Of a DNA stretch of 64,000 nt, positions 1 through 64,000 are shown piece after piece. The stretch lies in assembly GCA_012798115.1 (NCBI GenBank), contig JAAZNV010000007.1, positions 25,586-89,585 of the forward strand. Reading direction: 5' to 3'. The DNA is from a candidate division WWE3 bacterium (GTDB taxonomy: Bacteria > Patescibacteriota > WWE3 > UBA101185 > UBA10185). The stretch's first letter is position 1. Each line of letters starts with the position of its first letter. A model generated the notes under the pieces. That model did no database searches. It saw only the letters and a program-made list of their open reading frames with translations, and was not told the DNA's origin. The position numbers were made by a program, and so were the translations under genes.

Positions 1-784
1 ACGAACTAACCTCATTGAGATAATCTTTAATGGACTTAAAGTAGTTCTCTGGCAGTCCGATTCTTAGCGTTTTGCCACTTTGTACGTCCTCTTGGGTTCT
101 TGTGTCGTGTGATTTCCTCCAGGCTTCAAATCTTACATCTTCCCAACCTGTGTCCTTACCGTCTAAAAATCTAGCATTGCCGGCTAAGGATGTAGATATG
201 GGACTAATCATGAATAATCTGTTTAGCTTGTCTAGAGCATCGGTTATACCATTACACTCTAGAGAGAATTGAAAGGCATTTAATAAACCGACCACTGCAG
301 CATCGCCAACAAATGCTCCGTTTATAAAGTTCATATTATGACGAGTACGATTCTCATTATGAAAATTAGGCACAATCATGTACTTCTCGGTTTTTGTTCT
401 TTCAACTTTTCTTGTATTTGCCCATGGAATTGTGCCTCCTCTCCCGAGTTTAAATCCATACTTTCCAGCCTCATTTATTAATTGTGATTCCAGTTCCCTT
501 AGTTGTTTGTGCCAACTATCAAACCCCCCTTGGTGTAGGTTTACAGGCTTTGGGTGAACTTCTATACACGAAGCTCCGAGTTCTGAACCAAAGTCCTTTC
601 CGAGTTTTTCAATAATCTTCTTTTTCTCCTCATCTTTAGCAAGTATCTTTTCCCCACAAACTTCTTTGTAAATGTAAAGTTCTTGCTCTGCTCCCGCCAT
701 ACTAACTTTGTGACACGTGTTACCCCTAGGGATTCTACTAAGTTGATCTTCTGCAGCCTTTTTAAACGCACTTAACATACTCAT
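1..784 (-). CDS. hypothetical protein, N-terminal 261 aa (C-terminus beyond window edge)
   Basis: Reading frame open from ATG at 782-784 (RBS AAAGGAGAG 6 nt upstream) to position 2 with no stop, checked codon by codon; not in ORF track because no in-window stop; no family recognised. Confidence 0.5.
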   Translation of the reverse strand, partial: MSMLSAFKKAAEDQLSRIPRGNTCHKVSMAGAEQELYIYKEVCGEKILAKDEEKKKIIEKLGKDFGSELGASCIEVHPKPVNLHQGGFDSWHKQLRELESQLINEAGKYGFKLGRGGTIPWANTRKVERTKTEKYMIVPNFHNENRTRHNMNFINGAFVGDAAVVGLLNAFQFSLECNGITDALDKLNRLFMISPISTSLAGNARFLDGKDTGWEDVRFEAWRKSHDTRTQEDVQSGKTLRIGLPENYFKSIKDYLNEVSS

Positions 785-838
785 TTTACTCTCCTTTATC
801 TTTATGTTTTTAAGGTTCTTCTAGCTAATTTATCCTTC

Positions 839-1777
839 TTAGTCCTTCTCCTTTATCATTTTTCCTATTGTAAAAATCCTATCCCCAGTAGACACAAACT
901 GATTGTTCTTCAAAACCATTAGCACACCGCTTTCATGAGCTGTCACCCTACTCTTTTTGAAGGTGTTAATATCTATGATACTTCCTATGACATCGCCTTT
1001 TTTGACCTTTTCCATTAAAGATTTCTTGGATATAAAAATCCCAGAGATATCTGAATCTATTTCACTGTGTTCTACAAAAATAGGTGTTCTCTTGTTTCTT
1101 TCCAACTTCATATTTGTAATTTTGGCCTCGTTTAGCACTCTTATGGTTCCATCTACTGCTCTACGAATTTGTTCTGGGGTAATCTCATAATGTTGCGGGA
1201 GTTCTATCGCAATATTTGGTACTCCTTCAAATGAGATTTTTGGGCCCAATGCTGTAACAAATTTAAGTTCGTTCTTACTCTGTACATTCATTTGCCATAC
1301 AATGTCTGGGTTGAAAATTTTAACAAAGTTGAGAGTTCTGTTCCTTGTTTTTCTGCTCCCGCAGTTCATAAAAATACTAGTAATTACTGTAGGATCGGAA
1401 AAGGTATGAAAATCCAAAACAACATCCATTTTTTTTGCAATATCAAATATCGCGGATGCAATTCTATCCGTGAGTTCTTTGTTTCTATCCCCAGGGAATT
1501 TTCTGTTTAGATCATAGCCATCAATGGGAGTAACTCTAGATCCCAAAGCGTGTGCTAGAGGGTTTGCGGAGGGGATAATCCAAAGTTCACCTGATATCTC
1601 TTTAATTTGTTCCAAAACTTTGTTAATAATCAATAGACCTGTATATTCATCGCCATGCATTCCGCATAAAATTAATGCCTTTGAACCTCTTGTTCTGCCT
1701 AAAATTTTAACTAAGGGAATATTTATCTCTATGGCTCCGGACTGACCTATTTTTATCCTACTAAATTTTTTTTGCAT
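839..1777 (-). CDS. succinylglutamate desuccinylase/aspartoacylase (AstE/AspA, M14-like zinc deacylase) family protein
   Basis: 312 aa; ILCGMHGDEYTG zinc-ligand block and overall AstE/AspA-like layout; RBS AGGAG 8 nt before ATG. Confidence 0.55.
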   Translation of the reverse strand: MQKKFSRIKIGQSGAIEINIPLVKILGRTRGSKALILCGMHGDEYTGLLIINKVLEQIKEISGELWIIPSANPLAHALGSRVTPIDGYDLNRKFPGDRNKELTDRIASAIFDIAKKMDVVLDFHTFSDPTVITSIFMNCGSRKTRNRTLNFVKIFNPDIVWQMNVQSKNELKFVTALGPKISFEGVPNIAIELPQHYEITPEQIRRAVDGTIRVLNEAKITNMKLERNKRTPIFVEHSEIDSDISGIFISKKSLMEKVKKGDVIGSIIDINTFKKSRVTAHESGVLMVLKNNQFVSTGDRIFTIGKMIKEKD

Positions 1778-1792
1778 TTTGTAATCTCCTAT

Positions 1793-2082
1793 AACAAAAA
1801 TGTCCTCAAGCTCTTATCAGATTTAAATCTGATAACAACCTAAGGACGTTCTTAATAAGCGTGGTACCACCTTAGTTTATCCAATCGTCACCGATTGAAT
1901 CTCTTTAACTGCTCCGCTTGTGCGACACAGCCTATCGCTTTTACGGGCGAACCCGTTCCTAATTTTCTTAGGACAGCTCCGGAAGTGTAATTCGCTTTTC
2001 ACTATACGCTAGGTTTTCAGCGACCACCTGGTTTCTAATGTCACTAGTCTAAAGCTACTTATTCTTCCATCAAAGCTTTATA
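1793..2082 (-). promoter_or_regulatory. T-box riboswitch leader (tRNA-sensing transcription attenuator) controlling the 839..1777 operon
   Basis: Minus-strand RNA contains CUAAGG-UGGUACC-ACG...CGU-CCUUAG (helix A1 / 7-nt UGGNACC bulge / helix A2) matching T-box consensus AGGGUGGNACCGCG at 13/15; alternative terminator GUCCUUAGGUU...AGCUUGAGGAC followed by AUUUUUGUU; preceding hairpin CAAUCG-GUGA-CGAUUG (stem III-like) and a UUCG tetraloop hairpin; segment ~47% GC in ~31% GC context. Confidence 0.6.
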
Positions 2083-2088
2083 GGGAGC

Positions 2089-2117
2089 AATATATACAAT
2101 TTTAGTAGGATTGTCAA
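2089..2117 (-). promoter_or_regulatory. sigma70-type promoter for the T-box leader (TTGACA-17-TATATT)
   Basis: Perfect -35 TTGACA (2112-2117), 17-nt spacer, -10 TATATT (2089-2094) on minus strand. Confidence 0.5.
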
Positions 2118-2185
2118 CAAGGGTGCAATTAGTTAAGTAGCTTAATATTTATTGTTCTATAACTTTTTATACATAAACAAAAAAC

Positions 2186-2222
2186 CAGAAGAAACGTGCT
2201 GTGAACAATCTCTTCTGGTTGT
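2186..2222 (-). terminator. Rho-independent terminator of 2228..3295 gene
   Basis: 8-bp stem CCAGAAGA/TCTTCTGG followed by U-run on minus strand directly after stop. Confidence 0.6.
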
Positions 2223-2227
2223 TAGTA

Positions 2228-3295
2228 CTAAACTGATTCTTTCCTGTCATTGTTGTTGAATATTTTATAAAGTACCAAACTCAGACCTATTAACACAAGG
2301 GAAAAAATCATACTCGCATTGACAGGTATCTTCATTAAAGGTAGTAGTATGATCTGGGAAGTGGGAATTGCTGAGGTTCCAATTAACCAAAGCGGATCAC
2401 TGCTTTTGCCATGCTTGTTGGCATTGATTGTGCTAAGTCTAGTTCCTTTAACAAAAGCCCAGAATCCTACACCGTTACTGATGGCACCTACTATTATAAG
2501 GTACCAAATGACTTTTAGATCTGGAAGGATTAAGGATGACCTTGCTAAAACCAGTGGGGTGACTAGAACAGCAGTTACAACCTCGATCACAAAAGTCAAG
2601 ACCCAGTCATCATAGTTTACATTTCCTGTTAGATAGCAGAACAAAGCTTGTGTGAAAGCAGCTATCAAACCGTATGTAATCACTAGATTATGTACTGCAT
2701 CTGTAGATTTGGTGCCAACAACATATACCACAACCGAAACTACGGCCAAAAGTACTGGTAAGATAAACTTAAAGCTTTTCCTATTAAGGTATACACTTTT
2801 TCTCCCCAGTAATACAGCTGAGATTACCATGAAAAATATTGGCCATGTGTAGTTTAATATGGTGGTAAAGGCCGCACCAATCAGTTTAATAGATTGGAAG
2901 TAAGTTACTGAGTATATGAATGGCCAAATGAGACCAAGACCAATCATTTTAAGATAATCTTTCCAATCATATTTTCTGAATTTGGACCAGCCTCCTTGGA
3001 TAGTTATTAGTATTGTGATTGCAATTACTGCTATCCAGTTAACATAGAACGTGGTTATATCTCCGTCCAAGTTTCCCAATTGCGCCAACCCAGGCACAAT
3101 CCCCCACGTTACTATTACTACAATCAATAACCATGCATAACCAGGCTCCTTGCTAGAAGATTTCTTCGTATTCACTTTACACCTCTTTTGAATTAGGATT
3201 TTGTTGTTTAGCTTGATTTGCCCTAGAAAATCATTTAACTCCCAACAGCACCTCCTTTTATCTTCTTTTATTACCATGTTTGATTTCTTAATCAA
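2228..3295 (-). CDS. multi-pass membrane protein, probable DMT/EamA-family transporter
   Basis: 355 aa, ~10 predicted hydrophobic helices after a charged N-terminal tail. Confidence 0.4.
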   Translation of the reverse strand: MIKKSNMVIKEDKRRCCWELNDFLGQIKLNNKILIQKRCKVNTKKSSSKEPGYAWLLIVVIVTWGIVPGLAQLGNLDGDITTFYVNWIAVIAITILITIQGGWSKFRKYDWKDYLKMIGLGLIWPFIYSVTYFQSIKLIGAAFTTILNYTWPIFFMVISAVLLGRKSVYLNRKSFKFILPVLLAVVSVVVYVVGTKSTDAVHNLVITYGLIAAFTQALFCYLTGNVNYDDWVLTFVIEVVTAVLVTPLVLARSSLILPDLKVIWYLIIVGAISNGVGFWAFVKGTRLSTINANKHGKSSDPLWLIGTSAIPTSQIILLPLMKIPVNASMIFSLVLIGLSLVLYKIFNNNDRKESV

Positions 3296-3557
3296 TTTTT
3301 ACCTTGTTTTGTTGCACATCTCCTTGCTTGAGTAGTAGTGGTTGAATAGTGTATTTCGATCATTTTCTGCCTTTATTTACTTAAGTTATATTCTGTTATC
3401 AAAGGGCTACTACTCTTTACTTTCAAGCAATTATATATAGGTTGTATAAAAAGTCAAATACAAACGTCAATTAAAAATACTTAATTTGCATGATTGAAAT
3501 TATTTTTATGTATAATAACTTTAATAAAAAGTGAGAAGATCTCGTTCACTCTATAAG

Positions 3558-4226
3558 ATGATAAATGTTAACGATTATAAAATTAAGATCATTGATTTAA
3601 ACACTCTAAAGCGTCGTGGAGTAATAAAAAAAGTTATAGGAACGCTCCCCAGGGAGGGTTTGACGGTAGGTTTAGATGTATGGGCAAGAAAGTCTCCAAA
3701 GGAATCATTTCTAGGACTTATTGGTATATGTAAAACGCTTACAGATAAGCCACTAAAAGTATTTGTAGATGATTTATGTGCAAGAATGGATACAGGAAGA
3801 ACTGTTGCAGAGCAGAAATACTATAATAATCTCTATAAGAAGTTTTTTATAAACCAAGGCTGCGAAGTTTATTTTAGCAGCGATGTTCTTAGTGAAAAGC
3901 AAATGGCCAGACGTATCTATAATTTTAGTACTAGATTAACGTTTAATGATTTCGTTCAATGCCTTCCGCTTGAAAAACGTGTGAACATTGAAAAGTTGTC
4001 GATTAAAGAGTGCGGTCACTTGATACTTCAACTTATGTTCTTGGATTGTATAAAGGACATTTGTGATGTGGCGATGTTCGGAGCTTTCAGTGAAGCAGTG
4101 GTGTATATGCACAGGCAAACATCAAATAATCCACTAAGTTGTGTTATTGTTCCTAAAGTGCCTAACAATTTGACAGACATAAAAGAACTCTTAGCTTCTT
4201 TAGAAAACAAGTTTACCCGAAAATAA
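3558..4226 (+). CDS. hypothetical protein (orphan)
   Basis: ORF 3531..4226 in track starts at GTG; first ATG at 3558 (MINVNDYK); TTGCAT-19-TATAAT promoter-like element at 3486-3516; no recognisable family. Confidence 0.4.
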   Translation: MINVNDYKIKIIDLNTLKRRGVIKKVIGTLPREGLTVGLDVWARKSPKESFLGLIGICKTLTDKPLKVFVDDLCARMDTGRTVAEQKYYNNLYKKFFINQGCEVYFSSDVLSEKQMARRIYNFSTRLTFNDFVQCLPLEKRVNIEKLSIKECGHLILQLMFLDCIKDICDVAMFGAFSEAVVYMHRQTSNNPLSCVIVPKVPNNLTDIKELLASLENKFTRK

Positions 4227-5013
4227 TTTTTGTAGCCGTTGGCTCATGTATATAGAAGTATCTAAGCAATTTTCTTTGATTGTTAGTAATCTCTCTCTTG
4301 TCTATATTAGAGTATATATAGGTTTTACACTTGCGTATAAACCTTAGACGCTGTTTGGAAAGTTTTAGCCCATCGTATACAAAACCGCCAAGTAGCATTA
4401 CACTGTGGTAATCTGTTAAAACGAAGTCATTATTGTGTCCAATGTGGCATCTCCAAATTAGCTTGTAACCTAGATTTAGCTTGTGTTCGACTATTGGAAA
4501 TATGTAAAGTTTCTTGTAGCCAGAAAAGTCATCATATTCCTTAACTTTGGATAAAGATTTATATCTAAACTCGTTGATTAATATTGGCGTTAAGCAAAGT
4601 GATTTTGTAAATGTTGATAGAAACATAATTTTAATGGAAAACTTATACTTGAAGAAGAGTGTGTCTGTTTGTACACAGCTAGCATCGTAAGATTCGCACA
4701 CGTTATTGTAGGCTTCCTTTAATTTGATAAATGGGGTGTCTCCAATATTTATATGTTTTTCCTTATCGTCAACAATAATGAAAAAATCCACATCACTAGC
4801 ATTCACTTTCTCTCGAAAACTTTGGTAGTTATTTGCACGTAGACAAAGAGCTAGGGAACCACCTAGTAATAAGCTGTAAGAATTACACCCAAAATTTTCA
4901 TCACAAATGTTTTTTATGTAGTTAATTTCCTTGACTAATCTAACCGAGTAAGTCTTAAGGTTTTTCAAGTTCAAATTTTTATCTGTCTCTATTATCCTGT
5001 CCAAGAAAAACAT
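4213..5013 (-). CDS. nucleotidyltransferase-fold protein (Pol-beta superfamily; LinB/ANT-like size and GS...SDVDF motif)
   Basis: 266 aa; LLLGGSLAL...ASDVDFFIIVDD resembles hG[GS]...[DE]h[DE]h NTase core as in lincosamide/aminoglycoside nucleotidyltransferases. Confidence 0.35.
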   Translation of the reverse strand: MFFLDRIIETDKNLNLKNLKTYSVRLVKEINYIKNICDENFGCNSYSLLLGGSLALCLRANNYQSFREKVNASDVDFFIIVDDKEKHINIGDTPFIKLKEAYNNVCESYDASCVQTDTLFFKYKFSIKIMFLSTFTKSLCLTPILINEFRYKSLSKVKEYDDFSGYKKLYIFPIVEHKLNLGYKLIWRCHIGHNNDFVLTDYHSVMLLGGFVYDGLKLSKQRLRFIRKCKTYIYSNIDKREITNNQRKLLRYFYIHEPTATKIIFG

Positions 5014-5023
5014 TCGTGTGGCA

Positions 5024-5051
5024 ATTATATTACCTACATTATTGATGTCAA
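5024..5051 (-). promoter_or_regulatory. consensus sigma70 promoter (TTGACA-16-TATAAT) giving a near-leaderless mRNA for 4213..5013
   Basis: -35 at 5046-5051, -10 at 5024-5029, only 10 nt between -10 and ATG, no SD. Confidence 0.45.
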
Positions 5052-5122
5052 AATAATTGGGTTAACTAATATTAATCCCATGTAATATACCTTTAACAAG
5101 GTTACCCCTTAAGGTAAGCAGG

Positions 5123-5158
5123 AACAAATAGACCCAGAAAGTTTCTAATTTCTGGGTC
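5123..5158 (-). terminator. Rho-independent terminator of tyrS
   Basis: 10-bp perfect stem GACCCAGAAA/TTTCTGGGTC followed by UAUUUGUU on minus strand downstream of tyrS stop. Confidence 0.6.
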
Positions 5159-5188
5159 CAAACGTTAAAAATAAATATCTAGAATCTT

Positions 5189-6427
5189 TTACTTTCTGTT
5201 TATCCTTAGAAAGTTGGATTTTCCGAACTTTATCAAACAGCTTTGATTTATCTCCTCTTTTGGATCTGTCACTTTTCCTTCATTTACCTTCACCGCTCCT
5301 CCCTTAACCCTTCGGCTAACTTCACTTTTTGATGGAAGGCTACCAGATTCTACTAAGATTTCATCCAAAGGCATTTTCTTTACGATATCAAACTCAGGGA
5401 TTGAACTCAGATCTTCATTTTTATTGCCCATAAATACACTTTTTGATTGTTTTTGAGCTTTTTTGGCTTCCTCTTCTCCGTGCACAACTTTAGTGACTTC
5501 ATACGCCAACGTTTTTTGAGCTTCTCTTGGATCCCCGCTCATTATTTCATTGATCTGTTCCATTGGAAGAAACGTATAGATTCCGAAGAGAGTTCTTACC
5601 ATTCTGTCATCTATCTTTTCTATATACTGGTAGAAATCAAATGGAGATGTTTTGTTGGGATCTAACCACAAAGGTCCTTTTTCAGTTTTTCCCATCTTTT
5701 CGCCACTTGGAGTGGTAAGAAGAGAGAAAGTAACTGCTTGTGCACATGCTTTGTTTCCATAGTGAGCTTTAATTAGATTAACGCCTTGGATTATGTTTCC
5801 CCATTGATCACTCCCACCAACTTGGATTTTGCAACCATATTTGTCATAAAGTATGAGAAAGTCCCAAGATTGTACAGTGGTATATAGAAATTCTAATAGA
5901 GATAAGCCTTCTCCAACTTTAAGTCTGCGATCAAAGGTTTCCATCTTTACCATCTCGTTAACAGAGAAGTAACGTGCCACATCCATCATGTAGTCGTCAA
6001 GAAAACTCATTTTCGTTATCCAATCGGCATTATTCACCATAATAGCCTTTTTCGGATCGTCAAATGATAGCAATCCCATTCTCTGAACTTGGCGTTTTAT
6101 GCACCTTCCATTTTCCTCAACCTTTTCTTCAGTTAGAAGTACTCTGGAAGATTTCTTTCCGCTTGGATCTCCTATCCTCCCAGTAGCACCACCCAAAAGG
6201 AAGATCACTCTGTTTTTGGCTTCCTGCATATGATGAAGTGCCATAACACCCATAAAGTGTCCTAAGTGTAGACTGTCAGCGGAAGGATCAAAACCATCAT
6301 ATATTGTGGTCCCTTCTCCTAACAGCTTCCTAACGGCATCCTCATCAGAAACTTGGTACTTCTCTTGACTTCCATCAGTAGTTCTTGCTATAAAGCCCCG
6401 TTGTTTTAATAGGTCATATACGTTCAT
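5189..6427 (-). CDS. tyrS: tyrosyl-tRNA synthetase (type 1, E. coli/Bacillus TyrS-like)
   Basis: HIGH motif (SLHLGH), GGATGRIGDPS, QVGGSDQWGNI, KMSKS variant KMGKT, C-terminal S4 domain. Confidence 0.9.
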   Translation of the reverse strand: MNVYDLLKQRGFIARTTDGSQEKYQVSDEDAVRKLLGEGTTIYDGFDPSADSLHLGHFMGVMALHHMQEAKNRVIFLLGGATGRIGDPSGKKSSRVLLTEEKVEENGRCIKRQVQRMGLLSFDDPKKAIMVNNADWITKMSFLDDYMMDVARYFSVNEMVKMETFDRRLKVGEGLSLLEFLYTTVQSWDFLILYDKYGCKIQVGGSDQWGNIIQGVNLIKAHYGNKACAQAVTFSLLTTPSGEKMGKTEKGPLWLDPNKTSPFDFYQYIEKIDDRMVRTLFGIYTFLPMEQINEIMSGDPREAQKTLAYEVTKVVHGEEEAKKAQKQSKSVFMGNKNEDLSSIPEFDIVKKMPLDEILVESGSLPSKSEVSRRVKGGAVKVNEGKVTDPKEEINQSCLIKFGKSNFLRINRK

Positions 6428-6498
6428 TTTTACTCCTTTCTACCATTTTACTATTTTGTTATAAAAGTTCTAGTACTTATTTTTCTTCGTTTTGTTGA

Positions 6499-6527
6499 AT
6501 ACTATATAAATTTAATTGTCTTGTCAA
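6499..6527 (-). promoter_or_regulatory. sigma70-type promoter of tyrS (TTGACA-17-TAGTAT)
   Basis: -35 6522-6527, -10 6499-6504 on minus strand, ~70 nt 5'UTR with GGAG RBS. Confidence 0.4.
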
Positions 6528-6775
6528 ATTAACTAAACGTTATACTTTACATGCACTACAGGTTGTCAGGTAAGCACACTAAACAGGCCTTATCAATTAC
6601 ACACTAATACTATCGTGTAAGATCGTAAGTCACCTGGGTTTATTTGCTAGAACTTTTCTTTACTGTAGGTGTAATGCTTTGTATACTAACGTTAAGAAGA
6701 AAAAAAACAACGTATTTCTTTATAAGGATGGAAACTGCTAGTGAGAGTACTTGTGGTTGTAGGCGGTTATGTTTT

Positions 6776-7066
6776 ATGAGTAATCTCTTTAGGAAGAAAA
6801 AAGAAAATTTTAAATGTGAAAACTGTGGACATGAAGTAAAAGGAAATGGATATACTAACCACTGCCCTATTTGCTTATATAGCAAACACGTAGATATATT
6901 TCCTGGGGATAGATTAGAAAAGTGTAAAGGTTTAATGAAGCCAATTAGTGTTGATAAAAAAGATGGAGAGTATGTTCTTATACACAAATGTATAAAATGT
7001 GGTGTGGAAAAAAGAAATAAAGTATCTAAAGAAGATAACTTTGAAGAAATAATAAAATTAAGTTAG
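6776..7066 (+). CDS. RNHCP-domain zinc-ribbon protein
   Basis: CENCGHEV...GYTNHCPICLYSKHVD...CIKCG matches RNHCP domain; start taken at internal Met (ORF track begins at 6644). Confidence 0.5.
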   Translation: MSNLFRKKKENFKCENCGHEVKGNGYTNHCPICLYSKHVDIFPGDRLEKCKGLMKPISVDKKDGEYVLIHKCIKCGVEKRNKVSKEDNFEEIIKLS

Positions 7067-7076
7067 GATCTTAATA

Positions 7077-7688
7077 TTATTCTTGTATGCTGATATCAGA
7101 TAAAAAGCCTTTAATTTCTTCATCTGAGACGTATTTGTTTTCTAAGTAATCAATTGTCTCAGAATAATCTATGTCTTGGTAGTATGAAAGTTGCTCTCTG
7201 AATAGTTTTTCATTAAACTCTTGACCAAATATTTCCTTTGCTCTTGTTGTAATGTCAGAAAATTTATTTTCTTTAAAAACAAAGAATAAATCAACGTAGT
7301 CCTTCCATTTTGCTCTTTTTCCTAAGGCAAAAGCTTTCATTGCGGAAAGAGTACTTAGATTTGGTAGTTTAATTATATTTTCAAATGTCTCAGAGTAGTC
7401 TATTTCAAACGGATATGTGAGAAAAGTAAGTTTCACATTATTTACAACAATAGTTAATTCCTCTGTATTTTCTACTAGTGTGTTTTGGATTTGGTATGAT
7501 TGCCTAATTTTGTTTCTAACTTTATCGTGATCAAAGCTCTTGTCTATGAAAAGGTCATAATCTATAGATCTTCTATGCCCAATTTGTAATGCAATAGCAG
7601 TGCCTCCCACTAAACCAAACTCACTAGAAAATGTTTGTAGTAAGGGCAAAAGTTTAATTTGTTCCTCATTTAAAACTTCTTTATGCAT
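7077..7688 (-). CDS. nucleotidyltransferase, AbiEii/AbiGii-toxin-like (DUF1814) family
   Basis: FGLVGGTAIALQIGHRRSIDYDLFI matches the GGTAL...R.S.DiD NTase signature of AbiEii-type toxins. Confidence 0.55.
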   Translation of the reverse strand: MHKEVLNEEQIKLLPLLQTFSSEFGLVGGTAIALQIGHRRSIDYDLFIDKSFDHDKVRNKIRQSYQIQNTLVENTEELTIVVNNVKLTFLTYPFEIDYSETFENIIKLPNLSTLSAMKAFALGKRAKWKDYVDLFFVFKENKFSDITTRAKEIFGQEFNEKLFREQLSYYQDIDYSETIDYLENKYVSDEEIKGFLSDISIQE

Positions 7689-7971
7689 TCTTGTTTAAGT
7701 ATAAAGTAAAATAATTTATTGTTTGAGGTTTTAAGTTTGTTCTCTTTTTACTTGAAATTTCCTTAAATAGTTTATTTATTTCCTTTATGCCAAGTAGTTT
7801 TTTAATATATTGAAAGTCTTCCCAGTTGCCGTAGTTAAATATACTTTCAGCAATAACCTGATATGACAAATTATCATAGTTTGATGTACCCCATGCCAAA
7901 TATGGCCTGGATTTAATATAGCTTCTTGCCTCATTAAGTAAAGGATCAATCATACCCATATTATAGCTCAT
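7681..7971 (-). CDS. small hypothetical protein, putative cognate partner (antitoxin-like) of the AbiEii-like NTase
   Basis: 96 aa, overlaps downstream NTase gene by 8 nt (translational coupling). Confidence 0.35.
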   Translation of the reverse strand: MSYNMGMIDPLLNEARSYIKSRPYLAWGTSNYDNLSYQVIAESIFNYGNWEDFQYIKKLLGIKEINKLFKEISSKKRTNLKPQTINYFTLYLNKNA

Positions 7972-8013
7972 TACTTGTTGTATTTATAATACAGTGTTAT
8001 AAATTAATATAGT

Positions 8014-8409
8014 ATGCAAGAAGAAAATAAAAAAATAAAAAATAATATATTAATAATAGAAGATGAACATGATATTAGATCTATATACGTAGAAGTATTA
8101 AATTCTGCTGGATACAATGTAGATGAAGCTGGAGATGGTGAATCAGGAATGAATAAGATTAAAAATACAGATTGGAATCTTCTTCTTTTAGATATAATGC
8201 TTCCTGGAAGAGATGGTTTGAAGATTCTTAAAGACTTAAAAGAAAATCCTCAGTTTAAAAAAGGTCCTGTTATTGCTTTAACTAATTTGAATAGTGAAAA
8301 TATTATTCAGGAAGCTTTTAGTTCTGGAGCAGATGGTTATTTAATAAAATCAGAAGTTACACCAGATAAGGTTATAGAAGAAGTTGGAAAAGTATTAGGT
8401 AAAGAATAG
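8014..8409 (+). CDS. stand-alone response-regulator receiver (CheY-like) domain protein
   Basis: IEDE...LLLLDIMLPGRDGL...ALT...GADGYLIK receiver motifs (phospho-acceptor Asp in LLDIML). Confidence 0.75.
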   Translation: MQEENKKIKNNILIIEDEHDIRSIYVEVLNSAGYNVDEAGDGESGMNKIKNTDWNLLLLDIMLPGRDGLKILKDLKENPQFKKGPVIALTNLNSENIIQEAFSSGADGYLIKSEVTPDKVIEEVGKVLGKE

Positions 8410-8490
8410 TTCTCTACTCTGCATTAATAATGCTCTAATGTAAATCCCTGGAATATGTGTTGATTTATTTTTGTCTTTTGTGTTACCATT

Positions 8491-8545
8491 TTCTCTCGCG
8501 CGAGAAAAGAACCGAGACTTTAAACTTTTGGTTTATTGTCTCGGT
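8491..8545 (-). terminator. putative terminator downstream of lipoprotein gene (hairpins ACCGAGAC/GTCTCGGT and TTTTCTC/GAGAAAA)
   Basis: 8-bp inverted repeat immediately after stop codon, U-rich tract follows on minus strand. Confidence 0.3.
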
Positions 8546-8547
8546 CT

Positions 8548-9243
8548 TTACGGTTGAAGCTCTCTAAGTGTCAGCAAATTGCTGTTATAGAGCTTCTGTA
8601 CTTGTTCGTTGGATAGTGGAACAATGTTCGTTATCCACCAACCCCTCAGTTCCTTTGGAAGCTCGATTGTTTCATTAAGAAGGACCGTTTCCTCACGGGT
8701 ATCCACTACTTCTTCACTGAATACACTCAACTTCCTCTTGGCATCGTTACTAAGGTAAGCACTATCAAGAATGGCTACAGCATATCTCCCTTCTCTGTTG
8801 GGTGTATGGCCACTTTCAGCGATTATCATGTACATTCCTGATTGCTCCTGAGGTTTGCCTAGTGGAAAGTCCTCTGTGTTGAATTGTACGTAGAAGCATA
8901 AGGAACCATCAGTACTGTAGGTGACATACCAATGGTTCATACTACCCTCAAAACATTCTACTACACGTAAATCTAATCCAAGCGTCTTTGTTACTGCATA
9001 GAACACACGTGCATTGTCAGTTAGATTTTCTTCTTGTACAGAGGCCACTACTGGAACGACAGGAGAAGGTTGTGCAACTGGTGTGCTAGTACTAGTAGGT
9101 TGCACCGTTGGTGTTGGTGAAATTGTTGCAGTGGAAGTAGCAGTTGCAACCAACGCTTGTTCAGTCTTAGCATCTGCCGTTTTGCTGCTACATGCTGAAG
9201 CAACTGTCGCCAACAACACAAGCAAAACCAATAGCCGTTTCAT
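8548..9243 (-). CDS. lipoprotein with Thr/Pro/Ser-rich linker
   Basis: MKRLLVLLVLLATVASAC lipobox; start moved to internal Met preceding signal peptide. Confidence 0.6.
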   Translation of the reverse strand: MKRLLVLLVLLATVASACSSKTADAKTEQALVATATSTATISPTPTVQPTSTSTPVAQPSPVVPVVASVQEENLTDNARVFYAVTKTLGLDLRVVECFEGSMNHWYVTYSTDGSLCFYVQFNTEDFPLGKPQEQSGMYMIIAESGHTPNREGRYAVAILDSAYLSNDAKRKLSVFSEEVVDTREETVLLNETIELPKELRGWWITNIVPLSNEQVQKLYNSNLLTLRELQP

Positions 9244-9367
9244 TCTATCTCCTTTCCTTGTATTTTTCCTGTAATCATTATAACACTTCTCTTCTTCCAT
9301 TTCAACTACTATAAGCCCCAGTGTTTTTAAAGGTAAGTGTAATTGAAATGTGATAACATAAATCTAT

Positions 9368-10021
9368 ATGGCTCTGCCTATTTCCAATAGGAAATTAAAA
9401 ATCAAGTATTTAGCAATTCCAATGGGCATTATCTTTTGTTTGTTTACAGTGTATTGGTTTTTCCCTGTGTTAGTTGGTACATGGAGCTTTATAACTGGAT
9501 ACTTTAATAGGTCTAAAGATACTATTAGTATAGTAAATGATACAACTACTGAAATTGAAAGTATATATTCCAATATAAAGATGGAAGACTTCACACCAAG
9601 TGAGGACACTTTATCATCTCCTGAAATATGGAATCCTAGTTTAGTTGACTTTTATTCTTTTATTGATTCCTACTTTAGATCCATTAATAGGGATGGTTTT
9701 TGGGGCAATTGGAACTACAACAACTCCTATGTCTTTGGAGACGTGCTATCTTTTGATAAGGAAAATAACACTGTCAAAGTCTTTATTTCTCTACCTGATA
9801 ATCAACCTTTCTCTAAAAAGGTACAAGATATTCTTGTTAAATGTACTAAAGAAACATCTTCAATTATTTCTAGCAATAACTTAATAGCAAAAGAACAAAA
9901 CGTTGATTTATTTGATGTTATGATCCCTGGAAAGGATTCAATATATTTTTATTGTTTAGACAAAGATTGTAGTTCTATGGGAGCATCTTGTATTCTTGTA
10001 AGATATGAAGAAGTTAAGTGA
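9368..10021 (+). CDS. membrane-anchored hypothetical protein (first gene of pilus-associated block)
   Basis: N-terminal TM segment, extracytoplasmic Asn/Ser/Thr-rich body; overlaps next gene by 17 nt. Confidence 0.4.
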
Positions 10022-12197
10022 TTTAAGCTTAAATAAAAAATTGTTAAGAGTTGTTATTGCTTTAGTTTCTTTGTTTGTCTTTTGTTTGTTTTTAAAAACT
10101 AAAGCTGCTTGTGATTGCAAAGGTCCTGCTTACTCTGATTCTGAGTGGTGGCAGTGTAGTTCTAATATGTGTTGTAAAGGTCAAGGTTGTCCATCTTGGG
10201 TGTGTAGGTATGAAACTACATGTGTTTGGTCTGGAATAGAATATGATACTTGCTGGGATTATGTTTGTACTTGTTCTAGGTACAGAGTGATTGGTGGGGT
10301 AAGGGAGTGTGTTTCTCAAACATGTAAATGGAAATCTCGTAATTGCAATGCTCATTCAGTTTGTTATAAAACAGAAACTACACCTGTATATTGCAACGGT
10401 TCTTGTTATATATGCCCTACGGATTGCAATAAGATAGATGGAGGATGGTCATCATGGAGTACCTGTTCTGCAGTATGTGGAGGAGGAACTCAAACAAGAA
10501 CATGTACTAATCCTTCCCCATCATGTGGAGGATCATCATGTTCTGGAGCATCATCTCAAGCTTGTAATACTCAAGCATGTGATGTTCTACCCATTGGTGC
10601 TCATGATTCTTCAAATTGCAGTTGTTCCGGTCAAGTTACAGCAAGTGGATGGGCTTGTGATCAAAACAACTGGTCATCTGATCTACAAGTAGATTTCTAT
10701 AGAGATGGAACATCATCAACAGGAATATCCATTGGATCAGCTACAGCAGGTACTTCAAGACCAGACTTAGGAAGTGGCTGTGGTGGAGATATAAACCATG
10801 GATTTAAATTTACTTCATCTCCTCAACCTACCGGTCCCCATACAATTTATGCTTATGCTATAGATGTACCACTTGGTACTAGTAAACTGCTTAGTAACTC
10901 TCCAAAGTCAATTACTTGTGGATTAACATACACACTAAAGATAAACATTAAAGATGCAGAAAGTGGATGTTCTTCTCTTGGATCAGGAATTGAAGGAGCT
11001 AAAGTTTATGTATATAAATCAATTGGAGGAATAGCAGGAGATCCGCTAACAGGATCTCCAGCTACATCTGACTCAAATGGAGTTGCAACATTTGAAAATG
11101 TTTCAGTTTCAGATAAAAGCTTTATCATTTCAGTATCTAAATCAACAGGAGGATCAAATCCAATATATTACCAACTAACCTGTCCAACACTATCACTATA
11201 CAAGATAACTTTAAATCCTTCTCCTACTGCTTGTTCTACTCAAACTATCAATCTTGGAATAAAACAAATTAAGAAAGATCCATGGTTAACAGTAATAGAT
11301 GGAGATATCTTTTCATCAAATGTATCTGTTGTTGTTCCTCAAGGAGAAGGATCAGGTGATTTTTCCTTATCTCTTGTAAACTCCAGAGAAGAAGGATCAT
11401 CAGGTATAGGAGGATATATATTTACCAAGGGATATATATCAACAAATGATAACTCTTTGTATGAGCCTAGTCTTGGAGGAAAGATCTTTGATATATCCCA
11501 AAGATCAAGCTTAAATCATGATGATATATCTTTAATGAACCTATCAAAAAGAAACTTTTCTCCACCTTTACATGATATGGTTGTAGAAACATCAAACATA
11601 TCATCATTTGAAGCAGGAAAAGTATACAAGATATCAGTTTTGGATTTTAACAATAAAATCTCATCTTCTCCAGTTGTCTATACAATATCTTCATCATCTG
11701 AAGAAGAGTTATCTTCAAAAGGAGTATCAACTGCAATACTATACATAACAAGTGATAATAATGATACTGATATAGTCTTTAAAAACTCATATACATCATC
11801 AAATAACAACTCAAGGTTAATAATAGTTACAGATTTAAATGTTGTAGTATCATCAAATGTTGGATTTTCTAACATATCAACATACACCATAAACTCTTTA
11901 CCATTAATTCAAGCTGCAATAATATCATCAAAAGATATATCTTTTGAATCCAAAGGCACTTCTCCTGCATCAGATATTCCTATCATGGTAACAGGACCTT
12001 TGATTACCTCATCAAATATATTACGAGGAAGAAACATTGGATCATTAAATGGGTATTATCCTTCCTTAGCAGTATCTTTTTATCCTAAGTATCTTTATGA
12101 TATTGCAGTTATAGAAAGATACATGTCAAAAACATATGATATAAGATCATATACAGGTATTTCTTCTTATGATCTTCAATTTGATTATCAACCTTAG
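10005..12197 (+). CDS. large secreted Cys-rich protein with thrombospondin type-1 repeat, CarbopepD_reg-like beta-sandwich and Ser/Thr-rich stalk; putative pilus-associated adhesin
   Basis: N-terminal TM/signal; 40+ Cys in first 200 aa; [45 protein letters not shown] = canonical TSP1 (WSxWSxCSxTCGxGxQxRxR.C) motif; C-terminal ~400 aa S/T/N low complexity. Confidence 0.6.
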
Positions 12198-12301
12198 GTC
12201 TGTATGAATATATAGTAGTGTATACATAGTATGAACAGTTGTAGTTTGATATAGATCAAAACAAAGTTTAATATTAAATTAAATCAAACAAATTAAACAC
12301 A

Positions 12302-13159
12302 ATGAAAATTGAGAACATAAGAACAAAACAAAAAGGACAAACCTTACTATTTGTTATAGTAGCTGTAACAATAGCAATGGCAGTAGGGGTATCAGTATCA
12401 ACTAGAACGCTAGATTTAACAAGAAGAGTATCAAGAACAGACACATCCGCACGAGTACTAGCAGCATCAGAAGGTGGCATAGAAAGACTTTTAACTCAAT
12501 CAGAAGCTTTCTTAGACAGCTTAGAAACTACAAATCCTGACTGTGCACAAGCAGGTGGAGAACCTTATACAGATGGGAAGTGTATCATTTCATTTTCTTC
12601 TTCTCCTGAAGATAAGATTACCTCAGTAGCCATAATCGATGCAGAAAAATTTAAATTAAATGGACCTGATTATTACTGGTTTGATTTAGATCCAGGGTAC
12701 ATAAAGGAAGTAAATCTAGAAGGATACACAAGTAGTAAAATTGAAGTATGTTGGGATAACAAAGATGCTGCATTGTATTTCTTTTCTTATAACAAATCAT
12801 CTAAAATAAAAAAGGGTGGTTTTTACTCTGAAGAATTTCCAAATAAAGAAGTTGTATCTGGATTGGTACAAAAGACTAAAACTAGAACTGAACACGATGC
12901 TTGTGGAGACATTGACTTAGTATCTAATCCTTATGGATTAAGATTAAAAACGTTCTTTGCTTCTGCAAAAATTTATGTTTATCCTACTGGAGGAGCAACA
13001 GGCAGTTTTCCTTATCAAGGTTATAAACTAATGTCAAAAGGAGAACTTTCTATTGAAAATGATGTTACTGACTCAAAAACAGTAAATGTTTATAGATCTC
13101 ATCTTTATGCACCTTCTGTTTTTGATTACGCTTTATATACAAGTGGAAACTTAGATTAG
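12302..13159 (+). CDS. PilX_N-like minor pilin / pilus assembly protein
   Basis: KGQTLLFVIVAVTIAMAVGVSVSTRTLDL N-terminus (prepilin-like without Glu5) typical of PilX_N; paralog of 17138..17965. Confidence 0.5.
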   Translation: MKIENIRTKQKGQTLLFVIVAVTIAMAVGVSVSTRTLDLTRRVSRTDTSARVLAASEGGIERLLTQSEAFLDSLETTNPDCAQAGGEPYTDGKCIISFSSSPEDKITSVAIIDAEKFKLNGPDYYWFDLDPGYIKEVNLEGYTSSKIEVCWDNKDAALYFFSYNKSSKIKKGGFYSEEFPNKEVVSGLVQKTKTRTEHDACGDIDLVSNPYGLRLKTFFASAKIYVYPTGGATGSFPYQGYKLMSKGELSIENDVTDSKTVNVYRSHLYAPSVFDYALYTSGNLD

Positions 13160-13206
13160 CTAAATGCTTACCTACCCTGCTCTTTTATTAATGAGAATTG
13201 TTTTTC

Positions 13207-13235
13207 TTGACTTTAAGTGATTGCCAAATCATACT
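13207..13235 (+). promoter_or_regulatory. candidate promoter of pilin operon (TTGACT-17-CATACT)
   Basis: sequence match only. Confidence 0.25.
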
Positions 13236-13316
13236 TGTAGTACGGCAACAAAGTAACTTAGCTGCCATAATTTAGAAATTATAAAAGTTATATTGTTGTA
13301 AGGAGGTGACCTGTAG

Positions 13317-13898
13317 ATGAAAAAGTTAAATAAAAATAATGGTTCGGAAACAGGTTTTACGCTTATTGAACTTCTTATAGTCATAGTCATCATTGGTATA
13401 TTAGCAGGAGTACTTATTGCAGTTGTTAATCCATATAGACAACAAAACAGAGCTAGAAATGCAACGATAAAAGCATCTTTAACCAAGGTTGCTTTTGGCA
13501 TAAACACAGCAAGAGCTTCTCTTGGTAGACTTCCATCCAGTAGTGAACTAGCAGTAGAGCTTGACAATGTTACTCCTAATGCAGATTGCACTGGTGCTGA
13601 TGAATTAGATTGTAGGTTTACTTTAAGTGGGACAAGTTTACCTAGTACTTGTGATGCAGGTTTAATTGCAGGAGATACAGAAACAGGATCAAAATGCAGT
13701 ATGGCAATTTCTACGACCAATGCAGGTAGTTTAGTAAACGGAGCCTTTAGAATTACTGCTAAACAATTTAAGATTAATCCAGCAGATGTTGGTGCAGTAT
13801 TTGTTTTTGATTCAACAAGAGGCTTATGGTCTTGCCCGTCTGATGTTAATTATTCAACAGTTGATTTAGCATCTAGCTGCACAGAAGTAACGGAATAA
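13317..13898 (+). CDS. type IV pilin (probable major pilin, PilA-like)
   Basis: ETGFTLIELLIVIVIIGILAGV class III signal (G-1, E+5); C-terminal Cys pair; RBS AAGGAGGTGA. Confidence 0.8.
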   Translation: MKKLNKNNGSETGFTLIELLIVIVIIGILAGVLIAVVNPYRQQNRARNATIKASLTKVAFGINTARASLGRLPSSSELAVELDNVTPNADCTGADELDCRFTLSGTSLPSTCDAGLIAGDTETGSKCSMAISTTNAGSLVNGAFRITAKQFKINPADVGAVFVFDSTRGLWSCPSDVNYSTVDLASSCTEVTE

Positions 13899-13904
13899 CA
13901 ACTT

Positions 13905-14360
13905 ATGAATAAAAAGAATGGATTCACATTGATAGAAATGATGATAGTTGTGGTTGTAATTTCTATACTTAGTGGTGTTGTTGTGTCTGTATTAAACCAA
14001 GGAAAACAAAGGGATAGAGCTAAAGACTCAGTAAGTCTTGCAAATTTAGAAAAGGTAGTTTCAGCCATTGAATCTTACTTTTATTCGGAAGGAACCTATC
14101 CAACAATTGAAAGTACTGATAATGGAAATCCGTTAAACAACAGTTCGAACATAGTTCTTGATCAATACGTACAAATATGGCCAGAAGGATTTGTCTACAT
14201 TTATGATAATTCATCAAATCAATTTGCTGTTTATGTAAAAAGAATCTCTAATGATAATTACTATAAATTTTCTTCAACAAGTGGTGAAATACAAGAGTGT
14301 TATGGCAGCACGCTTGAGATTCAAGAAAGAGTTTCTGCTTGTGATGTAGTTACTAATTAA
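13905..14360 (+). CDS. type IV pilin-like protein
   Basis: KNGFTLIEMMIVVVVISILSG prepilin N-terminus. Confidence 0.75.
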   Translation: MNKKNGFTLIEMMIVVVVISILSGVVVSVLNQGKQRDRAKDSVSLANLEKVVSAIESYFYSEGTYPTIESTDNGNPLNNSSNIVLDQYVQIWPEGFVYIYDNSSNQFAVYVKRISNDNYYKFSSTSGEIQECYGSTLEIQERVSACDVVTN

Positions 14361-14383
14361 TATTTATAACATATAATTAAAAT

Positions 14384-14953
14384 ATGAAACACTTCATGAG
14401 GGCAAATAAACAAATTAAAAAACAAAAAGGTTTTACGCTAATAGAATTGATGTTGGTTGTGCTAATAATTGGGATTCTAAGTGGAGTTACTTTAAGTGTA
14501 ATAAATATAAAAGGCATTCAGTCAAAGTCCAGAGATGCAAGAAGAGTTGGAGATTTGAAGAAAATGCAAACTGCTCTTGAGCTTTATTACTCAGATTACC
14601 GTGGTTATCCTATGAAAAGCACGTGGGAGAACGTTAATGATTCCTTATCAGTTTTATCTTTGGCTATTGTTCCAAGTTATATAAGCAAAATGCCTCTTGA
14701 TCCGTTGGAAGGAAAAGCTACTCCTGATAGCAACTGTTATGGGGGTGTTTCTGCACATGGTTACTATTATATCACTCCGGATTGCGTTGGAACTGGTTGC
14801 CTTGCAGGAAGATATATATTAGGGGCTGTTGTGGAAATTGAAACTAGTGCATCTGACAACCTTTGTTCCCAACTTACAAATTGTCTTCAAGGATATATCT
14901 CAAATTGCAATTGTGGGGGAAATTACTGTTATGCCGTTGAAAATCCACTCTAA
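14384..14953 (+). CDS. type IV pilin-like protein (Cys-rich C-terminus)
   Basis: KQKGFTLIELMLVVLIIGILSG prepilin N-terminus. Confidence 0.75.
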   Translation: MKHFMRANKQIKKQKGFTLIELMLVVLIIGILSGVTLSVINIKGIQSKSRDARRVGDLKKMQTALELYYSDYRGYPMKSTWENVNDSLSVLSLAIVPSYISKMPLDPLEGKATPDSNCYGGVSAHGYYYITPDCVGTGCLAGRYILGAVVEIETSASDNLCSQLTNCLQGYISNCNCGGNYCYAVENPL

Positions 14954-15461
14954 GTTAGCAAATAAACCTTTATGTTCACCCCCTACTTCTGCAGGATTTA
15001 CAATTATTGAGGTTGTAATTGTTACTGGTTTAATAATATTACTAGCTTCTCTTTTAATTATTAATGTTGACCCCGTTGGAAGCAAAAAGAAGTCAAGAGA
15101 TGAAAAGAGAATGTCAGATGTTTCAACTATAGATAGAGCTATAAGCGAGTTTGTAGCAGATAAAAAAAGATACCCAGATCAATCTAACATATTAAGACAA
15201 AGTACTATTCTTCCTGCAGGATCTTCCCAGCTTACTAGCTCAAAATCAGGATGGATTCAAGAAGACTTATCTTCTTACTCCTCTCTTCTTCCAATAGATC
15301 CTTTAAATGATGATTTATACCATTATTACTATATTCACAATCTTAATAGTTATGAAGTAAATGCAAAGTTAGAAATACTCACTACTGAAATGATAAATGA
15401 TGGTGGTAACGATGATTCTTTTTACGAAATTGGTAACAACTTAAACTTAATTTCACCATAA
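14931..15461 (+). CDS. type IV pilin-like / pseudopilin
   Basis: SAGFTIIEVVIVTGLIILLASL; start set at internal ATG 14931 (track ORF starts 14829 inside previous gene). Confidence 0.6.
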   Translation: MPLKIHSKLANKPLCSPPTSAGFTIIEVVIVTGLIILLASLLIINVDPVGSKKKSRDEKRMSDVSTIDRAISEFVADKKRYPDQSNILRQSTILPAGSSQLTSSKSGWIQEDLSSYSSLLPIDPLNDDLYHYYYIHNLNSYEVNAKLEILTTEMINDGGNDDSFYEIGNNLNLISP

Positions 15462-15484
15462 TTTTTGTGATAATATAAACTCAT

Positions 15485-16018
15485 ATGACTCTGCCCACAA
15501 AAAACTCAGCATTTACTCTAATTGAACTTCTTCTTGTTGTTACAATCATATCTATCATTTCAGTAGGGGTGATTCCTGCATTTACTTCCTATATTAGAAA
15601 TCAAAACTTGAAACAAGCTCAAGAGCAAATAAAGAGTGATTTAAGAAGTACTCAAAACAAAGCATTAACTGGTTCCTTATCAGATCAGTTTATTGGCAGT
15701 GCCTTAATGAAATTCTGGGGAATAAAATTTACCAATAATAGTTCAACTTATGATTTTTTTATATCTTCTGTTGATGATTCTTGTCCTATAAACTATGTTC
15801 AAGGACAGTATCAAGGAAATGGAAAATTATCTAATAATTTAAGAATACAAAATTTTAATGAAGGTCAATCTGGTTGTTTATTCTTTAATGTTCAAGATGG
15901 GGGTATTTCTTCGCCAGGGTTTGGGAGTGCTGGTTCTGTAGTTGTTGGATATTCTGTTTCAGAAGTCAAAAACGTTTTTTTCAACAGTTCAGGTTTGATT
16001 TATTCAACTAATGATTAA
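15485..16018 (+). CDS. type IV pilin-like / pseudopilin (Ala at -1)
   Basis: KNSAFTLIELLLVVTIISIISVGV. Confidence 0.65.
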   Translation: MTLPTKNSAFTLIELLLVVTIISIISVGVIPAFTSYIRNQNLKQAQEQIKSDLRSTQNKALTGSLSDQFIGSALMKFWGIKFTNNSSTYDFFISSVDDSCPINYVQGQYQGNGKLSNNLRIQNFNEGQSGCLFFNVQDGGISSPGFGSAGSVVVGYSVSEVKNVFFNSSGLIYSTND

Positions 16019-16052
16019 ATTAAATGACTAAGATAAAGTAGATTAAATAATT

Positions 16053-16556
16053 ATGATGAGCATAAGAAAAAAAGAAAAAAGAAAAGAAAGGAACCAAGAT
16101 GGAATTGCTTTAGTAGAAGTTATTGCATCTATTGGAATAGCTGTTGTAGTCATTACATCTCTTGTTTCTTTGTCTATATCTACCTTAAGGACATCGTTGA
16201 AGAGTAAACTCTTGCTAGAAGGATCAAAAATAGCAAATAGAGAATTAGAATTAGTAAGGGCATATAGAGACAACAGCATTTCATGGGAGCAGTTTATATC
16301 TGATATAAGATTATGTGATACTGGTTGTTCTATGTTTACTGATGGTTCAGGTATAACTCCTCAAGCAACAGTTGAAAACGCTGACACAACAGAAGCTTTG
16401 GCTAGATCCTTTACAGCAACTACTCCTGAAGGCTTCCAACTTACGCCTGGCGTCGACAATATAGCTAGAATTTCTGTTTCTGTAACATGGACTGTAGGGG
16501 GAGAAATAAAAGGAACATACCTTTATACTGATTTAACCAACTGGAGATCTGAATAA
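16053..16556 (+). CDS. PilV/GspI-like minor pilin
   Basis: QDGIALVEVIASIGIAVVVITSLVSL (G-1, E+5). Confidence 0.6.
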   Translation: MMSIRKKEKRKERNQDGIALVEVIASIGIAVVVITSLVSLSISTLRTSLKSKLLLEGSKIANRELELVRAYRDNSISWEQFISDIRLCDTGCSMFTDGSGITPQATVENADTTEALARSFTATTPEGFQLTPGVDNIARISVSVTWTVGGEIKGTYLYTDLTNWRSE

Positions 16557-17098
16557 TGACAAAAAAAAGTGGTTATGAAAGTCAAAAGGGCTTTACACTT
16601 ATAGAACTTCTTCTGGTAATTGCTCTCTTAGCAATATCAATTGGGGTTACTAACGATATTCTTATATCTTTAATTAGAAGTAATAATAAAACTCAAGTAA
16701 TGAATGAAATTGAGCAACAATCTAACTTTGTATCCTTAAAGGTCGAGAAAGAGCTGAGGAATGCTAGAGCAATAAACAACCCTGTTTCTGGAAGTAGCGG
16801 GACAATTCTTAGCTTTTCAACAAGAAATGGAGACACTATTGAGTATGAAGTCTTGTCTGGAGTAATTTATAGAAAACTAAACTCTGGTAATGCAATAGCT
16901 GTAACGTCAAGCGCTAGCCCTGGGGGTGTTATTGTATCTTGCAGTAATGGGGTAGATTCTTGTTTTTCTACATTTGGAGTTAATCCTCAAATAGTGAGTA
17001 TAAATATGGATTTCACTCAAGCTCAACCTAGTGCAGGTAGATCTTATACTGGAAAAGTTGGAATAAAAAGTACGATTGTTGTTAGAAACACTTACTAA
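16556..17098 (+). CDS. type IV pilin-like protein
   Basis: QKGFTLIELLLVIALLAISIGV. Confidence 0.75.
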   Translation: MTKKSGYESQKGFTLIELLLVIALLAISIGVTNDILISLIRSNNKTQVMNEIEQQSNFVSLKVEKELRNARAINNPVSGSSGTILSFSTRNGDTIEYEVLSGVIYRKLNSGNAIAVTSSASPGGVIVSCSNGVDSCFSTFGVNPQIVSINMDFTQAQPSAGRSYTGKVGIKSTIVVRNTY

Positions 17099-17137
17099 TA
17101 TGTTAGTTGAATAAATTGCTTTGGTTTTAGCAAAGAC

Positions 17138-17965
17138 ATGAATGATAAGAAAGAAATGTATGAGAAAAGAAAAGAAAAGGGTCAAACGCTTGTAGCAATA
17201 CTTGTTCTTATGGTTTTAGCTCTTACTGTTGGTGTTGTAGTTTCTAATAGGTTTATCAAAAGCTTAAAGGATATATCTCAATCTGATAATTCTTCTAAAG
17301 CACTTGCTGTTGCAGAAGCTGCTGTTGAAAGAATACTTCTTTTGCCCAATGAAACTCTTGAAGGGTATATTAATTTTGGTAATTGTAGCTCTGATTGTGT
17401 ACTGGAGATAACAGGAGTTCTTGGCCAAAAAGTAAGAGCAGATGTTTCTTTAAGTTTTATTGGTGCAAGTAACGAACCTTTTCAGCTGAAAGGAAAAGAA
17501 GGAGAAGTATCTCAAGTATCTTTAAGTGGATATACATCCGGAAGTACTTTAAGTGTTTGCTGGGATGATGATGCTTCTATATACGCTTCATATATTTATG
17601 AACAAAGTGGTGTAATTAAATCAAATGTTTATGCTTATAATGCAATAGGGTATAGTGGTTTTGACAATGGTTTTACTGAAGCAACCTCATCTCAAGGACA
17701 TCAAAATTGTTTTAATGTTATTGCATCAAATACTCCTAAACTTTTGAGAATAAAGCCGTTTCTGTCAGATCCAGTTATTTATGTTATTCCTTCTGGTGGA
17801 CAAAATCTTCCAAGCCAAGGTGTATTAATTACATCTACAGGAAGAGCAGGAAGTGCTATTAAAACAGTAAAAGTGTTGAAATCTATGTCTTCTGCTCCTG
17901 AATATTTTGATTTTGTAATTTATCAGAAGTCTTATACAGACCCATTGTCTAATAGGACTAACTAA
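17138..17965 (+). CDS. PilX_N-like minor pilin / pilus assembly protein (paralog of 12302..13159)
   Basis: KGQTLVAILVLMVLALTVGVVVS; shared blocks ARVLAASEGG/ALAVAEAAVE and VCWDNKDA/VCWDDDAS with first paralog. Confidence 0.5.
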   Translation: MNDKKEMYEKRKEKGQTLVAILVLMVLALTVGVVVSNRFIKSLKDISQSDNSSKALAVAEAAVERILLLPNETLEGYINFGNCSSDCVLEITGVLGQKVRADVSLSFIGASNEPFQLKGKEGEVSQVSLSGYTSGSTLSVCWDDDASIYASYIYEQSGVIKSNVYAYNAIGYSGFDNGFTEATSSQGHQNCFNVIASNTPKLLRIKPFLSDPVIYVIPSGGQNLPSQGVLITSTGRAGSAIKTVKVLKSMSSAPEYFDFVIYQKSYTDPLSNRTN

Positions 17966-17979
17966 TGTAACATTTCATT

Positions 17980-19011
17980 ATGCCCGTGATAGGTTTAAAT
18001 ATTGGAAAGAGGAGTTTTAGAGCAGTAGAGCTTGAAAGTAGAAAAGACAAGCTTGTATTGAATACTTTTGGCACCTTTATCAATCCTAAGATTACAACAG
18101 ATCCTAGTTCTTCGGAAGATGTAAAAATAGTTTCATCTGCTCTTGAACAGTTTGTTTCGGAAACAGGGTTTAGTACATCAGACGTTGTTCTTAGCATAGA
18201 TGAAACTCATGTATTCATGAGGATTATTAAACTTCCTATTATGAGTGATAAAGAATTAAAAAGTTCTATTAAATATGAAGCTGAGCAATATATTCCTCTG
18301 CCCCTTGACCAGGTTAATCTTTCTTACCAAAAGATTGATCAAGATATCACTGAAAAGGGAAAAATGAGTGTTCAAATTGTTGCAGCCAGAAAGGATATTG
18401 TAAATAAATACGTAGATATACTTAGAAAGGCTAAACTCGTTCCAAGAGCCATAGAACCTGAAACAATAGCCTTAGGAAGAGCTCTTGGTGATTCTCTTAA
18501 TGCTCCGTCTGGCACAATGATTTTAGAAATGGGATATGGAAGTACCTTAATTATTGTTTGTTATGGCGGCTTTGTTAGATTTACAAGAGCTATTCCAATT
18601 GGGGGTGATGTAATTACCAAAACTTTAATGCAAAGTCTTAGTTTAGATCATGAACAAGCTGAAGAGTATAAAAAGGCCTATGGTCTTGATGATTTTCAAG
18701 GAGAAGGAAAAGTTGCTCAGGTAGTAAAACCAATAATTGATAATTTAATACTTGAAGTTCAAAGAGCAGCTGTTTTCTTCACAAATCATAATCCATCTGC
18801 TAACATAAAAAGAGTTATCTTAAGCGGAGGTACTGCCCTGATGCCTAATCTTTTATCTTATGTTGCTAATAAACTTGATTTAGAAGTAATACTTGCTAAT
18901 CCTTTGAATAATATTGAGATATCTCCTAAGATAGAAAAACAAAAACAACTTCTTATTGATGAAGCTCCAAGTTATGCTTCTGCAATTGGTTTAGCTTTAA
19001 GGAGGGTTTAA
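17980..19011 (+). CDS. pilM: type IV pilus assembly ATPase-fold protein PilM
   Basis: 343 aa actin-like fold, IGLNIG...AVEL N-terminus, position immediately upstream of pilN/pilO. Confidence 0.75.
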   Translation: MPVIGLNIGKRSFRAVELESRKDKLVLNTFGTFINPKITTDPSSSEDVKIVSSALEQFVSETGFSTSDVVLSIDETHVFMRIIKLPIMSDKELKSSIKYEAEQYIPLPLDQVNLSYQKIDQDITEKGKMSVQIVAARKDIVNKYVDILRKAKLVPRAIEPETIALGRALGDSLNAPSGTMILEMGYGSTLIIVCYGGFVRFTRAIPIGGDVITKTLMQSLSLDHEQAEEYKKAYGLDDFQGEGKVAQVVKPIIDNLILEVQRAAVFFTNHNPSANIKRVILSGGTALMPNLLSYVANKLDLEVILANPLNNIEISPKIEKQKQLLIDEAPSYASAIGLALRRV

Positions 19012-19593
19012 ATGGTTAGTAGCGATATTAATCTTATTCCACAAGAAGAAATAATTGTTCAAAAGAAAACAAAAGCTGTGAAAGCAAGCACTTACGTTGC
19101 TCTAGGCGCCCTTGTATTGTCAGCACTTGTATCTTTGTACCTTTTCTTGGCTGCTAAGAGCATAAAAACCCAAATTGCTCAAATAGATGTAGATATAAAC
19201 TCACTAAGAAGCCAAATTTCTAATCTCAGCCAAGTGGAAATATCTGCTAGAAACTTGGATAAGAAATTTAATATTCTACAAACACTTTTTAAAGAAAGAC
19301 CAAGATACTCCCTTCTTTTAGAAGAAATAAAAAACAGAAATCCAGAAGGGCTTTTAGTTGAAAGCATGGATGTTAAATCCGGTCAAGCTACCTTATCTGG
19401 TGTTGCTGGAGATTATATTGCTATTGCTAGCTTTATTAATAATTTAGTGGATAAGAATTTTGAGGGTGGCAATCCTCCTCTTAAGGATGTATTCACTTCA
19501 GTCACATTAAATTCCGTTAATCTTGAAAAATCCACCAACCAAGTAAAGTTTTTTATTGTAGTTAATTTTGATGAAGGTAAACTTAAGCAATGA
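19012..19593 (+). CDS. pilN: type IV pilus assembly protein PilN
   Basis: N-terminal INLIP(QE) motif (PilM-binding INLLP), single TM, coiled-coil periplasmic domain. Confidence 0.65.
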   Translation: MVSSDINLIPQEEIIVQKKTKAVKASTYVALGALVLSALVSLYLFLAAKSIKTQIAQIDVDINSLRSQISNLSQVEISARNLDKKFNILQTLFKERPRYSLLLEEIKNRNPEGLLVESMDVKSGQATLSGVAGDYIAIASFINNLVDKNFEGGNPPLKDVFTSVTLNSVNLEKSTNQVKFFIVVNFDEGKLKQ

Positions 19594-20411
19594 ACCCCGA
19601 AGAAAAGAAAGAAGAAAAAAGTACGAAAGGACTTAATATAGATACAGAAAAGATTAAAAAAACACTTCTTAACTTTGTTGTTCCTTTGGTAGCTTCTGTA
19701 ATTACTTTATTTCTTTTTGTTCTTGTAATATACCCATCTTTGAAAAAGCTGCCTGATCTTAAGTTGGAGCTATCTAGAAAAGTTAATATGAAGCAAACTT
19801 TGAATACAAAGCTTCAGAGATTAAACAGGTTAGTAGATTTTAAAGTTGTTGTTGATGAAGATTCAGCTTTAGTAAATAGAGTTCTTGTTTCGGAAGAAGA
19901 AGTTCCAAGACTTTTAGATCAAGTAAATCAAATAGCTACAAACTCAGGTATGTCCGTAACAAGACTTAGTTACTCATATGGAAGCATTGGAGCATCCGAT
20001 AAAACACAAAAGATTCCTTACAGCGTTGTATCTGTTTCTCTAGGAGCAGATGCTAATTATGATCAGATTATTTTGCTTATGCAGTCAATTGAAAAGGCTG
20101 CAAGGTTCGTATCGGTTCCAAATTTTAGATATTCTGCTGGAACTTCATCCACAGGAGATAGAAAGTTAACTTCAAGTTTTTCAATTGATTCTCCTTATCT
20201 TTTTGTTCAATCAAGTGCTGTAACTGATGAACCCATTGATCTTGATATATCAAGTCAAAAGTTCATTGATTTTATTAACAATATAAAAGAACTTACATAT
20301 TATGAGTTTGTTAATCCAAATATTGAAGTAGTGAAAGAAGAAGTAGAAGAAACTAAAGAAGAAACAACTACTATTGAGACACAAGAAAGTAGTAGTGAAC
20401 CATCAAATTAA
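19590..20411 (+). CDS. pilO: type IV pilus assembly protein PilO-like with acidic C-terminal tail
   Basis: single TM after charged N-terminus, coiled coil, position after pilN, 4-nt overlap. Confidence 0.55.
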   Translation: MNPEEKKEEKSTKGLNIDTEKIKKTLLNFVVPLVASVITLFLFVLVIYPSLKKLPDLKLELSRKVNMKQTLNTKLQRLNRLVDFKVVVDEDSALVNRVLVSEEEVPRLLDQVNQIATNSGMSVTRLSYSYGSIGASDKTQKIPYSVVSVSLGADANYDQIILLMQSIEKAARFVSVPNFRYSAGTSSTGDRKLTSSFSIDSPYLFVQSSAVTDEPIDLDISSQKFIDFINNIKELTYYEFVNPNIEVVKEEVEETKEETTTIETQESSSEPSN

Positions 20412-20417
20412 GTAAGC

Positions 20418-21119
20418 TTACTTTTTCTTAGATTGCTCTTTTCTCCACTTTTTTATTTCTTTATGATTTCCACTTAACAAAACATTTGGGACTTGCAACC
20501 CTTCAAAGTTTTCTGGTTTTGTATATTGGGGGTACTCAACTTGATTGTTATTTCCTAGGGAAAATGATTCTATCTTGGAAGCTTCTTCTTTTTCTAAAAC
20601 TCCAGGTAGTATTCTAGTTACGCTTTCCATGATTGCGAGTGCAGGAATCTCTCCTCCGCTTAAAATATAATTTCCAATGGATATGACATCAGTAGATATA
20701 TAGTCTTCCACTCTAGCATCTATCCCTTCATATCTACCACATATTAGTGTAACTTGTGTACATTTTGATAGTTCTCTAACTTTTTCTTGGTTGTATATAC
20801 TTCCTCTTGGGGAAAGAACAACTATCCTATGTCCTTTCGGCAGGTTCTTTTTGGTAGGATCTTGTATGTATTTTTTCATTACATCCTCCTTATATATTGT
20901 TGTTAATGCCTTGAATATTGGTTCTATCATGAGAACCATTCCCACTCCGCCACCATATGTTTTATCATCAACAGAACCATATTTATTCACGGAAAAATCT
21001 CTTAAATTGATTAATTTATATTCAGCAATTTTTTCTTCAAATGCTTTTTTAAATGGAAGGTTCTTTAAACTTTCTTCGAAAATTTGAGGAAAGAGTGTAA
21101 TTACGTTAAACTTTATCAT
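20418..21119 (-). CDS. trmD: tRNA (guanine37-N1)-methyltransferase TrmD
   Basis: TLFPQIFE, YGGGVGMVL, SPRG, LICGRYEGIDARV motifs. Confidence 0.9.
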   Translation of the reverse strand: MIKFNVITLFPQIFEESLKNLPFKKAFEEKIAEYKLINLRDFSVNKYGSVDDKTYGGGVGMVLMIEPIFKALTTIYKEDVMKKYIQDPTKKNLPKGHRIVVLSPRGSIYNQEKVRELSKCTQVTLICGRYEGIDARVEDYISTDVISIGNYILSGGEIPALAIMESVTRILPGVLEKEEASKIESFSLGNNNQVEYPQYTKPENFEGLQVPNVLLSGNHKEIKKWRKEQSKKK

Positions 21120-21352
21120 TTAACTTCTTCAAGAATTACTTGAATTCTAATGTTATCTTTAATAGCTTTAGCTTTGGCTAAGTTTCTTAGTGCTTTTATT
21201 GTTTTACCTTCTTTACCAATTACTACACCCATATCTTCTTCGGAAACATGAATGGAATATGTGTAAAAATCATCATCTTTTATTTCCGTTACTGCAACCT
21301 CATTAGGTTTAGATGTTATTTCCTTGATTAAGTATTCTAAGAATTCTTTCAT
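21116..21352 (-). CDS. KH-domain RNA-binding protein (YlqC/UPF0109 family)
   Basis: 78 aa, VIGKEGKTIKALR KH GXXG loop; located between rpsP and trmD. Confidence 0.8.
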   Translation of the reverse strand: MKEFLEYLIKEITSKPNEVAVTEIKDDDFYTYSIHVSEEDMGVVIGKEGKTIKALRNLAKAKAIKDNIRIQVILEEVK

Positions 21353-21361
21353 GTGATTATT

Positions 21362-21757
21362 TTACTTGTTTTCTTCCTTCTTTTCTTCTTTTTGTTCGTT
21401 TGCTTCTTCTTTTGACTGGTCTTCAGCTTTCTCTTCCTTTGTTGTGTTGTCTTTCGTTGCATTTCGTGCTTCTTGATCTTCTTTAGAAGCTTTTACTTTC
21501 TTTGGTTCGTACTTTTTATACTCATACTTCCCTTCAACTAGCTTTTTAACTGCTTCAGTTATTAAAGCTCCTGTTTTTGACCACTTTTCAAACTTTTCTT
21601 TGTTATAAACAAATTCTTGAGGAGAAGTTGTTGGGTTATAACTTCCAATAATATCAACAAATCTCCCGTTTCTTTTGTCACGAGTATTACTCACAACTAT
21701 CTTGTAAGTTGGCAAATTTTTTCTACCTGTTCTTGCTAATCTAATTGTTACTGACAT
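21362..21757 (-). CDS. rpsP: 30S ribosomal protein S16 with Lys/Glu-rich C-terminal extension
   Basis: MSVTIRLARTGRKNLPTYKIVV...RNGRFVDIIGSYNP. Confidence 0.9.
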   Translation of the reverse strand: MSVTIRLARTGRKNLPTYKIVVSNTRDKRNGRFVDIIGSYNPTTSPQEFVYNKEKFEKWSKTGALITEAVKKLVEGKYEYKKYEPKKVKASKEDQEARNATKDNTTKEEKAEDQSKEEANEQKEEKKEENK

Positions 21758-21820
21758 AACTGGTTGATTCTATCAGAAGGTGTTTTAATTGTCTATTCCT
21801 TGTTTTAAGTAAGTACGTAA

Positions 21821-22519
21821 TTACTTTAAAGTATGAATCTTATTTAAAGCTTTTTCTGCAGCATCTTGCTCAGCCTTCTGCTTGCTTTTACCTTCTCCTT
21901 CTCCCCATAGCTCCTTATCAAGATAAACTCCTACTTTAAAGGTTTTTTCATGATCAGGACCCCAAGAATCCAGAATTTTATACAATGGTGTAATACCATA
22001 TCTATCTTGAGCTGATTCTTGAAATAAAGACTTAGCATCTTTATACTCTTCTTTGCTTATCACATCTCCCATCTTATATAAAAGCTCTCTTTCTACAAAT
22101 TCTTTGCACACATCTAATCCTTTTTCTGTATATAAAGCTCCTAGAACAGCCTCAAATGTGTTAGCTAATATATATTCTCTATCTCTTCCTCCTGTTGCTT
22201 CTTCACCATTTGATAGTAACAGCATATTTCCATAGCCTAGTCTTCTTGCTTCTGATGCAATGGAAGGTGTGCAAACAACGGAAGATCTAAAGTTAGTAAG
22301 CTCTCCTTCTGGTGATTCTTTATAATGATTATATAAATACTCAGAAGACAAAAGTTGTAACACAGCGTCTCCAAGGAATTCTAGTCTTTCATTAGATTCA
22401 TTTTTGTACTCTGGGTGTTCATTTAAGTACGATCTATGAGTAAATGCTGTTTTAAACAAATCTTCATTGTTAAGATCTACTTTTAGTATTTCTTTTACTT
22501 TATTAAAATCAAATGCCAT
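21821..22519 (-). CDS. rnc: ribonuclease III
   Basis: ERLEFLGDAVL signature, dsRBD C-terminus. Confidence 0.9.
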   Translation of the reverse strand: MAFDFNKVKEILKVDLNNEDLFKTAFTHRSYLNEHPEYKNESNERLEFLGDAVLQLLSSEYLYNHYKESPEGELTNFRSSVVCTPSIASEARRLGYGNMLLLSNGEEATGGRDREYILANTFEAVLGALYTEKGLDVCKEFVERELLYKMGDVISKEEYKDAKSLFQESAQDRYGITPLYKILDSWGPDHEKTFKVGVYLDKELWGEGEGKSKQKAEQDAAEKALNKIHTLK

Positions 22520-22598
22520 TTCTTTCTGGGATAAAATCGAAGGATTCTTAATAAAAAGAATACCTCGATTTTTTCTCAGCCTAAATTACTACAGTATA

Positions 22599-22832
22599 TT
22601 ACTGTATGTGCTCTTCTAAAGCATCTACTAAATCTTGTACGGTTATAAAGTTATCAGAGTCTTCAATAAGGTCGACATGAAATATTTCTTCTAGCTCTTC
22701 TAGTATTTCTATTAGCTCCATTTCCCCAATGTTTAGGTCATCTTCAAAATATGACTCAGCATTTATTTCAGACGGCTCCAACCCTGTCTTTTCTGCAATT
22801 ACTTTTTTAACTTTAGGATAATAATCACTCAT
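22599..22832 (-). CDS. acyl carrier protein-like protein lacking the phosphopantetheine-attachment Ser (Glu at that position)
   Basis: 77 aa four-helix ACP pattern; FEDDLNIGEMELIEILEELEEIF aligns to [21 protein letters not shown] with Ser->Glu; acpP-rnc synteny as in Firmicutes. Confidence 0.6.
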   Translation of the reverse strand: MSDYYPKVKKVIAEKTGLEPSEINAESYFEDDLNIGEMELIEILEELEEIFHVDLIEDSDNFITVQDLVDALEEHIQ

Positions 22833-22833
22833 T

Positions 22834-23298
22834 TTATTTTTCCTTTTCTTCTTTTAAAATATTTTCCATTTCCTTAGGCAAGTATTTTTCTACCACTGCT
22901 CCTAACACTCCATTTATGAACTTGTGAGATGTATCGTTCCCAAACTCCTTTGCAATTTCTACAGCTTCATCTATTGCTACCTTTGCTGGTGTTTTCTTAC
23001 CAAATAGTATCTCAAATATAGCAATTCTTAGTATTACTAAATCAATTTTGGCTATTTTGTCAATAGGCCACTCTGGAGCACATTCTTCTATTATCTTATC
23101 TATTTCTATAGAATGTTTCTTGACTCCTTCTACTATTATTTTAGTAAGTTCATCATCATATTCTATCCCTTCAGATTCTAGTATCTCTGTTGATGTTGAA
23201 ACACACTTATCAGTATCTGTTTCTGTAAAAAGCCATGAAAATATAGAAGATAAAGCAAGTTTGCGAGATGTATGCCTAGGATCTGTATCTGATTTCAT
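22834..23298 (-). CDS. nusB: transcription antitermination factor NusB
   Basis: KVAIDEAVEIAKEFGNDTSHKFINGVLGAV matches NusB C-terminal signature. Confidence 0.8.
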   Translation of the reverse strand: MKSDTDPRHTSRKLALSSIFSWLFTETDTDKCVSTSTEILESEGIEYDDELTKIIVEGVKKHSIEIDKIIEECAPEWPIDKIAKIDLVILRIAIFEILFGKKTPAKVAIDEAVEIAKEFGNDTSHKFINGVLGAVVEKYLPKEMENILKEEKEK

Positions 23299-23306
23299 TT
23301 TCTTGT

Positions 23307-23447
23307 TTAAATTTCAATAAATTCCTCAACATGAGGTCTTTTATAACCAGTTTTTATCTTCACTGCTCTTACAGCAGCTCTTTTGTAGTGAGAGTTTCTT
23401 TTTCTTCTTACTCTTCCTTTTGATGATCTTCTTTTTGGTACTGCCAT
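23307..23447 (-). CDS. rpmF: 50S ribosomal protein L32
   Basis: Manually translated 47-codon ORF MAVPKRRSSKGRVRRKRNSHYKRAAVRAVKIKTGYKRPHVEEFIEI; not in ORF track (below length cutoff). Confidence 0.8.
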   Translation of the reverse strand: MAVPKRRSSKGRVRRKRNSHYKRAAVRAVKIKTGYKRPHVEEFIEI

Positions 23448-23530
23448 ATATTTTAATAATAATTATTTCCTAATATTTTACCAACTATTTGAACGGAGTG
23501 AAATATACATATGAATAACTGAGAAGTCAA

Positions 23531-23563
23531 CAAAAAACCGTCAAGGGGTGATAATCTTGACGG
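23531..23563 (-). terminator. Rho-independent terminator after rpmB
   Basis: 8-bp stem CCGTCAAG/CTTGACGG followed by UUUUUUG on minus strand. Confidence 0.55.
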
Positions 23564-23575
23564 TTTATTTGTGAT

Positions 23576-23824
23576 TTACCTGAAGGCTGCTTGAATCTCA
23601 GGGATCACTTGATTTGTGTAAATTTTCCGCACCTCAGCATCATCATGGCTTCTTTTCATGACGTTTGCAATGATGCCAATGATAGGAGCTGTTCTCATAA
23701 TTGACACCTTTCCGTTACCTTCTAAGTGAAAGTGTGGAACAACAGCTCTTCTTGATACACCATTTTCACTTACTTCAGCAACGAGGCTTCCCCTTTGATC
23801 TTTGGAAATATTCACACTACACAT
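23576..23824 (-). CDS. rpmB: 50S ribosomal protein L28
   Basis: MCSVNISKDQRGSLVAEVSENGVSRRAVVPHFHLEGNGKVSIMRTAPIIG...; start at internal Met of track ORF 23576..23956. Confidence 0.75.
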   Translation of the reverse strand: MCSVNISKDQRGSLVAEVSENGVSRRAVVPHFHLEGNGKVSIMRTAPIIGIIANVMKRSHDDAEVRKIYTNQVIPEIQAAFR

Positions 23825-23903
23825 GCTTGCTCTCCTTTTATTAGTATTGGTTCGTTGTTTATACCACAAATTAAGTTTGTTTGGCAAGCGTTTTAGCGCT
23901 GTG

Positions 23904-24455
23904 TTATAAGGTAAGAAGGGTAAAATAACTCTTTCCAAACTTTCTTTCATCTGCAACTTTTAGATTAGTGCTTATTGTTAGATTCTTTAAATTAAGATTA
24001 TCTCCATGAAAAAAGACAACTATTCCATCTTTGTTTAATATATTTTCTAAGTTGCTTACTAGATACTTGTGTGTTGTGTCTTTGTAGAAAGGATCAATAA
24101 ATACAACGTCGTAATTTCTTGGTGCGTTTACTAAAAACTTAAGAACATCTTTTCTTATAACTTCTGCCCTTTCAATGAATCCACAATTAACTAAATTTTC
24201 TTCTATTACTTGAGTACTTTTAGGGTTGCTATCTACAAAATCGCACCAGTCTGCTCCTCTACTTAATGCTTCAATACCAAGGTTTCCACTCCCGGCATAT
24301 AAATCAAGGCATGTTGCATTATTAATCTTTCCTCCAAGAATGGAAAATAAAGAAGATTTTGCTATTTCTTGCACTGCTCTAAAATCCTCAATGTCAGGGG
24401 ATTTAAGCCTTTTGTTTTTTGCAATTCCTGTGGTTACCCTAATTTCTTTTTTCAT
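23904..24455 (-). CDS. rsmD: 16S rRNA (guanine966-N2)-methyltransferase RsmD-like
   Basis: 183 aa; DLYAGSGNLGIEALSRGA and VVFIDPFY methyltransferase motifs. Confidence 0.75.
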   Translation of the reverse strand: MKKEIRVTTGIAKNKRLKSPDIEDFRAVQEIAKSSLFSILGGKINNATCLDLYAGSGNLGIEALSRGADWCDFVDSNPKSTQVIEENLVNCGFIERAEVIRKDVLKFLVNAPRNYDVVFIDPFYKDTTHKYLVSNLENILNKDGIVVFFHGDNLNLKNLTISTNLKVADERKFGKSYFTLLTL

Positions 24456-24456
24456 A

Positions 24457-26487
24457 CTAATTTGAGGTTATATACTTACCTTTTCTTTGTGTCAATTTAT
24501 TTTCAAGTTTAGGGTATTTTTTAAGCTTTTGGTAATATTTTTGAGCTTCAGTTTTTGCTTCTTGAAGCATATTTAAATCATTCAAGTTTGCAATCCTTAA
24601 CTTTTTAAAACCATGTTGAGATGCTCCAAAGATGTCTCCTTGTCCTCTCATTTTTAAGTCTATTTCTGCAAGCTCTATACCATTATTTAGTTCCTCAAGG
24701 TATTTAAGTCTTTTATATGAGTTTCTGGAGTTATTGCTCATAAAAGCAAAACAAAAGCCTTCTTTGTCTGATCTTCCTACCCTTCCTCTTAATTGGTGAA
24801 GGCTAGCAAGACCATATCTGTCAGCGCTTTCAATAACAATTACTGTAGCATTGGGAACATCCACTCCTACTTCAATTACAGGAGTTGATATTAATACTTT
24901 AATTTTGCTGTTTTTAAAATCATTGATAGCTTTTTCTTTTTCCTTTGACTTCATCTTTCCATGTAAAAGGCCTACAGATACTCCTTTAAATATGTTATTC
25001 CTTAAGAATTCATATTCAGCTTGAGCTGCCTTGACATTTGCAAGGCTAGAACTTTCTGATTCTTCTATTAATGGACAGACAATAAATGTTTGTTCTCCCC
25101 TATCTTTAATCCATCTATAAGCTTGTTCTCTCATTTTCTCTGGAATAACCTTTGTATTTATTTTTCTTTGTTCAAATGGAAAGTCTTTTAAGACAGATAT
25201 AGCTAAATCTCCATAAAGAGTTAAAGCTAATGTTCTTGGTATTGGAGTTGCTGTCATGGTAAGAAGATGTGGTCTAATACTTCCGTTTACTAGTTCTGTT
25301 ATTTTTCCTCTTTGTTCAACTCCAAATCTATGTTGTTCATCGATGATAATCAATCCGATGTCGTTATATGCATCTTTTGGAAAAAGAAGAGCATGTGTTC
25401 CAACTAATACATCCCATTCTCCACCTTTCCCTTTCTTACTTCCTGTTTCGATTTCTACCTTTACATTTGTTCCTTTTAAGATCTTATTGAATGTATCAAA
25501 ATGTTGATTAGCTAATATCTCAGTAGGAGCCATATACAATGTTTTTAAACCATTTAGGTAACAAACATAAGAAGCAAGTATTGCAAGAATTGTTTTTCCT
25601 GTACCAACATCTCCTTCTAGAAGTCTGTTCATGGGCATTGGTTTTTGAATATCATCTAGTATCTCTTCAAGAGCTTCACTTTGAGATTTAGTAAGCTTAA
25701 ATGGTAAGGAGTTAATTAACTTATTTAATTCTTCATAATACCCTTTTAATTTATGCCCTTTTGATTTTTCTAGCCATTCACTTTTTCTTTTTTCCACATT
25801 TAACAATTCAATAAAAAGTTCCTCAAATTCAAACCTTTTGTAGTTTTCTTTAGCTTGTTCTTCACTATCTGGAAAGTGTACTCTTTCTAATGCTTCTTTT
25901 ACTTCCTTAAAATTCTTTTCCTTCAATAGCTCTTTGGGTAGAAACTCTTCAATATTGGTTTCTGAGTTAAAAAGAAACTTTATTTTAGTTCTTAACCACT
26001 TGGAAGATACTCCTGATGTTTCTGGGTATATAGGAACAAGCCTTCCTGTGTTTATATTTTCTATTCTTTGTTTTTCCTCATCATATACAGCTTCTATTTC
26101 TGGACTAATGAAACATAATTTCTTATCAAATATTGTTACTTTTCCACTTATTAAGTAATTTTTACCAACGTTTAATGTATCTTTTATATAATGTTGGTTA
26201 AACCAAATGAGATTTAGTTCTCCTGTGTAATCCAATATTATTGCTTTTGTTATTCTTTTTCTTCCTCTTGTGTATATATTTTCTATTGACCCTAGTATTG
26301 CTTTTACTGAAATTATGTCCCCTTCCTTTAGATCTTTAATGTTTTTGAACTTAGAATAATCATTGTATCTAAAAGGTAAGTGGTATAAGAGGTCCTCTAT
26401 GGTGTATATGTCAAGATTTTCTAACAGTTTCTTATACTTTGGACCTATTTTAGGTACTGCTGAAATTGGAGATTCTACATTAATCAT
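24457..26487 (-). CDS. recG: ATP-dependent DNA helicase RecG
   Basis: 676 aa; wedge domain, Walker A GDVGTGKT, DEQH box, helicase C motifs. Confidence 0.85.
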   Translation of the reverse strand: MINVESPISAVPKIGPKYKKLLENLDIYTIEDLLYHLPFRYNDYSKFKNIKDLKEGDIISVKAILGSIENIYTRGRKRITKAIILDYTGELNLIWFNQHYIKDTLNVGKNYLISGKVTIFDKKLCFISPEIEAVYDEEKQRIENINTGRLVPIYPETSGVSSKWLRTKIKFLFNSETNIEEFLPKELLKEKNFKEVKEALERVHFPDSEEQAKENYKRFEFEELFIELLNVEKRKSEWLEKSKGHKLKGYYEELNKLINSLPFKLTKSQSEALEEILDDIQKPMPMNRLLEGDVGTGKTILAILASYVCYLNGLKTLYMAPTEILANQHFDTFNKILKGTNVKVEIETGSKKGKGGEWDVLVGTHALLFPKDAYNDIGLIIIDEQHRFGVEQRGKITELVNGSIRPHLLTMTATPIPRTLALTLYGDLAISVLKDFPFEQRKINTKVIPEKMREQAYRWIKDRGEQTFIVCPLIEESESSSLANVKAAQAEYEFLRNNIFKGVSVGLLHGKMKSKEKEKAINDFKNSKIKVLISTPVIEVGVDVPNATVIVIESADRYGLASLHQLRGRVGRSDKEGFCFAFMSNNSRNSYKRLKYLEELNNGIELAEIDLKMRGQGDIFGASQHGFKKLRIANLNDLNMLQEAKTEAQKYYQKLKKYPKLENKLTQRKGKYITSN

Positions 26488-26593
26488 GTTATTATTCTAC
26501 CAATTTTGGGGTTTTCTTATAACCAAAAGGTAGTTTGAGAACTAAATACCTTGATGTACCAAGGCAGGTCAAAACAAATCAAAAGGAGGGTAT

Positions 26594-26953
26594 GTGCTTT
26601 TAGGAACTGTTTTAGGAGGTTCTGCGCTTTATGACCAGAGGTTTGCTCGTTATTGTGATGAGTTGGCTGAAATGTCAGTTTATGCTAATGATAAAAAGTA
26701 CTGGAAAGACTTAAAAGGTCTCGTTAACTCTCTTCTTTTTAGATCCCTTGAACATATAAAAGAAGCATTTAAAGAGTTTAATGAAAGTACTTCTGGTCAA
26801 GAGTCTATTGAGCCCAAGGAAAAAGAAAACTTCTTTTACCACAGTGCTTTAAATTGCTATGTAGTAAGATTGCCGGACTACTCAATGAATAAGAAGTTTA
26901 TTGAATTTTGTTTGGATGGAAATGCTGAAAAAAGAACAACGTGGTTAGTATAA
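26594..26953 (+). CDS. hypothetical protein
   Basis: 119 aa ORF, no family recognised. Confidence 0.35.
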   Translation: MLLGTVLGGSALYDQRFARYCDELAEMSVYANDKKYWKDLKGLVNSLLFRSLEHIKEAFKEFNESTSGQESIEPKEKENFFYHSALNCYVVRLPDYSMNKKFIEFCLDGNAEKRTTWLV

Positions 26954-26965
26954 GAGGAGGATTAA

Positions 26966-27256
26966 ATGGCAAAGAGTGCTAGTATCACTTTTATTGCAGA
27001 AAGTGAAAGTAAAGTGTTAAATCTCTTGAAAAAGCACTTTACCAATTCATGTAGGGTTGAAAAAATTGTCAAAGGAGGAGAGATAAAAAATGGTGGAAAA
27101 AAAGGTGTATTTACCTTTTTTTCACCTCCAGAAGAAGCAGAAGATCTTATATCCTTTCTTGATAATGAAGATAGTCATGGAAAAACTATTAATATCACAA
27201 ATTATGATGACTCTGCTTCCAAAAGCTCCATTTGGTACGAGGTAGTGGTTCTATAG
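26966..27256 (+). CDS. hypothetical protein
   Basis: 96 aa ORF with strong RBS GAGGAGG; followed by terminator. Confidence 0.4.
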   Translation: MAKSASITFIAESESKVLNLLKKHFTNSCRVEKIVKGGEIKNGGKKGVFTFFSPPEEAEDLISFLDNEDSHGKTINITNYDDSASKSSIWYEVVVL

Positions 27257-27263
27257 CATCAAC

Positions 27264-27304
27264 AGACCGCATTCTTAATAAGAAACTGCGGTCTTTTGTT
27301 TTTA
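27264..27304 (+). terminator. Rho-independent terminator
   Basis: 8-bp stem AGACCGCA/TGCGGTCT followed by TTTTGTTTTT. Confidence 0.6.
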
Positions 27305-27459
27305 ATTATATTGATTATATGATTATAAAAGATAAGGTAGTATTGAAGTTAAGATTAAAATGACTGTTGCAAATATTATTACTGCTTTAACTATATTATC
27401 TTTTTTAAACACTCTCCTTACTGATTTTCTTAAGGATTTTTTCTTTTCTTTTAGAGTCA

Positions 27460-28680
27460 TTACTCAACCTCAAAAAACTTTCTTTTTCCAAATTTAACAA
27501 TTGTTCCTTTAGTAAAGTCTATTAGGATATATGGATCTGTTATCTTGTTTCCATTTACTTCTACCCCGCCTTGTTCAATTACTCTTTTTATTTCGCTTGA
27601 TGATAAGTCTGGATTGTAGACTTTCATAAAGTTAATAAGAGATGCAGGTGTATCAAGTTTAAGTTTGAGAATGTCAACTTTTATAGTGGCATCTTGTGAT
27701 ATATCTTTCTTTTGAATTGTTCTTTCAAAAAATTCCTCAGCTTTTCTTGCTTCCTTTTCACCTTTTATCATTTTTGTAATTTCAAAAGCCATAAGCTTCT
27801 TGTACTTCATTGGATTATCGTCTGCCTTTATTCTTTCTTGTATGTTCCATATTTCTTCAAGAGAAACATCAGTTAAAAGTCTTAAGCCTTTTAATATTAA
27901 TTCATCTGGATAAGACATTGCTTTTCCATATATATCTTCAGCTTTGTCACTTAAATTTATTCCGTTTCCTTTTGTCTTGCTCATGGTAGCAGTATCTGGA
28001 GCTTCCATAAGTTCATGTCCTCTAACAAATTTTTCTTTATTTCTCATTACTCTTGCTAGGTTTCTACCCATTAACATATTAAATATTTGGTCATTTCCTC
28101 CAATTTCAAGATCAACATTCATAAAAACAGAATCATAGCCTTGCATCAATGGATATATAAACTCTTGAAGTCCAACAGGAGTATTGCTTTTTAATTTTCT
28201 TTGGTACAAATCTCTTTCAAGCATTTGTTGTACTGTAGTTTTAGACATAAGTTCAATGATTTCTTTAAGATTAAGTTTAGATAACCATTCTGAATTTCTT
28301 TTGAATTGTGCTGGATTTTCTCCTTCAAAATCAATTAACTGTGCTGCTTGTTTCTTCCACCCATCCATATTTTTTAATATTTCTTCTTCACTCATTATCT
28401 TCCTGTCCTTTCCAATCTCTGGATCCCCGCAAATAGCTGTAAAATCACCAACTAAAAATATTACCTCATGTCCTAGTTGTTGAAGTATTCTCAATCCTCT
28501 TATTCCCATTGCATGTCCTATGTGGAGGTATGGACCAGATGGATCAAAGCCTTGGTAAGCTCTAATTCTTTCACCTGACATTAACTTTTCTCTTAGTGCA
28601 TCTACTGATGGAACTATGGTTTCAACACCCCTAGTTAAGAATTTTTCTATCAACCTTTCGTCTTTTAGAACTTTAGGCAT
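27460..28680 (-). CDS. tyrosyl-tRNA synthetase paralog (type 2, Thermus/TyrZ-like) with C-terminal S4 domain
   Basis: HIGH (YLHIGH), VGDFTAICGDP, KMSKS variant TMSKTKG, C-terminal S4 (SSSEIKRVIEQGGVEVNGNKITDPY); S4 domain argues against TrpRS. Confidence 0.7.
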   Translation of the reverse strand: MPKVLKDERLIEKFLTRGVETIVPSVDALREKLMSGERIRAYQGFDPSGPYLHIGHAMGIRGLRILQQLGHEVIFLVGDFTAICGDPEIGKDRKIMSEEEILKNMDGWKKQAAQLIDFEGENPAQFKRNSEWLSKLNLKEIIELMSKTTVQQMLERDLYQRKLKSNTPVGLQEFIYPLMQGYDSVFMNVDLEIGGNDQIFNMLMGRNLARVMRNKEKFVRGHELMEAPDTATMSKTKGNGINLSDKAEDIYGKAMSYPDELILKGLRLLTDVSLEEIWNIQERIKADDNPMKYKKLMAFEITKMIKGEKEARKAEEFFERTIQKKDISQDATIKVDILKLKLDTPASLINFMKVYNPDLSSSEIKRVIEQGGVEVNGNKITDPYILIDFTKGTIVKFGKRKFFEVE

Positions 28681-28720
28681 GATATGAGTATATCAAGATA
28701 AATAAATGTTTAATAGATAC

Positions 28721-28757
28721 AAAAATGTCCCTACGATTATGATTTAAATCGAGGGAC
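28721..28757 (-). terminator. Rho-independent terminator of 28765..29085 gene
   Basis: stem GTCCCT/AGGGAC followed by AUUUUUGU on minus strand. Confidence 0.5.
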
Positions 28758-28764
28758 ACAAGTT

Positions 28765-29085
28765 TTAATTCTTTTTAAGAAGAATGTATTCGTTCTTCTT
28801 TAATCCTTCTTTTAATACTTGAGACACAGTAAAGATTCCACAGCTTTCATAAAAACCTTTAAGCTTCTTAGACTTCTTTTTTAAGATGACTTCTTGATTG
28901 ACTTCCAGTCTTGAAGTCATAAATACTTGAACTTTTTTCTTACTAAAAAATGATGCACAACCTGACCATATTGTGTGTCCATTCAAATCTTCAATTTTTG
29001 CTTCTATTTTCACAGAAGGAGTGTTTGGCATATCTGATCTATATGGTTGTTCGCTCTTTTTGAATCTTCGTGCTCTGTTACTCAT
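28765..29085 (-). CDS. small hypothetical protein (weak PilZ-like pattern)
   Basis: 106 aa; RARRF...DLNGHTIWSGCASFF loosely resembles RxxxR / DxSxxG PilZ motifs. Confidence 0.3.
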   Translation of the reverse strand: MSNRARRFKKSEQPYRSDMPNTPSVKIEAKIEDLNGHTIWSGCASFFSKKKVQVFMTSRLEVNQEVILKKKSKKLKGFYESCGIFTVSQVLKEGLKKNEYILLKKN

Positions 29086-29191
29086 TTATTCTCTCCTTTA
29101 ATAAGTAATTTGTCATAGCATTGTACTATAAGGTGGTGCATTAATCAAGTTGTTAGTAAAGCATAATGTGTCAGTTTGATATAATAAGTTA

Positions 29192-31921
29192 ATGTCAAAA
29201 TTTTCTAATCAAGGATATACTTCCTTTCAAAGGTTAAAGAAAGATAGGTCTGTATTTGGAGTAGCAAAGAAAATTTTTCTTTTTATCAAGTCTGTAATAG
29301 TTAAAATAGCGTCAAAAATAGTGTCTATTCTGCCTGAGCCTAAAACAATGTCCCCTATTCAAAGGAAAAAGAGGTTGTATAGGTTAACATACGCCTCCTC
29401 AGTTGTTTTAACTGTCATAGTTGCTGGTTTGCTTATGTTAATAGTTGTCTTTGCGATCTTCTCTAGAGACCTTCCTAACCCAAACCAGCTTCTTGAAAGA
29501 AGTTTTGAGTTATCAACAAGATTTTATGATAAAAATGGAGAGCTTTTATATGAAGTGTATGGTGATAAAAACAGAACATTAGTAAAGCTTGAAAATGTGT
29601 CCTCTTATGTTGTCCAAGCTACATTATCTGCAGAAGATTCTGAGTTTTATCTTCATAAAGGTTACTCAATAAGAGGAATAATGAGAGCATTAAAAAACAC
29701 ATTCTTTGGAGGTAGCCTTCAAGGAGGTTCTACTTTAACTCAACAAGCAATTAAAAATACTCTTTTAACTCAAGAAAGAACAGTAGTTAGAAAGATAAAA
29801 GAATTAATTTTATCTCTTCAACTAGAAGGAAGATACACTAAAGATGAAATACTTCAAATGTATCTAAATGAAAGCCCTTATGGAGGTTTAAATTATGGAA
29901 TTTATTCTGCTTCCAAAGCTTACTTTAACAAAGAACCAAAAGATTTAACTATGGCTGAATCAGCTTATCTTGCTGGTCTTACTCAAAGTCCTACTTATTA
30001 CTCTCAGTTTGGATCAAGTCCAGAAGCTGGGATAGAAAGAAAAAACTATGTTTTATACTTGATGAAAGAAAGAGGATGGGTTGAAAAAGATGGAAAAAGA
30101 CATTACATAACAGAAGAACAATATGAACAAGCTAAAAGTGAAAACTTAAAGTTTGATACTGCAAGAGTTCCAATTGAAGCTCCTCATTTTGTTTATTATG
30201 TTAGGCAGTATCTTACTAATATTTTAGGTCAAGAAGCAGTTGAAATGGGAGGTTTGAAAGTGAAAACAACTCTTGATTTAAACGTGCAAAGATTAGCTCA
30301 AGAAATTGTTACTGATGAGCTTGATGCATCAGAAAATTTAAATGTTTATAACGGGGGGATGATTGTCCTTGATCCAAAAACCGGAGGAATACTAGCCATG
30401 GTTGGGTCAAAAGGCTACAATCTTGATCCTGAACCAGAAAACTGTATTTCTGGGGGAACTGGAGAAAATAGTTGTAAGTTTGATCCTTACGTTAATGTTA
30501 CTCTTGTTAGTAGACAACCAGGATCTGCAATAAAGCCTATAACTTATGCTACTATGCTTTCTCAAGGTTACACTGCTGCTTATCCGCTTCTTGATGTTCC
30601 AACAAAGTTTGAAGGATCTGCTCCTGATGAGCCTTATGTTCCAGAAAACTATGATGGGAAGTTCAGAGGAATTGTTTCCTTAAGAAAGGCATTAGGAAAT
30701 TCTTTAAACATTCCAGCTGTTAAGGCATTAAAGATAGTAGGAATTGGAAATATGATAGATCAAGCAGAAAAGATGGGAATAACTACATTTAAAGATAGAT
30801 CAAGATATGGTCTTGCATTAACTTTAGGAGGGGGGGAGACGAAACTTTTAGAGTTAACAGGAGCGTTTAGTGTATTTGCTGCAGAAGGAATTTATAGGGA
30901 ACCTACTCCTATCATTGAGGTTACCGATCAACAAGGAAATGTTGTTTATAAACCATCGCAAGTGGAAAAGAGAGCCTTAAGTGAAGAAGTTGCATTTTTA
31001 ATATCAGATATTTTATCTGATGATGGTGCAAGGTCCGATGTGTTTGGGGCAGGAAGCCTTTTAAATATTCCTGGAAAGCAGGTGGCAGTAAAAACAGGAA
31101 CCACGGATGATAAAAGGGATAACTATGCAATAGGTTATACCCCATCTGTTGTTGCTGGAGTGTGGGTTGGAAATAGCAATAACGAAAAGATGAATCCATA
31201 TATTGCATCCGGTATCTCTGGAGCATCTCCAATTTGGAATAAATTCATGACAGAGTATTTAAAAGACAAGAAAAATGAAAAATTTGAAACTCCAAAAACC
31301 GTTAAGAAAATAGAAGTGGATAAAATCACTGGTGGTCTTCCCTATAAAGACAATGAAAAAAGGTCTGAGTGGTTTGCAGAAAATACAGAACCAACTGCAG
31401 TGTCTGATTGGTACCAAAGGATTCAAATATGCAAAATTGATGGAAGGATAGCTAATGAAGGTTGTAAAGATGCAGATAAGACAGAAACAAAAGATTTTAT
31501 TAGAGTTAAAGCAGAGTATCCTTATTGGCAGAGTGCTGTGGATTCTTGGATTAAAGATAATTACAACAATGATAAAAAGTACTTTCCTCCTCTTATGACA
31601 TCCAAACTTGAATTTGATGGAGATGAAGTTAAAAATAAAAGTGATGTAAATGTAGAAATTGTTGGTGTTGATGATGAGGATTCTGTTTATCTTAACTTTA
31701 GGTTAAACGCTGAAGTTTCTTGTTATTATGACGTAGAAAAAGTTACTTTTTATATGGACGGAGAAAAGATTGGAGAAGATAGTAAATCTCCATATGGCTA
31801 TAACCTTGAGCTTAAATCAAGCGATATTGGGACTCATACATTTAAAGTTACTGCTAGAGATGAAAAGGATAATAAAGGAGAATATGAAGTAAAGCTGAAT
31901 GTTGTTGGTTATGCTAATTAA
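29192..31921 (+). CDS. class A penicillin-binding protein (transglycosylase/transpeptidase) with C-terminal beta-sandwich extension
   Basis: GT51 motifs EDSEFYLHKG, GGSTLTQQ, RKIKE; transpeptidase SAIKP, SLN, KTGT; true start may be internal Met near 29348. Confidence 0.85.
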   Translation: MSKFSNQGYTSFQRLKKDRSVFGVAKKIFLFIKSVIVKIASKIVSILPEPKTMSPIQRKKRLYRLTYASSVVLTVIVAGLLMLIVVFAIFSRDLPNPNQLLERSFELSTRFYDKNGELLYEVYGDKNRTLVKLENVSSYVVQATLSAEDSEFYLHKGYSIRGIMRALKNTFFGGSLQGGSTLTQQAIKNTLLTQERTVVRKIKELILSLQLEGRYTKDEILQMYLNESPYGGLNYGIYSASKAYFNKEPKDLTMAESAYLAGLTQSPTYYSQFGSSPEAGIERKNYVLYLMKERGWVEKDGKRHYITEEQYEQAKSENLKFDTARVPIEAPHFVYYVRQYLTNILGQEAVEMGGLKVKTTLDLNVQRLAQEIVTDELDASENLNVYNGGMIVLDPKTGGILAMVGSKGYNLDPEPENCISGGTGENSCKFDPYVNVTLVSRQPGSAIKPITYATMLSQGYTAAYPLLDVPTKFEGSAPDEPYVPENYDGKFRGIVSLRKALGNSLNIPAVKALKIVGIGNMIDQAEKMGITTFKDRSRYGLALTLGGGETKLLELTGAFSVFAAEGIYREPTPIIEVTDQQGNVVYKPSQVEKRALSEEVAFLISDILSDDGARSDVFGAGSLLNIPGKQVAVKTGTTDDKRDNYAIGYTPSVVAGVWVGNSNNEKMNPYIASGISGASPIWNKFMTEYLKDKKNEKFETPKTVKKIEVDKITGGLPYKDNEKRSEWFAENTEPTAVSDWYQRIQICKIDGRIANEGCKDADKTETKDFIRVKAEYPYWQSAVDSWIKDNYNNDKKYFPPLMTSKLEFDGDEVKNKSDVNVEIVGVDDEDSVYLNFRLNAEVSCYYDVEKVTFYMDGEKIGEDSKSPYGYNLELKSSDIGTHTFKVTARDEKDNKGEYEVKLNVVGYAN

Positions 31922-31971
31922 AGCTTTTTCTTGGCACTTTTTCCTATAACTGATATATTTGTATATAGTCT

Positions 31972-33009
31972 ATGAACGATTCCCTAAATTTAGAAAATAT
32001 TAAGAAAGAACTAGAAGAAAAGCTTAGAAAAGTTTCAAGTGAACAAGATTTGCTTAATATTCAAATTGAATACTTTGGCAAGAAAGGAATATTAAGACAA
32101 CTATTCTCAAAAGTGTTGGAAGTTCCTGTTGAACAAAGAAAAGATCTTGGTGAAAAGATAAATAATTTAAAAAAAGAAGCAGAAAGAGTAACCTCTGAAA
32201 GAAGAGCTAAGATAACGGGTGTAGAAGCAGTTGAAAATACAGATTTATATGACTCTTTACCTGGCAGAAAACCTGAAATTGGACACATACATATTATTTC
32301 TCAAGCAATAAATGAAATTGTTGATATATTTAAGCCTCTTGGTTTTACAAGAGTAAGGTATCCAGAGGTTGAATGGGAATACTATGCCTTTGAAGCTTTA
32401 AATATGCCACTTACTCATCCTGCAAGAGATGAGTGGGAAACATTCTTTATTAATGCTGCTCCTGATAAAAAATATGGAAGAATGGTAGTTACTCCTCATA
32501 CTTCAAGTGGGCAAGTAAGAGAGATGTTGAAAGGAAATCTTCCAATAAGAATGTTAAATATTTCAAGATGCGGAAGAAGGCAAATTGATATCAGTCATGT
32601 TCCAAGCTTTTATCAATTTGAAGGTCTTGTTGTTGATAAGGAAATAAGCACAACTCATTTAAAAGGAGTTCTTGATTACTTTGCTTCTAACTTCTTTGGA
32701 GAAGATAGAAAAACAAGACTTAGGCCATATCACTTTAGATTTACAGAACCAAGTTTTGAGGTAGATATAGATTGTGGAATATGTCATGGAAAAGGTTGTA
32801 AACTTTGCAAGGAAGGGTGGCTTGAACTTGGTGGTGCAGGTATGGTTCATCCAAATGTGCTTAAAGCTGGAGGAATTGATTCTAAAGAATATACAGGTTT
32901 TGCATTTGGGTGGGGCGTGGAGAGAACGTATATGATGAAATCAGGGACAAAGATTGACGACATTAGGTACTTGTTTGGAAATGATTTGAGATTTCTGGAG
33001 CAATTTTAA
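31972..33009 (+). CDS. pheS: phenylalanyl-tRNA synthetase alpha subunit
   Basis: class II motifs; HPARD, FRFTEPSFEVD, GAGMVHPNVL. Confidence 0.9.
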   Translation: MNDSLNLENIKKELEEKLRKVSSEQDLLNIQIEYFGKKGILRQLFSKVLEVPVEQRKDLGEKINNLKKEAERVTSERRAKITGVEAVENTDLYDSLPGRKPEIGHIHIISQAINEIVDIFKPLGFTRVRYPEVEWEYYAFEALNMPLTHPARDEWETFFINAAPDKKYGRMVVTPHTSSGQVREMLKGNLPIRMLNISRCGRRQIDISHVPSFYQFEGLVVDKEISTTHLKGVLDYFASNFFGEDRKTRLRPYHFRFTEPSFEVDIDCGICHGKGCKLCKEGWLELGGAGMVHPNVLKAGGIDSKEYTGFAFGWGVERTYMMKSGTKIDDIRYLFGNDLRFLEQF

Positions 33010-33010
33010 T

Positions 33011-34876
33011 ATGAATGTATTAATACCCTACTCTTGGATAAAAGATTATATTAAAACAAATGCTAAAGCAGAAAATGTTGCAAAAGCACTGTCTTTACAT
33101 GCTTTTAGCGTTGAAAAGATAAATAAAATAAAAGGAGATGATGTGTTTGAAGTGGAAGTTACTCCAAACCGTGGGGATGCACTGTCTGTTTTAGGAGTAG
33201 CTAGAGAATTAAAGGCTGTTCTTCCAAGAAGTGGCTTTAAGTGTGAATGGATGCAAAAGGATGTTAAAATTCCTCAGTTTGAGGATAAAGATAAGCTTGA
33301 TGTTATTATTAAGGATAAAAGTCTTGTTCCTAGGTTTTGTGCTGTTGTTCTTGAAAATGTTAAAGTTGGCAAATCCCCTAAAGTTATTGAAGAAAGATTA
33401 GAAAAAGTAGGAATTAGAGCACTTGGAAATGTTATTGATGTTACAAACTATATGATGATGGACAAAGGGCAACCAATGCATGCTTTTGATTATGATAAGA
33501 TTCTAGGGCATAAAATGATTGTTAGAGAATCTAAACATGATGAAGTGATAACAACATTAGATGGTGTAGAAAGAAAGCTTCCAAGTGGGGTTATTGTTAT
33601 TGAAGATGGAGAAGGAAGACTTATTGATTTGTGTGGAATCATGGGTGCAAAAAACAGCGAAGTTGATGAAAATACCAATAAGGTGCTTCTTTTTGTTCAA
33701 GTATATGACCCAGTAAGGATAAGAAGAGCATCTATGAGTTTAGGGCATAGAACTGATGCAGCTTTAAGGTTTGAAAAAGGCATTGATTATGAAGGAGTTT
33801 TATCTTCTTTATTTGAAGCTTCTGAGATGATTTGTGGATTATCTGGTTCCAATGTTTCTTCTAACTTAATTGATATTGTTAATGAAGAAAGAAAACTAAA
33901 GAGTGTTGCTGTTGACTATGAGAAGATAAATAGAATAGCAGGAGTGGAGATTAGCAAGGAAGTTGTTAATCAAACTTTAAGTGATTTAGGTTTTGAAAGT
34001 AAGGGTGAGTCTGTGGTTGTTCCATCATGGAGGTATGATGATGTAAGTATCACAGAAGACTTAGCAGAAGAAGTCATTAGACTTTATGGTTATTATAATC
34101 TGCCAGGAAAGCTTTTAACTGGAGAAGTTCCACTTGTTCATAAGGATTTAAGCTTTCATTGGGAAGATGTAGCAAGATTATTCTTAAAACATGATGGATT
34201 TTTTGAGTGTTATTCATACTCTGCTACATCTAAAAAAAATGTGTCTAAAGATGCCTTAGAAATAATAAACCCTTTAAATGAGGATCTTTTATTCTTAAAG
34301 ACTTCTCTTCTTCCCCAGCTCTTGGAAGTTATTGATGGCAATAAGGGGTACTCAGATAAAATCAAGCTATTTGAACTTGCTAGTGTTTATCATTCAAAAG
34401 AGGGAGATCTTCCAAACCAACCTTTAATGCTTGGTTTGGTTACTAAAGGCATAAATAAGGTTGACCTGAAAGGCATAGTGGAAGCTTTATTTGATGAAAT
34501 GGGTGTTAGTAGTTATCCTTCTTTTAATGTTATTAATCATGGTGGAGGAAGGCTTGGAGTGGAAATCAATTTTGAGGAGTTAATTAAATTGTCCTCTAAA
34601 GTTAAGACCTATACCCCACTTACTAGTTTTAATTCAATAAAAGAAGATTTAACATTTGAAGTTCCAGAAGGTATTACTTATCAGCAAGTAGAAAGAATTA
34701 TTTTATGTTCTAGCGAAAGAATTAGTAAGCTTGAATTTAAGGATATATATAAGAATGCACTTACCTTTTCCATTGAATATTTAGATAAAGAAAAGCAAAT
34801 TTCATCGGAAGATACTCAAGAAATTAGAAAAAATATATTTAAAAGCTTAGAGAATATTGGTGTTAGATTAAGATAA
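33011..34876 (+). CDS. pheT: phenylalanyl-tRNA synthetase beta subunit (short form)
   Basis: 621 aa, B3/B4 and B5 domain patterns, immediately downstream of pheS. Confidence 0.8.
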   Translation: MNVLIPYSWIKDYIKTNAKAENVAKALSLHAFSVEKINKIKGDDVFEVEVTPNRGDALSVLGVARELKAVLPRSGFKCEWMQKDVKIPQFEDKDKLDVIIKDKSLVPRFCAVVLENVKVGKSPKVIEERLEKVGIRALGNVIDVTNYMMMDKGQPMHAFDYDKILGHKMIVRESKHDEVITTLDGVERKLPSGVIVIEDGEGRLIDLCGIMGAKNSEVDENTNKVLLFVQVYDPVRIRRASMSLGHRTDAALRFEKGIDYEGVLSSLFEASEMICGLSGSNVSSNLIDIVNEERKLKSVAVDYEKINRIAGVEISKEVVNQTLSDLGFESKGESVVVPSWRYDDVSITEDLAEEVIRLYGYYNLPGKLLTGEVPLVHKDLSFHWEDVARLFLKHDGFFECYSYSATSKKNVSKDALEIINPLNEDLLFLKTSLLPQLLEVIDGNKGYSDKIKLFELASVYHSKEGDLPNQPLMLGLVTKGINKVDLKGIVEALFDEMGVSSYPSFNVINHGGGRLGVEINFEELIKLSSKVKTYTPLTSFNSIKEDLTFEVPEGITYQQVERIILCSSERISKLEFKDIYKNALTFSIEYLDKEKQISSEDTQEIRKNIFKSLENIGVRLR

Positions 34877-34878
34877 TT

Positions 34879-36171
34879 ATGCATAGTTTGAAGGACTTTG
34901 GTGTAACCAAACAAGTAAAGTATCTGGAAAACGGCTCAAAGCTTGTTTTGTTGTATAAGAAAAACACTCCTGTTTCTGCTTTTGTGGTGTTTCTTGCAGG
35001 TTCAAGAAATGATCCAAAAGGAAAAGAAGGTCTTGCTCATTTTGTAGAACATATTGTCTCTAAAAAGACTAAGAAATTTAAAAATGAAACTGAGTCTGGT
35101 TTGTATTTAGAAAAACTTGGAGCATATATTAATGCTTTTACGTGGATAGATATGTTGGGTTTTTGGATTAGTATTGGTTTAAATAAGGATTTTCCTGATG
35201 CAGTTACTTATCTTAAAGAACTAATAAAAGAATCCACGTTTGACGAAAAAGATGTCAACACGGAAAGAGGAGTTATCCTAAGGGAAATAGGAGATTATAA
35301 GGCTGATCCTAGTAGGTTCGTTTATGATATTACTTCAAGTTTGCTGCTTCAAAATACAGATGCTGGTAGATTTGTTGTTGGTACAAAGGAATCTGTTAAC
35401 AATATTAGTATAAAAGACCTCAAGGGCTTCTATAAGAATATGCTAAGACCTGATAAGATGGTTGTTGTCTTATGTGGGGATATAAAGGTTGATGGTGCTG
35501 TTGAAGAGTTTAATAAAAAGTTTTCGTTGAAGTATGAAAAGAAGCCTGAAATTGATTTAAAAGAAGATTTACCGGTTATTAGAAAAAAATTTATTGCGGT
35601 GGAAAAGTACAAGGGCATAGAACAAATTAACTTGGGTTTTGGTTTTAGAACTTGTTCTTTCTCAAATGAAGACACTATTACACTTGATGTTATAAGATCA
35701 ATACTTGCTGATGGTTTTTCATCATCTTTGTTTAAAGAACTAAGAACTAAGTATGGGTTAGTATACTCAGTTTATATGGATAATGCCTTCTTTTCCGATG
35801 CTGGATATAGTGTAGTATTTGCTTCTACCACTAAATCTAATTTGAATAAAGTGCTAGATATCATCACCTTAGAGTTTAGTAGGTTATATAACGGAAATGT
35901 TTCTCTTGAAGAAGTTAAGTTAGCAAAAGATAAGATAATTAAATCAAAATATAGACAAATGCAATCATCTGATTCTTGGGTTAATACTCAATTCATGGAA
36001 GAATTGTTTAACCCTAGAAATCCTTCTGACCTTGCTTCTTGGATGAATAAAGTAAGCAAAGTTACTAAACTTGATGTTGTTGAAGTAAGTAGAAAGTATT
36101 TTGGTAAGGGTAAATGGTATTTAGGTTTGTGTGGTGATATCGAAGAAAAAGATATCAAAGTTAATTATTAA
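34879..36171 (+). CDS. M16 (pitrilysin/insulinase) family zinc peptidase
   Basis: inverted zinc motif HFVEHIV (HxxEH) in GSRNDPKGKEGLAHFVEHIV. Confidence 0.75.
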   Translation: MHSLKDFGVTKQVKYLENGSKLVLLYKKNTPVSAFVVFLAGSRNDPKGKEGLAHFVEHIVSKKTKKFKNETESGLYLEKLGAYINAFTWIDMLGFWISIGLNKDFPDAVTYLKELIKESTFDEKDVNTERGVILREIGDYKADPSRFVYDITSSLLLQNTDAGRFVVGTKESVNNISIKDLKGFYKNMLRPDKMVVVLCGDIKVDGAVEEFNKKFSLKYEKKPEIDLKEDLPVIRKKFIAVEKYKGIEQINLGFGFRTCSFSNEDTITLDVIRSILADGFSSSLFKELRTKYGLVYSVYMDNAFFSDAGYSVVFASTTKSNLNKVLDIITLEFSRLYNGNVSLEEVKLAKDKIIKSKYRQMQSSDSWVNTQFMEELFNPRNPSDLASWMNKVSKVTKLDVVEVSRKYFGKGKWYLGLCGDIEEKDIKVNY

Positions 36172-36172
36172 G

Positions 36173-38017
36173 TTATTCTGTATATCCTTCTGCTTGTAAC
36201 CTAAACCCTTCTGCATACTTTCCATTTAACTTCATTAGCTCTTCGTGAGATCCCTCTTCAACTATTTGTCCTTCGTCTAAGACTACAATCCTATCAGCGT
36301 TTCTAACAGTAGAAAACCTATGTGAAATTATTATTACGGTTTTTCCTTCAAAGAAATCATAGATTTTGCTAAATATATTATATTCAGAGACAGCATCAAT
36401 TGAGGCTGTTGGCTCATCAAATATTACAAGGGGACTGTTTCTATAGAAAAATCTTGCAATAGCAATCTTCTGCCATTGTCCAGTGCTAGGTCTTATACCC
36501 CCTTTATATCTTTCGCTTAATATTTGGTCGAATTTATTTGGAAACTCTTGTATAAATTCCATAGCATCTGCAGTTTGGGCTGCAGTTCTCATAGCAATCT
36601 CATCTATTTCATTATCTGGTCTACCTATGCATATATTTTCTTTCACGCTGAGGTAGTCGTATCTATTAAACTCCTGGAACAATGTTCCGATATTTTGATA
36701 TAAGAAAGCAGAGTTGATGTTGTTAATGTTTACATTGTTGAATAAAAGTTCGCCTTTTGTAACTGGATAAAATCTAGCAATGAGTTTCACTAATGTAGTT
36801 TTCCCCGCACCATTATGCCCTACTATTGCTATCTCTTCGCCTGATTTAATTTTTAAGTTAAGATCCTTTATCACGAACTTGTTAGTATTCGGATACTTAA
36901 AGCTTACGTTTTTGAATTCTATTTCTGGTCCTGCTTGTAACTGTGGTATATTAATTGTTCCTTCTTTGAAAGTTGATTCCATCGTAAATAGAACGTAAGT
37001 ATCTTTTATTTGTAGGGCAAACTCGGATAAGTCATTAAAATCATAAGCCGTTCTTGAGAGTGCTGAATCAAATGTTTGTATCATTCCCATAAAAAAGGAA
37101 ACTTTTCCTATTGTTAATTGTCCTATTAAGAATTTACTAAAGAGTCTTGCATAACCAAATATAATAGCAGCATCCTTTGATATACCTATTATACTCATTA
37201 TAGAATCAGAAGTGTCGTTTATTTTTAAACTAATGTTGTTATACCACTCCCTAAATGTCTTAAACTTCAAATCTAAAAAACTAAATGCACCCGTAGAAAC
37301 TATTTCTTGTAAATCTGGGGGAGACGTTAAGTCAGCAGCAGCATTTCCAGATATTCTCATTTTATCAGTTGTTTCATACCAGAGTTTATAAGATTTTCTT
37401 CTATAAGATCTGTCAATTAAGAGGTGAGGGATGGTAATTAAAATTACAATAATTGCTACTTCGGGAATTATTGACATTAAGATAAATAAAGTACTAATTA
37501 CTTTAACAAAATCTCCAACTAAATCTATACTATCAAAGACATACGGTATAATACTTTCCAAGGAGTCGCTTGCTCTGTGTATTTTGTTGTTTACCTCTGG
37601 TTGTTCGATAGTTTGTATTCCTAAAGACTTTATTTTAGTGTAAAGTTGTCTTCTAATAAAAATTCTACTGTTTACTCTCATATGTCTATGTGATCTGTTT
37701 GATAAAACACCAATAATTGAAGAATATATAAAATATCCAAATAATAACCCAAGATATGGATACAAATCTTTAATTGATGCTCCTTCTTTTTGAACTGTGT
37801 TAATTAATATGTCTAGAGATCTAGCAAAGATTAATGTATAAAAAACATCATTAAATCTTCTGAGTATCGATAACAATAGATAAAGTACAGAGTGAAAAGG
37901 AGAACTTTTGTATAAAAGACCAAATCCCCATTTTGATATCTTTAAGGCTTCAAAGAAACTTACCTTGGTATATTCATTTGATTGATTATTAGAAGAACTG
38001 GCTTCACTTTCTGGCAT
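36173..38017 (-). CDS. ABC transporter, fused permease/ATP-binding exporter
   Basis: 6 N-terminal TM helices; Walker A GHNGAGKTT, signature STGQWQ, Walker B IFDEPT. Confidence 0.85.
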   Translation of the reverse strand: MPESEASSSNNQSNEYTKVSFFEALKISKWGFGLLYKSSPFHSVLYLLLSILRRFNDVFYTLIFARSLDILINTVQKEGASIKDLYPYLGLLFGYFIYSSIIGVLSNRSHRHMRVNSRIFIRRQLYTKIKSLGIQTIEQPEVNNKIHRASDSLESIIPYVFDSIDLVGDFVKVISTLFILMSIIPEVAIIVILITIPHLLIDRSYRRKSYKLWYETTDKMRISGNAAADLTSPPDLQEIVSTGAFSFLDLKFKTFREWYNNISLKINDTSDSIMSIIGISKDAAIIFGYARLFSKFLIGQLTIGKVSFFMGMIQTFDSALSRTAYDFNDLSEFALQIKDTYVLFTMESTFKEGTINIPQLQAGPEIEFKNVSFKYPNTNKFVIKDLNLKIKSGEEIAIVGHNGAGKTTLVKLIARFYPVTKGELLFNNVNINNINSAFLYQNIGTLFQEFNRYDYLSVKENICIGRPDNEIDEIAMRTAAQTADAMEFIQEFPNKFDQILSERYKGGIRPSTGQWQKIAIARFFYRNSPLVIFDEPTASIDAVSEYNIFSKIYDFFEGKTVIIISHRFSTVRNADRIVVLDEGQIVEEGSHEELMKLNGKYAEGFRLQAEGYTE

Positions 38018-38073
38018 AATATATAAATATTACTTCTAAAATTGTGGAAATTAAACAATATCTAAATGGCTAC

Positions 38074-38430
38074 TTAAAGAAATTTCTTAACCTTTTCTAC
38101 CACTTCTTTAAATCCTTTTGGGTCGTTTATAGCCATTTCAGCTAGCATTTTTCTATTGAGATCTATCTTTGCTTTCTTTAATCCTGCCATAAATCTACTG
38201 TACATAATATCATGTTTTGATAACGCAGCATTTATCCTTACTATCCAAAGTTTTTTCATATCTCTTTTCTTGTTCTTCCTGCCTTCAAAAGCATGTTCTC
38301 CAGCTCTAAGAACTGCCTCATGAGCTCTTTTTTGGAGTTTGCTTCTTGTTCCTCTATAACCTTTTGCTAAGTTTAATATCTTTTTATGTCTTCTGCGGGT
38401 TCTAACACCGCTACCTTTTGATCTTGGCAT
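38074..38430 (-). CDS. rplT: 50S ribosomal protein L20
   Basis: MPRSKGSGVRTRRRHKKILNLAKGYRG. Confidence 0.9.
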   Translation of the reverse strand: MPRSKGSGVRTRRRHKKILNLAKGYRGTRSKLQKRAHEAVLRAGEHAFEGRKNKKRDMKKLWIVRINAALSKHDIMYSRFMAGLKKAKIDLNRKMLAEMAINDPKGFKEVVEKVKKFL

Positions 38431-38431
38431 A

Positions 38432-38644
38432 TTAAATTCCTCTAGAATGCTTTGCTAGTAGCTTTCTAAACTTTCTCTGGTGTCCAGAATTAGTTTGTTC
38501 TCTAAGTTTTGATTTTCTAGCCTTTCTATCAACGGTAGTTTTTACTTTTAAGTGTCCCATACCAACAAGTTTTTTCATTAGCTTACCTTTTTTTGTTACT
38601 TTTATTCTTTTTAATAATGTTTTTCTTGTTTTAAGTTTTGGCAT
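38432..38644 (-). CDS. rpmI: 50S ribosomal protein L35
   Basis: MPKLKTRKTLLKRIKVTKKGKLM; start at internal Met of track ORF. Confidence 0.85.
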   Translation of the reverse strand: MPKLKTRKTLLKRIKVTKKGKLMKKLVGMGHLKVKTTVDRKARKSKLREQTNSGHQRKFRKLLAKHSRGI

Positions 38645-38645
38645 C

Positions 38646-39152
38646 TTACTTTCCTGTAAACATAACCCAAACAATGTTTCCCATTTTCTTAGGCTCACTT
38701 TCTAATTTTGCTACATCAGATAATTCTTTTTCAACCTTTTTTATTTGGTTAATAGCAACCTCAGGAAACATTGCTTCTCTACCCTTCATAACTACAGTAA
38801 TTTTAACTTTATTTCCTTCTTGTATAAACCCCCTAGCTCTTGTAACAAATCTATTTATATCCCCTTCTCCTGTAGTTGGCCCCATTCTAAACTCCTTGAT
38901 CTCAGTCTTTCTACTTTTAGCTTTAGCAGCACTTTCCTTTTTTCTTTCTTCGTACAAGAACTTGCTAAATTCTACCATTTTTGCTACTGGAGGATTAGCG
39001 TTTGGTACTACCAAAACCAAATCAAGCTCTTTTTCCCTTGCTAACTTTAAAGCTTCTCCTATCGGCAACACACCTATGTTTTCACCTTTTTCAGAAATAA
39101 CTCTAATTTTATCGTTTTTTATTTGCTCGTTTTTGATGTACCAGTTTGGTAT
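38646..39152 (-). CDS. infC: translation initiation factor IF-3, apparent AUA start codon
   Basis: Frame upstream of track ORF encodes IF3 N-domain (IPNWYIKNEQIKNDKIRVISEKGENIGVLPIGEALKLAREKELDLVLV); only in-frame candidate at RBS distance is ATA 8 nt after GAGGAGG (39161-39167); no in-frame ATG/GTG/TTG. Confidence 0.7.
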   Translation of the reverse strand: MPNWYIKNEQIKNDKIRVISEKGENIGVLPIGEALKLAREKELDLVLVVPNANPPVAKMVEFSKFLYEERKKESAAKAKSRKTEIKEFRMGPTTGEGDINRFVTRARGFIQEGNKVKITVVMKGREAMFPEVAINQIKKVEKELSDVAKLESEPKKMGNIVWVMFTGK

Positions 39153-39180
39153 ACGAAATTCCTCCTCAAACCTTGATAAC

Positions 39181-40980
39181 TTACCATAAATTAAGGGACT
39201 TGGTCAAATACATTTCTTCAACCTTAAGAACAACCTCTTCCAGTGGTTTAGAACCAAGATTTTCTTCGGTTCTAAGTCTAACACTAACTTCATTCTTTTC
39301 AACTTCTTTATCCCCGACAATAAGCATATAAGGGATCTTTTTCACTTGAGCATCTCTTATCTTAGATTGCATAGTTTCTGCCTTGTCATTTACTTCTACT
39401 CTTATATGTTTAGCCTTTAAGGCTTCCTTTACTCTTTGTGCATATTTTTCATGTTTATCACCAATAGGAATAATTTCTACTTGTATTGGACATAACCACA
39501 CAGGAAGATTTCCAGAAAAATGCTCCATCAAAAAACCAATAAATCTTTCATTAGATCCAAGAGGAGCTCTGTGTTGAACAATAACTGGTTTTTCTTTTCC
39601 ATCTTTATCTATGTAAGTAAGACCAAATCTTTCTGGGCTATACAAATCTATTTGATTTGTTGATATTCCGTACTCCGTACCTATTGCAGACTTAATTTTA
39701 AAGTCCATTTTTGGCCCATAATGAGCTGCTCCTTCGTTTACTACAGTATATTTGATTCCAGACTTATCCAATGCTTCCCTTGTTATTTTCTCAGCTTTCT
39801 GCCACATTTCTTCATTTCCATGGTATTTATTCATCTTTGTTGGATCCCTGAGGTTTAGTTCAATGTGATAATTATTCAGTCCTAGCATGTCGTAGTAATA
39901 TTTATGAAGATTAACTATCTCAACAAATACATCAATAGCTTGCTCTTTTGAACAATAAACATGAGCATCATTTTGACAAAATATTCTTGGTCGAAGTATT
40001 CCGTTTATTGCTCCTCTGTTTTCATATCTTGCTACAGTTCCGTATTCAGCAATCTTAAGTGGGAGCTCCTTGTATGTTCTAGGTTTTGATTTAAATACCA
40101 TATGATGAAAAGGACAATTCATTGGTTTTATGAAATATTCATCTTCCTGCTCACCAGGAACTGTTACTTTATACATTTCATCCTCAAAGTAAGGAACATG
40201 GCCAGATAACTCAAATATTTTCCTTTTAGCCATAAAAGGACTGGATACTCTAACATAACCCCATTTTTCTTCTGTTTCCTTACCCCATCTTTCAAGTTCT
40301 TCTCTAATTATCATTCCATTTGGAAGCCATATTGGAAGTCCAGGTCCAACCTCTTCAAATAGCGCAAATACTTCAAGGTTCTTATTTATATTCCTATGAT
40401 CTCTTTTCTTTTGTTCTTCAAGGATATTTAAATACTCATCAAGACCTTCTTTGGAATCAAAGGCTGTAGCATATATTCTTGTTAGCATCTTGTTTTGTTC
40501 TGATCCTCTCCAATATGCACCAGCCACACTTAATAGCTTAAATGCTTTTACATCACTTGTTCTTGCTACATGGTTTCCTGCACATAAGTCTATGTCGTAG
40601 TATTTACTTCCTTTTTCCCCTATTTCACATACGGTTGCCTTCTCTTTGTTTTTTTCTAAATCTTCTATCATTTCCCATTTATATGGATTGTCTTGAAATA
40701 TTTCTTTTAGTTCTTTGTATGATGCTTCTCTAACTACAATTGCTAAGTTAGCATCAACAATGTCTTGCATTTTTTGTTCTATACTTAAGAAATCTTCTTC
40801 TGTTATCTTTCCGTTGTAGTCAAAATCTCCATAAAACCCACTTTCAATAGGAGGCCCCATTACTTTTTTTGCTCCTTGAAATAAATCTTCTACTGCCATG
40901 TGCATTATATGTTCAGCACTATGTCTTAAAGCAAATAATGGGTCATTTTTTATTTTTTCTATTACTTTTTGTTTTTTCAT
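39181..40980 (-). CDS. thrS: threonyl-tRNA synthetase (lacking N-terminal TGS domain)
   Basis: editing-domain HxxxH (HSAEHIMHMAV), class II motifs, C-terminal anticodon-binding domain. Confidence 0.9.
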   Translation of the reverse strand: MKKQKVIEKIKNDPLFALRHSAEHIMHMAVEDLFQGAKKVMGPPIESGFYGDFDYNGKITEEDFLSIEQKMQDIVDANLAIVVREASYKELKEIFQDNPYKWEMIEDLEKNKEKATVCEIGEKGSKYYDIDLCAGNHVARTSDVKAFKLLSVAGAYWRGSEQNKMLTRIYATAFDSKEGLDEYLNILEEQKKRDHRNINKNLEVFALFEEVGPGLPIWLPNGMIIREELERWGKETEEKWGYVRVSSPFMAKRKIFELSGHVPYFEDEMYKVTVPGEQEDEYFIKPMNCPFHHMVFKSKPRTYKELPLKIAEYGTVARYENRGAINGILRPRIFCQNDAHVYCSKEQAIDVFVEIVNLHKYYYDMLGLNNYHIELNLRDPTKMNKYHGNEEMWQKAEKITREALDKSGIKYTVVNEGAAHYGPKMDFKIKSAIGTEYGISTNQIDLYSPERFGLTYIDKDGKEKPVIVQHRAPLGSNERFIGFLMEHFSGNLPVWLCPIQVEIIPIGDKHEKYAQRVKEALKAKHIRVEVNDKAETMQSKIRDAQVKKIPYMLIVGDKEVEKNEVSVRLRTEENLGSKPLEEVVLKVEEMYLTKSLNLW

Positions 40981-41133
40981 ATTTACCTACCTTCAATTAT
41001 AACTGAAATTTATTTATGTAAAAGGAAATTAAGGATATAAGGATAGACTAAAGTATGTCCCCCGAAGGGGTTGTAATTGTAGCTCTAAAAATAGATTTAA
41101 GTATAAGTCCCATCTGTTTCTTTTTACTTCAAT

Positions 41134-41850
41134 ATGAAGTTACTGTCAATGGGATATAATCACATTATGATCTTAAATGTATACAAGGAAAAAGGCTGGA
41201 CTAGTTTTGATGTTGTAGCTAAGGTAAGGGGGTTGCTTGGTAAAAAAAGGAAAGTGGGACATACTGGAACCTTAGATCCTTTGGCAGAAGGTGTATTGAT
41301 TGTTCTTACAGATGAAGATACAAGAAGACAAAATGAGTTTATGAATTTAAGAAAAGAATACAAAGCTGTTATAGCTTTTGGGTTAGCCACCCCGTCTTAT
41401 GACTTAGAATTTTTACCAGTCGTTAGTGATGAACAATTAAGTTTGGATGAGGTTTTAAGGTTGTTGAAGGATACGTTACCAAAATATATTGGAGAGCTAA
41501 ATCAAGTGGTTCCTAGTTACTCTGCTGTAAAAGTTAACGGAAAAAGATTGTACAAGGAAGCAAGAAAAGGAAATATTAATAAAAAAGATCTTCCCGTTAA
41601 GAGAGTTAGTATTTATGATCTACATATCTTAAATAGTAGTAATGAGAAAATTAAAACTAATGAAGGTATTGTAAATTTTCCTGCGGTAACAATAAAGATA
41701 GTGTGTTCTTCTGGGACATATGTTAGGTCACTCGCTAATGATTTAGGAGAAGAATTAAAAGTTAAAGCTGTGTTGGTTAGCTTAATTAGAACAAAAGTTG
41801 GTAATTTTAATGTTTCTGATTCCAAAAAAATCACCGAGTTAAAAATATAG
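41134..41850 (+). CDS. truB: tRNA pseudouridine55 synthase TruB
   Basis: GHTGTLDPLAEGVLIV catalytic-Asp motif. Confidence 0.85.
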   Translation: MKLLSMGYNHIMILNVYKEKGWTSFDVVAKVRGLLGKKRKVGHTGTLDPLAEGVLIVLTDEDTRRQNEFMNLRKEYKAVIAFGLATPSYDLEFLPVVSDEQLSLDEVLRLLKDTLPKYIGELNQVVPSYSAVKVNGKRLYKEARKGNINKKDLPVKRVSIYDLHILNSSNEKIKTNEGIVNFPAVTIKIVCSSGTYVRSLANDLGEELKVKAVLVSLIRTKVGNFNVSDSKKITELKI

Positions 41851-41879
41851 CTCGGTGAATTAACTTACTTAATACTTAT

Positions 41880-42257
41880 TCATTTGTGTTCTGCGTTCAT
41901 TGCTTCTTCTTTTGTAGCATGAATAGTTCCATCTGGATGATTTGCTGGGCTGTATATTGTATAAAGTTTTAAGTCTTCTGTTTCTGATGTGTTTATTACA
42001 TTATGTTCTGTTCCTGCTGGGACAACTATTGCAAAGCCCTCTGAGAAGTTATACTCAACCCCATTCATAACCACTTTTCCTTGTCCTTTATCAATTCTAA
42101 AGAATTGATCTACACTTGGGTGCACTTCCATACCAATATCTTCCATTGGTTTTAGGCTCATAACAACAAGTTGACTATGTTCATTTGTTGCTAAGACCTT
42201 TCTAAAATTTGTATTTTCTAATGTTATCTTTTCTATGTTGTCTACAAATAATGACAT
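41880..42257 (-). CDS. cupin-domain protein
   Basis: 125 aa, two-His cupin motifs (EVHPSVDQFF ... VVPAGTEHNV). Confidence 0.6.
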   Translation of the reverse strand: MSLFVDNIEKITLENTNFRKVLATNEHSQLVVMSLKPMEDIGMEVHPSVDQFFRIDKGQGKVVMNGVEYNFSEGFAIVVPAGTEHNVINTSETEDLKLYTIYSPANHPDGTIHATKEEAMNAEHK

Positions 42258-42307
42258 ACAATTCCTTTCTTAATTAAATAATTACGTAACTAATATTAAT
42301 TAAATTA

Positions 42308-42856
42308 TTATTCCTTGCAACAATCAACTGCTTTCTTAATTATTTGTCCTAACTTATCAAATACACTGCCCCCTGCTTTAATTTTGGGGTTTTGTTCTTC
42401 TGATACATATTGCACATCGTTGTTCTCTTCTACTTTAATATCACTTGTTTTTACTAGATCTAAGTTTAATCCCCAAAACAAATTATAAAGCTCATATGAT
42501 TTTTTAAATAACTCTTTTGCTTCTTCTTTGTCTCCTTTTCCTAAAGATTTAGTGCCCACTTCCATAAGTCTCATTGAAGCTGAAAGTAAGTGTTTGCTAA
42601 TACACCAAACTTCTCCATCTGGGTTTTTAATGATCTTTTTTAGCAGTTCCTTTCTCATTTCTCTAACTTTATTTAATATATCAAGATATTGTGAGTCATT
42701 TGTTTTACCTGCAGTAAAAAACAAGTGTTCTTCTATTGAGATTAAGTTCATTATGGCTATAGATAAGTCTTCTCCAGATGATAAATCTAGCTTTTCTCCT
42801 TTTTCCAGCTTTTTAATATTATTTATTAGTTTTTGAATTTCTTCTTGTTCGTTCAT
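42308..42856 (-). CDS. hypothetical protein
   Basis: 182 aa, no family recognised. Confidence 0.35.
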   Translation of the reverse strand: MNEQEEIQKLINNIKKLEKGEKLDLSSGEDLSIAIMNLISIEEHLFFTAGKTNDSQYLDILNKVREMRKELLKKIIKNPDGEVWCISKHLLSASMRLMEVGTKSLGKGDKEEAKELFKKSYELYNLFWGLNLDLVKTSDIKVEENNDVQYVSEEQNPKIKAGGSVFDKLGQIIKKAVDCCKE

Positions 42857-42868
42857 ACTTAAAGTTTA

Positions 42869-43372
42869 TCAGGTTAGTAAGTAAAAGGTAAAACTTGCTA
42901 AGGTTAAAAAAAGTACAGGTAAAATTACCTTTTGATAATAAATATATACTTCTCCATGATTAGTTTTTCTTAAACTTTTATCCAAGTAGATAGATATAAT
43001 AAAGGTGATTAATCCAGCAACTATTCCTAAAACAATCTTATCCACCCCCCAAAGTGTGTTTGTTGGGTTACCTATTATTTTTTTAATATACATAGGAATT
43101 ATTGTTAGTAACAAGAAAGACACTGTTGATAAAGCTTCTGGATATGGTATTTTCCATTTCTTCTTTTGAATTATGTCTGCAAACCAAAATGCTGAAGCAA
43201 TAACTAACCCCCCAATCCAAACTCCTGTTATTGTGTCATCAATTCCTAGGTATCTGCTTACTCCAAGTCCTGCCCCTACTGCAACAATACATATTGGACA
43301 AACTGCAAAGGATTTAATTGTTGTTAAAGTAATCGTTGAAAAGAATATTATTAATGATAATAGTAAATTCAT
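42869..43372 (-). CDS. integral membrane protein with CPIC motif
   Basis: 167 aa, 4-5 TM helices, VCPICIV near first helix; adjacent to thioredoxin-like gene. Confidence 0.35.
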   Translation of the reverse strand: MNLLLSLIIFFSTITLTTIKSFAVCPICIVAVGAGLGVSRYLGIDDTITGVWIGGLVIASAFWFADIIQKKKWKIPYPEALSTVSFLLLTIIPMYIKKIIGNPTNTLWGVDKIVLGIVAGLITFIISIYLDKSLRKTNHGEVYIYYQKVILPVLFLTLASFTFYLLT

Positions 43373-43373
43373 A

Positions 43374-43799
43374 TTATTGAGTTGGTGTTGAGGATGACTC
43401 TATTACCTCTAAACCTGCTTTTTCAGATAACAACCTTTTAATGTCAGGTTCTCCTATTAAACATTTTCCTTCAAAGTAAACAAAAGGAACACCTATATCT
43501 GATGATTTAATATTACACTTCTCTGCCACTTTAGAAAGAACTATGGAATTTGATTGGTTGTTATAAACTTCTTTTTTAACGATGATAATCTTTTCTTCTA
43601 TCTTATTATTGTCAATAAAATCTTCAAGGTCTTTACATCTAGGACATGTATTTCCATAGAAGTACACAACGTTTTTGGATGAAAGTACTTCGTCAAGGGA
43701 TTTGGTTAGCCCTTTTGTTCTATTGCTTTCAAGAACGATAATTCCAAGAAGGATTCCAATAGTTAAAAGTATAAATAATGTTATTGTTTTTTTGTTCAT
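43374..43799 (-). CDS. membrane-anchored thioredoxin/glutaredoxin-like protein (CPRC)
   Basis: N-terminal TM, YFYGNTCPRCKDLE active-site motif. Confidence 0.55.
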   Translation of the reverse strand: MNKKTITLFILLTIGILLGIIVLESNRTKGLTKSLDEVLSSKNVVYFYGNTCPRCKDLEDFIDNNKIEEKIIIVKKEVYNNQSNSIVLSKVAEKCNIKSSDIGVPFVYFEGKCLIGEPDIKRLLSEKAGLEVIESSSTPTQ

Positions 43800-43851
43800 A
43801 GTTGTAACTATAAATATTTACCCTATTTCTTGGAATAAATCAACATGAGTT

Positions 43852-43928
43852 TGGTGGGCGGTACAGGAATCGAACCTATGACCTCCACAATGTCAATGTG
43901 GCGCTCTAACCAACTGAGCTAACCGCCC
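43852..43928 (-). tRNA. tRNA-Val (anticodon GAC)
   Basis: Cloverleaf GGGCGGT...ACCGCCC acceptor, anticodon loop TTGACAT, T-loop GGTTCGATTCC, encoded CCA. Confidence 0.9.
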
Positions 43929-43958
43929 TTAAGATAAGCCCTTAAGATAAAAGTTAGA

Positions 43959-44561
43959 TTACTTCTTCTTTGGGTCCATTACCTTGTCTATTATCCCATA
44001 CTTGATGGATTCATTTGCATCCATCCAATAATCTCTGTCTATATCAGTCTTAACCTTATCTAGTTTCTGTCCAGTTTCTTTTGCAATGGTTTCTGCATAT
44101 TGATCTCTAAGCTTTAACATATGCTTTGCTGTTATTTCAACATCGCTTGCTTGACCTTCTATTCCTCCAATTACTTGGTGGATCATAGTATGAGATCCAG
44201 GAAGAGCATACCTTTTACCTTTTGTTCCAGCAGATAATATTAAAGCCCCTGCAGATGCAGCAAGTCCTACATTTATCGTTACTACATTATTCTTAATGTG
44301 CTTAATAGTATCGTACATGGCTACTCCTGCATATACTTCCCCTCCAGGTGAGTTAATATAAACACTAATATCCTTGTCTGGATTTTGGCTCTCTAAAAAA
44401 AGCATTTGAGCAATAAATGTATTTGCTACCCCCATATCAATAGGTCCAGTAACAAAAACGATAAAATCTTTTAACAACCTGGAATAAATATCATAAGATC
44501 TTTCCATTCCGTTTTGGTCTTTTTCTATAACTATTGGCACTAAGGTGTTATTTATGCTCAT
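43959..44561 (-). CDS. clpP: ATP-dependent Clp protease proteolytic subunit
   Basis: catalytic GLAASAG (Ser), MIHQ (His), DRD (Asp); start at MSINN Met. Confidence 0.9.
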   Translation of the reverse strand: MSINNTLVPIVIEKDQNGMERSYDIYSRLLKDFIVFVTGPIDMGVANTFIAQMLFLESQNPDKDISVYINSPGGEVYAGVAMYDTIKHIKNNVVTINVGLAASAGALILSAGTKGKRYALPGSHTMIHQVIGGIEGQASDVEITAKHMLKLRDQYAETIAKETGQKLDKVKTDIDRDYWMDANESIKYGIIDKVMDPKKK

Positions 44562-45450
44562 GGTGTTTTTCTCCTTCAGTTTCTTCAATTAACTTATTTA
44601 TAAGCTTATTCTTTTGAATAATAGTTTTAATGTAAAGCTTTTGCATAGGGTCATTCAAACTTTCACCAATATTATTATCCCCTACTGCATTTATCATATC
44701 ATCAATTTCTTTATCAGTAACCTCAATACTTTCTTCCTTGATTAAATGAGATAATACAAATTCTGCTTTAATGTTCCTTTTTGACATTTCATCATAGTCT
44801 TTTCTTAACGATTCAGCAGTTTTGTTTTGAGCTTTAAGATAGTTTTCTACAGACAAATTTATGGATCTTAATTGGTCCATGAGTCTTGCCATTACCCTGT
44901 CTGTTTCTTCTTCAATTAACATATCTGCTATTTCAACATCACTTTCTTTAAGAAGCACATCTATTACTTCATTTGCTCCCATATGAACATGAGATTCTTC
45001 TATTTTTTCGCCTTTTTTAAGCTTTTCTAACTTCTCTTTATCATTCTTTTCTGTTTTATCTTTGTAATAGTCTTTTAATGCTTTTTTATAATCTTTTATC
45101 TTTACTTCTGGCCTTACAGCAAAAACAGCTGAAAACTCAAAGTCTTTTTCTAAATCAAATTCTTTTATTTCCACCTTAGGATTTGATACTGGCATTAGCA
45201 AATTTTCTTTTAATGCTTGTGGGTAGTATGTTTGAAGTAAATCGTTTATTGCATCTCCATAAAGACTTGATACCCCAAGTTTGTCTTTTACCATTTCTTT
45301 AGGTGCTGCTCCTTTTCTAAAGCCTTCTATCTCAGTGTTTTTAACTGCTTCAGTGAGGATTTTTTCATATGATTCCTTTACTTTTTCTTTTTCTAAAGTA
45401 ACTGTTAATTTTATAGTAGATTTTGGTTGTTTTTCTATTTGTGTTTTCAT
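44548..45450 (-). CDS. tig: trigger factor lacking the central FKBP/PPIase domain
   Basis: N-domain signature EGFRKGAAPKEMV; N-domain followed directly by C-terminal arm domain; 300 aa vs ~430 typical. Confidence 0.65.
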   Translation of the reverse strand: MKTQIEKQPKSTIKLTVTLEKEKVKESYEKILTEAVKNTEIEGFRKGAAPKEMVKDKLGVSSLYGDAINDLLQTYYPQALKENLLMPVSNPKVEIKEFDLEKDFEFSAVFAVRPEVKIKDYKKALKDYYKDKTEKNDKEKLEKLKKGEKIEESHVHMGANEVIDVLLKESDVEIADMLIEEETDRVMARLMDQLRSINLSVENYLKAQNKTAESLRKDYDEMSKRNIKAEFVLSHLIKEESIEVTDKEIDDMINAVGDNNIGESLNDPMQKLYIKTIIQKNKLINKLIEETEGEKHHEHK

Positions 45451-45457
45451 AGCTTAG

Positions 45458-46564
45458 TTATTTTATCACACCTGATCCTATACAAAGATCACCTAAGTAA
45501 AAAACAGCAAACTGACCTGGTGTTACTGAAGTTTGTAGTGATTTAAAAAGTAGATTATAACTTCCATCTTTCTTATAAATCAAAGTAGCTTTAGAAGCTT
45601 TAGCTTGATATCTAATTTTTACATTAACATCTAACTTTTTTTTGTATAACTTATTATTTGAGAGACAAACATTAATTAATTCAACTTTCTTGGTTTGTAA
45701 GTCGCTTAAATTTTTTGAAACAACCAAAACATTCCTTTTAATATCTTTAAAAGCTACAAAATAAGGACCTCCTGAAAGACCAATACCTTTTCTTTGACCT
45801 ATTGTGTAATGCTGAAGACCTATATGAGCTCCTAATATCTTTCCCTTTGTATCTATAATATTTCCTTTCTTTCCTCCTACTTCCTTTTCTAAAAAGTTAC
45901 TCATTGAATCCTCAGATACAAAGCAAAAATCTTGTGATTGAGCTAGTTTCAAGTAAAAATCTAAGTTTTCTTCTTCAGCTATTCTATAAACTTCTTCCTT
46001 GGTAAAGTCTTCAAGAGGAAACATTATTCTTTCTAAATATTCTTGAGGTAATAAGCTTAAGTAGTAGGTCTGATCCTTCTTTTTATCCTTTGGCAGTGAA
46101 ATAAAATAACTTTTATACTTTTTACTAAACACTGTTTTTGCATAGTGCCCTGTTGCTACATATTTTATTCCTTGAGAATTTGCATAGTTTATTAGTTCTT
46201 TGAACTTTGTTTCTTTATTACATATCATACAAGGGTTAGGAGTTTGGGATCTTCTTAAAGTATCTATAAAGTAGCTAATAACTGTGTCTTGAAATTGTTT
46301 TGAAATATCTAAGGTTACATGTTTACAGCCATATTTCTTGCAAATCTTTTTAGCAGTTAAGATTGATTCAGTACTACAGCATATATTTTCCTTTTGTTTG
46401 TTGGATTTATCTTGCCATACACAGTATTTAAGAGAAACTCCAATAGGATTCCAACCATTTTTCTTTAAGAGGATAAGAGCTATTGATGAATCTACTCCTC
46501 CAGACATACCAACCACAATCTTCTTTCCGTTTCCTTTGGTTATTCCTTTTGGTTTTCCATCCAT
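45458..46564 (-). CDS. mnmA: tRNA-specific 2-thiouridylase MnmA
   Basis: PP-loop VGMSGGVDSS, catalytic Cys pair, C-terminal beta-barrel. Confidence 0.85.
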   Translation of the reverse strand: MDGKPKGITKGNGKKIVVGMSGGVDSSIALILLKKNGWNPIGVSLKYCVWQDKSNKQKENICCSTESILTAKKICKKYGCKHVTLDISKQFQDTVISYFIDTLRRSQTPNPCMICNKETKFKELINYANSQGIKYVATGHYAKTVFSKKYKSYFISLPKDKKKDQTYYLSLLPQEYLERIMFPLEDFTKEEVYRIAEEENLDFYLKLAQSQDFCFVSEDSMSNFLEKEVGGKKGNIIDTKGKILGAHIGLQHYTIGQRKGIGLSGGPYFVAFKDIKRNVLVVSKNLSDLQTKKVELINVCLSNNKLYKKKLDVNVKIRYQAKASKATLIYKKDGSYNLLFKSLQTSVTPGQFAVFYLGDLCIGSGVIK

Positions 46565-47022
46565 TCTTCATACCTTTCTTCAAGCTCTTCGTTGTGTCTA
46601 ACAATAGATTCGTGTTTCTTTTCTAAATCCTTTGGTGTTGGTTTGTTTGATTTCTTAAGGTAATCGTATATAGCTTCAGCTAAAGCTTCTGTTGCAAGTA
46701 CAGAACAATGTATTTTTATAGGAGGAAGACCATCTAGGGATTCAATGATTTCATCATTCGTGACTTTTAAAGCTTCCTCTATTGTTTTGCCTTTTACCAT
46801 TTCTGTGATTGCACTACTTGTTGCAATGGCTGCTACACATCCAAACGTTTGAAACTTAACGTTGGTAATCACTTCTTTTCCTTTGATGTTTTCTACTTTG
46901 ATGTATAAATACATCATATCTCCACAAGCAAGGTTTCCTACTTTACCTATGCCATCAGCATTTTTTATTTTGCCTAGGTTTCTTGGTTTATGAAAATATT
47001 TTAATACTTTATCTGTGTACAT
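46540..47022 (-). CDS. iscU: Fe-S cluster/sulfur scaffold protein IscU/NifU-like
   Basis: GNLACGDMMYL, FQTFGCVAAIA, HC motifs (three conserved Cys). Confidence 0.8.
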   Translation of the reverse strand: MYTDKVLKYFHKPRNLGKIKNADGIGKVGNLACGDMMYLYIKVENIKGKEVITNVKFQTFGCVAAIATSSAITEMVKGKTIEEALKVTNDEIIESLDGLPPIKIHCSVLATEALAEAIYDYLKKSNKPTPKDLEKKHESIVRHNEELEERYEEWMENQKE

Positions 47023-47038
47023 AATTAGCTTATATTAT

Positions 47039-48223
47039 CTAGCAATTTTTTAAATTCATAGGACTAATTACTCTCAACTTTTTTACTGCTTTAGGAAGTA
47101 TTTCTAATAAGTACTCAATGTCTTTGTCTTTAGTAAACCTTCCTAAACTTATTCTTATTGTTCCTTGAGCTTCTTTTTTTTCTATTCCACATGCAAGAAG
47201 AACGTGAGAAGACTCGAGTTTTGGGGATGAGCATGCAGATGCTGTTGATACTTCTATTCCTTTGTCATCCAGCTCCATCATTAATGCTTCCCCTTCTATA
47301 AAGTCAAACCTTAAATTAATGTTATTTGATAATCTTTTGACAGGGTGTCCATTTAAGTATGATTGTGGTATTTTCTTAAGTATTGTTTTTATTACCTTAT
47401 TTCTAAGTTTGATCAGTCTTTTATCTTCTGTTTTCATTTCTTTAATACAAATATCAAGAGCTTTAGCAAATCCAACAATGGCTGGGACGTTTACTGTTGA
47501 AGATCTTTTTCCTCTTTCATGTCCTCCACCATGAATTAGTGGTTCTATATTTACTCCATTTCTAACATATAAAAGAGCTGCTCCTTTGGGTCCATATATT
47601 TTATGAGAAGATGCTGTAAGTAAATCTACGTTTAGTTTTTCTACGTCAAGGTTCATTTTTCCAAAGCTTTGTGAAGCGTCTGTATGAAGTAATATGCCTC
47701 TTTCTTTGCATAATCTGCCAATTTCTTCTATTGGCTCTATTGTTCCAATTTCATTGTTTGAATGCATTACTGATACAAGAATAGTGTCTTTATTCATTAA
47801 CTTTTTTAATTCGTTAATATTTACTACCCCATCCTTATTAACAGATATGTACTTTATTTCAAAACCTTGAGATTCTAGCCATTTTGCACTGTTTAATACG
47901 CAATCATGCTCTATAGAAGATACTATTATTCTTTTTCCCTTAGCTTTATTTGCAAAGGCTATTCCTTTTAAGGCCCAGTTGTTACTTTCTGTGGCAGAAG
48001 ATGTGAAGTAAATTTCATTTGGTGAGCATTTTAAGTACTTAGACATTATATTTCTAGATTTTTCTAGTGCTTTATTTGCTTCTACACCCATAGAATGAAT
48101 AGAAGATGAGTTTCCATAATTTTTGTTAAAGTATGGTAGCATGCATGTAATTACAGCCTTATCTACGGGAGTTGTAGCTGCATAGTCTAAATATATTCTT
48201 TTAGAAGTCTTTTTTGTTTTCAT
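47039..48223 (-). CDS. iscS: cysteine desulfurase (IscS/NifS family)
   Basis: PLP Lys in SSHKIYGPKGAALLYV, catalytic Cys in SACSS. Confidence 0.85.
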   Translation of the reverse strand: MKTKKTSKRIYLDYAATTPVDKAVITCMLPYFNKNYGNSSSIHSMGVEANKALEKSRNIMSKYLKCSPNEIYFTSSATESNNWALKGIAFANKAKGKRIIVSSIEHDCVLNSAKWLESQGFEIKYISVNKDGVVNINELKKLMNKDTILVSVMHSNNEIGTIEPIEEIGRLCKERGILLHTDASQSFGKMNLDVEKLNVDLLTASSHKIYGPKGAALLYVRNGVNIEPLIHGGGHERGKRSSTVNVPAIVGFAKALDICIKEMKTEDKRLIKLRNKVIKTILKKIPQSYLNGHPVKRLSNNINLRFDFIEGEALMMELDDKGIEVSTASACSSPKLESSHVLLACGIEKKEAQGTIRISLGRFTKDKDIEYLLEILPKAVKKLRVISPMNLKNC

Positions 48224-48277
48224 ATCGAGGATATTGTATCACAGTATGAAGCTTTTGAGATTTATTAGCTGCCTTGA

Positions 48278-49576
48278 TTAGGTTAGAAGATCTTTTATTT
48301 CTTTTGTTTTTATATTACCTACTGCGTAGAGGTACATATTATCTTTTGTGAGGTACTTTTGAGCAACTTTGTTTATTGTTTTTGTATCTATATTACTAAC
48401 ATCATTTAAGAAGTCGTTAAAGTAATAATTATCGCTTTTTATTAATAATTGCCTATAAAAATGACCCCCGACCCATGATTGTGCGGTTTGCGTTGAAATA
48501 ATGCTTGAGTTGATTATTTTATTTTTGATAACAAAAAGGTCCTCATCCTTTACTCCATTTTGAAGCAGATCATTAAGTGTTTCTGTTATTATGTTTATTA
48601 CTTGATTTAGATTTTCCTTCTTTGTTGTTGCTTCAATAGACAGGTAACCTGAATCTGAAAAGTAGTTGCTTTTTGCAAGAACTGAATACAGCAAGTTGTT
48701 TTGGTATCTAAGCGTATTTTTTAATAGGGATGCTCTTCCCTCGCCTAGATACGTAGTCAATAATTTGAGAGCTAGTACATCTTTTGACCCTAAATTGCAT
48801 GTTGGGAACGCAAGGGAGCAGTGTACTAGTTTTTGACCTGGAACTTCGGTTGATCCATATCTTACTGTTTGGTAGCTACTGACTTTGTAAGAGTTACTTA
48901 TGTACTCTTTGCACGGAACGCTGCTGTCAAAAGATCTTATAAGTTCTTCAATATCACAATCTCCACAGGAGATTATAGTTGTGTTGTTGGGTGTAACCTC
49001 CTTAAGATGCTTATCAATATCCCTTTTACTTATAGATTCGACAGACTTCTTATATCCTGATACGTTTCTGGCGAGTGGATTATCTCCATAAATTAAAGAT
49101 CTTATTCCATTGGCTAGCAGTCTTTTTTTATTATCCATTCTTTCTGATATTTCATCCTGAACTACCTTTTTCTCACGTTCTATTTTTTCTTCTGATAGCG
49201 TAGGTTTTTCAAGTATTTGATGTGTAATTTCTCCTACTAGTGGTATATGTTCTTTTTTTGCAATTAGAAAATTGAAACATGTGTATTCGGTTGCAGTAGT
49301 TGCAGAGTAGGAACCACCAATATTATATATTGCTAATGACAGCTCTCTTTTGCTAGGAAATTTTTCTGTTCCACTTAATACTATGTGCTCTACAAAATGA
49401 GCTAATCCCTCTTTTCCTTCTGGATCAAATCTAGAGCCACTTCTTGAGCACACTTTAATAGAAATTGGGGAGTTACTTCTTTTGAAATGAACAAACTTTA
49501 TCATACCCTTTTCATTCCTATTTTGAAGTGTGACTTGAAAGTCTTGTAGTGTTATAAGTTTTTTCATTGCTATCAC
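48278..49576 (-). CDS. M16 family zinc peptidase (paralog of 34879..36171)
   Basis: GSRFDPEGKEGLAHFVEHIV with HxxEH. Confidence 0.75.
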   Translation of the reverse strand: MIAMKKLITLQDFQVTLQNRNEKGMIKFVHFKRSNSPISIKVCSRSGSRFDPEGKEGLAHFVEHIVLSGTEKFPSKRELSLAIYNIGGSYSATTATEYTCFNFLIAKKEHIPLVGEITHQILEKPTLSEEKIEREKKVVQDEISERMDNKKRLLANGIRSLIYGDNPLARNVSGYKKSVESISKRDIDKHLKEVTPNNTTIISCGDCDIEELIRSFDSSVPCKEYISNSYKVSSYQTVRYGSTEVPGQKLVHCSLAFPTCNLGSKDVLALKLLTTYLGEGRASLLKNTLRYQNNLLYSVLAKSNYFSDSGYLSIEATTKKENLNQVINIITETLNDLLQNGVKDEDLFVIKNKIINSSIISTQTAQSWVGGHFYRQLLIKSDNYYFNDFLNDVSNIDTKTINKVAQKYLTKDNMYLYAVGNIKTKEIKDLLT

Positions 49577-49695
49577 AAGTATATTACTAAATCGGTATCA
49601 ATATAAGTTAATTATTTCTGTAAAAAGCAAAGTGCGTTTGTCAAAGAGATACTCACTATTTGCTAAAATGTATGGATATCTTTTTAGGGTGCAAA

Positions 49696-51882
49696 CTATT
49701 TGATATTGTACCAACCATAAGGAAATCTGCTTAATGAAACAGGTGTACTGTTATCTCCGTCTTTGCAGTGGTTTATTGGTCTTATCATTATATTCTGCCA
49801 GCTTTGGACATTTGCTAGAAACTCATGTCCATCATTTGATGTTTTGGATATCTTCCAAGGATAATTTCCTGTTCCATCATCTATTTTAATATCCACTTTG
49901 TCTGCTTCATATTGTGTCCAAGTTAAATTAATTCCACTTACTCCGTTTTCTATAGCAGAAGTCAAAAGTATCCATGTTGTTTCTGGTGGTTTGATCCAAT
50001 GACATCTTGAGTCTTCGTGAATCTCTTCACTTGAGCTGTCTTGTCCATACACTTGAATTCTGTTGTTAACTGGGTCCATAACATAAAGTCTTCCTTCAGC
50101 ATCCATTGCCATATGATAAGGTCCATGGTTAAATTCTTCATTATCACTACCAAATGTTCCAAAATACCCATCAGTAGGACCTCTTGACCCCATTTCTGCT
50201 AAATAAGTTCCACTGCTACTAAACTTTTGAATTCTAAAATTGTCTCTGTCTGATACGTATATGTACCCGTTGCTATCAGCTATTATCCCTAGAGGATTAT
50301 TTAATTCCCCTGCATCACTTCCACTTGAACCAAAATGAGAAACATACTCTCCTTCTAAGCTGAACTTTTGAACTCTATTGTTTAAACTATCGGTAACAAA
50401 AACGTTTCCGCTTGTATCTACAAAGACATCCATTGGTTTATTTAATTCTCCGTCGTTAGAACCGCTAGTTCCCCAGCTTCTAATAAATGTTCCTTCTTTG
50501 TCAAAAACTTGTACCCTATCATTATTTGTATCTGCTATGTAGATAATGTTATCAAAATCTATATGAATTCCGTTTGGCGTATCAAACTGTTCTTCTTCAG
50601 CACCATAAGTACCCCATTGTTTTATGAAAGTGCCGTTTGAACTAAACTTTTGAATTCTATTGTTTGCTCTATCAACTACATAAACGTTACCATCATTATC
50701 TGTATCAACATCAGCTGGCTCATCAAACTCTCCCTCACCAGATCCATAAGATCCCCATTTAGCTACATAATCACCATTGCTTTCCACTTTTTCAATTCTA
50801 TTATTGTTTGTATCTGCTACGTAGATGTATAAACTTCCATCTTTAGTCACCCCTACACCTGCTGGATAATTGAAACGACCATCTTCATCACTTGCTCCAT
50901 ACCCCTTACTTGCAAATTCATAATTAAATCCATTAAAAGCTTCAAAACGGTTATTTATACTGTCTATAACTATTATGTCTGCTCCACTCCAAGCTAATCC
51001 TCTTGGTTCATTGAAAAGACCATTACCGTCTCCAAAGCTACCAAAGTTATTAACATAATTACCTGTGGAAGATTCAAACTCTACTATCCTATTATTTCCT
51101 AAGTCGGAGACAAATAGTTGTCCCTCATCATTTACCTTTATACTATCTGGATCACTTAACGATCCTACTTCCCCGCCAAGATTACCTTCTCCTATTGTTT
51201 GAAGATGTGTTCCATCACTATCAAACTTTTGAATTCTATTATTACCACTATCAACAATGTAAATATTTCCAGAAGAATCTATATCAATTCCTCGTGGAAG
51301 ATTAAGTTCACTTTCCCCACTTCCTTGTGTTCCAAATTGGTCTTGATAACTACCATCTGAATCAAACTTTAGAACCCTGCTGTTATTTGTATCTACTACC
51401 CAAACGTTATCGTTCTCGTCTATTGCAATTCCTGTAGGGCCATTAAAATTAGTGTTTCCTGATCCAAGAGAACCCCATTTTGTAATAAAAGTTTCTCCAT
51501 TTGAAGAAAACTTTTGAACCCTGTTGTTTCCTGTGTCCGTGACATACACTTCACCTGCACTGTTAATTGCAATGTCTGTTGGGGAATCAAAAGCTCCATC
51601 TCCTGTTCCTAATCCTCCCCATGCTGATTCTACTACCCCGTCAAGTATCATCTGAATGGAGTTATTTCCTGTATCTACTACATAAATATGTCCATCAGAA
51701 CTAACTTCAATGCCTTTTGGTAGATAAAAGTTTTGGAGGATTTCTGGAATAGTGCGTAAAAAAGGCAATGGGTCATTTGCACTTGCAAGGGCTTTGTTTT
51801 GAAGGAAAGGTAAAAACAACAAAGAAACTACCAAGAGCTTAGAAAGATCAGAAACAATGTTTTTTCCTTTTTGGCTAAGCAT
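49696..51882 (-). CDS. secreted NHL-repeat (beta-propeller) protein with C-terminal FN3-like domain
   Basis: signal peptide; >10 repeats of D..GN.YV.D..NNRIQKF; C-terminal INLTWTQ block. Confidence 0.7.
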   Translation of the reverse strand: MLSQKGKNIVSDLSKLLVVSLLFLPFLQNKALASANDPLPFLRTIPEILQNFYLPKGIEVSSDGHIYVVDTGNNSIQMILDGVVESAWGGLGTGDGAFDSPTDIAINSAGEVYVTDTGNNRVQKFSSNGETFITKWGSLGSGNTNFNGPTGIAIDENDNVWVVDTNNSRVLKFDSDGSYQDQFGTQGSGESELNLPRGIDIDSSGNIYIVDSGNNRIQKFDSDGTHLQTIGEGNLGGEVGSLSDPDSIKVNDEGQLFVSDLGNNRIVEFESSTGNYVNNFGSFGDGNGLFNEPRGLAWSGADIIVIDSINNRFEAFNGFNYEFASKGYGASDEDGRFNYPAGVGVTKDGSLYIYVADTNNNRIEKVESNGDYVAKWGSYGSGEGEFDEPADVDTDNDGNVYVVDRANNRIQKFSSNGTFIKQWGTYGAEEEQFDTPNGIHIDFDNIIYIADTNNDRVQVFDKEGTFIRSWGTSGSNDGELNKPMDVFVDTSGNVFVTDSLNNRVQKFSLEGEYVSHFGSSGSDAGELNNPLGIIADSNGYIYVSDRDNFRIQKFSSSGTYLAEMGSRGPTDGYFGTFGSDNEEFNHGPYHMAMDAEGRLYVMDPVNNRIQVYGQDSSSEEIHEDSRCHWIKPPETTWILLTSAIENGVSGINLTWTQYEADKVDIKIDDGTGNYPWKISKTSNDGHEFLANVQSWQNIMIRPINHCKDGDNSTPVSLSRFPYGWYNIK

Positions 51883-52159
51883 TTGTAAACTAATTAACTA
51901 GCATATTAATGATATTCCAGCTTTAAGAAGTATGTCAATGTCCTGGGTTTTTAACAGTGAAAAGATATGATGGAGCACTCCAGTTATGAAGTACTCTATT
52001 CTCTAAGACATTGCTACAGTACAAAAGTAGTAATCCCTGCAGTTCGATGTTCATTTACTTCTTGAATGTTTGTTGTTTTCTTGGTGGCTTGAGATTTAAT
52101 AATCCTTGTTGTATTATTCGGGTATTCTAATACGGATCAACGTATAAAAAGGAGAGAAA

Positions 52160-52753
52160 ATGAAAAGGAAGGCAATAATGGGTTTGTCACTGCTGGTAGC
52201 TTTTATAATGTCGTGTACAACGCCCAAATCTGTTGTGGAGCTGGCTGTTCCAACGCCAATTCCGACACCACCTGTAGATCTTCCTATATGGCAGGAAGGT
52301 GTGTACATAAAGGATGATAGCGAAGTTGCACAAACTGATGCATTTGAGATTCATTTGATAACTATTTATGAAGATTTACCATTTTACGATGGTACTGTTC
52401 CTTTTGAGTTTGAAGCTTGGGAATTACCTTTGAATCCACCCTATAACCCGCTAAAGATGTTGTACATATTTGATAACTTTATAACATTCTTTTCCTACGA
52501 TGATCCAACTTCTGGTATCGCAAGTAGAGCTAGGACTTATGATAAAGCGAACGGGTTGTTGGCCGAGGCACAGCTTGAAGAAATCTTAGGAGACGGAACA
52601 GTTGTAATTTTGGAAGTGCACTACAACAAGGATGGTGAGATAATTTTTTGGTGTAGGAGCAGGATAGCCCCCATTTTAGGGTTTAAAGAGGAAGAGTTTG
52701 ATTCTCACGGTGTGAAAGAACAGGATTACTATTTTGTTTGGCCAGCTTACTAA
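52160..52753 (+). CDS. lipoprotein, hypothetical
   Basis: LLVAFIMSC lipobox. Confidence 0.5.
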   Translation: MKRKAIMGLSLLVAFIMSCTTPKSVVELAVPTPIPTPPVDLPIWQEGVYIKDDSEVAQTDAFEIHLITIYEDLPFYDGTVPFEFEAWELPLNPPYNPLKMLYIFDNFITFFSYDDPTSGIASRARTYDKANGLLAEAQLEEILGDGTVVILEVHYNKDGEIIFWCRSRIAPILGFKEEEFDSHGVKEQDYYFVWPAY

Positions 52754-52838
52754 AAGAGATAAACGCAAAAGGCTTAAGGGCATCCAACTACTAATGTTGT
52801 ATGCCCTTTAATTTAGTCCGTCTAAATGATTTCCTATC

Positions 52839-53306
52839 TTAGGTAGAAGGATGCTGATCTTCTGAACGGAAATCAATTATGGTCTTGGCAAACTCAACAA
52901 TGTCATCTATTACGACGTTTACTTTACCTGCTACGACTTGCCACCTTTTGTTACGAAAAACCCAGAACTTACTTACCTTCAAGTCATCGGCAAGAAGTGC
53001 TTCTCGTTCTTCTTGTACTGCTTCTTCAAAAGGTTTTTCGTTTTGAAGGATAAACCCCGCCATTTGAATGGCTATCCTTCTAGTGCATGTAATGTTTTCC
53101 CTACCACTGCGTAATTTACACTGATTGACGTTTGGACAGATAACCCTAGGTCTTGATAGAAAGTCTTCGGGGGTTTGCATTGTTTTATCGGTAAAGTCAA
53201 TATCGCAGGGACTCCCTTCATTAATCAATCTTATTGCTCTCATGCTACTCTCCTTATCTTTAGATATGTGTGAATTTTGCACTATTGTATCATAATCTAC
53301 AAACAC
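52839..53306 (-). CDS. hypothetical protein
   Basis: 155 aa ORF in GC-richer segment; no family recognised. Confidence 0.35.
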   Translation of the reverse strand: MFVDYDTIVQNSHISKDKESSMRAIRLINEGSPCDIDFTDKTMQTPEDFLSRPRVICPNVNQCKLRSGRENITCTRRIAIQMAGFILQNEKPFEEAVQEEREALLADDLKVSKFWVFRNKRWQVVAGKVNVVIDDIVEFAKTIIDFRSEDQHPST

Positions 53307-53559
53307 ACTTGTTTTAGTGGTAGGCCTTTTGCTGCTGTTTGGGTGCAGTGTTTGTCAATGATAAAAGTTGCTATGTGGCTGTTTTCTCTAGGATACGTAT
53401 GGTGGAGCACTCTGGTCGTTAAGTATTCTACTCTTTAGGGTAGAAATGAGACAAATGAGACAGTATGGCTCTGAACTGTCGATGTTAGAATAATAATAGT
53501 GCAGGTTGACGTTGGGTGGTATACTCCATTCAAAATAAATCGTGTGAAAGGAGTAGATC

Positions 53560-54198
53560 ATGTATATTGTTTTTGAGGGTATCATTGGTGCAGGTAAAAC
53601 CACTCAGTGTTTTAGATTGTCTCATTGGTTAGAGGATAAATTCCCAAAACTCCATGTGTTATGTACCCGCGAACCGGGTGGGGATGAGATAGCGGAGTCA
53701 ATCAGAGGGACTGTCCAAGGAACTCCATTTAAAGAACAGATGGATGCAACGTGTGAAGCTTATCTATATGCTGCTGCCAGGGCACAGAGTCTAAGGACGG
53801 TTGTTAAACCTCGTTTGGATTCCGGTTGGATTATCATTGCGGATAGAAGTTTTATTACTTCCCTGGTTTACCAGGGATATAATCGGGGAGTTGGAATTGA
53901 CACGATTCTAGACATAAACAAAGTTGCGGTTAGTGGTATACTTCCGGATCTGGTTTTGTTCCTTGACGCCAATGTACCAACTGCCTTGGGTCGTGCTCAC
54001 GACAAAGCGGGAGACAAATGGGAGAATCTTGGTGAGGATTTCTTTGTGAAGGCCAGAGAAGGATATATAAAAGTTTCTCATCTTTCCAACCTTTTTGGTA
54101 AGTGGGTAGGAATAGATGGAAATGGCACTGAGGATGAGGTATTCCAAAGAATCTTACAGGAAGTTACGCCTTTCATACATTCCAACGAGGGTGAGTAG
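53560..54198 (+). CDS. tmk: thymidylate kinase
   Basis: P-loop FEGIIGAGKTT, DRS/LID region; RBS AAAGGAG. Confidence 0.85.
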   Translation: MYIVFEGIIGAGKTTQCFRLSHWLEDKFPKLHVLCTREPGGDEIAESIRGTVQGTPFKEQMDATCEAYLYAAARAQSLRTVVKPRLDSGWIIIADRSFITSLVYQGYNRGVGIDTILDINKVAVSGILPDLVLFLDANVPTALGRAHDKAGDKWENLGEDFFVKAREGYIKVSHLSNLFGKWVGIDGNGTEDEVFQRILQEVTPFIHSNEGE

Positions 54199-54218
54199 TA
54201 TAAGTAAAACATTTGAAA

Positions 54219-54258
54219 ACCCCGAACTTTTCTATAGAGGAGTCTCGGGGTATTTTGT
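54219..54258 (+). terminator. putative Rho-independent terminator after tmk
   Basis: stem ACCCCGA/TCGGGGT followed by ATTTTGTT. Confidence 0.4.
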
Positions 54259-54291
54259 TCCTCATAACCATAAGTTTACGAGGTGAAATCT

Positions 54292-55002
54292 ATGTTAGTT
54301 TTCGATCCTAATGTAAGATGTAGTTCACTAATTAAAACAGGTGACTACATAGAGTCCTATCTTAAAGATACGGTTAATGTAAAGAGGTATATGGATTCAA
54401 GATACCCTGAAGGTATGGTTAGTGATAGGTTGTGTGATCATATTGTGAGATTAAGATTAATGGCTTTACATCTTCCCATGCCTTCTGAAGATAGAAAGCA
54501 AATCGATCGCATGATTATTGTGCATGATTTGCCGGAAATTGTTGTTGGTGATGTAACAGCAATAATAAAAAAAGAAAGGAGTTTAAGTACAGATGATGAA
54601 GTAGCTGTTGCAGAAAAAATGCTAAACGAGAGGGACTTTGCGTTATATAGCCAGTTTTCTCAAGCTGAAGACTATCTACTGGGCAACTCATTAGTAGCCT
54701 CGTGCGATAATGCTATTATTGCCAAAGTGTTAGATTCTCTTGAGGGTAGTATGTATTTTCACTACGCAATATCCAAATGGGCTAAAGCAGGTCAAATGCA
54801 ACTCCCACCAGGTTGCTCTATGGAATACTTCTTTGGAGTTGTCTTGGATGGATTTAAATGCAAGACGACAATCAAGCAAGAAACTGGAAACTTAGTTAAT
54901 GAACTGCTACTTTCTGCCTATAAGTACATTGAAAATCTGTGGGTTGGTTACGAACAAATAACCCCCGATGTGATTAAGAAAAGATTAAGTATGTATAAAT
55001 AA
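54292..55002 (+). CDS. HD-domain phosphohydrolase (YfbR-like 5'-deoxynucleotidase family)
   Basis: H...HDLPEIVVGDV HD motif; start at ATG 54292 after GAGGTGA RBS. Confidence 0.55.
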   Translation: MLVFDPNVRCSSLIKTGDYIESYLKDTVNVKRYMDSRYPEGMVSDRLCDHIVRLRLMALHLPMPSEDRKQIDRMIIVHDLPEIVVGDVTAIIKKERSLSTDDEVAVAEKMLNERDFALYSQFSQAEDYLLGNSLVASCDNAIIAKVLDSLEGSMYFHYAISKWAKAGQMQLPPGCSMEYFFGVVLDGFKCKTTIKQETGNLVNELLLSAYKYIENLWVGYEQITPDVIKKRLSMYK

Positions 55003-55016
55003 GGAGAGTGAACGAA

Positions 55017-55802
55017 ATGAAAATAATTCAACCTAAGGTATTTTTGATCGCCGAGCCGCATATTATGCGAGGTGAACTAGGCGAGTTTTTGAAACTTGTA
55101 GGTGCTCCGGAATGGCATACAGATGCTTCCTCAGACGCTGAGGAACTTTCGGAACTAATGGGTCGTGTGTGTTACCGAAGCTTTGCTCCCGGATTGAACC
55201 CGAATGTTACAAAAATTCGTGAGGGTAATGCACCTTATCTTGCAAACATAATTGAGCAGGAACACGGTTCAATTTTTGAACACTCACAACTTAGTTTCGT
55301 CTTTGCAAATATTTCAAGAGTGTTTACACACGAACTTGTTCGGCACCGTGTAGGTGTTGGAATCTCACAGGAAAGCCTGCGATATGTTCGTCTTGATAGT
55401 CTATCAGCGAGTATTCCAACGATAATCCAGGAAACTCCGGAAGCAATGACGATCTTCACAAGGACTTTTGAGTATCTTGAAAAACAACAGCGTGAACTTT
55501 CACAGGTCTTTAAGCTGGATAACCCGGAAACATCTTTTCACCAAAAGAAAAGAGCCACTTCGGCTATGCGAAGAATTGCGCCCATTGGTCTTGCTACATG
55601 CATTGGTTGGAGCGCCAACTTTCGAACTCTGCGTTGGGTATTGGAAAACAGAACACAACCAGCAGCCGAAGAAGAAATGCGCATAGTGTTTGGACAAGTT
55701 GGGGAGATTGTCACCAAGAGATACCCTAGCATCTTCTCTGATTTTACAGTTGAAAAAGTTGAAGGATTTGATTGGTATAAACCAGCTCACAGAAAAATTT
55801 AG
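55017..55802 (+). CDS. thyX: flavin-dependent thymidylate synthase ThyX
   Basis: ThyX motif RHRVGVGISQESLRY (RHRxxSxxxxSxRY); start at ATG 55017 after AAGGAGAG. Confidence 0.85.
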   Translation: MKIIQPKVFLIAEPHIMRGELGEFLKLVGAPEWHTDASSDAEELSELMGRVCYRSFAPGLNPNVTKIREGNAPYLANIIEQEHGSIFEHSQLSFVFANISRVFTHELVRHRVGVGISQESLRYVRLDSLSASIPTIIQETPEAMTIFTRTFEYLEKQQRELSQVFKLDNPETSFHQKKRATSAMRRIAPIGLATCIGWSANFRTLRWVLENRTQPAAEEEMRIVFGQVGEIVTKRYPSIFSDFTVEKVEGFDWYKPAHRKI

Positions 55803-55807
55803 TTATA

Positions 55808-55846
55808 ATGCCCGGATATTAAATAAAATCCGGGCATTTCTTTTTG
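55808..55846 (+). terminator. Rho-independent terminator after thyX
   Basis: 10-bp stem ATGCCCGGAT/ATCCGGGCAT followed by TTTCTTTTT. Confidence 0.7.
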
Positions 55847-55970
55847 ATAATTATCTAGCACAAACTTTATGGAGACGTTATTGGTACGATTAACAACCTC
55901 TATACTTACCTACTCTACAAGTTACTGGGTTGCGCAGTTGGGGTTAAGTTGGAACTGTTATAAACTCTAG

Positions 55971-56516
55971 CTATACCAGCAAATAATTCCACCCAGGTTT
56001 CCATGACTTTGTTTTTCTCCAATCTTGATTGAATGCTTCCTCCCAAGTTTTTCCTTTAAGAATAACCTCGAGTGCTAATTGAGGTGCCCTGTGTGCTACT
56101 ATTGCCACATTTTTTCCATCGTACTTTTTCTCTAACTCATTAAGGAATATCTCCATCCTCAATTTAACATCCTCGTAGCTTTCACCATTGGGAAATCTTT
56201 CTGTAATACATTTTTCCTGAATAGGTTCTACAATTCTGGAGGGCATTCCGTTGTAATCTCCGTAATTACATTCTCTCAACAACCACTCTTTAATAATTGG
56301 TACTCGATCTTTAAATGTTATTTCCGCTGATTTTACTGCTCTTTTGAGGTCAGAACAAAAGACTACATCAAACTTCTTGTCTTTTATTTGCTTCCTCAAA
56401 TCTATCGATTGTCTTACCCCTTTTTGTGATAACTCCGCATCCGACCACCCAGAGGAAACGTCATTTAGATTATCATTAGTAGTTCCATGTACAAAATATG
56501 TAATGTTTACTGACAT
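55971..56516 (-). CDS. histidine phosphatase (phosphoglycerate mutase-like) family protein, atypical VHG in place of RHG
   Basis: YFVHGTTNDN N-terminal motif and C-terminal VAHRAP; catalytic His present, conserved Arg replaced by Val. Confidence 0.55.
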   Translation of the reverse strand: MSVNITYFVHGTTNDNLNDVSSGWSDAELSQKGVRQSIDLRKQIKDKKFDVVFCSDLKRAVKSAEITFKDRVPIIKEWLLRECNYGDYNGMPSRIVEPIQEKCITERFPNGESYEDVKLRMEIFLNELEKKYDGKNVAIVAHRAPQLALEVILKGKTWEEAFNQDWRKTKSWKPGWNYLLV

Positions 56517-56606
56517 AGAGTAATTATACCTTGGTTCTAGATTGGTTGAAAAAGTACACAGGTTGAGAACTATTTTACACTCTAAGTTATTTAGAGAAAA
56601 TCCAAC

Positions 56607-57107
56607 TCACTTCCAAAGTGACTTAGAGCCTCTTTTAGGTGAATTTAGCCACTCTGCGTACATTATATCGTAGAACCAGTCATCAACGAATTTAACCTCT
56701 TCTTCTGCTAATGCTTTCCAATCTTGTTCTGGGTTCTTTTTCTCAGCCGTGTATACTGCAAGCTCCTTGAGTTTTTGCAACCTTTCCCCTTCCTGAAGGT
56801 TATATTTAATTGACGCCGTTACCCTGCCTATATTTTTTAGCTCCATCCATCTGTGCTGGTATGCTAGCTTAAGGGCATGCGCCTTCCCACCGGCAAAGGC
56901 TTTTTCTAAATTATCTCTTGTAATAAGTCCTGCAGCATAATCTAGAGTCATTTGTGATTTTCCAAGCTCCTCTAAAGACAGACATGCTAGAAAAAAAGCT
57001 CTCGCGAATCGTTCGTTTTCAGCTAATAATTTAGCCTCTAAAAGCAGATCTAGGGCGTTATTACGTGCCCTATTTGCTATACTCTCATAGTTTAGTTTAG
57101 TGCTCAT
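56607..57107 (-). CDS. AbiV-like abortive-infection family protein (HEPN-like)
   Basis: ARAFFLACLSLEELGKSQ resembles AbiV family core (FLA..A.EE.GK); start moved to internal Met after implausible hydrophobic leader. Confidence 0.4.
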   Translation of the reverse strand: MSTKLNYESIANRARNNALDLLLEAKLLAENERFARAFFLACLSLEELGKSQMTLDYAAGLITRDNLEKAFAGGKAHALKLAYQHRWMELKNIGRVTASIKYNLQEGERLQKLKELAVYTAEKKNPEQDWKALAEEEVKFVDDWFYDIMYAEWLNSPKRGSKSLWK

Positions 57108-57538
57108 GTAGTCATTATAATCTCTAAGATATAAAATGAGATAAACAAGACAGTAAAAGATTAAAATTAATGTAGTCACGGTGGTTAAATTTATTTTTGC
57201 AAATTAATAATAGTGGTAATATTTGCCTATGGAATCCACCGCTAGTACTATGCTTACGGATGCTATAATATCTGGAGCTATTCAAGCGGTTTACTTTGTA
57301 GCAACAAAACTTTGGTATCTATGGGTATCTGCTATCATTATTATATTCTTCGATATTAAATACTCAACTCAGCCGCGTAAACGTAAAATTGTACGATTAA
57401 TAGTATTGGCCCTTCTGTTCGTTTATTGCTTTATCATTATCTATGTTCCATATATCCAGCGCCACTATTTTGTTAAATGAAGTTTCATCAAGCTGTCAAA
57501 GGATATTTGAGGCACAGAGGTCACTTAGGTGCCCTGTA

Positions 57539-57621
57539 TGGTGGGCGAGAGAGGACTCGAACCTCCACCCTTTCGGATACGGTCCTAAGCCGTACGCGTA
57601 TGCCAATTCCGCCACTCGCCC
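57539..57621 (-). tRNA. tRNA-Leu (anticodon TAG), class II with long variable arm
   Basis: acceptor GGGCGAG/CTCGCCC, anticodon loop CTTAGGA, T-loop GGTTCGAGTCC, encoded CCA. Confidence 0.85.
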
Positions 57622-57672
57622 TAGGTTATTTGATTATATTAAAAAGAGGCTCATATTACGAGCCTCTTCTTG

Positions 57673-58239
57673 TTAACTAGCAAATTGAACTTCAGATCCT
57701 GCTTGCCTGAAGCTATCAATCTTATTAATAAAGAAAGTAACTCCATTTCTCCAGTTAATATAGTTTGGAGGTGTATAAATAGGAGCTATCTTCTCAGGAG
57801 TATCAAGTCCTTTCTCAAGGTAGTTTTCTTTTATACCTTTTGCTACTGTCTCAATAGCTTCATCATAAGATTTAAAGTAAATTGCATTATTTCCATATAT
57901 ACCCCATCCAAATGGATTATATGAACCTTCAATTAATTTCTTTCCGCAAGAAGACTCCATACAAGAAATAGCAGGTAATAGTTTATAATCAAGGCTATAC
58001 TTATCTGCTACGTCAACAAATGTTTCAGCATTGGCTTTTAATGGAGATTTAAATTCATCAAAAAACTTCTCCAAAGCTTCTATTCTATCTTTTCTACTTC
58101 TTTCTATTTGTCTATCTAGAACTTCTATAGAAACCTCATTTTGCTTGCTTTTAGCAGCAACATTGGATGTTGCAGTTGCAAGATAAACAAGGATAAATGG
58201 TAGTATATTAACTTGTAGTATTAGACCTTTCTTAGTCAT
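57673..58239 (-). CDS. secreted GH73-like (FlgJ/AcmA-type N-acetylglucosaminidase) peptidoglycan hydrolase
   Basis: signal/anchor; AISCMESSCGKK (cf. GH73 AxAALESGWGKS), YNPFGWGIYG (cf. NNLFGIK), FKSYDEAIETV, YTPPNY (cf. YATDPNY). Confidence 0.5.
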   Translation of the reverse strand: MTKKGLILQVNILPFILVYLATATSNVAAKSKQNEVSIEVLDRQIERSRKDRIEALEKFFDEFKSPLKANAETFVDVADKYSLDYKLLPAISCMESSCGKKLIEGSYNPFGWGIYGNNAIYFKSYDEAIETVAKGIKENYLEKGLDTPEKIAPIYTPPNYINWRNGVTFFINKIDSFRQAGSEVQFAS

Positions 58240-58310
58240 ACAAGGGTAAATACTAACATAAAATTAATGTTTTATCAACTGCTATAGGATGAGAGAAGAA
58301 TGAGGTTTGA

Positions 58311-59171
58311 TTAAATTACAGTAAGGTAAACACCTGCAATTATCAAAATTGAAGCAACAATCTTTTTTAAAGGATCTTTCTTTTCATTCATAAAAATATA
58401 GGAAAGCAGTACATTTAGAAATATTCCTACTGCTTGAAGAGGTACTATGGTGGTAATTTTACCTAATTGAAAAGATCTTAAAGAAAAAATAATTAAAAGT
58501 CCCCAACTTAAGCTCATTAACCAACAGTATTTTTTGTTGCTAAGTTTATACTCAGTCAAAAGTTCTGAGGGTTTAATTCTTTCAGCAGCTAGAATAAACA
58601 TTGAAGGAACTATTAAAGTAATAGCTATATAGATAGGAAGGTTAAACTGAGGTGATATTCCAATATCTATAGATACTGCAATTGCATAGGCTATAGTTGA
58701 TAGTATTCCCATTACAATATACTTGTTTATTTCAAATTTATTTCCTTTGTACAAGACAATGAAGTTACTAAGAAGTATTAAAACTCCTCCAACCATTTTT
58801 AATGGTGAAATAGACTCATGAAAAACAAGAAGCCCTATTATTATTAGAAAGACGCTTGAAAGTTCCCCAATTATAGATATCAACGATACTTCAATATGTT
58901 TTCTTGAGGTGGTTTGAAGTCTATCGTTTATTGCATAGAAAATGCAAGACACCAAGAGTAGTATTACCGTTCTTAGACTAATTGAAAAATTGTATTTAAA
59001 CAAAGGAGATATAAGTAACAATATAAGCCCAGCCATCATCTGTAGCATTGCCGTAACAGCCCCATCATTTTTTGCATTCCTTACAGCTAGTTTATAAAAA
59101 GGAGCAAATATAACTACACATAGCAAATAAGCAACTACATTAAATTGCCAAGTGTTTACCAGATTAAACAT
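58311..59171 (-). CDS. EamA/DMT-family transporter
   Basis: 286 aa, 10 TM helices in 5+5 arrangement. Confidence 0.55.
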   Translation of the reverse strand: MFNLVNTWQFNVVAYLLCVVIFAPFYKLAVRNAKNDGAVTAMLQMMAGLILLLISPLFKYNFSISLRTVILLLVSCIFYAINDRLQTTSRKHIEVSLISIIGELSSVFLIIIGLLVFHESISPLKMVGGVLILLSNFIVLYKGNKFEINKYIVMGILSTIAYAIAVSIDIGISPQFNLPIYIAITLIVPSMFILAAERIKPSELLTEYKLSNKKYCWLMSLSWGLLIIFSLRSFQLGKITTIVPLQAVGIFLNVLLSYIFMNEKKDPLKKIVASILIIAGVYLTVI

Positions 59172-59178
59172 AGTTTAT

Positions 59179-59976
59179 TTAATTGCTTTCTGGACTTTTG
59201 TAATTTTTTATAATATCTGCAAAATGATTTACTCCTTCACACCATGATCCATCAGATGGTGGTGTATATGTCTTCATTATCTCACATGTGTTTGTTATAC
59301 CTTTTGAAAAAAACTTAGTTGAAAGATACTTTGATACAGTTTCTATGCCTCTTGCCCAGTTGTCAAATGAAAATGTTATATCTCCATACACTGCCCACCC
59401 CCATGCATTATATGTTTCCATCCCATTTACCTTGGGAGTGTTTTTTCCACAGCTTGATTCTTGAAAAGCAATGGAAGCTACTAACCACCATGGTATATTG
59501 TTTTTATCTGCTTCATACACAAATACATCTCCCATTCCTTCAAGAGGACAATTAAACATTTTAAACACTTCATTTATCTTTTGAGCTCTTGAATCTTTTG
59601 AATAAATTGTTGTTGTTGATTGTGAAAGAACAAGAGGTCTAGATGAATAAATAGCATATTTTGTTGTGTCTTGTGGCTTAGCCTTTTGAGGAGTAACCAT
59701 TAAGGTTATTAAGAAAGAAAATATAAAAACTACAGAAACAGAAGCCCATACTGTAGTTACATTTTTGCTTATTGTATTAGGTTTTATTCTTGACTTAACT
59801 TTTGAGATTAAACTTTCTTTAGTTAGAGTGATTACACTTGTAGATTGTATTTCAATAAGTGAGGTTAAAGTATCTTTTTTACGATTAGTCTTTTCCAACC
59901 ATTCTTTTTTAGGTTCTTTTAGTTTTAGCTTCTTGCCATTTTTATAGAAACATTTTCTAGAAATACTTGATTCCAT
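59179..59976 (-). CDS. membrane-anchored GH73-like peptidoglycan hydrolase (paralog of 57673..58239)
   Basis: ASIAFQESSCGKN, YNAWGWAVYG, FDNWARGIETV, YTPPSD blocks shared with paralog. Confidence 0.5.
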   Translation of the reverse strand: MESSISRKCFYKNGKKLKLKEPKKEWLEKTNRKKDTLTSLIEIQSTSVITLTKESLISKVKSRIKPNTISKNVTTVWASVSVVFIFSFLITLMVTPQKAKPQDTTKYAIYSSRPLVLSQSTTTIYSKDSRAQKINEVFKMFNCPLEGMGDVFVYEADKNNIPWWLVASIAFQESSCGKNTPKVNGMETYNAWGWAVYGDITFSFDNWARGIETVSKYLSTKFFSKGITNTCEIMKTYTPPSDGSWCEGVNHFADIIKNYKSPESN

Positions 59977-60291
59977 ATTGTTAGGTTACATTACCATATG
60001 TATTAAAAATTATTCAAGATGACAAATGTACACACTGCGAATGAATAAATTAACCGCCTTTGGTAAAGAAAGGCAGCTACTTGTTTTTACTTGTACATAT
60101 GCATATTTATACCAATTTCTTTTATCTTTTGACACAATGTATCAGATAAGTTTAAAAGTTACAAAGGTTTAAAGCAGAAATACGTTAACTGATTGGTCTA
60201 AATATTTTTTATTAACCTGCGTTAGCAGATGGTATTTATAGTTCCCAGCACCTACTGCGTTTTTAGCAACTGGTACACCACCTACAAGACT

Positions 60292-61377
60292 TTATCCTGT
60301 TATATTAAGCAATTGTGGAAAGGAGTATACATTTGGTCTGATTCCTGACCCTTTTTCTTCTAGATTTATAACAATACTGGTTAACTTTCTTAAAATATCT
60401 TTTGCAGTACTATCATTAATTTTAGTTTGTCTAATGAACTGAGATGTATTGAAATATGGATAAGAGAATATAAAGTCTAGAACTTTAATGTTATATTTTG
60501 AATTAGTTAGCCGGGCAATCTCTTCTTTTTTCTGGTTGTATAGTAAGTGGATACCTTTGGCTTTCTCAATATTAATTTGTGATTGTTCAATTACTGCACG
60601 TAAAAAGTAAGCAATCCAGCTATTCCAATCTCCTTTTTGAGAAATGTTAAGTAATTTTAGATAATATTCATCTCTGTTCCTTTCAAAGAAGGAACTAAGA
60701 TAAAACATTGGAGTTGAGAGTACCTTCTTGTAGTATAAGAACAATGGCATTATTATTCTTCCCACTCTACCATTGCCATCCCAAAACGGATGAATAATTT
60801 CAAATTGAGCATGGATAATTGCTAGTTGAACCAATGGATCTTTTTCCTCTATGTGTATATATGACTCAAAATTAGAAAAATACTTAGGTACTTCCTTCGC
60901 TTCAGGAGGAATAAATTTAGCCTCTTGAATTGTGGTACCTGCTTTGCCTATATAAACTCGCCCAGATCTAAACTCACCTAATATACCTGTGTTGGACCTC
61001 ACATCGGATAGTAGTATTTTATGAATTTCTTTTATAAGTCGAGCACTTAATGGTATTTCATCTAGTTTAGATGTTGCATACATTAAAGCCTTACGGTAGT
61101 TTAGTACTTCTTTTATATCTTCCCTCTTCTCTTCGAACTTCTTAGGATTTGCTTCATACTCCAATACCTCTTCTAAGGATGCTTGTGTTCCTTCAATCTT
61201 TGACGAAACAACAGCCTCTTGAGTAGTTAACGGAGATAACAACACTTTGGGGTTTGGGATTCCCTGGAGTAGTCCATCAAACTCTGCTATTCTAGCTCTA
61301 GCATTTCCAATAAGAGGTATAAATTCTACCCAATTCAAATCTTTAAGCGGAAGATTTTCTGGCATGAAAGCTTGCAT
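60292..61377 (-). CDS. Fic-family protein (class II, N-terminal SxxxEG inhibitory motif) with C-terminal wHTH-like region
   Basis: Fic motif HPFWDGNGRVGR; N-terminal VSSKIEGT inhibitory-helix motif. Confidence 0.85.
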   Translation of the reverse strand: MQAFMPENLPLKDLNWVEFIPLIGNARARIAEFDGLLQGIPNPKVLLSPLTTQEAVVSSKIEGTQASLEEVLEYEANPKKFEEKREDIKEVLNYRKALMYATSKLDEIPLSARLIKEIHKILLSDVRSNTGILGEFRSGRVYIGKAGTTIQEAKFIPPEAKEVPKYFSNFESYIHIEEKDPLVQLAIIHAQFEIIHPFWDGNGRVGRIIMPLFLYYKKVLSTPMFYLSSFFERNRDEYYLKLLNISQKGDWNSWIAYFLRAVIEQSQINIEKAKGIHLLYNQKKEEIARLTNSKYNIKVLDFIFSYPYFNTSQFIRQTKINDSTAKDILRKLTSIVINLEEKGSGIRPNVYSFPQLLNITG

Positions 61378-61464
61378 ATGCCAATTGTATCATTTTCGGA
61401 TTTGACAAGGATATAAACCTCTTGGTCGAATCTGGAAAGCGATTGGCATATCATCCTTACCGTG

Positions 61465-62112
61465 CTACTTTGTTAGTTGCATTTTGTTTAAGAATTCGTT
61501 GAAATCATGCTTTGGCAAGACTTTCTCTACTTGATCTAAAAACCCTGATAAGTCACTGTTTAGGTAATACTCTAAGAAAGTGTCTATTCCTAATGTGTCT
61601 ACCACTTTTGCTAGTTCTGCTGTTTCAGTACTATATGCTGTCATTATTGAATAAACAGAGCTTTTGCTCTCCAAAGTACTTACAATGTTTCTAACAATAG
61701 CAGAAACCTTAGGTTTTATTTCCTTGGAGTTTACAGGCCCTATATCTTTTAAGAATGGGGTAGCAATTTCTGTTAAGAGTGTAGCAGCTACTTCATCGAT
61801 GTTTTTAGGTATAACATTAATATATAAATCTAAATCCTTTTCTTTTTCTTCCTTAATACTAAAACCATGAGCTAAGTACTCCTTTTCTTCTCCCATTTCG
61901 TCTAGCATTCTAATCGTCCTTCCTTTGGTAATAGCATGCATGATCTCATGGGTAAGAAAACCACCAGACTTAATATTTACTTGGTTTTCTATAACATTTG
62001 TTTCCTTGTTTGTTATTCCCTCGTTGCTATACTCAAGTACTATTGTTGAGGGCTGTTCTTGTTTGTTTAAGATTGTTACTGCTGCTATATTTGATTCAAT
62101 AGGGTTAACCAC
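61465..62112 (-). CDS. hypothetical protein with HExxH zinc-metallopeptidase motif
   Basis: GGFLTHEIMHAITKG; 215 aa; directly upstream of Fic gene in same orientation. Confidence 0.4.
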   Translation of the reverse strand: MVNPIESNIAAVTILNKQEQPSTIVLEYSNEGITNKETNVIENQVNIKSGGFLTHEIMHAITKGRTIRMLDEMGEEKEYLAHGFSIKEEKEKDLDLYINVIPKNIDEVAATLLTEIATPFLKDIGPVNSKEIKPKVSAIVRNIVSTLESKSSVYSIMTAYSTETAELAKVVDTLGIDTFLEYYLNSDLSGFLDQVEKVLPKHDFNEFLNKMQLTK

Positions 62113-62123
62113 CCCATGGTGTT

Positions 62124-62660
62124 TTAGATATCAGGGAAGCTACTGCCATCTAGAACAAGAACTTTTATGTTCTTCTGGTTAGGTGAAAGTTTAATATCAA
62201 ATATATTTTCTATTGTGTTAATCTTCTTGTCACTTTCTTCTTGTACTTTTTCTATTGCTAATGTTAAGTTGTTCTTACATCTTTCATAGATGTTCCAGGC
62301 ATAGAGCGGATCTATGCTAATCTTCTTGGTCTCTTCTTTTATTATTGTGTTATAGATATGCCTATTGTTCATCCTATCAAATGTGATTATCTCGTCTGAA
62401 AGTATATAAGAAAACAAGTCTTTATCCTCAAAGCCACATCTTGATATTCTAAGTAGTTTATCCGTGCAAGTAGCTATATTTGGCCATAGTAAAGATTCTT
62501 CTTTATCTTTCTTAAAATCTTCAAATCTTTCACTAAATTTCTTATAATCTGCTCTAGATTCCTTCTTTATTACTTCAGTATTCCTTCCAATAGGAAAGCT
62601 GTCAAAGCTATAAAGATCATTAGAAATTGGTAATTTTTCTGAGTTGCTTATTCCTTTCAC
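62124..62660 (-). CDS. hypothetical protein
   Basis: 178 aa, first gene after tRNA-Pro, 11-nt gap to HExxH gene. Confidence 0.35.
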   Translation of the reverse strand: MKGISNSEKLPISNDLYSFDSFPIGRNTEVIKKESRADYKKFSERFEDFKKDKEESLLWPNIATCTDKLLRISRCGFEDKDLFSYILSDEIITFDRMNNRHIYNTIIKEETKKISIDPLYAWNIYERCKNNLTLAIEKVQEESDKKINTIENIFDIKLSPNQKNIKVLVLDGSSFPDI

Positions 62661-62724
62661 AATAACAATTATAGGTGTGTATCTTTTTACTACAATAAGT
62701 AGATTGTTTAAGAGATGATGTTTA

Positions 62725-62801
62725 TGGTCGGGGTGACAGGACTTGAACCTGCGACCTCACGGTCCCAAACCGTGCGCTCTAGCCAACTGAGCTACACCCC
62801 G
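62725..62801 (-). tRNA. tRNA-Pro (anticodon TGG)
   Basis: acceptor CGGGGTG/CACCCCG, anticodon loop TTTGGGA, T-loop GGTTCAAGTCC, encoded CCA. Confidence 0.9.
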
Positions 62802-62829
62802 TATTTTAGTATTCTACTATAAAAACAAC

Positions 62830-63516
62830 TTAAAAGAAGTTGATCCACTCATTTAAGATAATATCAAATGGATTTGACTCATATTCATCTCTAACATTAT
62901 GCATAAGATCAATGACATGTACTTTTACTGTATAAGTGCATAATTGATCTTTAGAACAAATTGGAGTTATGCTGTCCTTCTTGCTAATATTTCTGGAAAA
63001 CTCTGAAATTACAAAAACATCATTATCAATGAAGTAAGCTCTATCAAAATAACAATTTGCTCTTACTGAACAATCAAGAATTCTTGCATCAATAATCTTA
63101 TCTTCTTTTAGCCCATATAATCTTACTTGATTTGAAAGGATGTCTTCCCTATCTATGTTTCTATAATCTACAAAAATTTTTTCGCTTGGAGAAAATGCTA
63201 CTTTTTTAATATCTTTATGAGCATTAATAACACTTTCAAATTCTTCTTTTTTTCCTATCTCGTCAATAGAACTTACTGTCATCCATGTAGTATTATAGAT
63301 TTCGTTAGATTCTTTTAGTTTAAATTCATCTGCTTCTATATTTAATCCCTTGTTCTTTAAATTAGTAATCCATCTTTGAAACATCCTGTCATTTTCAACA
63401 TCAGTAGGAAGTTTTGATTTATCAACTGCTTTTTCTTGCTTTATATTAGAAAAAACTCCAATTGCTATGGATGTGAATATTAAAACTATAATTAAAACAT
63501 CAATATGTTTCTTCAT
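62830..63516 (-). CDS. membrane-anchored hypothetical protein
   Basis: track ORF starts at TTG; first Met gives MKKHIDVLIIVLIFTSIAIGV signal-anchor. Confidence 0.4.
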   Translation of the reverse strand: MKKHIDVLIIVLIFTSIAIGVFSNIKQEKAVDKSKLPTDVENDRMFQRWITNLKNKGLNIEADEFKLKESNEIYNTTWMTVSSIDEIGKKEEFESVINAHKDIKKVAFSPSEKIFVDYRNIDREDILSNQVRLYGLKEDKIIDARILDCSVRANCYFDRAYFIDNDVFVISEFSRNISKKDSITPICSKDQLCTYTVKVHVIDLMHNVRDEYESNPFDIILNEWINFF

Positions 63517-63581
63517 ACAGTAATAATACCTCATTGATAGTAAGTGTTTAAATTCCAAGTTATAATTTAGGTACAATATCA

Positions 63582-64000
63582 ATGAATAGAATGCTTGAAC
63601 ACATAGAAAGAAAACTACCTTTAGCAGAGCTTGTGTCCTTGCTTTTGTTTCTTGTTTTTGTTCCCTTAATACAAAAAGTAAATTTTATGCAAAATGATGA
63701 TTGGAATAGAACCACCAGCGTAATTAGGTTCTTACATGGAGATTTTTCTTTAATTCAAAAAACAGCAACTACTTTTTACACTCAAGGAATTTTAGGGTGT
63801 TTGTTTTCACTTGTCTTTGGATGGAAGAAGCTTCCTTTTTTAACCTTATTATTTTCCGTCTTAAATTTTTACTTATTAATGAAGATACTGCTGAATCATT
63901 CTAATCTAAGTAAAATAAAATCTTGTATCTTGTCTCTTCTTTTATTTTTTACTCCTCTTCATATGTATTCATCAATTGGATTTATGACAGAAAACTATAC
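63582..64000 (+). CDS. integral membrane protein, partial (runs off window)
   Basis: ATG 63582, frame open to window end; hydrophobic segments LVSLLLFLVFVPL, GILGCLFSLVFGW, LLFSVLNFYLLMKILL. Confidence 0.4.
   Translation, partial: MNRMLEHIERKLPLAELVSLLLFLVFVPLIQKVNFMQNDDWNRTTSVIRFLHGDFSLIQKTATTFYTQGILGCLFSLVFGWKKLPFLTLLFSVLNFYLLMKILLNHSNLSKIKSCILSLLLFFTPLHMYSSIGFMTENY

Follow-up and report, generated by a model that had tools for sequence, protein, structure and literature searches.

Does the gene block immediately downstream of a tRNA-Pro gene in this candidate division WWE3 bacterium encode a multi-gene defence system, or do its members merely share an address? The initial annotation of the 64,000-nt stretch of DNA analysed here (hereafter the window; coordinates are those of the window, and the tRNA-Pro, HExxH, Fic and d265 genes, their motifs and the hairpin described below lie on its minus strand) described a tightly spaced triad behind the tRNA, comprising an unknown protein, an HExxH protein and a Fic enzyme, and likened it to toxin/antitoxin or phage-defence layouts at a classical island integration site. 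The elements of that description were all recovered where they had been placed: tRNA-Pro (anticodon TGG; 62725..62801; ARAGORN, and Rfam RF00005 at 69.5 bits), ORF1 (178 aa; 62124..62660) 64 nt downstream of it, ORF2 (215 aa; 61465..62112) after a gap of 11 nt, and the Fic gene (361 aa; 60292..61377) after another 87 nt, together with the motifs HEIMH, SSKIEG and HPFWDGNGRVGR. A scan of 55–64 kb against Rfam returned nothing beyond two tRNAs. Three co-oriented ORFs are thus present downstream of tRNA-Pro, but they amount to two genes, and we regard it as likely, with good confidence, that these are functionally independent neighbours in a variable stretch of a WWE3 (Patescibacteria/CPR) chromosome.

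ORF1 and ORF2 lie in different reading frames and are the N- and C-terminal halves of one HExxH gene (61465..62660), about 398 aa long when intact and broken here by a 1-nt deletion. An exhaustive phmmer search retrieved a 398-aa protein (P0002) that consists of ORF1, the linker LKHHG and ORF2, and DNA alignment (A1) with two near-identical contigs (L001, L002) locates the lesion at 62124..62127, where these relatives read ATCTTAAAA and the window reads ATCTAAAA: one T is absent between 62127 and 62126, creating a TAA stop at 62126..62124. This T is the sole difference from L001 across a 3.9-kb tract (62294 to 58410) that is otherwise 100% identical. The intact 398-aa gene is found in L001, L002, L009, L010 and L011, and the intact allele in all other same-species contigs examined, which were drawn from other metagenomes; no second record of the split allele was found. 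Homologues in three other lineages are likewise single proteins (P0007, 412 aa; P0003, 366 aa; P0004, 403 aa). Since the two ORFs are halves of one gene, the block comprises two genes, one of them interrupted, and the triad's '178-aa unknown' and its 'HExxH protein' collapse into a single entry. The deletion itself reflects either an error in the assembly or a null mutation of very recent date.

An exceedingly improbable alternative is that ORF1 and ORF2 form a true split gene, the two polypeptides acting jointly or independently, or being rejoined by programmed frameshifting. Both ORFs have kept a codon usage resembling that of real genes in the window, ORF2 has a GTG start only 11 nt past the ORF1 stop, and a −1 slip at ATC-TAA would restore the ...PDILKHHG... 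peptide. However, every other allele and every homologue is a single ORF, and with nothing else differing over 3.9 kb the lesion is either so young that selection has not yet acted on it or an assembly error. Programmed frameshifting in particular was rejected, as the site lacks an X XXY YYZ slippery heptamer and all other alleles are in frame.

The Fic gene encodes a SoFic-type class II AMP-transferase, in which Fic_N is followed by the Fic core and by a C-terminal, winged-helix-like domain resembling that of SoFic. The protein matches the PADLOC SoFic model PDLC03963 (E = 1.3e-113, model positions 7–357 of 361), Pfam Fic_N (E = 5.6e-27, residues 22–102) and Pfam Fic (E = 5.6e-22), the SoFic structures 3EQX, 3ZCN and 9TC4 in the PDB (E about 1e-37, residues 18–354) and phrog_5978 (E = 3e-82); the Pfam SoFic-like_C model taken alone gives a weak match (E = 9.5e-4) under its gathering score. 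Because it reaches 197 bits against the NCBIfam SoFic equivalog NF046030, for which the cut-off is 550 bits, we class it as a SoFic-family homologue and not as an orthologue of S. oneidensis SoFic. The active-site motif HPFWDGNGRVGR (60757..60792; Fic residues 196–207) is the canonical HxFx(D/E)GNGRxxR with its catalytic His, and a regex search located SSKIEG (61189..61206; Fic residues 58–63), of the inhibitory-helix type (S/T)xxxE(G/N), inside Fic_N and N-terminal to the Fic core, where it aligns with SSRIEN of the Fic structure 9VJC. In agreement with the initial annotation, the protein is thus a class II enzyme whose active site is intact and whose inhibitory motif lies in cis. It has homologues in 1287 plasmid and 60 phage records; our scan of viral contigs found no close relatives.

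In Fic enzymes the His of the active-site motif catalyses the AMPylation of a target protein, with ATP as the donor. In the protein described here, the His of HPFWDGNGRVGR would move AMP from ATP onto its target, the N-terminal SSKIEG helix would, through its Glu, keep the enzyme auto-inhibited in cis, and phage infection would release its toxic AMPylation. SoFic is a named, standalone, single-gene anti-phage system (Millman et al. preprint) that is toxic via AMPylation, and at least one E. coli homologue has a small antitoxin as its neighbour (PMC12249575); the anti-phage phenotype is known only from experiments on E. coli homologues (Millman et al.; PMC12249575). By homology to these experimentally tested proteins, the Fic gene is most likely a stand-alone abortive-infection gene.

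The interrupted gene belongs to a family that we recovered from four lineages only in searches covering 1.84 billion representatives and 5.8 billion clusters, the homologues from the other three lineages being 74%, 28% and 26% identical and 366–412 aa long. Searches of metagenome and viral contigs for further loci of the family yielded the same species or none, and two other products of the exhaustive search (P0005, P0006) were rejected as compositional matches to short E/K-rich stretches in proteins of more than 1000 aa. The HEIMH motif (61936..61950) spans ORF2 residues 55–59, or residues 238–242 of the intact protein, and H238, E239 and H242 are invariant in all four lineages at 26–74% identity (alignments A2 and A3). 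Given this invariance, and a chance expectation of about 0.006 occurrences of HExxH for a protein of such composition, the motif is not fortuitous. Gluzincins combine HExxH with a downstream Glu that acts as a zinc ligand. An Asp-Glu pair, D289–E290 in intact-protein numbering (61792..61797), lies 47 residues past HExxH in invariant columns of A2, A3 and A5, on a predicted helix (residues 103–122) of a low-confidence C-terminal domain model, and is a candidate for the third zinc ligand. Since both HExxH and the downstream Asp-Glu are invariant, the protein is, as judged from its motifs only, most likely a gluzincin-type hydrolase that depends on zinc.

Beyond these motifs, the protein has a helical N-terminal domain of about 180 aa and is soluble, with no hydrophobic segment suggestive of a membrane span. 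The initial annotation had proposed an HMM check against families such as ImmA/IrrE, DUF955 or WLM, but none of these fits: no member of the family matches ImmA/IrrE (M78), DUF955 or WLM/SprT in Pfam, NCBIfam, PHROGs or PADLOC, and comparison of ORF1, ORF2 and the intact protein with the same four collections produced no consistent family match of any kind. Nothing consistent emerged from Pfam at E values up to 10 with all four family members, nor any relevant chain from a sequence-profile search of the PDB with the family alignment. AlphaFold2 models (four-sequence input) reached a pLDDT of 44 for the full-length protein and 54 for the C-terminal domain, and fold searches with these two low-confidence models gave no usable match. 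The family is very rare, lineage-restricted, uncharacterised and 'dark'. Its distant members are found adjoining genes for NUDIX proteins.

Whether the HExxH and Fic genes belong together can be judged from the sister species (L007/L008), in which the HExxH protein is 74% identical. There the order is tRNA-Pro, HExxH, d265, EamA, d188 and tRNA-Leu, without Fic and with a 149-aa unknown gene at the Fic position. The d265 gene, which encodes a 265-aa protein of weak glucosaminidase/endolysin-like similarity, lies in the window at 59179..59976. By blastn, L007 9934–11195 corresponds to window 62717–61467, L007 11262–11312 to 60171–60120, and L007 11697–14307 to 60132–57534, while no part of L007 matches 60172–61466. 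Because this 1.3-kb segment (60172..61466), which holds Fic with short flanks, is missing from the sister species, it represents a single-gene indel, either a gain here or a loss there. A terminator-like hairpin 3′ of Fic (60051..60079) lies within sequence common to this Fic-less relative. We also considered a 41-aa ORF downstream of Fic (60010..60135) as a putative AS1-like antitoxin; it is unconserved, lies outside the Fic indel and overlaps the hairpin, with a stop interrupting the matching position in L007.

Wider sampling tells the same story. Fic was not found near the distant HExxH homologues (L003; L004–L006), nor did the 8 kb around the anchor gene contain it in any of 13 related genomes, and no HExxH gene accompanies the Fic homologues on the three plasmids inspected, whose neighbourhoods are mutually unrelated. 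The adjacency of the two genes is circumstantial, with no sign of an operon-encoded system, because Fic occupies an indel, downstream of the HExxH gene, that the window's species alone carries. Within the species, co-transcription or a local functional link may exist.

The strongest form of such a link would be a two-gene toxin/antitoxin-like or defence module in which the metalloprotease regulates Fic, for example by clipping the inhibitory N-terminal helix on sensing phage or by serving as an antitoxin or sensor like ImmA/IrrE. Proteases of the ImmA/IrrE type control partner proteins. In every same-species contig examined, the HExxH and Fic genes sit side by side in the same orientation with 87 nt between them, and the recently homogenised 3.9-kb identical tract includes them both; the toxicity of SoFic and the small antitoxin beside an E. 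coli homologue mean that SoFic partner genes do exist (PMC12249575), and the NUDIX neighbours of the distant HExxH homologues are nucleotide-handling enzymes too. We nevertheless consider such a module very unlikely. HExxH occurs without Fic both in the same slot of L007/L008 and elsewhere among the distant homologues, Fic lies in a clean single-gene indel, and SoFic-type proteins act as single genes (Millman et al. preprint) with the inhibitor in cis. Moreover, HExxH is frameshifted here and Fic is intact, a loss that an essential antitoxin would not tolerate. A possible trans inhibitory motif in the HExxH protein, TNVIEN, was rejected, as it is conserved in neither P0003 nor P0004. The defence-like character noted in the initial annotation holds for Fic, with its full-length PADLOC match to SoFic; the HExxH protein has no PADLOC match and is not a conserved partner of Fic. 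A broader version, which we think very unlikely, is that the HExxH protein represents a new, rare zincin-like family paired with an adjoining nucleotide-transferring or -hydrolysing enzyme (Fic here, NUDIX in two distant lineages), the protease licensing or reversing a SoFic-type toxin; if true, this would be a previously unrecognised conflict module of protease and nucleotide enzyme.

The tRNA-Pro gene follows the up250 gene wherever the latter falls within the fetched locus (L012, L016, L017, L023, L024), and L014 and L018 contain it as well. The d265 gene occurs in 13 related genomes at 48–89% identity, followed in each by d188, with tRNA-Leu(tag) after d188 in 10 of the 13, that is, in all whose contig reaches far enough. 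Between them lies a slot of 0.4–5.3 kb holding unrelated cargo in L012–L024; tRNA-Pro forms the conserved upstream boundary, and d265 the downstream boundary, of a variable slot. Synteny comparison next to tRNA-Pro, as proposed in the initial annotation, thus confirmed presence/absence polymorphism: among the relatives, Fic is found in the slot of the window's species only, and HExxH in that of the window's species and its sister only. A HEPN AbiV gene is located 3 kb away, inside a strain-specific insertion, which fits a neighbourhood prone to defence genes.

Such variation, with a block that begins 64 nt from the tRNA and, in L007, an extra 155-aa gene directly after it, would fit a tRNA-targeted genomic island of the classical kind, in which an integrative element occupies the 3′ end of tRNA-Pro and carries all of the genes as its cargo. 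That origin is highly improbable here. Neither in the window nor in any relative does the slot contain an integrase or recombinase, and the 3′ end of tRNA-Pro is not directly repeated anywhere in the 9 kb from 55000 to 64000. In GC content the slot does not differ from the remainder of the window, and its codon usage resembles that of host genes. HExxH and Fic have different presence/absence histories, and in other species the slot mostly carries genes for metabolism or the envelope (NAD kinase, PGA_cap, VIT1, ABC ATPase). What survives of the proposed island site is a slot whose content changes between related species, and not the signature of integration.

An apparent three-gene system thus resolves into a frameshifted gene and a known single-gene defence element, which saves follow-up effort on the triad. 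CPR genomes have few defence genes, and it is possible to trace how these are gained and lost at single-gene resolution. The locus adds one more SoFic-type defence candidate, with AbiV nearby, to a small CPR genome. The rare HExxH family is truly 'dark', with four lineages among billions of proteins and no tie to function at present; SoFic is already known as a named defence type.

Comparison with characterised systems places each gene more precisely. The HExxH protein resembles gluzincins (thermolysin-like M4, FtsH M41, ImmA/IrrE M78) in carrying its invariant HExxH on a predicted helix and, 47 residues on, its invariant Asp-Glu in the next long predicted helix; it differs from them in that profile searches link it to no family of Pfam, NCBIfam, PHROGs or PADLOC and to no PDB chain, in its 180-aa helical N-terminal domain and in its restriction to four lineages. 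With the class I modules FicT/FicA and VbhT/VbhA, the locus would share a toxic, AMPylating Fic protein and a co-oriented upstream gene, small in those modules. In class I, however, the small antitoxin supplies the (S/T)xxxE(G/N) helix in trans, whereas here the helix is in cis (class II) and the upstream gene encodes a 398-aa HExxH protein without a conserved inhibitory motif. The closest likeness is to SoFic itself (S. oneidensis, PDB 3EQX/3ZCN; E. coli homologues, Millman et al. 2022). The present protein differs in its host, a CPR/WWE3 bacterium, in having no recognisable AS1-like small antitoxin beside it, and in its identity of about 30% to the solved structures (estimated by eye from the alignment). 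It nevertheless has the same full-length architecture, HxFx(D/E)GNGRxxR and the cis (S/T)xxxE(G/N) are common to it and the known proteins, and it lies in a variable region as a single-gene insertion, as expected of a stand-alone defence gene.

Downstream of tRNA-Pro(tgg) (62725..62801, minus strand; also supported by Rfam) lie three open reading frames on the same strand: ORF1 (62124..62660, 178 aa) and ORF2 (61465..62112, 215 aa, with HEIMH at 61936..61950), both with GTG starts, and a Fic ORF (60292..61377, 361 aa), with the Fic motif HPFWDGNGRVGR at residues 196-207 and SSKIEG at residues 58-63. The initial annotation described these features accurately, and GC content and codon usage in all three frames are like those of the remainder of the window. 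What had been read as three genes, however, is two: ORF1 and ORF2 are a single gene carrying a 1-nt deletion. In a word-indexed search ORF1 had no matches and ORF2 matched only itself ('hypothetical protein GYA37_02270, candidate division WWE3 bacterium'). An exhaustive HMMER search of 1.84 billion representatives retrieved P0002, a 398-aa protein from the window's species, residues 184-398 of which are 100% identical to ORF2, while its N-terminus is ORF1 with six substitutions, joined to the ORF2 part by the linker LKHHG. The two frames differ within the window, and DNA alignment with two near-identical contigs of the same species (L001 and L002) revealed one absent T, the relatives having ATCTTAAAA and the window ATCTAAAA. 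The TAA stop at 62126..62124 results from this missing T, and from 62294 to 58410 (3.9 kb) the deletion is the sole difference between the window and L001.

The two frames are unlikely to be a truly split or recoded gene, since the intact 398-aa gene occurs in every other same-species contig examined (JGI, ENA, Logan) and the split allele is on record nowhere else; nor is the frameshift site a slippery heptamer. The split reflects either a null mutation of recent origin or an error in the assembly. Another single-T indel against L001 lies at 57568, inside tRNA-Leu(tag) (57539..57621; 83 nt in the window, 84 nt in L001), and the two indels together may hint at single-base errors in the window's assembly, although 83-nt versions of this tRNA were found in other species too. 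The stretch 58410..62294, 100% identical to L001 bar the deletion, has flanks that are 1-2.6% divergent, with 14 substitutions crowded into the 5' 340 bp of ORF1 (62294..62633). The pattern points to a tract that recently recombined or swept, its boundary probably falling within the HExxH gene.

Just four lineages of the HExxH family are known: P0002 is from the window's species, P0007 (412 aa, 74% identity) from a sister Patescibacteria MAG, and the distant members P0003 (366 aa) and P0004 (403 aa), at 26-28% identity, from Logan assemblies. Scans of metagenome and viral contigs gained no more members. Each is one long protein, none with a hydrophobic segment. In alignments H238, E239, H242 and D289-E290 are invariant across the family, and HExxH would be expected by chance only 0.006 times in a protein of such composition; these invariant residues are, as predicted from sequence, the signature of a gluzincin-type zinc hydrolase. 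The protein was not assigned to ImmA/IrrE, DUF955 or WLM, the families suggested in the initial annotation, nor to any other in Pfam, NCBIfam, PHROG or PADLOC, and it had no sequence match in the PDB. AlphaFold2 models, built with just four sequences, were poor (pLDDT 44 and 54), and fold searches gave no usable match. It is only by its motifs that the protein is classed as a putative zinc metallohydrolase. Directly beside each distant homologue lies a NUDIX hydrolase gene (L003, 2438-3109; L004, 4106-4597, and also L005 and L006). In L003 it forms a fusion with an NrtR-type winged helix, and a weak kinase/DnaJ-like protein is encoded next; these are two independent observations, too few to weigh.

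Could the HExxH protein and Fic form one system, as had been proposed? In the species with the 74%-identical protein (L007/L008) the order is up228 (the gene upstream of tRNA-Pro), tRNA-Pro, a 155-aa gene on the opposite strand, HExxH, a 149-aa gene, the conserved 265-aa gene d265, EamA, the 188-aa gene d188 and tRNA-Leu(tag). By blastn the HExxH gene and its downstream flank are collinear with the window, and nothing corresponds to 60172..61466 (Fic and short flanks); the 149-aa protein shows no relation to Fic. Fic is likewise missing near the two distant HExxH homologues and within 8 kb of d265 in all 13 related genomes, among which the HExxH gene occurs only in L012, the same genome as L007. 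The HExxH gene is thus common to two sister species, Fic sits in a single-gene indel in one, and the two have separate histories; such an indel is the behaviour expected of a stand-alone defence gene. Within the window's species the genes are always adjacent and may be co-transcribed, but a functional module is very improbable given HExxH loci without Fic, inhibition of Fic in cis, SoFic working as a single gene and a frameshift that is tolerated. The 155-aa gene (L007, 9212-9933), directly after tRNA-Pro, and the core of the 149-aa gene (L007, 11313-11696), in the position of the window's Fic, are small lineage-specific inserts with no family match.

The suggestion of an island site at tRNA-Pro held in part. 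Anchored on d265 (59179..59976, minus strand) in the 13 related genomes, tRNA-Pro precedes it in all seven loci extending far enough upstream (the upstream gene up250 preceding the tRNA in five), d188 follows in 13/13, and tRNA-Leu(tag) follows d188 in ten. The slot between tRNA-Pro and d265 is variable between species, from about 0.4 kb in L017 (where Ns are present) and 1 kb in L016 up to 5.3 kb, with cargo including NAD kinase, DUF3160 and PGA_cap, VIT1, an ABC ATPase and uncharacterised proteins. A classical tRNA island is nonetheless disfavoured: no integrase was found in the slot in the loci examined, the tRNA-Pro 3' end is not repeated in the window, and the HExxH and Fic histories are discordant. 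The genes flanking EamA, d265 and d188 (57673..58239), are paralogues (32-36% identity, reciprocal tblastn) with weak glucosaminidase/endolysin-like similarity. The window's real strain-variable islet beside a tRNA is a 2.74-kb segment (54759..57498) adjoining tRNA-Leu(tag); L001 and L002, elsewhere 98-99% identical to the window, have ~63 bp in its place. Encoded there are a ThyX-like protein (55008..55802), a histidine phosphatase (55971..56516, minus strand) and, ~3 kb from the block, a HEPN AbiV abortive-infection protein (56607..57179, minus strand; Pfam E=2e-15), the last lending mild support to a defence-prone neighbourhood.

Fic matches Pfam Fic_N and Fic, phrog_5978, the PADLOC SoFic model over nearly its full length (E=1.3e-113) and, over residues 18-354, the solved SoFic structures 3EQX, 3ZCN and 9TC4 (E about 1e-37). 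Because it scores 197 bits against the NCBIfam SoFic equivalog, whose cut-off is 550 bits, we class it by homology as a SoFic-family member, not an orthologue. Mobile DNA often carries homologues, with 1287 records from plasmids and 60 from phages; the best plasmid match, at 46.7% identity, is on a conjugative plasmid of Novosphingobium. Of the plasmid neighbourhoods, three were inspected: they had nothing in common with one another, and none contained an HExxH gene. Read by eye, the gap upstream of Fic (61378..61464) has no obvious Shine-Dalgarno sequence but a TACAAT box 6 nt before the ATG, with TTGTCA ahead of it, an arrangement hinting that Fic may have a separate promoter and perhaps leaderless transcription.

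The block is largely known biology, a candidate SoFic-type single-gene defence beside a frameshifted orphan HExxH gene; its obscure part is the tiny HExxH family alone, whose function is readable at the motif level only. SoFic, a Fic-domain protein, was reported to provide defence on its own (Millman et al. preprint), and a later paper describes a toxic AMPylase that works through abortive infection (PMC12249575). By homology and from established Fic biochemistry, His196 would catalyse the transfer of AMP from ATP to a protein target, and the cis inhibitory helix, through its Glu62, would hold activity low until relieved; toxic AMPylation would then abort infection. In E. coli H397 a 47-aa antitoxin, AS1, is encoded downstream of SoFic (PMC12249575), whereas the sole co-oriented small ORF downstream of the window's Fic is 41 aa (60010..60135); this ORF is not part of the Fic-specific segment, overlaps with a terminator-like hairpin and is interrupted by a stop at the corresponding position in the Fic-less relative.
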